Positions 1 through 2,406 of a stretch of DNA of 2,406 bases are shown piece by piece (positions within the stretch are counted from its first letter, which is position 1; the number at the start of each line of letters is the position of its first letter). The stretch lies in the IMG/VR virus record IMGVR_UViG_2695420644_000003. One strand, written 5' to 3'. The notes beneath the pieces are model-generated. The model did not search any database. It had not been told where the DNA came from and worked only from the letters and a program-made list of their open reading frames with translations. Origin of the DNA: a virus. Its lineage: Duplodnaviria; Heunggongvirae; Uroviricota; Caudoviricetes. The position numbers were made by a program, and so were the translations under genes.

Positions 1-231
1 TTATCGACCAGCGATTTTTTCAGATCTGCAGAACACTTGGNGCCGNTNNANANGNAAATTGACCACATCAGACAGGAGGTTTAATTCACTCTGATAAATC
101 GCGATAACAGATTCAGTTATTTCGCGTTTTTCTTTATCAAGACCAAGTTGAATAAGAGACAAATCGCCATTTTTCATAACGGCGATTTTTAAGGCATTGT
201 TCAGTAAAACAACTGAACGAGAACAGGACAT
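1..231 (-). CDS. Hypothetical small protein, 76 aa from ATG at 231..229 (stop TAA at 3..1); distal gene of the leftward early operon; several codons ambiguous
   Basis: Open frame on minus strand with ATG at 231..229 preceded by GGAGG (7-nt spacer). The start overlaps the stop of the upstream ORF in the arrangement TGATG. The ORF track begins it at an in-frame TTG (234..232), which I consider less likely. Positions 41-56 contain N calls, so five residues are unknown. No recognisable domain. Confidence 0.55.
   Translation of the reverse strand: MSCSRSVVLLNNALKIAVMKNGDLSLIQLGLDKEKREITESVIAIYQSELNLLSDVVNXXXXRXQVFCRSEKIAGR
41..56. other. Patch of ambiguous base calls (N at 41, 46, 48, 49, 51, 53, 55)
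   Basis: Read directly from the sequence; interleaved N and called bases suggest low-quality base calling rather than a gap. Confidence 0.95.
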
Positions 232-455
232 CAAAGCACCTCCCCGCGAGACAAGCCGATGTTGTGAAATTTTTCCGACTCCTGACTGAGCAGCTCGACT
301 ATCTCCACGCGGGATAACTCCGCCTTTGTGATGTGGCGAATCATGGCGTCAAGATGAGAAGAAAAGCGCGTCGCTGCATCGGCCTGTGCTTCGGTTCTGG
401 CCTGTTGCAGCAGTAATGCGTATTTACCGCACTGATTTTCAGAAACTGTATGCAT
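231..455 (-). CDS. Hypothetical small protein, 74 aa from ATG at 455..453 (stop TGA 233..231)
   Basis: Minus-strand ORF. The ATG at 455..453 is preceded by GGAG (minus strand: CTGGAGAAAGTC-ATG). The track's longer version starts at a TTG at 488..486 inside the upstream hairpin region. Stop overlaps the start of the next ORF (TGATG). No recognisable domain. Confidence 0.55.
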
Positions 456-481
456 GACTTTCTCCAGGCAAAAAGAAGCCC

Positions 482-497
482 CGCACAATTAAGTGCG
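482..497 (-). other. Short inverted repeat (CGCAC-6 nt-GTGCG) between the B-like gene and the next ORF; on the minus-strand transcript it is followed by GGGCUUCUUUUUGCC
   Basis: 5-bp perfect stem seen in sequence, with a U-rich tract a few nt downstream on the minus-strand RNA; too short to call a terminator with confidence. Possible weak attenuator within the operon. Confidence 0.25.
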
Positions 498-518
498 TTA
501 AAAACTCTGGTTAATTAC

Positions 519-1019
519 TTAATGCAGATATTGCTCTGGTTTTACCGATGTCAGAATTGTCGGTGCATACTCAAACAGACTGAATAATTCACGTAATGCA
601 CGGAATAAAGCATCACGCCAGTAACATGATTCTTCATTAATTCGCCAGTATGGCTGGTTGAATTCTTTTTCTGTCAATCTGGCATGCATAAATAAAGTAC
701 GCCGCTGACTGACTGTTAAAAAACTAATATATGCATACTCACTTGCACCGACCTGACGGCGTTTTGAGAATGCCCCACGCAATTCATCAATTGCACAAAC
801 CAGCCGTTCACGTTCGACATCGTTCATTTCTTCGAAACGCATCGTTGCGTGACGTTGTTTTAACTGCGCATGGAAGCAAACCGTTAGCCGTTCACGTTCC
901 ATCATCTGATTATAATAATCACATGTCTCCTGCCAGCGAGGGACGGCCAGATGCTTACCAATTATCCGGCGCATAGCTGCTGGCTGTTTTTCGACGAGAT
1001 TAAGTGTCATCACTGTCAT
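519..1019 (-). CDS. B: Replication protein B-like (166 aa), P2 early-operon type
   Basis: 166-aa minus-strand ORF with ATG at 1019..1017 preceded by GGAGG (8-nt spacer). Its start overlaps the stop of the upstream small ORF (ATGA). Position (third gene after cox) and length match phage P2 gene B as I recall it (166 aa). Assignment rests on synteny, size and memory, not an alignment. Confidence 0.7.
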   Translation of the reverse strand: MTVMTLNLVEKQPAAMRRIIGKHLAVPRWQETCDYYNQMMERERLTVCFHAQLKQRHATMRFEEMNDVERERLVCAIDELRGAFSKRRQVGASEYAYISFLTVSQRRTLFMHARLTEKEFNQPYWRINEESCYWRDALFRALRELFSLFEYAPTILTSVKPEQYLH

Positions 1020-1186
1020 TTCCAGACCCTCCGGCTTTTCAGAAAGGTCAGAGCCTTTTTTAACGGACTCTGTTTTTTGGTGCGGATAATGATTCCCTTA
1101 CGCCCCTTACCGTGGGTGATGGTGAAGTCAATCGCCCTGGGGCTTTCGTTACGCAGTAACTGAGCAATACAACGAGGTTCATTCAT
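1016..1186 (-). CDS. Small, highly basic hypothetical protein, 56 aa from ATG 1186..1184; occupies the position of P2 orf78 between cox and B
   Basis: ATG at 1186..1184 preceded by a strong Shine-Dalgarno (minus strand TTAAGGAGAACCGT-ATG). The track's longer version starts at GTG 1210 and would overlap cox. About 15 K/R against 3 D/E in 56 residues. A tandem nucleotide repeat CCCTTAC-G-CCCCTTAC (1095-1110) encodes a G-K-G-R-K-G motif. Stop TGA overlaps the B start. Confidence 0.6.
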   Translation of the reverse strand: MNEPRCIAQLLRNESPRAIDFTITHGKGRKGIIIRTKKQSPLKKALTFLKSRRVWK

Positions 1187-1196
1187 ACGGTTCTCC

Positions 1197-1472
1197 TTAA
1201 CGTGGTTCACCGAGACCTAACCACATCAACCAGCCGTCACGAATCTCTTTAGGGCGGCTTTCATAAGCCAGTTTTAGTCCGTTATTCCATGCCGGAAGGT
1301 ATACCCAATATTCACCTGCACGACCTGAAGCTGATTGTGGATCGGTCATATCAATTACAGGCAGCTTTCCTTTATCGATCATCCGACGAACCGCTCCTGT
1401 CGATTTTCCTATTAGTTTTGCGAACTCCTGATAAGGAATCGCATCAGTCATGAGTGTTACTTGCTTGCTCAT
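1197..1472 (-). CDS. cox: Cox-like excisionase / lysogeny-switch regulator (91 aa)
   Basis: 91-aa minus-strand ORF with ATG 1472..1470 preceded by GGAGG (5-nt spacer); first gene of the leftward operon, divergent from the repressor gene. Length equals P2 Cox (91 aa, from memory). The segment IPYQEFAKLIGKSTGAVRRMIDKGKLPV followed by GEYWVYLPAWNNG has the look of an excisionase-type winged-helix DNA-binding protein. Confidence 0.8.
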   Translation of the reverse strand: MSKQVTLMTDAIPYQEFAKLIGKSTGAVRRMIDKGKLPVIDMTDPQSASGRAGEYWVYLPAWNNGLKLAYESRPKEIRDGWLMWLGLGEPR

Positions 1473-1486
1473 GTCGTCCTCCAGCC

Positions 1487-1515
1487 CTCATGAATTGCGT
1501 TTAATGCCTTATAAT
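1487..1515 (+). promoter_or_regulatory. Candidate rightward repressor promoter (Pc-like): perfect -10 TATAAT at 1510-1515 with a poor -35
   Basis: TATAAT consensus on the plus strand; no good TTGACA-like hexamer at 16-18 bp upstream (best nearby is TTGCGT at 1495-1500, wrongly spaced). Predicted start near 1522, giving the repressor mRNA a leader of about 65 nt that runs through the leftward promoter. Confidence 0.35.
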
Positions 1516-1530
1516 GCCTTTTAGTGCACA
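1491..1530. promoter_or_regulatory. Four tandem 10-bp direct repeats at one-helical-turn spacing (TGAATTGCGT / TTAATGCCTT / ATAATGCCTT / TTAGTGCACA); candidate Cox-binding boxes over the rightward promoter
   Basis: Repeats read directly; the second and third are identical over 9 bp (TAATGCCTT). They overlap the TATAAT at 1510-1515. Assignment to Cox binding is inference from the known behaviour of P2 Cox (binds directly repeated boxes and represses Pc). Confidence 0.4.
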
Positions 1531-1553
1531 CATCCAAGCACTAAACAATCTAC

Positions 1554-1583
1554 ATCTAAACTAAATACTATTGAGATCTAAAC
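1554..1583. promoter_or_regulatory. Two exact 8-bp direct repeats ATCTAAAC (1554-1561 and 1576-1583), 22 bp centre to centre, flanking the -10 of the leftward promoter; candidate operator half-sites for the C-like repressor
   Basis: Repeats read directly; additional CTAAAC copy at 1541-1546. Direct-repeat operators two helical turns apart flanking the Pe -10 is what I recall for P2 C repressor; binding here is inferred. Confidence 0.5.
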
Positions 1584-1593
1584 ACCATGTCAA
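1565..1593 (-). promoter_or_regulatory. Candidate leftward early promoter (Pe-like): -35 TTGACA (plus-strand 1588-1593), 17-bp spacer, -10 TAGTAT (plus-strand 1565-1570)
   Basis: Perfect -35 consensus and optimal spacer on the minus strand; -10 keeps the most conserved positions (TA...AT). Predicted start near 1557-1559, about 85 nt upstream of cox. The -35 overlaps the repressor start codon (1587-1589). Confidence 0.55.
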
Positions 1594-1886
1594 ACACGAT
1601 AAGCGAGAAGATAGTCTTAATGCGAAAATCAGAGTATTTGAGCAGACAACAACTTGCTGATTTAACAGGGGTTCCGTATGGCACGCTGAGTTACTATGAA
1701 AGTGGTCGTTCAACACCTCCAACAGATGTCATGATGAACATCCTGCAGACCCCACAATTCACCAAATACACTTTATGGTTCATGACCAATCAGATCGCTC
1801 CTGAGTCCGGGCAAATTGCGCCCGCTCTCGCACACTTTGGGCAAAACGAAACAACGTCGCCCCACTCCGGTCAAAAGACTGGTTAA
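1587..1886 (+). CDS. C: Immunity repressor, HTH DNA-binding protein (99 aa), P2 C-like
   Basis: 99-aa plus-strand ORF (ATG 1587, TAA 1884-1886). N-terminal segment SRQQLADLTGVPYGTLSYYESG fits a helix-turn-helix. Divergent from cox and immediately upstream of int on the same strand, as in P2; length equals P2 C (99 aa, from memory). Weak Shine-Dalgarno (GAGA about 10 nt upstream). Confidence 0.8.
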   Translation: MSNTISEKIVLMRKSEYLSRQQLADLTGVPYGTLSYYESGRSTPPTDVMMNILQTPQFTKYTLWFMTNQIAPESGQIAPALAHFGQNETTSPHSGQKTG

Positions 1887-1888
1887 CA

Positions 1889-1910
1889 ATTCATCGTGAA
1901 TATATTCATC
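1889..1910. promoter_or_regulatory. 12-bp perfect palindrome TGAATATATTCA (1897-1908) flanked by direct repeats ATTCATC (1889-1895, 1904-1910) in the C-int spacer
   Basis: Read directly from the sequence; function unknown. Candidate protein-binding site (Int, IHF or other) or RNA element. Confidence 0.35.
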
Positions 1911-1925
1911 ACAAGTGCCTACTAT

Positions 1926-1948
1926 TGGTGGCTAAATTTCAGCCACCA
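1926..1948 (+). other. Perfect 8-bp stem / 7-nt loop hairpin (TGGTGGCT-AAATTTC-AGCCACCA) followed by A6, about 55 nt upstream of the int start
   Basis: Inverted repeat read directly. Followed by an A-tract on the plus strand and preceded by a T-tract on the minus strand, so it does not fit an intrinsic terminator on either strand; candidate mRNA processing or translational-control element for int. Confidence 0.35.
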
Positions 1949-2001
1949 CGAAAAAAGCGATTAGTAGTCGCCAAAAAACACACCACTCGGAGGGTTTTCT
2001 G

Positions 2002-2406
2002 ATGGCAATCAAAAAACTCGATGATGGTCGATATGAAGTGGACATCCGCCCTACTGGACGTAATGGAAAACGCATCCGTAGGAAGTTTGATAAGAAAAGC
2101 GAAGCTGTCGCTTTCGAGAAATACACGTTGTACAACCACCACAATAAAGAATGGCTATCAAAACCAACAGACAAGCGACGTCTGTCGGAGCTGACACAGA
2201 TCTGGTGGGATTTAAAGGGTAAACACGAAGAGCATGGGAAATCTAATCTTGGAAAAATTGAAATCTTCACAAAAATAACGAATGACCCATGCGCATTTCA
2301 AATTACGAAATCGCTTATCAGCCAGTACTGCGCCACCCGAAGAAANTNNGNNNANNCCCAGGCCATCGCATGCCACTGGCAATCACCGGCATCGGCAAGG
2401 CATTGA
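2002..2406 (+). CDS. int: Tyrosine integrase, N-terminal (arm-binding) portion only; reading frame closes at 134 aa with TGA at the window end, after ambiguous bases at 2346-2356
   Basis: ATG 2002 preceded by GGAGG (8-nt spacer). The N-terminus (KKLDDGRYEVDIRPTGRNGKRIRRKFDKKSEAVAFEKY) has the pattern of a phage integrase arm-type DNA-binding domain. A complete integrase would be over 300 aa with a C-terminal catalytic domain, which cannot be present in this window. Whether the 134-aa stop is real or an artefact of miscalled bases cannot be decided from the sequence. Confidence 0.65.
   Translation: MAIKKLDDGRYEVDIRPTGRNGKRIRRKFDKKSEAVAFEKYTLYNHHNKEWLSKPTDKRRLSELTQIWWDLKGKHEEHGKSNLGKIEIFTKITNDPCAFQITKSLISQYCATRRXXXXXQAIACHWQSPASARH
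2346..2356. other. Patch of ambiguous base calls (N at 2346, 2348-2349, 2351-2353, 2355-2356) inside the integrase reading frame
   Basis: Read directly from the sequence. Confidence 0.95.

Follow-up and report, generated by a model that had tools for sequence, protein, structure and literature searches.

Lambda Kil, Rac Kil, DicB and T7 Gp0.4 are small phage inhibitors of cell division that are expressed early and are non-essential, and Fil of phage 186 is assigned to the same class. Fil corresponds to Pfam PF10893 (Phage_186_Fil / DUF2724) and to PHROG 816, which is labelled 'cell division inhibitor', and the 186 record states of fil that its 'overexpression blocks cell division'. In the same record the DUF2732, DksA-like and DUF5405 genes are each given as 'not essential', the entry for the DUF2732 protein reading 'unknown function; not essential'. 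The gene order fil-dhr-tR1-DUF2732 of 186 parallels the order orf78-B-terminator-DUF2732 of phage P2. Protein B of P2 is needed for lagging-strand synthesis according to the P2 record, and its binding to DnaB is given as the subject of a paper cited in PMC11087808. The P2 records name the products of the small genes Orf78, Orf80 and Orf81, as hypothetical or DUF proteins, and a published P2 gene table lists orf78, orf80 and orf81 as 'unknown' (PMC3091744). P2-like early regions are very common, yet five small early genes of P2 are without an assigned function.

The window, that is, the whole stretch of 2,406 nucleotides analysed here, corresponds between positions 56 and 2344 to the int-C-cox-orf78-B-orf80-orf81 region of a P2 prophage, with 98.1% identity to phage P2 and 100% identity to many E. 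coli prophages; sequence like that of the window was found in 3737 of 5426 complete E. coli genomes. The small open reading frames (ORFs) to which the first-pass annotation had drawn attention, and which it had equated with P2 orf78, orf80 and orf81, are orf78 and orf80, together with the 5' portion of orf81, in the Pe early/replication operon, as the P2 annotation and the 100% identity of Orf78 showed. They are long-annotated P2 genes and were already known. The early promoter Pe (1565-1593, minus strand), detected by a pattern scan as TTGACA and TAGTAT separated by a 17-nt spacer, coincides with the Pe of the P2 annotation and drives cox-orf78-B-orf80-orf81, of which cox (1197-1472, minus strand), recognised by its Pfam Phage_Cox match (5.5e-48) and by the P2 annotation, is the first gene. 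Alignment to P2 revealed that positions 1-55 (no strand) are non-phage sequence, made up of a fragment from inside the chromosomal gene sslE (1-40) and an N-rich joint between this fragment and orf81 (41-55). The 76-aa ORF (1-231) described in the first-pass annotation was rejected as a gene product: only 56-231 (58 codons) belong to orf81, and the frame is a chimeric truncation that runs through the joint into sslE and looks like an ORF because the sslE fragment supplies a fortuitous stop codon.

The gene orf78 (1016-1186, minus strand, 56 aa) was identified from the ORF list and the P2 annotation. Its product has the same sequence as P2 Orf78 (AAD03300.1 / NP_046789.1; PHROG 273), whereas the DNA around the gene differs from the P2 reference (98.1% identity), and it matched phrog_273 over residues 1-56 of 56 with an E value of 7.1e-41. 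As in P2, orf78 lies between cox and B and has an ATGA overlap with B. The protein is as basic as had been claimed (K+R = 15, D+E = 3, pI 11.65), and the Shine-Dalgarno sequence described for it was found as AAGGAG (1193-1198, minus strand), 7 nt ahead of the ATG, where it shares bases with the stop codon of cox (1197-1199). Codons 26-31 (1094-1111, minus strand) encode the G-K-G-R-K-G motif, inside which CCCTTAC occurs on the plus strand at 1095 and 1104. The motif and the two copies were therefore as reported, but the copies, which have a 9-nt period, are neither strictly tandem nor significant and are not conserved in relatives.

Median dN/dS was 0.26 for orf78, compared with about 1.0-1.4 in its other frames, 0.21 for orf80 and 0.23 for orf81, while shifted-frame controls across the three genes gave ratios of 0.95-1.8; the corresponding median for B was 0.066. 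The three small genes are genuine protein-coding genes under purifying selection, and the check proposed with the first-pass annotation thus found them both conserved and selected. Over the first 38 codons of orf78 the protein sequence is strongly conserved (PRCIAQLL, THGxGRKGIII), with synonymous change free, and the C-terminal third is weakly constrained (pN/pS 0.80). Residues T24, H25, G26, G28, R29, G31 and I34 are invariant across relatives. For invariant Orf78 residues, 2-5 synonymous codons are in use; for the (nearly) invariant G26, G28, R29 and G31 of the motif, 3-4 different codons each were counted. Because synonymous sites vary freely, a nucleotide-level element behind the Orf78 motifs or the CCCTTAC repeat was ruled out, and the repeat is, as judged from these comparisons, incidental. 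The structure model of Orf78 (pLDDT 76) predicts a helix, a beta-hairpin and a second helix, with hairpin strands at E21-25 and E32-36 and GKGRKG as the loop, and from it we infer a short N-terminal helix, a beta-hairpin with a GKGRKG loop and a basic amphipathic C-terminal helix.

Gene B (519-1019, minus strand), which encodes the P2 replication protein (98.2% identity to P2 gpB), is 166 aa long in the window and in all of the 34 related genome loci compared. The ATGA overlap between the orf78 stop and the B start, noted earlier and read here at 1016-1019 (minus strand), is kept in 34/34 loci, either as 4 nt or, where Orf78 has two extra residues, as 10 nt. The Shine-Dalgarno sequence of B, GGAGG (1028-1032, minus strand), is localised inside orf78 codons R52-R53, which in relatives are mostly CGG/AGA and AGG. 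Since the ribosome-binding site of B sits in the last orf78 codons, a ribosome ending Orf78 would be placed to initiate B.

We found orf78, B and orf80 together in 34/34 loci, among which the cox type and orf81/82/83 vary. Precisely at the orf78 ATG, the nucleotide identity in several of these loci falls from 82-100% to about 25%; orf78 and B form a fixed module whose boundary is exactly this start codon. Phage records with a full-length B and those with an Orf78 numbered 75 each, with matching organism counts; phage ENT4, a candidate for a B-bearing phage that lacked Orf78, turned out to have orf78 after all. When B was used as bait in viral contigs, near-identical E. coli prophages only were recovered, a result uninformative on distant relatives.

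The first-pass annotation had proposed that the small ORFs were translationally coupled. This stood for the orf78/B and orf80/orf81 overlaps, which are conserved, and failed between B and orf80, where a gap of 63 nt separates the genes in the window and one of 63-94 nt does so in 34/34 loci. A hairpin followed by a T-rich tract (470-497, minus strand; stem 482-497) was found in this gap by a pattern scan and is annotated in P2 as a putative rho-independent terminator; it is the positional equivalent of tR1 of phage 186. The hairpin is conserved, with compensatory stem changes, in the 17 loci inspected, and as RNA it folds with no unusual stability (z = -0.97), so that its designation as a putative terminator is based on conservation and on the P2 and 186 annotations and not on energy.

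The 74-aa ORF, orf80 (231-455, minus strand), has its own GGAG Shine-Dalgarno sequence, follows B in 34/34 loci, and encodes a DUF2732 protein that scored 39.9 bits against Pfam PF10809 (cut-off 25, E 4.2e-10) and 4.4e-34 against phrog_128. The DUF2732 protein of phage 186 (PF10809) is likewise encoded after the position equivalent to the B-distal terminator, as are P2 Orf80 and the 74-aa ORF of the window. The TGATG by which this ORF had been said to overlap the next one was seen at 229-233 (minus strand); an overlap of 1-8 nt is present in 18 of the 19 loci carrying orf81, and in the sole exception (locus L006) an insertion of 257 nt separates orf80 from orf81. What the window holds of orf81 is its first 58 codons (56-231, minus strand), identified by alignment to P2 and matching, like P2 Orf81/Orf83 (PHROG 265), the DUF5405 family. 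This fragment scored 62.6 bits against PF17399 (cut-off 21.6) over profile positions 1-56 of 88, and a full-length Orf81 homologue scored 119.5 bits over positions 1-88. The true length of Orf81 is 95-100 aa (100 aa in P2 and in the 100%-identical prophages); in contrast to P2 Orf81, the copy in the window breaks off early and continues into foreign sequence. PHROG 265 carries the label 'replication initiation protein', and the backing found for it was the label alone. orf81 is missing from 15 of the 34 loci, and the variable presence of orf81/82/83 is weakly compatible with accessory roles, though not specific to anti-defence. Orf80 (DUF2732) and Orf81 (DUF5405) may be accessory proteins, which would be made by read-through of the B-distal hairpin.

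That the small genes have no assigned function, as the first-pass annotation had put it, agrees with the P2 records and gene table cited above, with the label of PHROG 273 ('unknown function') and with our family searches. Orf78 gave noise only in Pfam (RDR6_2nd, E 0.14) and no match in NCBIfam; the one hit in a sequence-profile search of the PDB (6wt8, E 0.32) was due to chance, and no fold relatives were found in the PDB or BFVD. The small ORFs, Orf78 included, had no match in PADLOC, a weak test of the present question as PADLOC models defence, not anti-defence. No functional study of P2 orf78/80/81, DUF2732, DUF5405 or the Fil mechanism and no report of P2-induced filamentation was found in the literature searched, which did not extend to the primary 186 fil papers, and no P2-like gene was reported by a UPEC screen for inhibitors of cell division. 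The N-terminal motif of Orf78 and Fil was also considered as a mimic of the FtsZ C-terminal peptide KEPDYLDIPAFLRKQAD (MG1655) and was discarded, since 6-40% of shuffles match the best ungapped scores.

The only new lead on function was a possible distant correspondence between Orf78 and Fil, the cell-division inhibitor of 186. The slot of fil in 186 is that of orf78: it lies in the early lytic operon and overlaps the downstream gene, which precedes the terminator and the DUF2732 gene, and orf78 has the same position upstream of, and overlapping, a dhr/B-like gene. In an hhalign comparison of Orf78 with Fil, 17 N-terminal columns were aligned (P = 0.0026, probability 11%), and the observed score was reached by 2/300 column shuffles in local mode and 4/300 in global mode. 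The profile similarity is marginal. Orf78 is the positional counterpart of 186 Fil, to which it is probably also related, with much divergence. The Pfam Fil model PF10893, on which 186 Fil scores 84 bits, gave no hit with Orf78 at E <= 1, phrog_816 gave none either, and PHROGs put the two proteins in different families. An exhaustive profile search of 1.84 billion proteins yielded 32 clusters, none of which links Orf78 to Fil: each is either plain Orf78 or made up of frameshifted fragments.

If Orf78 is the counterpart of Fil, whose overexpression blocks division, a host-directed early role would be the most likely one, and the host-takeover or nucleic-acid-binding role suggested in the first-pass annotation is still plausible, its resemblance to Fil giving some indirect support. 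Orf78 would then have a non-essential, host-directed early function, would delay the host cell cycle (division) during phage replication, and would use its basic tail and hairpin to bind an acidic protein or nucleic acid. The reading as a whole, namely genes of the P2 operon with Orf78 as a diverged Fil-like, host-division-directed early protein, is the one we tentatively prefer, giving it somewhat less than an even chance. Against it, the fact that orf78 is strictly linked and coupled to B is explained no less well by a role in replication.

Such a role would make Orf78 a cofactor of B in phage DNA replication which, made in a fixed ratio with B, would aid the delivery of DnaB to the displaced strand and would bind single-stranded DNA or an acidic partner (the SSB tail, DnaB). 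It is favoured by the finding of orf78 only with B, always directly upstream and with the overlap conserved, as well as by its remaining next to B where the immunity/cox module has been swapped. The Orf78 family is as narrow as that of B (the 32 clusters among 1.84 billion proteins) and extremely basic throughout, the Fil-like proteins of 186-like phages overlap phrog_602 B-domain proteins, and B itself is placed in lagging-strand synthesis by the P2 record and linked to DnaB by the paper cited in PMC11087808, as far as that citation goes. However, the co-occurrence may reflect a narrow phylogenetic range and a lack of recombination in a compact module, and orf78 is far less constrained than B (0.26 vs 0.066; tail 0.80). 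Moreover, Dhr, the partner of 186 Fil, has no detectable similarity to B, and no nucleic-acid-binding or replication domain was detected in the family and fold searches with Orf78. We regard the cofactor role as possible, on the unlikely side. There is a small chance that both readings meet, in that Orf78 and Fil would be two branches of one small basic family working with B-domain proteins as a two-protein DnaB-capture device, the division block by Fil being a consequence of interference with host replication and not of a direct action on the divisome.

The conserved overlap, with the GGAGG of B inside orf78 codons 52-53, could also mean that translation of orf78 exposes the B ribosome-binding site or supplies it with ribosomes, and in this way controls how much of a potentially toxic DnaB-binding protein is made, the peptide itself having little or no function. 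The weak constraint on the C-terminal third of Orf78 (pN/pS 0.80) would agree with such a leader, which is nevertheless improbable, as B has a good Shine-Dalgarno sequence of its own and a pure leader would not need the 38 N-terminal codons to be conserved as protein. It is very improbable that the small early proteins neutralise host immunity systems, the anti-defence role that the first-pass annotation had raised. They are early, small and, by analogy with the 186 homologues, perhaps non-essential, and basic proteins are able to mimic or bind nucleic acids; but no finding supported the proposal, orf78 and orf80 are an invariant core of the replication module in the 34 loci and not variable cargo or a hotspot, selection on them is purifying without the diversification typical of arms-race genes, and no defence-related profile was matched (PADLOC). 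Finally, although a mechanical listing gives 23 ORFs of at least 30 aa in the 2.4-kb window and the 76-aa ORF as drawn is an artefact, the notion that one or more of the ORFs are chance frames and not real genes is scarcely credible, given that purifying selection acts on the annotated frames only, that starts, overlaps and Shine-Dalgarno sites are kept from Escherichia to Serratia, Brenneria and Rahnella, and that Orf80 and Orf81 score above the Pfam cut-offs.

Returning to Orf78 as a diverged Fil-like protein, both proteins are similar in size, both families are strongly basic (median pI 11.9 and 10.2), and a predicted helix, hairpin and helix follow each other in the same order at nearly the same residues, the Fil structure model being of low confidence (pLDDT 59). 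The N-terminal motif EPSFASLLVKQSP of 186 Fil is similar to EPRCIAQLLRNESP of P2 Orf78; (E)PxxxAxLLxxxSP is common to the two families at the N-terminus, and ISIAPLL is identical in a Yersinia-phage Fil and in Serratia-type Orf78. They differ in the hairpin motif, which is GxxxxxxGxRWxP in Fil and THGxGRKGIII in Orf78; the Fil-invariant hairpin residues G24, G31, R33, W34 and P36 have no counterpart in this Orf78 core. The C-terminus of Fil is longer, hydrophobic or different compared with that of Orf78, and division-blocking activity is recorded for 186 Fil only. With lambda Kil, Rac Kil, DicB and T7 Gp0.4, Orf78 would be comparable by function class only, no similarity in sequence or fold having appeared in any search.

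Fil and Orf78 can also be compared through their partners. The gene overlapped by a Fil-family gene is either dhr or one for a 112-aa protein of phrog_602, a family that P2 B matches as well. Phage 186 itself pairs Fil with Dhr, which shows no such similarity to B, whereas in many 186-like prophages Fil overlaps a B-domain (phrog_602) protein. Because B and these Fil partners are both phrog_602 proteins, the pairing of a small, basic protein with a B-domain protein is common to P2-like and 186-like phages. The analysis shows orf78, orf80 and orf81 to be real genes under selection and orf78 to be firmly tied to B, the helicase-loader gene, and Orf78 and Fil may be kin; the understanding of phage biology is unchanged unless the Orf78/B partnership proves functional. 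If Orf78 and Fil were one family that captures DnaB jointly with B-domain proteins, the P2 helicase loader would gain a previously unrecognised partner, and the 'fil/dhr' and 'orf78/B' cassettes of the Peduoviridae would be unified.

Positions 56-2344 of the window shared 98.1% identity with phage P2 (AF063097/NC_001895) and 100% with prophages of many E. coli chromosomes; of 5426 complete E. coli genomes, 3737 contained window-like sequence. Placing the window onto the P2 annotation localised int (from 2002) and the immunity repressor gene C (1587-1886) on the plus strand, and the early-operon promoter Pe (1565-1593, also recovered by pattern scan) on the minus strand, together with the early-operon genes cox (1197-1472), orf78 (1016-1186), B (519-1019), orf80 (231-455) and orf81 (starting at 231), all on the minus strand. 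Since the P2 genome record annotates the three small ORFs and the published P2 gene table (PMC3091744) enters them as 'unknown', orf78, orf80 and orf81 are an already known feature; what we add is the correction of an artefactual 76-aa ORF, proof of selection on the three frames, an orf78-B module boundary at a start codon and a testable connection to Fil, the cell-division inhibitor of phage 186.

Both ends of the window (1-55 and 2345-2406) are foreign: an internal fragment of the E. coli chromosomal gene sslE occupies 1-40, and an internal fragment of an IclR-family regulator gene occupies 2357-2406. Each end is joined to the P2-like core by an N-rich stretch in which the non-N letters match P2, and the arrangement resembles a consensus of merged overlaps or a chimeric assembly. 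The 76-aa ORF of the first-pass annotation is an artefact: only 58 of its codons (56-231) belong to orf81; the others run through the N-rich joint into sslE sequence, where a stop codon occurs by chance. P2 and the 100%-identical prophage both encode a true Orf81 of 100 aa, and in relatives its length is 95-100 aa. At the other end of the window, the P2-like sequence stops around 2355; in E. coli 120899 (CP025916), a genome with 100% identity over the core, IS100 interrupts the integrase gene at almost exactly this point (5300/5301 of its locus, L003). Because of this coincidence, the source prophage may carry the same IS insertion, with the assembly broken there. A pattern scan of the window returned nine terminator-like sites, where shuffles predicted 2.0; among them are an 11-bp stem within orf81 (161-188, minus strand) and one of 10 bp within int, on the strand opposite to that gene (2164-2188, minus strand).

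The earlier interpretation, three small ORFs coupled inside the early operon, was partly supported. The 56-aa product of orf78 is strongly basic, as claimed (15 K/R, 3 D/E, pI 11.65), a trait of the whole family (median pI 11.9); its strong Shine-Dalgarno is AAGGAG, seven nt 5' of the ATG and overlapping the cox stop, and its GKGRKG motif occupies codons 26-31. The CCCTTAC repeat exists in two copies (1095 and 1104), with a 9-nt period and not in strict tandem. Also present were the ATGA that joins the orf78 stop with the B start, a 74-aa ORF and its TGATG overlap. From this arrangement, orf78 would be translated off the Pe transcript via its strong ribosome-binding site, and B, whose ribosome-binding site lies within the last orf78 codons and whose start carries the orf78 stop, seems set up for coupled synthesis.

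A single coupled chain, however, is contradicted by the gap between B and orf80, 63 nt in the window and 63-94 nt in all 34 related loci from species-representative genomes. It contains a hairpin and a T-rich tract (470-497, minus strand) detected by pattern scan and annotated in P2 as a putative terminator, whose position was kept in 17/17 loci inspected and whose stem carries compensatory changes between genera (CGCAC/GTGCG, CACGC/GCGTG, GGCGC/GCGTC). The hairpin had no unusual RNA stability (z = -0.97). In phage 186 this slot holds terminator tR1, which according to the 186 record is anti-terminated in early lytic growth. Beyond it, orf80 and orf81 would be coupled to each other; their 186 homologues (DUF2732 and DUF5405, respectively) are annotated as not essential. 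We found no support for the PHROG label 'replication initiation protein' on Orf81. Orf81 and Orf83 of E. coli 120899 (L003 2877-3176 and 2381-2653, both minus strand) both cover the whole Pfam DUF5405 model (119.5 and 50 bits) but share no BLASTP similarity with each other; they are probably old paralogues on either side of the DksA-like zinc-finger gene orf82.

The genes orf78, B and orf80 were found together and in the same order in 34/34 loci. The cox slot upstream held several unrelated gene types, and the set of genes between orf80 and gene A varied, with orf81, orf82 and orf83 each present in some loci only; orf81 was missing from 15 of the 34, and some loci had about 300 nt of other sequence instead. 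The orf78 stop overlapped the B start in every locus; the overlap is 4 nt, or 10 nt in loci whose Orf78 is longer by two residues. In six loci (L004, L006-L009 and L012) identity to the window was 82-100% over the opening 120 nt of orf78 and at random level (~25%) in the 30 nt just 5' of it, and many sequenced phages match the window from 56 to 1186/1187 only. Therefore, the exchangeable immunity module meets the replication module exactly at the orf78 start (1186/1187): int-C-cox is swapped en bloc as far as this border, and orf78 moves together with B. Full-length B and Orf78 were each present in 75 records of the phage collection, with matching organism counts; phage ENT4, the one apparent case of B without orf78, proved to carry orf78. 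A profile search run exhaustively over 1.84 billion representative proteins returned a tiny Orf78 family of 32 clusters, all of them ordinary Orf78. By analogy with Fil, we tentatively propose, as the likeliest of its possible roles, that Orf78 may be a non-essential, host-directed early protein delaying host division during phage replication. The strict orf78-B linkage fits equally well the main rival, in which Orf78 is a cofactor that helps B recruit DnaB and which we consider possible if doubtful.

Conservation and purifying selection, whose lack the first-pass annotation named among its refuting conditions, were present for all three ORFs. In codon alignments from the 34 loci, ranging from Escherichia to Serratia, Brenneria, Pectobacterium and Rahnella, median pairwise dN/dS was 0.26 for orf78, 0.21 for orf80, 0.23 for orf81 and 0.066 for B, and reading the same alignments in shifted frames gave 0.95-1.8. 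Orf80 and Orf81 are selected accessory proteins. Constraint in orf78 was localised in codons 1-38 (pN/pS 0.33), followed by a loose tail (0.80) in which codons 52-53 (R-R) form the GGAGG ribosome-binding site of B. Because the invariant residues P4, A8, L11, I23, T24, H25, G28, G31 and I34 use 2-5 different codons each, the codon comparison indicates that conservation is at the protein level and that the CCCTTAC repeat is incidental; a pure leader-ORF role for orf78 is unlikely for this reason. An anti-defence role of the small ORFs received no support and is very improbable.

An AlphaFold2 model of Orf78, built from a 35-sequence alignment at moderate confidence (pLDDT 76), predicted a short helix (residues 7-13) corresponding to the invariant IAQLL motif, a beta-hairpin (strands 21-25 and 32-36, loop GKGRKG) and a basic C-terminal helix (41-55). 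Searches of Pfam, NCBIfam and PADLOC and a sequence-profile search of the PDB gave no match for Orf78, which belongs to PHROG 273, labelled 'unknown function'.

The early operons of 186 and P2 have the same layout: apl, cII, fil, dhr, terminator tR1, DUF2732 and DksA-like genes and, further on, DUF5405 and A in 186; cox, orf78, B, terminator, orf80 (DUF2732), orf81 (DUF5405), orf82 (DksA-like), orf83 (DUF5405) and A in P2. Fil (75 aa) is, like Orf78, small and basic (family median pI 10.2) and overlaps the next gene. The N-termini read EPSFASLLVKQSP in Fil and EPRCIAQLLRNESP in Orf78, ISIAPLL being exact in both Yersinia Fil and Serratia-type Orf78, and a low-confidence model of Fil predicted the elements in the same order and at nearly the same residues. 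However, Orf78 did not match the Pfam Fil model, hhalign aligned 17 columns only (P 0.0026, probability 11%), shuffled controls scored at least as high as the real profiles in 2/300 and 4/300 trials, and the conserved hairpin residues differ between the families. On this evidence we regard Orf78 as the positional counterpart of Fil and possibly a distant relative, rather than as a Fil-family member. A weak tblastn match of B led to Yersinia phage vB_YenM_31.17, where a 61-aa 'cell division inhibitor' lies directly 5' of a 103-aa B-like protein. Among 80 Fil loci from viral contigs (L120-L199), the 75-aa form of Fil overlapped dhr by 11-20 nt and a 66-aa form overlapped a 112-aa phrog_602 protein by 25-37 nt; this protein has the central motif of P2 B. 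Because residues 37-83 of P2 B match phrog_602 (2e-9), B appears to contain a domain common to the short phrog_602 proteins, and the Yersinia B-like protein bridges the two. These matches indicate that a small basic protein with the Orf78/Fil N-terminal motif, overlapping a B-domain protein, recurs in P2-like and 186-like phages.

Follow-up and report, generated by a model that had tools for sequence, protein, structure and literature searches.

Positions 1487-1593 of the window, the 2,406-nt stretch of DNA analysed here, almost certainly hold the promoters and operators at the core of the bacteriophage P2 lysis-lysogeny switch, carried in a P2-immunity E. coli prophage. The facing promoters in this segment are the long-characterised lytic promoter Pe and lysogenic promoter Pc of P2, which are already known and have been studied since the 1980s. 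The promoters, operators, and transcript starts of P2 Pe/Pc have been mapped, and the structures of both regulators have been solved. The segment matters little as a discovery, since it is the textbook P2 switch, and it serves instead as a calibration point: from raw sequence alone, a first-pass annotation predicted both promoters, their starts to within about 1 nt, the ~35-nt overlap of their transcripts, and the interference logic.

We compared the window with a phage collection by megablast, which aligned positions 56-2344 to phage P2 (AF063097 / NC_001895) at 98.1% identity across int, C, cox, orf78, B, orf80, and orf81. Several E. coli chromosomes contained a prophage segment 100% identical to positions 56-2344. 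A base-by-base comparison with P2 returned 43 differences, with none in C, none in cox, three in the cox-C spacer (1482, 1507, and 1528), and one in the C-int gap (1972). The P2 AF063097 annotation was transferred to the window (locus coordinate = window + 145), and the GenBank P2 features Pe -35/-10, Pc -35/-10, and O1/O2 coincided exactly with the elements of the first-pass annotation. The window sequence was the same as P2 at every one of these annotated elements.

Membership in the P2-type (Int-C-Cox) switch of Peduovirus phages was judged by gene order, a small HTH C protein, a Cox-family protein encoded by the first early gene, and converging promoters. Gene order in the window was int-C one way and cox-orf78-B the other way with a 114-bp spacer, as in P2 (criterion ~110 bp). 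The genes and open reading frames around the switch were as follows:

1587-1886, plus strand: C, immunity repressor, 99 aa; 0 base differences from P2, where it is annotated.
1197-1472, minus strand: cox, 91 aa, Pc repressor and excision directionality factor; 0 differences from P2, where it is annotated.
2002-2344, plus strand: 5' part of int, transcribed together with C from Pc; ends at a chimeric junction.
1016-1186, minus strand: short ORF, from the ORF list.
519-1019, minus strand: 166-aa ORF, from the ORF list.

The C product matched Pfam HTH_3 and, over its full length, PDB entries 2XCJ and 2L49 ('C protein'). The cox product matched Pfam Phage_Cox (E = 5.5e-48) and was matched full-length by PDB 4LHF. 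With its gene order, C repressor, Cox, and converging Pe and Pc, the window is classed by sequence as a P2-type (Int-C-Cox) switch. Immunity groups have been delineated by C protein identities of at least 95% within a group (PMC3448106), and a C gene without any base difference from P2 places the prophage in the P2 immunity class.

Pe. The first-pass annotation had proposed a leftward promoter (TTGACA, 17 bp, TAGTAT) beside the repressor gene. This promoter was present at 1593-1565, scored 10/12 against the consensus, and is the annotated Pe of P2. Its features were:

1588-1593, minus strand: Pe -35, TTGACA; consensus scan and P2 'minus_35_signal early promoter Pe' (AF063097).
1565-1570, minus strand: Pe -10, TAGTAT, 17 bp from the -35; consensus scan and P2 annotation.
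1557, minus strand: Pe transcription start, approximate (+/- 2 nt); published primer extension; inside O2.

The -35 was said to overlap the C start codon, and at 1588-1593 it does share the T and G of the C ATG (1587-1589), together with the next four bases. The Pe primer that Ahlgren-Berg et al. 2007 (PMC1904263) used on P2 aligns with window 1440-1479, and the ~118-nt cDNA obtained with it therefore puts the start at ~1557, next to the leftward start of about 1558 that had been predicted. Pe is a sigma-70 promoter close to consensus, from which transcription would proceed leftward through cox-orf78-B in the direction of A.

Pc. The rightward promoter contrasted with Pe in having a perfect -10 and no usable -35:

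1510-1515, plus strand: Pc -10, TATAAT; sequence and P2 annotation.
1490-1495, plus strand: Pc '-35', ATGAAT, per the P2 GenBank record; 14 bp from the Pc -10.
1522, plus strand: Pc transcription start, approximate and derived; 7 nt past the -10, fitting the ~35-nt overlap.
1522-1557, no strand assigned: doubly transcribed region of about 36 nt, delimited by both starts and holding an 8-bp inverted repeat.

TATAAT at 1510-1515 was the sole rightward -10-like hexamer above 4/6 in the cox-C spacer, with alternatives reaching just 4/6, in agreement with its earlier description as the only good rightward -10, and it is the Pc -10 of P2. The same description held that the rightward promoter lacks a -35, and no hexamer located 15-19 bp upstream of TATAAT scored above 2/6 against TTGACA. 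The 14-bp spacing to the ATGAAT of the GenBank record is not functional for sigma-70. Pc is effectively a -10-only promoter, and 'no usable -35' is a fair description of it. P2 Pc is weak and could be detected only once the Pe -35 had been removed from the construct (PMC1904263), consistent with the proposed pairing of a strong leftward with a weak rightward promoter. From this weak promoter, transcription would run rightward into C-int.

Both P2 starts have been mapped by primer extension, and the Pe and Pc transcripts overlap by ~35 nt (PMC1904263). The published Pc primer sits in vector sequence, and we derived the window Pc start from the stated overlap and the -10 spacing (PMC1904263). 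Because the authors reported a ~35-nt overlap and the Pe start is at ~1557, the Pc start falls near 1522, which was also the position predicted by the first-pass annotation. Starts set 7 nt past each -10 (1522 and 1557) gave an overlap of 36 nt, so the convergent transcripts overlapping by about 35 nt that had been proposed agree with both the computed and the published values.

C operators and Cox-boxes. The interpretation in the first-pass annotation was incomplete, not wrong: it omitted both sets of repressor operators by which the switch is actually set, namely the C half-sites O1/O2 around the Pe -10 and the Cox-boxes over Pc.

1576-1583, minus strand: O1, C half-site (ATCTAAAC on plus, GTTTAGAT on minus) in the Pe spacer; P2 annotation, sequence, and literature.
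1554-1561, minus strand: O2, second C half-site, covering the Pe start; P2 annotation, sequence, and literature.
1496-1504, minus strand: predicted Cox-box, 9/9; motif scan.
1505-1513, minus strand: predicted Cox-box, 7/9; motif scan.
1515-1523, minus strand: predicted Cox-box, 8/9; motif scan.

O1 and O2 were identical 8-bp direct repeats (ATCTAAAC on the plus strand) separated by 22 bp centre-to-centre, with the Pe -10 (1565-1570) between them. Their sequence, spacing, and position agreed with those used to define the P2 immunity class and place the window in it. The P2 C footprint runs ~12 nt past O2, to ~+16 of Pe (~1542), adjoining Pc-bound polymerase, and the authors account for negative autoregulation by this footprint beside the Pc polymerase (PMC1904263). 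Low concentrations of C increase C expression, and high concentrations reduce it (PMC3448106).

The P2 Cox-box has the consensus TTAAA(G/C)NC(A/C), with boxes 10-11 bp apart over the Pc -10/-35 and DNase footprints in P2 (PMC3936717). We took a Cox operator to be at least six Cox-boxes with 10-11 bp spacing that overlap the Pc -10/-35. The three best predicted boxes (1496-1523) were spaced by 9-10 bp and lay over the Pc -10 and start. Sites of at least 7/9 numbered 78 in the whole window, and further degenerate boxes were indistinguishable from background by score. The Cox-box region had the P2 sequence except at 1507. In P2, Cox represses Pc and spreads towards Pe at high concentration (PMC3936717).

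Mechanism. Three layers would set the switch, in which the two start points lie face-to-face ~35 bp apart. In the first, C bound at O1/O2 would repress Pe. In the second, Cox would polymerise on the Cox-boxes over the Pc -10 and start to turn Pc off, and at high levels would spread towards Pe. The third follows from the short distance over which the promoters converge: polymerases from an active Pe would run across the weak Pc or occlude it, and so suppress it in cis by transcriptional interference. By repressing Pe, C would then activate Pc indirectly, so that low C levels yield positive autoregulation. With more C present, its footprint, extending to ~+16 of Pe (~1542), would abut polymerase at Pc and yield negative autoregulation. 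Established for this switch are its sequence identity, the positions of promoters and operators, the mapped starts, the binding of C and Cox, and a weak Pc; how large the interference is in P2 itself, and how it works, is what we infer. In P2-like phages, immunity repressors appear to activate the lysogenic promoter primarily by relieving it of transcriptional interference from the strong lytic promoter (Hao et al., PMC5001618). Interference is the accepted mechanism, and for P2 itself the case is made by analogy and indirect data. The first-pass annotation had read the layout as one for transcriptional interference, which probably holds by analogy with the P2-like phages (PMC5001618) and fits the published description of the promoters as converging or face-to-face.

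A switch run by mutual repression only, with C at O1/O2, Cox at the Cox-boxes, and a layout that just gives the operators room without meaningful interference, is unlikely. C and Cox do have separate operators that each overlap the promoter they control, and the authors of the 186 work noted that the face-to-face arrangement supplies inter-promoter sequence for Apl/Cox binding. We found no direct quantification of interference in P2 in the literature, and it has been measured in the relative 186. However, mutual repression sits poorly with the detection of Pc only after deletion of the Pe -35 in a construct in which Pe was otherwise unrepressed (PMC1904263), and with the activation by low-concentration C of its own promoter without a known activator contact. 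The literature credits P2-like self-activation to relief of interference (PMC5001618), and pR inhibits pL by interference in 186. Polymerases that cover roughly -60 to +20 (PMC1904263) must also touch when their starts are separated by ~35 bp. We therefore favor the reading in which interference acts together with C and Cox repression.

Spacer alleles. The window carried three natural alleles in the cox-C spacer, all outside the hexamers and operators and all also found in other E. coli prophages. At 1482, C in place of the P2 T changes the cox Shine-Dalgarno from AGAGGA to GGAGGA; the P2 allele was present in 6/9 sampled E. coli prophage copies. At 1507, C in place of T lies at Pc -15, in a degenerate N position of a Cox-box. 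At 1528, A in place of C falls at Pc +7 / Pe +30, within the loop between the arms of the inverted repeat. We consider it improbable that these alleles (the stronger cox Shine-Dalgarno at 1482, and those at 1507 and 1528) shift the set-point of the switch relative to laboratory P2 and that the hairpin in the overlap adds an RNA-level layer through 5'-end stability or antisense pairing.

RNA-level control. The overlap contained an 8-bp perfect inverted repeat at 1520-1527 / 1538-1545 (TTTAGTGC ... GCACTAAA) with a 10-nt loop. Were the ~36-nt complementary 5' ends and this repeat to act as mutual antisense RNAs, control would be largely post-transcriptional, which we regard as very improbable. 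The transcript overlap is real, the repeat lies inside it and alone folded better than shuffles (z = -5.2, for a segment chosen after the fact), and antisense effects can supplement interference at convergent promoters generally (PMC5001618). The full 5' leaders, however, folded no better than shuffles (z = -1.8 and -1.0), and Rfam gave no match at E <= 1 in the overlap or anywhere else in the window. The overlap is also distant from the ribosome-binding sites of C (ATG at 1587) and of cox (ATG at 1472), and antisense control was not invoked in the P2 literature examined. Antisense or hairpin control is a low-probability addition to the interference-based switch, not the mechanism. The right arm of the repeat overlapped CTAAAC (1541-1546), an incomplete third C half-site located where the extra C footprint downstream of O2 was reported.

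Chance and conservation. Promoter evidence from pattern alone was modest. A consensus scan of the whole window returned 4 promoter-like sites against 3.5 expected from shuffles. First-order Markov sequences of 128 nt contained a promoter scoring at least 10/12 in 2.3% of cases and a perfect TATAAT in 5.7%; the two occurred together in ~1%. The real support for the promoters comes from their identity to experimentally mapped P2 promoters. That the hexamers are non-functional chance matches in an AT-rich spacer, a reading raised by the lack of enrichment in this generic scan, can be rejected with near certainty. The sequence bears the mapped P2 promoters unchanged, the hexamers were invariant across the natural copies compared, and chance would bring both motifs together in 128 nt in ~1% of cases. 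Published work has already refuted the reading, with primer extension and reporter assays of these Pe/Pc hexamers and O1/O2 operators in a sequence differing at 1507 and 1528.

The 128-bp switch core was present at >=95% identity in 405 of 5,426 complete E. coli genomes, making the switch with P2 immunity common in E. coli. The Pe -35, Pe -10, and Pc -10 were invariant in 10 sequences (P2 and nine sampled E. coli prophages), among which the variable positions were 1480, 1482, 1507, 1528, 1545, 1553, 1578 (one copy, inside O1), and 1586. The prophage of NZ_CP069893.1 had the substitution inside O1, C to A at the equivalent of window 1578, along with a variant C protein, WP_001350698.1. Another prophage copy with the same C variant had an intact O1.

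Known systems. P2 Pe/Pc (C-Cox; AF063097 / NC_001895) is the same element, sharing the Pe -35/-10, Pc -10, O1, O2, C, and cox without base differences. The window departs from it at spacer bases 1482, 1507, and 1528, and in being a copy on a chimeric contig with a truncated int. WPhi, a heteroimmune P2-like phage of immunity class III, shares the int-C / cox-orf78-B gene order, its Pe and Pc likewise converge, and its C also binds direct repeats spanning the Pe -10. It differs in a C protein that is 43% identical, different half-sites 34 bp apart, a 152-bp spacer, and a transcript overlap of 82 nt. Phage 186 (CI-Apl) has facing pR and pL promoters like P2, and its strong lytic pR inhibits the weak pL by interference, not the reverse. 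Between these promoters lie direct repeats at intervals of 10-11 bp, which are bound by Apl, a Cox-like directionality factor. Phage 186 departs from P2 in the larger size of its CI repressor and in a further promoter for establishment that depends on CII, and its interference was measured directly whereas that of P2 is largely deduced. Lambda PR/PRM (CI-Cro) follows the same logic of two mutually antagonistic repressors over lytic and lysogenic promoters. In lambda the promoters stand back-to-back and the repressors share operators, whereas in P2 the promoters face each other, each repressor has its own operators, and C is expressed from one promoter.

Setting. The window was chimeric. Positions 1-40 came from inside chromosomal sslE and 2357-2406 from inside a gene for an IclR-family regulator; these loci have no relation to one another or to the prophage. 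The junctions at 41-55 and 2345-2356 were letter-by-letter blends of the joined sequences with Ns, and the chimeric ends truncated int and orf81. We considered the window ends as attachment-site or host junctions and rejected this, as they are internal fragments of unrelated genes joined through N-laden blends. The ends look like an assembly or consensus artefact rather than biology. With its chimeric source contig and truncated int, this copy of the switch may not belong to an active phage. The integrase of the prophage in NZ_CP025916.1, an E. coli genome with a 100% match to the window, was a pseudogene cut by IS100 (IS21-family; 2247-2889 of the locus), and the lineage of that prophage may be unable to excise. 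The IS100 insertion was ~11 nt past the point where the window departs from the P2 sequence (window ~2355).

Terminator-like hairpins were commoner in the window than expected (9 vs 2.0). One on the minus strand at 497-482 coincides with the annotated putative terminator after gene B in P2. Another at 1972-1956 in the C-int gap, also on the minus strand, is oriented leftward, opposite to the transcription of C and int, and includes the P2 difference at 1972.

What the first reader, a model, noticed from the sequence alone, without database searches (positions are those of the whole stretch)
1491..1583. Two distinct direct-repeat families partition the switch region
One family is four tandem 10-bp units at helical periodicity (1491-1530, two copies identical over 9 bp) covering the rightward -10. 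The other is two exact 8-bp repeats ATCTAAAC, 22 bp centre to centre, flanking the leftward -10. Direct rather than inverted repeats are unusual for repressor operators but are what is reported for P2 C and Cox. The two families plausibly mark the binding sites of the two antagonistic regulators, one family per promoter.
Basis: partly seen in the sequence, partly recalled or inferred. Interest (0 to 1): 0.5.

Follow-up and report, generated by a model that had tools for sequence, protein, structure and literature searches.

The report
Phage P2 switch operators, already known

Summary
The window is a P2-type prophage fragment (orf81-orf80-B-orf78-cox | C-int), 98.1% identical to phage P2; cox and C have no nucleotide differences from P2. 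Both repeat families exist at the stated coordinates. The two exact ATCTAAAC copies (1554-1561, 1576-1583; 22 bp apart) flank the -10 of the leftward promoter. They are the features annotated in GenBank AF063097 as C-repressor half-sites O2 and O1 of the early promoter Pe. Published EMSA, SPR, footprint and operator-mutant work used this same sequence (GTTTAGAT on the other strand). The 10-bp family over the rightward promoter Pc reads on the minus strand as three in-phase matches to the published Cox-box consensus TTAAA(G/C)NC(A/C): 1496-1504 (8/8), 1505-1513 (6/8) and 1515-1523 (7/8). It is the only such chain in the window (0 of 300 shuffles reach its score). In related loci O1 and O2 are 100% and 97% conserved while the surrounding DNA is 41-78% identical. 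The interpretation (one family per regulator and promoter) is supported. The specificity is the known P2 immunity class. One caveat: the fourth 10-bp unit is weak and overlaps a conserved 8-bp inverted repeat in the Pe/Pc transcript overlap. That hairpin is the only item here that may not have been described.

The parts
1197..1472 (-). cox gene (91 aa): lytic-side repressor of Pc and excisionase
   Evidence: ORF. No nucleotide difference from P2 cox. Annotated in AF063097. Full-length match to PDB 4LHF and to Pfam Phage_Cox, E=5.5e-48.
1490..1515 (+). Pc promoter as annotated for P2: -35 ATGAAT at 1490-1495 and -10 TATAAT at 1510-1515; drives C and int rightward
   Evidence: AF063097 regulatory features mapped by window = locus - 145. 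Weak promoter, not called by the consensus scan.
1496..1504 (-). Cox-box 1, TTAAACGCA, 8/8 specified consensus positions
   Evidence: The only perfect match to TTAAA(G/C)NC(A/C) in the window. Consensus from PMC3936717.
1505..1513 (-). Cox-box 2, TATAAGGCA, 6/8; overlaps the Pc -10
   Evidence: Polymorphic site 1507 falls on the N position of the box: C in the window, T in P2, G in the diverged loci (+ strand).
1515..1523 (-). Cox-box 3, TAAAAGGCA, 7/8
   Evidence: Together with boxes 1 and 2 it forms the only same-strand chain of three in the window with 9-11 bp spacing; 0 of 300 shuffles reach the summed score of 21.
1502..1520 (.).
   Evidence: TRF period 10, 1.9 copies, 100%. Exact 8-mers at 1502/1512 and 1503/1513.
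1520..1545 (.). Perfect 8-bp inverted repeat TTTAGTGC / GCACTAAA with a 10-nt loop, in the ~35-nt overlap of the Pc and Pe transcripts.
   Evidence: I4. RNA fold -8.1 and -8.8 kcal/mol on the two strands. 88.9% of cells paired across 9 haplotypes against 29-47% when slid; 3 pairs with double changes.
1554..1561 (-). O2 half-site of the C-repressor operator (GTTTAGAT on the - strand)
   Evidence: Exact ATCTAAAC. AF063097 misc_feature 'O2 repressor binding site'. 97% conserved in the diverged loci.
1565..1570 (-). Pe -10 hexamer (TAGTAT on the - strand)
1576..1583 (-). O1 half-site of the C-repressor operator (GTTTAGAT on the - strand)
   Evidence: Exact ATCTAAAC. AF063097 'O1 repressor binding site'. 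Mutagenesis of this octamer abolishes repression and binding (PMC1904263). 100% conserved in the diverged loci.
1588..1593 (-). Pe -35 hexamer (TTGACA on the - strand); overlaps the C start codon
1587..1886 (+). C gene (99 aa): immunity repressor
   Evidence: ORF. No nucleotide difference from P2 C. Full-length match to PDB 2XCJ/2L49 'C protein'. Pfam HTH_3.

Best explanation
This is the lysis/lysogeny switch of a phage P2-class prophage. Two face-to-face promoters lie in the 114-bp cox-C spacer. Pe fires leftward into cox-orf78-B (lytic), and Pc fires rightward into C-int (lysogenic). Their transcripts overlap by about 35 nt.

The two exact 8-bp direct repeats ATCTAAAC (O2 at 1554-1561, O1 at 1576-1583) are the half-sites of the C operator. 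One C dimer binds each half-site. The dimers sit two helical turns apart on the same face and bind cooperatively, bending the DNA and covering the Pe -10, which shuts off the lytic operon and confers immunity.

The 10-bp-periodic family over Pc (core 1496-1523) is a head-to-tail array of Cox boxes. Cox protomers bind one per helical turn, polymerise cooperatively into a filament that wraps the DNA, and cover the Pc -35 and -10, which shuts off C and int. At high concentration Cox spreads toward Pe and so autoregulates.

Shown here: the sequences, their positions, their statistical excess, their conservation, and the identity of the proteins and DNA with P2. Taken from published experiments on the same sequence: binding, cooperativity, bending and repression. 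My inference: which individual 9-mers are the Cox boxes, and on which strand they read.
For: Identity. The window is 98.1% identical to P2 AF063097 over 56-2344. cox and C have no nucleotide differences from P2. C matches PDB 2XCJ/2L49 and Cox matches 4LHF over their full lengths.

Annotation. O1, O2, Pe -10/-35 and Pc -10/-35 of AF063097 map exactly onto 1576-1583, 1554-1561, 1565-1570/1588-1593 and 1510-1515/1490-1495.

Literature on C. The operator is 8-bp direct repeats, 22 bp centre to centre, spanning the Pe -10, with an 11 AT + 3 GC linker, which the sequence at 1562-1575 shows directly (PMC2995052). An O1 multiple mutant loses repression and EMSA binding (PMC1904263). Double point mutants reduce repression (PMC1904268).

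Literature on Cox. Consensus TTAAA(G/C)NC(A/C), 10-11 bp spacing, at least 70 bp protected, boxes overlapping the Pc -10 and -35 (PMC3936717, PMC5009727). The general rule for P2-like phages is that immunity operators lie over the lytic promoter and Apl/Cox operators over the lysogenic promoter (PMC7498355).

Statistics. The Cox-box chain 8+6+7 is unique in the window, and 0 of 300 shuffles reach it. The 4x10 block score is reached by 1 of 300 shuffles.

Conservation. In 4 diverged loci (C 84-86 of 99 aa identical), O1 is 100% and O2 97% identical, against 41-78% for flanking spacer and coding DNA. The proposed base-contacting residues of C (Y31, S35, Y36, R41) are invariant. Within the P2 class, 15 of 114 spacer columns vary but only 2 of the 44 site columns do (hypergeometric P=0.026). 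Variable columns lie right next to O2 (1553, 1562, 1563) and O1 (1585, 1586). The frequent 1507 polymorphism sits on the N position of box 2.
Against: I could not read the primary Cox footprint papers or the figure that places the boxes. The box-by-box assignment and the strand are therefore inferred.

Only three boxes reach 6/8 in phase, while the literature speaks of at least six. Spacings here are 9 and 10 bp rather than 10-11.

The consensus is loose: 78 hits of at least 6/8 in the window. A scan of the annotated attP Cox site was not discriminating on its own.

The + strand reading of the same units also gives partial matches (6, 5 and 5 of 8).

The fourth 10-bp unit is better explained as a hairpin arm.

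The window carries three spacer substitutions relative to the P2 DNA used in the experiments (1482, 1507, 1528). None lies in O1/O2 or at a specified Cox-box position.
Confidence: 0.92

Rival explanations
1. The 10-bp family is not a protein-binding array. It is a by-product of promoter sequence (the TATAAT -10 and an AT-rich spacer) or a recent local duplication, and Cox binds elsewhere or without sequence preference.
For: Only two units are near-identical, and their 9/9 identity depends on a polymorphic base. The Cox-box consensus is loose (78 hits of at least 6/8). Cox is reported to bind non-specific DNA at higher concentration.
Against: The only perfect consensus match in the window lies here, and the three-box chain is never reached in 300 shuffles. 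The literature states that the boxes overlap the Pc -10 and -35. The only variable column within 1496-1523 among 21 haplotypes is the N position of a box.
Confidence: 0.04
2. The fourth unit (1521-1530, TTAGTGCACA) does not belong to the direct-repeat family. It is the left arm of a conserved inverted repeat or hairpin (1520-1527 / 1538-1545) in the Pe/Pc transcript overlap. On this view the family has three members in this stretch.
For: A perfect 8-bp inverted repeat. The unit matches the Cox consensus at only 5/8 on the + strand, and the in-phase - strand 9-mer falls below the 5/8 listing threshold. Pairing is kept in 88.9% of cells, with compensatory changes at 3 pairs across diverged loci.
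Against: Published Cox footprints span at least 70 bp, so Cox protomers probably also occupy this stretch, specifically or by spreading. The two roles are not exclusive. The 9 haplotypes come from few independent lineages.
Confidence: 0.5
3. The repeats define a new immunity specificity distinct from P2, W-phi and 186.
For: None beyond three spacer substitutions relative to the P2 reference.
Against: The C protein and both half-sites are identical to P2. The W-phi half-site is TATTGGTGAC at 34 bp spacing, and P2 Hy dis half-sites are 26 bp apart around the -35. The same switch is present in 405 of 5426 complete E. coli genomes.
Confidence: 0.01
4. The C operator is tripartite. The partial third copy CTAAAC at 1541-1546 would be a functional third half-site through which C autoregulates Pc.
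For: CTAAACA recurs at 1541-1547 and 1578-1584. The published C footprint extends about 12 nt downstream of O2 as a fourth protected patch (PMC1904263).
Against: The copy is not conserved in the diverged loci that keep O1 and O2 intact (CGAAC, TTAAC, CAAAC, CCAAC). Within-class singleton changes occur at 1540, 1542 and 1543. The authors consider secondary binding sites very unlikely, though they wrote that about W-phi EMSA constructs.
Confidence: 0.1

Closest known systems
Phage P2 C-repressor operator O1/O2 at Pe (GenBank AF063097; PDB 2XCJ)
   Same: Identical 8-bp half-site sequence, identical 22-bp spacing, identical position around the Pe -10, identical 14-bp linker, and a C protein with identical coding sequence.
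   Different: Nothing within the operator. The window carries three substitutions elsewhere in the spacer (1482, 1507, 1528) and about 40 more in the orf81-orf78 region.
Phage P2 Cox boxes at Pc (consensus TTAAA(G/C)NC(A/C); Cox structure PDB 4LHF)
   Same: Same protein. Same promoter overlap and roughly one box per helical turn. One perfect and two near matches to the consensus on one strand.
   Different: Only three boxes are recognisable at 6/8 or better, against 'at least six' reported. Box 2 has G at its N position here and A in the P2 reference.
W-phi and P2 Hy dis switches (heteroimmune P2-like coliphages)
   Same: Convergent Pe/Pc promoters. C binds two direct repeats. Cox binds direct repeats over or near Pc.
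   Different: W-phi half-sites are 10 bp (TATTGGTGAC), 34 bp apart, and its Cox recognises a 12-nt direct repeat. P2 Hy dis half-sites are 26 bp apart and flank the -35. The repressors are only 43-63% identical to P2 C.
Coliphage 186 Apl operators between pR and pL, and lambda Xis sites
   Same: Recombination directionality factors bind head-to-tail direct repeats 10-11 bp apart with high cooperativity, DNA bending and spreading.
   Different: 186 has seven Apl sites between the promoters that repress both. Its immunity repressor CI is a different, larger protein. Lambda Xis has no switch role.

Membership tests
P2 immunity-class C operator (O1/O2) | Two directly repeated 8-bp half-sites of sequence GTTTAGAT (ATCTAAAC on the other strand) | tested here: met
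   Exact copies at 1554-1561 and 1576-1583. Sequence given in PMC1904263.
P2 immunity-class C operator (O1/O2) | Centre-to-centre distance of 22 bp (two helical turns) | tested here: met
   Starts at 1554 and 1576. The literature value is 22 bp.
P2 immunity-class C operator (O1/O2) | Half-sites flank the -10 hexamer of the early promoter Pe | tested here: met
   Pe -10 at 1565-1570 and -35 at 1588-1593 on the - strand.
P2 immunity-class C operator (O1/O2) | Adjacent cognate repressor belonging to the P2 C immunity class (at least 95% identity within a class) | tested here: met
   C coding sequence identical to P2. Full-length PDB 2XCJ/2L49 match. Class criterion from PMC3448106.
P2 immunity-class C operator (O1/O2) | Physical binding of C to the repeats and repression of Pe | not testable with these tools
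   Published for the identical operator sequence (PMC1904263, PMC1904268, PMC2995052).
P2 Cox-box array at Pc | 9-bp boxes matching TTAAA(G/C)NC(A/C) | tested here: met
   1496-1504 at 8/8, 1505-1513 at 6/8 and 1515-1523 at 7/8, all on the - strand.
P2 Cox-box array at Pc | Boxes spaced 10-11 bp start to start, in one orientation at Pc | tested here: inconclusive
   Observed spacings are 9 and 10 bp. The chain is still unique and unmatched in 300 shuffles. The alternative register for box 2 (1506-1514) gives a 10-bp spacing from box 1 but only 5/8.
P2 Cox-box array at Pc | At least six boxes within a protected region of 70 bp or more | tested here: inconclusive
   Only three in-phase boxes reach 6/8. 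The published box map (figure) and the footprint papers are not held.
P2 Cox-box array at Pc | Array overlaps the -10 and -35 of Pc | tested here: met
   Boxes span 1496-1523. Pc -35 is at 1490-1495 and -10 at 1510-1515.
P2 Cox-box array at Pc | Cognate Cox protein encoded next to the site | tested here: met
   cox identical to P2. PDB 4LHF full length. Pfam Phage_Cox E=5.5e-48.
P2-type convergent-promoter switch | Face-to-face Pe and Pc with overlapping transcripts (~35 nt) between divergently encoded cox and C | tested here: met
   Promoter positions put Pc +1 near 1522 and Pe +1 near 1558. The ~35-nt overlap was confirmed by primer extension in PMC1904263.

The most novel reading that the evidence does not exclude
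The perfect 8-bp inverted repeat at 1520-1527/1538-1545 sits exactly in the ~35-nt region transcribed from both Pe and Pc. It keeps its pairing through compensatory changes in diverged P2-class switches. It may be a functional and, as far as I could find, undescribed element of the switch. One possibility is a 5' stem-loop formed by both the Pc and the Pe transcripts that affects their stability, translation or sense/antisense interaction. Another is a palindromic DNA site for an additional factor.
Probability: 0.15. Interest if true: 0.35.

Novelty: already known. Interest (0 to 1): 0.08.

Why it matters
As a discovery it does not matter. These are well-characterised, experimentally dissected operators, and the half-sites are already annotated in the P2 GenBank record. 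The case does show that a reader working from sequence alone can recover the architecture of a non-canonical, direct-repeat genetic switch correctly.

It also yields a few small points that could be used:
- O1 and O2 are more conserved than the genes around them, even in a clade whose Cox recognition helix and Pc side have diverged.
- A common natural polymorphism (1507) falls on the unconstrained position of a Cox box.
- A conserved hairpin lies in the Pe/Pc transcript overlap.

Tried and rejected
(1) I tried to read the primary Cox and C footprint papers (Saha 1987 EMBO J, Saha 1989 PNAS, Liu 1999 J Virol, Eriksson 2000 J Bacteriol). None is held, so the published box-by-box map could not be compared.

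(2) I scanned the annotated 74-bp Cox site at P2 attP with the consensus. It has several 6-7/8 hits on both strands, in line with 'boxes facing both ways'. The consensus is too loose for this to be an independent test.

(3) I tested the 8-mer repeat against whole-window shuffles. An exact 8-mer direct repeat within 35 bp is common by chance (61% of shuffles). The allow-one-mismatch count was also unremarkable. Its significance comes from its position, its conservation and the published experiments, not from the repeat alone.

(4) I considered a third C half-site (CTAAAC at 1541-1546). I set it aside as a sequence-specific site because it is not conserved where O1 and O2 are.

(5) An Rfam scan of the whole window at E<=1 found nothing.

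(6) A new immunity class was rejected.

(7) A literature search for a described hairpin or inverted repeat in the P2 Pe/Pc overlap found nothing relevant. This is weak negative evidence, because the older P2 papers are not in the library.

Full report
WHAT THE WINDOW IS

The ORF map shows a 91-aa ORF on the minus strand (1197-1472) and a 99-aa ORF on the plus strand (1587-1886), separated by 114 bp. An integrase-like ORF follows, and a 166-aa ORF lies upstream on the minus strand.

Megablast against phage records gives 98.1% identity over 56-2344 to bacteriophage P2 (AF063097 / NC_001895) and several Peduovirus genomes. A base-by-base comparison shows about 43 substitutions relative to P2, nearly all in the orf81-orf80-B-orf78 stretch. 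There are none in cox or in C, three in the cox-C spacer (1482 C for T, 1507 C for T, 1528 A for C) and one between C and int.

The 99-aa protein matches the full length of PDB 2XCJ/2L49 ('C protein'). The 91-aa protein matches the full length of PDB 4LHF ('Regulatory protein cox') and Pfam Phage_Cox. The P2-derived part of the window is identical over 87-2344 to an IMG/VR prophage contig (L068). The switch segment occurs in 405 of 5426 complete E. coli genomes. The window is therefore an ordinary P2-immunity prophage.

CHECKING THE OBSERVATION

Both families are present where stated.

ATCTAAAC occurs exactly twice, at 1554-1561 and 1576-1583. The copies bracket the -10 (TAGTAT, 1570-1565) of a strong leftward promoter whose -35 (TTGACA, 1593-1588) overlaps the C start codon. 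An exact 8-mer direct repeat within 35 bp is not rare in 2.3 kb (61% of shuffles have at least one). It is rare in the 114-bp spacer (3.2% of shuffles).

For the other family, Tandem Repeats Finder reports a period-10 repeat, 1.9 copies at 100% identity, at 1502-1520. Even so, the 4x10 block has the highest score in the window (tied only with a 4-bp-shifted block over the same repeats), and 1 of 300 shuffles reaches it. The exact 9/9 identity of the central pair depends on the C allele at 1507. The P2 reference has T there.

WHAT THE 8-BP REPEATS ARE

The P2 GenBank record annotates 'O2 repressor binding site' and 'O1 repressor binding site', the Pe -10 and -35, and the Pc -10 and -35. With window = locus - 145 these map to 1554-1561, 1576-1583, 1565-1570, 1588-1593, 1510-1515 and 1490-1495.

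The literature describes the same arrangement. P2 C recognises two non-palindromic 8-bp direct repeats, 22 bp centre to centre, spanning the Pe -10, with an 11 AT + 3 GC linker (PMC2995052). The window's linker at 1562-1575, TAAATACTATTGAG, has that composition.

O1 is given as GTTTAGAT, the reverse complement of ATCTAAAC. Changing it to ATCCGAGT abolishes repression in vivo and binding in EMSA (PMC1904263).

WHAT THE 10-BP FAMILY IS

P2 Cox binds directional 9-bp 'cox-boxes' with consensus TTAAA(G/C)NC(A/C). [quoted passage not shown] Cox protects at least 70 bp. At Pc the boxes overlap the -10 and -35, so that a Cox filament wraps the DNA and blocks the promoter (PMC3936717, PMC5009727).

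Scoring that consensus along the window gives one perfect match in 2.4 kb: TTAAACGCA at 1496-1504 on the minus strand. It is followed on the same strand by TATAAGGCA (1505-1513, 6/8) and TAAAAGGCA (1515-1523, 7/8). A chain of three same-strand hits spaced 9-11 bp occurs in only 7.7% of shuffles, and none of 300 reaches the observed summed score.

I could not see the published figure that places the boxes, and the primary footprint papers are not held. The individual box coordinates and their strand are therefore my inference. Only three of the reported 'at least six' boxes are recognisable at this threshold.

INDEPENDENT COMPARATIVE EVIDENCE

Eighty loci encoding relatives of this C protein were fetched.

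Seventy-four of them belong to the P2 class. Together with the window and the P2 reference they give 21 distinct haplotypes of the 201-bp switch segment. Fifteen of the 114 spacer columns vary, but only two of the 44 columns assigned to O1, O2 and the three boxes do (hypergeometric P=0.026). Variable columns lie right next to the half-sites: 1553 | O2 | 1562, 1563, and O1 | 1585, 1586. The single variable column inside 1496-1523 is 1507, the N position of box 2, which is polymorphic at high frequency (43 T, 32 C).

Six loci carry a diverged pair: C 84-86 of 99 aa identical, and Cox 73 of 91 aa identical in the two loci where it could be compared position by position. In four of them, aligned to the window, O1 is 100% and O2 97% identical. 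The adjacent coding DNA is 65-78% identical, the Pc/box region 70%, and the cox-proximal spacer 41%. The residues proposed to make base contacts in C (Y31, S35, Y36, R41; PMC2995052) are invariant in these proteins. Their Cox proteins differ in the recognition helix (for example T25E, G26R, R29K, R30G, D33E in L076). This fits the greater drift of the Pc side, though that link is only an inference.

MECHANISM

The best-supported account is the established one. Pe (leftward) and Pc (rightward) face each other, and their transcripts overlap by about 35 nt (PMC1904263).

C dimers bind O1 and O2 cooperatively on one face of the helix, bend the DNA and cover the Pe -10. Cox protomers bind the head-to-tail boxes one per turn, polymerise and cover Pc.

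The partition is not absolute. Cox at high concentration spreads to Pe and autoregulates, and C at high concentration down-regulates Pc.

WHAT IS LEFT OVER

It is also the left arm of a perfect 8-bp inverted repeat, TTTAGTGC / GCACTAAA (1520-1527 / 1538-1545), that lies inside the transcript overlap.

Across nine distinct haplotypes, including the diverged clade, 88.9% of cells remain paired, against 29-47% when the partner strand is slid. Three pairs show changes on both sides. Predicted RNA stabilities are -8.1 and -8.8 kcal/mol on the two strands. Rfam has nothing here, and a text search found no description of it. The older P2 literature is not searchable, and the haplotypes represent few independent lineages. 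I therefore rate this as a modest lead and not a finding.

A partial third copy of the C half-site (CTAAAC, 1541-1546) coincides with the published extra footprint patch downstream of O2. It is not conserved where O1 and O2 are.

COMPARISON AND VERDICT

The window meets every sequence-level criterion for the P2 C operator and for the P2 immunity class. It meets most of the criteria for the P2 Cox-box array. Box number and exact spacing are inconclusive.

It differs from W-phi (10-bp half-sites 34 bp apart; 12-nt Cox repeats), from P2 Hy dis (26 bp apart, around the -35) and from 186 (seven Apl sites; a different CI repressor).

The feature is already known, so interest is low.

Noticed in passing
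window 1520-1545: A perfect 8-bp inverted repeat TTTAGTGC/GCACTAAA with a 10-nt loop sits in the ~35-nt Pe/Pc transcript overlap. Pairing is conserved, with compensatory changes in diverged P2-class loci (88.9% of cells paired against 29-47% when slid). There is no Rfam family, and I found no description of it..
   Followed up: partly
window 1-55 and 2345-2406: The window ends are not phage DNA. 1-40 is identical to E. coli sslE, and 2357-2406 is identical to an IclR-family regulator gene located more than 1 Mb away in reference genomes. Both are joined to the P2 segment through N-rich junctions (41-55 and 2346-2356). The window looks like a chimeric or scaffolded draft contig, so the ORFs listed across the ends (for example 2002-2406) are artefactual at their termini..
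   Followed up: yes
window 1541-1547: A partial third copy of the C half-site (CTAAACA, also at 1578-1584) lies 15 bp left of O2. It coincides with the published fourth C-footprint patch downstream of O2, but it is not conserved in diverged loci that keep O1 and O2..
   Followed up: partly
window 1482, 1507, 1528: Three spacer substitutions relative to the P2 reference. 1507 is a common natural polymorphism (43 T, 32 C among 75 sequences, i.e. 74 loci plus the P2 reference) that lies in the Pc spacer and on the N position of Cox-box 2. 1528 lies in the hairpin loop near Pc +6. 1482 is upstream of the Pc -35. Any effect on switch set-point is untested..
   Followed up: partly
L076-L081, about 1380-1500 (aligned to window 1473-1586): A diverged clade keeps O1, O2 and the proposed C contact residues unchanged. 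Its Cox recognition helix is altered (T25E, G26R, R29K, R30G, D33E in L076), and its Pc side is only 41-70% identical. Cox specificity may therefore have diverged within one C immunity class..
   Followed up: partly
window 1490-1515: As annotated in AF063097, Pc has only a 14-bp spacer between its -35 (ATGAAT) and -10 (TATAAT). That is unusually short for sigma-70, and the consensus promoter scan did not call it..
   Followed up: no
window 1503-1520: The central 10-bp units are also quasi-palindromic (AATGCCTTATAA / TTATAATGCCTT, 83% complementary). This is why both strands give partial Cox-box matches and why the strand assignment of the boxes is not certain from sequence alone..
   Followed up: no

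Follow-up and report, generated by a model that had tools for sequence, protein, structure and literature searches.

In the immunity region of phage P2, the interval between the repressor gene C and the integrase gene int, which gene callers and annotators treat as intergenic in all records examined, was found to be spanned by an open frame lying -1 relative to C. Comparison of homologous junctions showed, by the distribution of stops and substitutions, that selection maintains the -1 frame as protein-coding sequence at every P2-type C-int junction examined, and it showed the Shine-Dalgarno sequence and AUG of int to be enclosed in a conserved predicted hairpin. The reading that we favour, at slightly better than an even chance, is that the C frame is abandoned by some ribosomes, which go on to translate the spacer, unfold the hairpin, and start again at int. 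Under this scheme, a minority of the ribosomes translating C would enter the -1 frame within the last ~15-21 codons of the gene (window about 1821-1877), and the product would be a C variant with its dispensable tail swapped for an extension of ~40-55 residues. Ribosomes passing in this frame would melt the int hairpin, terminate at UGA 2000-2002 and, once terminated, reinitiate at AUG 2002. The hairpin would largely exclude ribosomes that bind independently, and Int synthesis would thus be a small, fixed fraction of C synthesis. More tentatively, and at somewhat under an even chance, P2-like phages may set the integrase:repressor ratio by recoding ~15-21 codons before the C stop at a non-canonical site, with a selected extended repressor and a handover at UGAUG, AUGA, or UAA (+8) to a hairpin-masked int start.

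Identity and gene organization of the window

The window, a stretch of 2,406 nt from the viral record IMGVR_UViG_2695420644_000003, shared 98.1% identity with phage P2 over positions 56-2344 (AF063097 25133-27421, reverse strand) and is the P2 immunity region containing cox, C, and int. The layout below was taken from the P2 annotation and the list of open reading frames of the window.

Before B: part of orf80 and a terminator; after B: orf78 (P2 annotation)
519-1019, minus strand: B (P2 annotation)
1197-1472, minus strand: cox (P2 annotation)
1554-1561 and 1576-1583: C operators ATCTAAAC of the Pc/Pe switch
1587-1886, plus strand: C, immunity repressor gene of 99 aa, first gene of the Pc operon (open reading frame; 98% identical to gpC of AF063097)
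1884-1886: C stop
1887-2001: C-int spacer, 115 nt
2002-2344, plus strand: 5' part of int, the P2 integrase gene, with ATG at 2002; the P2 match ends at 2344

C and int constitute the "lysogenic operon", which is transcribed from Pc (PMC3936717; PMC1904263). The interval between them carried no annotated feature or CDS in P2 and 13 relatives. Since the annotations place attP, together with its sites for Int, IHF, and Cox, 3' of int, this interval is no attachment site, in agreement with an earlier note on the window, made from its letters alone, which had found no att core here. Relatives of P2 were present in 1798 of the 5426 complete E. coli genomes searched (about a third).

An open -1 frame across the spacer

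C-int junctions were gathered from annotated phages, E. coli prophages, one genome per species, and IMG/VR. In the resulting set of 113 distinct variants of the junction, the C ends (..S.QKTG*) and the int starts were homologous; these sequences share ancestry, so that counts of variants overstate the number of independent events. The spacers fell into length classes of 63-66, 69, 75, 84, 93, 96, 102, 112-115, 124, and 142-145 nt, and it was the differences by multiples of three that led to the -1 frame. Spacer length was 0 or 1 mod 3 in 111 of the 113 variants, and the two 2-mod-3 variants had aberrant C ends and look miscalled. The features of the P2 junction to which the comparison refers are as follows.

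1805-2002, plus strand: unannotated open frame, -1 relative to C, ending in SRTLWAKRNNVAPLRSKDWLTIHREYIHHKCLLLVAKFQPPRKKRLVVAKKHTTRRVF and the stop TGA 2000-2002; its first start is TTG 1925
1821-1886, plus strand: zone that probably codes in two frames, covering the final ~21 codons of C, with suppressed synonymous variation
1838-1841, plus strand: invariant T-GGG, in which TGG is Trp in the -1 frame and GGG is nearly fixed
1872-1877, plus strand: CAA AAG (A-AAG motif), candidate -1 slip site, enriched in the long family
1984-2026, plus strand: predicted int-start hairpin, with outer stem 1984-1989/2022-2026, inner stem GGGUUUU 1992-1998/AAAACUC 2013-2019, and apical stem UGAU 2000-2003/AUCA 2008-2011
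1989-1994, plus strand: int Shine-Dalgarno sequence GGAGGG, its 3' half paired in the int-start hairpin
2000-2004, plus strand: TGATG, in which the -1-frame stop overlaps the int ATG (list of open reading frames; relatives)

Between the C stop and positions -2..+8 relative to the int ATG, the frame was free of stops in 110 of the 113 variants, with spacers of 63-145 nt. Seven mutually dissimilar spacers were all stop-free, for which shuffling gave a joint probability of about 4e-5. Twenty diverged, clearly homologous long spacers (112-145 nt) aligned without gaps over the first 91 columns, and in these no stop occurred in the -1 frame as compared with 28-59 in the other five frames. Codon differences of a single base among the 20 long spacers were synonymous at a fraction of 0.49 in the -1 frame versus 0.14-0.35 in the other frames, and entropy by codon position in the -1 frame was 0.90, 0.80, and 1.21, respectively. 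The synonymous fraction was 0.58 in the 69-nt class versus 0.12-0.16 in the other frames, and 0.33 in the 66-nt class versus 0.14-0.15. Variation within the P2 type was of the same kind: thirteen nucleotide variants gave about six peptides in the -1 frame, and the microvariation, which includes the window's own C1972 (A in the reference), was often synonymous in this frame (CGT/CGC, GAA/GAG, AAG/AAA, GTC/GTA, and GCC/GCA). The spacer, regarded as non-coding in the earlier note, is therefore probably not so, since a frame with a coding signature spans it.

The position at which the frame ends was likewise conserved. A -1-frame stop was located at -2, +1, or +8 relative to the int start, that is, near or over it, in 108 of the 113 variants. 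When spacer length was 1 mod 3, TGA at -2 or ATGA was present in 40 of 40 variants; when it was 0 mod 3, TAA at +8, formed by ATT AAG, was present in 68 of 71. Among the distinct types of int translation initiation region (TIR), codon 3 of int was ATT in 20 of the 21 in which it is needed for UAA, and ATT or ATC (6 and 5, respectively) where it is not; TGA at -2 or ATGA occurred in 11 of 11 TIR types of the other length class. As judged from these comparisons, the placement of the -1-frame stop is under selection.

No start codon was conserved in the -1 frame, and several members had no ATG, GTG, or TTG at all. A conserved overlapping -1 frame with coding constraint and without a start of its own, as found here, is one of the marks of programmed -1 frameshifting. 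Translation of the spacer could also be sought in a free-standing small upstream ORF, running from TTG 1925 or GTG 1928 to TGA 2002 (25 aa in P2) and coupled to int with no frameshift. Such an ORF is present in P2 with its stop overlapping the int ATG, and some relatives have an in-frame ATG at the Y-M-H position; however, no Shine-Dalgarno sequence precedes the TTG/GTG at 1925-1928, the position of the start is not conserved (L023, L171, L021, L026, L159, L199, and L235 have no canonical start), and the coding signature is already present 5' of any such start and reaches into C, which makes this explanation improbable.

Two further frames were considered and rejected. Ribosomes reading past the C stop without a change of frame would find 25 open codons in P2 and an open frame throughout the 69-nt class; the 66-nt class, however, has 13 stops in that frame and the long family 39-59, and the frame has a low synonymous fraction, so that read-through was ruled out. 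A minus-strand ORF at 1932-2270, antisense to int, was discarded because the minus frames hold 28-59 stops in relatives. The predicted extension peptide differed in sequence between spacer classes, and it had no homologue in a set of 5.8 billion proteins and no PHROG or Pfam match.

The 3' end of C and proposed entry into the -1 frame

The coding signature extended into C itself. Among 81 distinct C 3' ends, synonymous diversity was mostly about 0.4-0.8 up to codon -22 (counted from the stop) and then collapsed, with values of 0.16 at CCG(-21), about 0 at CTC(-19), CAC(-17), and codon -16, and 0.07 at GGG(-15); many of the codons after -15 were below 0.25. Codon -16 always ended in T (third-position entropy 0) while encoding F, I, N, S, Y, D, or V. 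The codon of Ser-6 was nearly always TCC or TCA (third-position entropy 1.0), both of which, in the sequences read, give CTC-CGA or CTC-AGA in the -1 frame and so preserve Leu-Arg there. The -1 peptide common to all classes was W-(A/C)-(R/K)-x-(N/Q)-x-(I/L/V)-x-P-(L/I)-(R/K)-x-(K/E)-(D/N)-W-(L/V).

The protein part encoded here is known from the crystal structure of P2 C, in which residues 2-85 are traced and the last 14 residues (86-99) are disordered; C lacking its last 9 residues retains intact repression, and the C-terminal half was described by the structure authors as the more conserved half of the protein (PMC2995052). Residue 85 is encoded by the GGG codon. Overlapping coding would be expected to freeze the synonymous sites of a tail that is itself dispensable.

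As to the point of entry, no canonical X XXY YYZ heptamer was present in the last 21 codons of C, and none was conserved. The A-AAG motif CAA AAG occurred in 16 of 18 long-family tails, and the short classes had a mixture of CAG AAA, CAG AAG, and CAA AAG; a slip at this candidate site would leave the constraint further 5' unexplained. A UGA of the -1 frame lies, in 11 variants, immediately 5' of the conserved UGG, which implies either entry at that exact point or read-through of the UGA. Hairpins were predicted 3' of the C stop in some classes, at a spacing from A-AAG that is not canonical.

A predicted hairpin over the int start

For P2, the minimum-energy and centroid folds both gave the stem-loop GGGUUUU-c-UGAU-ggca-AUCA-a-AAAACUC (1992-2019), which takes in the AUG along with the 3' half of the Shine-Dalgarno sequence; the int-start hairpin had a predicted dG of -12.1 kcal/mol. 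The mean predicted probability of being unpaired from the Shine-Dalgarno sequence to the AUG was 0.27 at int, the lowest of the five gene starts in the window. The same two-tier hairpin was predicted in all 75 distinct int initiation regions (-18..+30), with a mean minimum free energy of -14.3 kcal/mol and a mean z of -2.1; in these, the outer stem joins CAUCG with the Leu-Asp-Asp codons, and the inner stem joins GGGYUUY with RAARCUC. Across the 75 relatives, 87.6% of cells were paired, versus 29-60% when the partner was slid.

A single pair covaried, formed by the base after GGG and the third position of Lys codon 5 (C-G in 41, U-A in 23, U.G in 2, and mismatched in 9), as may be understood from the 3' arm being fixed by the Int protein sequence. 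About five changes at the two members of this pair coincided on a tree based on int, and the initiation regions L185 and L178 differed at just the two paired bases, U-A versus C-G. RNAalifold did not call the hairpin on the alignment of long spacers. The sequence CAUCGGAGGG is read in different frames by the two length classes (IGG.. versus HRR..), which indicates that its conservation acts at the RNA level and supports the predicted hairpin.

Autoregulation of P2 Int has been cited among examples of viral proteins that are regulated by binding the mRNA encoding them (Yu, Barreiro and Haggard-Ljungquist 1994, J Virol 68:4220, as cited in PMC11789052), and we conjecture that the int-start hairpin is the most plausible target of this reported post-transcriptional control. 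It may then be asked whether the hairpin alone matters, keeping Int low and being bound by Int for autoregulation, with the -1 frame a relic or by-product that is not usefully translated. That citation, the prediction of the hairpin in all 75 initiation regions, and the failure to find a slippery site are in keeping with such an explanation. A relic, however, should gather stops, and none were found in 110 of the 113 variants at 30-50% nucleotide divergence; furthermore, the synonymous excess, the selected stop placement, and the suppressed synonymous sites in the dispensable C tail point to ongoing selection on translation. We consider the explanation by the hairpin alone unlikely, and favour the hairpin as the gate that ribosomes arriving in the -1 frame would open.

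The earlier note had proposed that int is set apart from C after co-transcription, at the level of RNA or translation. As a general idea this was borne out by the Pc operon, the predicted occlusion of the int start, and the family-wide occurrence of the predicted hairpin, but the elements singled out in the note were not the conserved ones. Absent from its list were the hairpin enclosing the Shine-Dalgarno sequence and AUG, the TGATG overlap of stop and start, and the one frame that is open over the whole spacer.

Comparison with known systems

Programmed -1 frameshifting yields isoforms with altered C termini in E. coli dnaX, IS911/IS3 OrfAB, B. subtilis cdd (CGA AAG near the stop), lambda G/GT, and P2 E/E', so that P2 already uses this device in its E/E' tail chaperones. 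The C-int junction resembles these cases in that a conserved -1 frame with a coding signature but no start opens within the final part of the preceding gene, from which two products would arise at a fixed ratio. It differs from them in that neither a conserved X XXY YYZ heptamer nor a positioned stimulator was found, and in that the extension runs exactly up to the start of the following gene; this suggests a further role of its translation, that of bringing ribosomes there, for which the classic cases have no parallel.

Translational coupling through a masked start is exemplified by the MS2 coat gene and its effect on replicase and lysis, and by the UGAUG and AUGA overlaps in trp and other operons. 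Likewise, the Shine-Dalgarno sequence and AUG of int lie in a predicted hairpin, and the upstream frame stops at or near the AUG (UGAUG, AUGA, or UAA at +8). Unlike in those systems, the frame upstream of int is the shifted continuation of an annotated gene, and coupling would depend on a rare recoding event. The Int autoregulation of Yu et al. 1994, as it is cited in PMC11789052, concerns the same gene and transcript and acts after transcription from Pc.

A third comparison is with retroregulation of lambda int (sib/RNase III) and with intercistronic stabilising hairpins such as that of malE-malF. The purpose, to uncouple the level of integrase from that of a co-transcribed regulator, would be alike, and the P2 spacer hairpin, with an A-rich tract behind it, is reminiscent of hairpins that protect 3' ends. 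Unlike sib, the P2 element lies upstream of int, its stem is too short for RNase III, and the hairpin is not conserved in relatives.

Frameshift isoforms and masked-start coupling are thus each known. Their combination between a phage repressor and an integrase was not found in the searchable literature, outside of which Yu et al. 1994 and Christie and Calendar 2016 lie; the same literature yielded nothing relevant on nip1 or on frameshifting in the P2 C gene.

P2 is a long-studied model of temperate phages, and its int is co-transcribed with the repressor gene and required for both integration and excision. How int is expressed has reportedly been an open question since Bertani's proposal of a split operon. 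If the proposed recoding takes place, it would provide a concrete mechanism for a fixed low Int:C ratio, together with an unrecognised gene product, a previously unseen isoform of the repressor, and a new layer of the lysis-lysogeny switch in this model phage. The bridging frame would also explain why a dispensable, disordered C tail is conserved and why spacer lengths follow a mod-3 rule. In engineered P2/P4 systems in which C or int is moved without the interval, Int expression may change.

Repeats and hairpins in the spacer body

The spacer features to which the earlier note had drawn attention, listed here, were all found in place by direct inspection of the sequence.

1889-1895 and 1904-1910: ATTCATC direct repeats bracketing the palindrome
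1897-1908: perfect 12-bp palindrome TGAATATATTCA, as an RNA hairpin just -1.4 kcal/mol
1926-1933/1941-1948, plus strand: perfect 8-bp stem TGGTGGCT/AGCCACCA with a loop of 7 nt, AAATTTC; RNA dG -13.0 kcal/mol
1951-1956 and 1973-1978: A6 tracts
1951-1978, plus strand: A-rich segment containing both A6 tracts and the small hairpin (A 45%, U 12%)
1957-1971: small hairpin GCGAT..GTCGC, -5.3 kcal/mol

When the spacer was shuffled 5000 times with its dinucleotides preserved, the probability of a perfect hairpin of 8 bp or more was 0.009, that of a palindrome of 12 bp or more 0.019, and that of both together 0.0004. Read in the -1 frame, the direct repeats with the palindrome give IHREYIHH, the 8-bp hairpin gives VAKFQPP, and the A-tract segment gives a basic tail, RKKRLVVAKK.

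Such elements could belong to a structured leader that is itself non-coding, in which the 1926-1948 hairpin, the palindrome, and the A-tracts would act as RNA elements setting int without translation of the spacer, for example by shielding the 3' end of the C cistron with a hairpin while RNase E cuts within the A-rich stretch, or by binding a protein. Several results are consistent with this. The hairpin and palindrome are rarer than chance, as above, and the 141-nt region folded on the plus strand with z = -2.7. Structure in the spacer body exceeded chance in the 69-nt class (z about -3) and in the 112-, 124-, and 145-nt classes (z about -2.4 to -3). Another hairpin just 3' of the C stop, ACATGCA..TGCATGT, was 73.6% paired with 2 compensatory pairs among long-family relatives and is degenerate in P2, and the Wphi-type hairpin CACCAU..AUGGUG is replaced by CACUAU..AUAGUG in SI7-type spacers. 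Against it, the 8-bp hairpin was paired in 40% of cells in the 20 homologous long spacers, equal to background and slid controls, RNAalifold gave no consensus structure in the body of these spacers, and the 66-, 75-, 93-, and 102-nt classes had no excess structure there. Moreover, RNA structure fails to explain the three-base periodicity, the 49% of synonymous changes, the stop-free frame, and the indels in multiples of three. A non-coding leader is accordingly given a low probability, similar to that of the hairpin acting alone, and a translated spacer is preferred.

Conservation of the individual elements was examined within the P2 type as well. The 8-bp hairpin was invariant in 80 near-identical P2-type copies; in the common 720R8-type variant, copy 1 of the direct repeat is ATTTATC and the small hairpin GCGAT..GTCGC is disrupted, and the length of the A-run differed among copies. 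With pairing at background across relatives and with the repeat and small hairpin varying among P2 copies, the hairpin and repeats singled out in the earlier note were not supported as the conserved elements. The palindrome, repeats, and 8-bp hairpin are real but specific to the P2 lineage, and comparison assigns them no conserved role.

The possibility that Int, IHF, Cox, or C binds the DNA of the inverted and direct repeats, or that these repeats form a minus-strand terminator shielding the switch from read-in transcription, was also considered. The inverted-repeat geometry would suit a dimeric DNA binder, but the repeats are not conserved, the annotated attP sites for Int, IHF, and Cox lie on the far side of int, and no match to the Int arm site TGTCCACA (a repeat derived from the annotated P and P' arms), the IHF site WATCAANNNNTTR, the Cox box TTAAAGNCA, or the C half-site was found inside 1887-2001; the suggestion in the earlier note of a protein-binding site in the spacer thus found no match among these sites. 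Counts of Int-arm, C-operator, IHF, and Cox sites across the whole window did not exceed chance, nor was a near Int arm-site at 2037-2044 within int above chance. As for a terminator, the main hairpin is followed by A's on the plus strand and preceded by T's on the minus strand, so that it fails the requirement of a GC-rich stem followed by a U-tract, as the earlier note had recognised. The single terminator-like flag in the spacer was a weak hairpin with a T-run on the minus strand (1972-1956), whose stem is of only 5 bp and is disrupted in the close 720R8-type variant. Either form of this explanation is very improbable.

Rfam covariance models gave no match in the spacer even at E values up to 10, and a sigma-70 promoter scan gave no int-specific promoter within it. 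A long-range pairing of TCATCG (1891-1896) with CGATGA (2019-2024) was dropped, its 5' partner being unconserved. In P2 itself, the lineage-specific elements may at most slow the transit of ribosomes or affect RNA stability, and Rho-dependent attenuation is possible in the C-rich, G-poor tract of the spacer (C 31% and G 18% in 1940-1990).

Spacer length and reading-frame phase

The length of the spacer separating C, the gene for the immunity repressor, from int was 0 or 1 mod 3 in 111 of the 113 distinct junction variants observed among the C-int loci of P2-like phages and prophages (designated by L-numbers, e.g., L008, L005, L254, and L162). The C ends of the two exceptions, with spacers of 74 and 77 nt, were aberrant, and these two variants appear to have been miscalled. 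A spacer of 2 mod 3 would bring the -1 frame, an unannotated open frame that is shifted by -1 relative to C and crosses the spacer, into phase with int, thereby producing a C-Int fusion. The absence of such lengths suggests that this fusion is selected against.

The C genes of 11 loci with 66-nt spacers (L162, L029, L178, L239, L218, L198, L216, L188, L166, L209, and L246) shared the following element.

49-47 nt upstream of the C stop: ..CCU GAU GGG..

In these loci, a UGA of the -1 frame lies directly 5′ of the conserved UGG; thus, either the -1 frame is entered at exactly that codon or the UGA is read through.

Hairpins of the spacers and of the promoter region

The 69-nt spacers possessed a hairpin of their own, and another was present in long-family relatives.

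~25-47 nt upstream of int, 69-nt spacers: CACCAU-N11-AUGGUG
16-36 nt 3′ of the C stop, long-family relatives (L004, L020, L163, L195, L024, and others): ACATGCA-N7-TGCATGT

The former, found in L008 (Wphi), L006 (SI7), L011, L012, and IMG/VR relatives, is contained in the -1 frame (..FTICYQD..). SI7-type phages have CACUAU..AUAGUG in its place, and intermediates with U.G also occur, so that the change is compensatory. The latter showed G-C to A-U compensation (ACATACA..TGTATGT) among the long-family relatives and occupies the place of the weak palindrome of P2; for ribosomes translating the shifted frame, it might serve as a stimulator or as a place to pause.

Within the P2 part of the window, only one other perfect hairpin with a stem of at least 8 bp was observed.

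1520-1545: TTTAGTGC-N10-GCACTAAA, stem of at least 8 bp

It is located roughly at the 5′ end of the transcript from Pc, the promoter of the C-int operon, within the ~35-nt overlap with the transcript from Pe. It may belong to the switch, or it may be a stem-loop that stabilises the 5′ end.

Start of int and arm-type match

The annotated int start in L006 (SI7), L007 (YenM 42.18), and L012 (fiAA91-ss) was a GTG or ATG situated 27-30 nt upstream of the conserved GGAGGG-N-ATG, which is used as the start in the other records; these upstream starts are probably an annotation inconsistency. Within the conserved int codons Y-E-V-D-I, there is a match to the Int arm-type repeat.

2037-2044, minus strand: TGTCCACT, matching 7 of 8 positions of TGTCCACA

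This match is probably coincidental, because the count of such matches across the window was below chance.

Divergence from P2 and ends of the window

Comparison with the P2 reference gave 43 differences, 38 of which fall in the orf80-B segment (196-1025), and C1972 was the single difference in the spacer. The C-int part was almost identical to P2, whereas the replication-gene part was more diverged, an unevenness that suggests mosaicism. Neither end of the window was of P2 type.

1-55: left end, with 1-40 matching E. coli sslE
2345-2406: right end, with 2357-2406 matching an IclR-family regulator gene

These foreign ends are connected to the P2 segment by N-rich stretches (41-55 and 2346-2356), and the contig looks chimeric or like a low-quality assembly join.

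Follow-up and report, generated by a model that had tools for sequence, protein, structure and literature searches.

The window analysed here, a 2,406-nt stretch of DNA from IMG/VR record IMGVR_UViG_2695420644_000003, comprises an internal fragment of the chromosomal gene sslE at its left end, a P2-like prophage segment in its body, and an internal fragment of a chromosomal IclR-family regulator gene at its right end, and every base can be assigned to one of these parents. An exact-product look-up of the 134-aa protein encoded at the right end returned one contig from one sample, CCCC01000093.1 of assembly GCA_000937575.1, for which the searchable literature holds no description. The contig is 12,110 nt long; the window occupies contig positions 14–2419, and the contig continues for 9.7 kb past it. 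Positions below refer to the window unless the contig is named.

Alignment to phage P2 (NC_001895) reveals that positions 56–2344 are collinear with P2, ungapped, and 98.1% identical, such that window position i corresponds to position i+1001 of the P2 locus extract. In particular, the segment enters orf81 (DUF5405) in mid-gene (47–234, minus strand, ungapped alignment to P2) and continues through an intact orf80 (DUF2732; 231–455, minus strand; 97.3% identity to P2; assigned by Pfam and gene call), an intact gene B for the 166-aa replication protein (519–1019, minus strand; 95% identity to P2 and 100% to prophages of ETEC), an intact orf78 (1016–1186, minus strand), cox for the 91-aa excisionase and Pc repressor (1197–1472, minus strand; 100% identity to P2), the Pe/Pc switch region with operators O1 and O2 (1473–1586, placed from the P2 feature table), and C for the 99-aa immunity repressor (1587–1886, plus strand; 100% identity to P2), before ending within int. 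The switch region differs from P2 at three positions (1482, 1507, and 1528), all outside the annotated operators and hexamers. Across the segment, gene identities to P2 range from 95 to 100%. The divergence from the reference P2, noted for positions 196–1025, is mosaic, with orf81, orf80, and B at 95–97% and cox, C, and the int fragment at 100%.

Prophages in several complete ETEC genomes match the same segment, positions 56–2344, at 100% identity. In the one such prophage examined, that of strain 602354 (NZ_CP025847.1), orf81 is complete and int has its full 1014 nt, followed by yegR and yegS.

The int ORF runs on the plus strand from an ATG at 2002 to a TGA at 2404–2406 and encodes 134 aa. 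The P2-derived part comprises int codons 1–114 plus one base (2002–2344), identical to P2 in DNA (342 of 342 positions in the 114 codons) and in protein (residues 1–114 of the 337-aa P2 Int); it corresponds to the arm-binding N-terminus followed by the initial 59% of the core-binding domain, Int_N. Specifically, Pfam aligns the ORF to Int_N profile positions 1–59 of 100 and finds in it no match to the Phage_integrase catalytic domain PF00589, whereas P2 Int itself covers Int_N profile positions 1–100 (residues 57–156) and carries PF00589 at residues 164–308. A functional tyrosine recombinase has a complete core-binding domain and a catalytic domain with the active-site residues and nucleophilic tyrosine. 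The ORF has neither, and it cannot be a working tyrosine recombinase. A tblastn search of the whole 12.1-kb contig with P2 Int returned residues 1–114 at 100% identity and no other match better than E = 3.6. Downstream of the int fragment, an attachment site (attP, attL, or attR) is likewise absent: blastn of the P2 locus extract, attP included (extract 4096–4122), against the contig aligned extract 1057–3345 only, and in the contig the IclR-family gene follows int in place of the attachment site.

Integrase homology ends at a sharp boundary. Megablast matches to P2 and to the prophages stop at 2344, and positions 2345–2406 are 100% identical to nt 381–442 of the IclR-family regulator gene (768 nt, plus strand, native frame from 2358). 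This gene adjoins rmuC. About 1,450 of 5,426 complete E. coli genomes carry it, and in 1,426 of them it matches the 50 bases after the N patch at 50 of 50 positions. The patch itself (2346–2356) lies directly 3′ of the 2344|2345 breakpoint and contains eight Ns (2346, 2348, 2349, 2351–2353, 2355, and 2356); the called bases at 2345, 2347, and 2354 agree with the IclR gene and disagree with P2. The initial annotation, which had given the ORF, its Ns, and its stop as they are found here, had judged it too short for a working recombinase and had taken the N patch as the place where the sequence goes wrong; the partial Int_N, the missing PF00589, and the end of P2 homology at 2344 bear out both judgements.

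Past the patch, the int frame reads 15 sense codons of IclR-gene DNA, QAIACHWQSPASARH, before it meets the terminal TGA. This stop is not in the reading frame of the native IclR gene, which the contig carries on to its natural stop. The TGA coincides with the window end because gene-call boundaries determined where the window was cut; likewise, positions 1–3 are the stop of a fused minus-strand ORF. The seam has also yielded further products. An ATG-initiated ORF of 147 aa at contig 2302–2745 (window 2289 onward) begins within the int fragment and runs through the N patch in the IclR frame. What the gene caller gave in its place was a 120-aa IclR_C protein starting at contig 2383, with a 37-nt overlap with the int ORF. 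The two products are artefactual, and public protein sets include both.

The left end of the window mirrors the right, with a host fragment, an N patch, and a P2 gene joined in mid-gene. Positions 1–45 (minus strand) correspond to sense nt 2979–3023 of the 4569-nt chromosomal sslE and match it at 100% in thousands of E. coli genomes. The first N patch (41–55, seven Ns) lies across the breakpoint, which the called bases place between 45 and 47, with sslE through 45 and P2 from 47. The sslE fragment gives the broken orf81 an out-of-frame tail and a TAA stop (positions 3–1), so that the minus-strand ORF at 1–234, with sslE at its 3′ end, encodes 77 aa as compared with the 100-aa P2 Orf81; DUF5405 is matched over profile positions 1–56 of 88 in the fused ORF and 1–88 in P2. 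An exact-protein look-up found no record of the 77-aa product, because the gene caller chose another start and gave 76 aa. The stops at both ends of the window are thus out of frame in their host genes. The two flanks are also distant from each other: in the complete genome of strain BE2-5, about 955 kb separates sslE from the IclR gene.

The source contig as a whole is a patchwork of eight unrelated pieces with at least seven breakpoints in 12 kb, nearly all of which fall within genes. In order along the contig, these are the sslE fragment (1–58), of which just 58 nt precede the P2 piece; the P2-like segment (59/60–2357); the IclR fragment with the first 180 codons of a 2-dehydro-3-deoxygalactonokinase gene (2358 to about 3307); yehX and a partial yehW (about 3318–4861); a partial prfH, pepD, gpt, and a partial frsA (4852–8562); a partial rffC, rffH, and a partial rffG (8562–9926); fimbrial genes and a truncated gene for a PLP-dependent enzyme (9927–11819); and IS1 (11820–12110). 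The best matches to contig 9927–11819 are at 99.5–99.7% on E. coli plasmids of 57–102 kb; judged by these sequence matches, the contig joins chromosomal and plasmid-type DNA. The prfH–frsA and rff pieces are 0.88 Mb apart in strain 63-2.

Fusion and truncated ORFs accompany these switches. NCBIfam profiles reveal a 476-aa kinase–YehX ORF with an ABC ATPase at residues 183–468, a 370-aa YehW–PrfH ORF with an ABC permease at residues 7–217 and PrfH at residues 218–367 (profile positions 51–200 of 200), an FrsA limited to profile positions 1–312 of 414, and an RffG limited to profile positions 235–355 of 355.

Ambiguous bases and breakpoints coincide in this contig. It contains 20 Ns in total, in three clusters (contig 54–68, 2359–2369, and 3308–3320), and each cluster lies on a breakpoint; at the third, identity to the 2-dehydro-3-deoxygalactonokinase gene stops and yehX starts. 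If three clusters were placed at random, the probability of each one landing no more than 8 nt from one of the seven breakpoints would be about 1e-6. The called bases within the two patches of the window fit a clean crossover between two parents, and the patches resemble seams at which the consensus was called with low confidence. We considered whether the Ns could be a consensus of disagreement between two overlapping parents and rejected this as a full account, since Ns occur at 48, 53, and 2352, where the parents agree. Nor is every join marked by Ns; three breakpoints carry none: yehW|prfH at about contig 4856, frsA|rffC at contig 8562, and rffG|fimbrial at contig 9926/9927. At the first of these, about 10 nt match both parents (contig 4852–4861); the other two are flush.

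The junctions occur in this contig alone among the collections searched. Not one of 5,426 complete E. coli genomes contains the int–IclR junction, and the junction patterns of the window are absent from the GTDB representative genomes, IMG/VR, and the JGI metagenomes. As regards collinearity, no complete genome among the 5,426 has 80% or more of the contig at a single location; the highest share is 33%. The junctions of a cryptic P2 remnant would be expected in more than one independent genome or assembly, and host DNA would be contiguous on both sides, normally at a P2 attachment locus; neither is seen here. A deletion running from a prophage into adjoining host DNA was also considered and rejected, since the identical prophages adjoin yegR, not the IclR gene or sslE, and since the sslE and IclR flanks are not contiguous with each other.

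Instead, the contig has three of the features by which an assembly chimera is recognized. In finished genomes, its neighbouring pieces come from non-adjacent loci or different replicons; its breakpoints are intragenic and give rise to nonsensical fused or truncated ORFs (orf81–sslE, int–IclR, kinase–YehX, YehW–PrfH, FrsA, and RffG); and, at three breakpoints, ambiguous bases are concentrated at the seams. We therefore consider it very probable that CCCC01000093.1 is a chimeric, mis-joined draft contig and that the 134-aa "integrase" is a reading-frame accident over one of its seams. According to this reading, 2.3 kb of an ordinary P2-like prophage, beginning within orf81 and ending at int codon 114, would have been falsely joined at both ends, to 58 nt from within sslE on the left and to the second half of the IclR-family gene on the right, and low-confidence calls would have remained at both seams as Ns. 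The int frame would then continue past the right seam into IclR-gene DNA read in the wrong frame, where a TGA ends it after 15 codons; the gene caller would have output the 134-aa protein, and the window would have ended at that stop. The joins presumably arose outside the cell, in assembly, scaffolding, contig merging, chimeric reads, or library preparation, and a mixed sample may have been involved. Reads spanning the seams would then be expected to be lacking, and the true int of the strain is probably a normal gene for 337 aa. The truncation of int is a property of the assembly record, not demonstrably of the organism.

The first alternative, which we regard as very unlikely, is that the window represents a real, heavily rearranged P2 remnant, in which illegitimate recombination in the cell placed 2.3 kb of P2 between two broken genes, sslE and the IclR-family regulator gene, leaving an element with C immunity and cox, locked in place by the lack of a working integrase or att site. 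Natural P2 remnants exist, the immunity region here (C, cox, Pe/Pc, and operators) is intact and predicted from its sequence to be functional, and the relative orientation of the two flanks geometrically fits an inversion junction. However, such an origin requires two independent mid-gene breaks, both on the only Ns of the window, and five further unrelated breakpoints in the next 10 kb, one of them from chromosomal to plasmid-type DNA; the product is found in none of the 5,426 complete genomes or the three other collections; and the left flank is just 58 nt at the extreme end of a contig. The initial annotation had offered, as one of its two explanations, a truncated int in a domesticated or cryptic, excision-defective prophage. 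That explanation does not hold, as the P2 piece does not lie within a coherent host locus, and the window ORF is no evidence of an excision-defective prophage. Were the joins real, disrupted host genes would enclose a captured 2.3-kb P2 immunity module (C, cox, and B) that lacks both integrase and att site, amounting to a permanently fixed superinfection-immunity cassette made by multi-fragment illegitimate recombination. We give such a capture a very low probability.

A different origin of the joins, to which we also assign very little weight, is a physically chimeric template, in which unrelated genomic fragments were ligated during library construction, or two strains were mixed, and the contig reproduces an artificial molecule correctly. 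The segment sizes of 1–4 kb and the three flush or near-flush, N-free joins resemble end-to-end concatenation more than repeat-mediated misassembly; against this, inspection of the two window junctions revealed no restriction-site or adapter signature. Under software and template chimerism alike, the truncation of int is not biological.

The weakest alternative, and one that is refuted to the point of having almost no probability left, is the other explanation of the initial annotation, a simple frameshift or a few miscalled or missing bases in the N patch with the integrase continuing in another frame: the +2 frame is indeed open from 2358 to the window end, as had been noted, but it is the native frame of the IclR-family regulator and its peptide, PGHRMPLAITGIGKAL, is residues 132–147 of that protein and not integrase; the 50 nt after the patch are no more similar to P2 int at the matching positions than expected by chance and, being part of IclR nt 381–442, encode integrase in none of the frames; a tblastn search of the full contig with P2 Int finds nothing past residue 114 at an E of 1 or better; and all downstream genes belong to other families. 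The initial interpretation is supported in part, in its two judgements on the N patch and on the recombinase.

With a mis-joined contig as the preferred reading, the 134-aa int ORF has no biological significance, and its value is as a warning and a matter of database hygiene. Fused proteins from this contig are present in public collections (the 134-aa Int–IclR, 476-aa kinase–YehX, and 370-aa YehW–PrfH products), where they could pass for truncated integrases, signs of prophage domestication, or new fusions of domains. In GCA_000937575.1, scattered Ns in short clusters mark mis-joins, and other contigs of the assembly are therefore suspect.

Comparison with known systems places the P2-derived piece and the contig separately. 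The piece resembles the early and immunity region of P2 in its gene order, orf81–orf80–B–orf78–cox on one side and C–int on the other of the Pe/Pc switch; it differs in starting within orf81 and ending at int codon 114. Missing from the contig are int residues 115–337, which comprise the rest of Int_N and the catalytic domain, the attP site and P′ arm, and genes that lie beyond the ends of the piece in P2, for example orf82, orf83, A, ogr, and the late genes. Intact P2-like prophages of ETEC and other E. coli at the yegR site, as in strain 602354, have the same nucleotides over positions 56–2344, at 100% identity, but unlike the window they are free of neighbouring IclR or sslE sequence. Natural P2 remnants, such as ogrK–yegZ of E. 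coli K-12, are likewise short P2-derived segments without a functional integrase; they lie at a P2 attachment locus in contiguous host DNA and recur across related strains, whereas the window segment has non-adjacent host flanks, Ns on both seams, and a single occurrence in one contig of one assembly. The contig as a whole is comparable to chimeric or mis-scaffolded short-read draft contigs. From these, CCCC01000093.1 differs in its unusually high density of breakpoints, seven in 12 kb, and the usual mechanism of repeat collapse has no obvious fit, as most of its joins are without a shared repeat; it resembles them in that no join is backed by any finished genome, the joined loci are distant, the breaks are intragenic, Ns lie at seams, and the contig ends in IS1.
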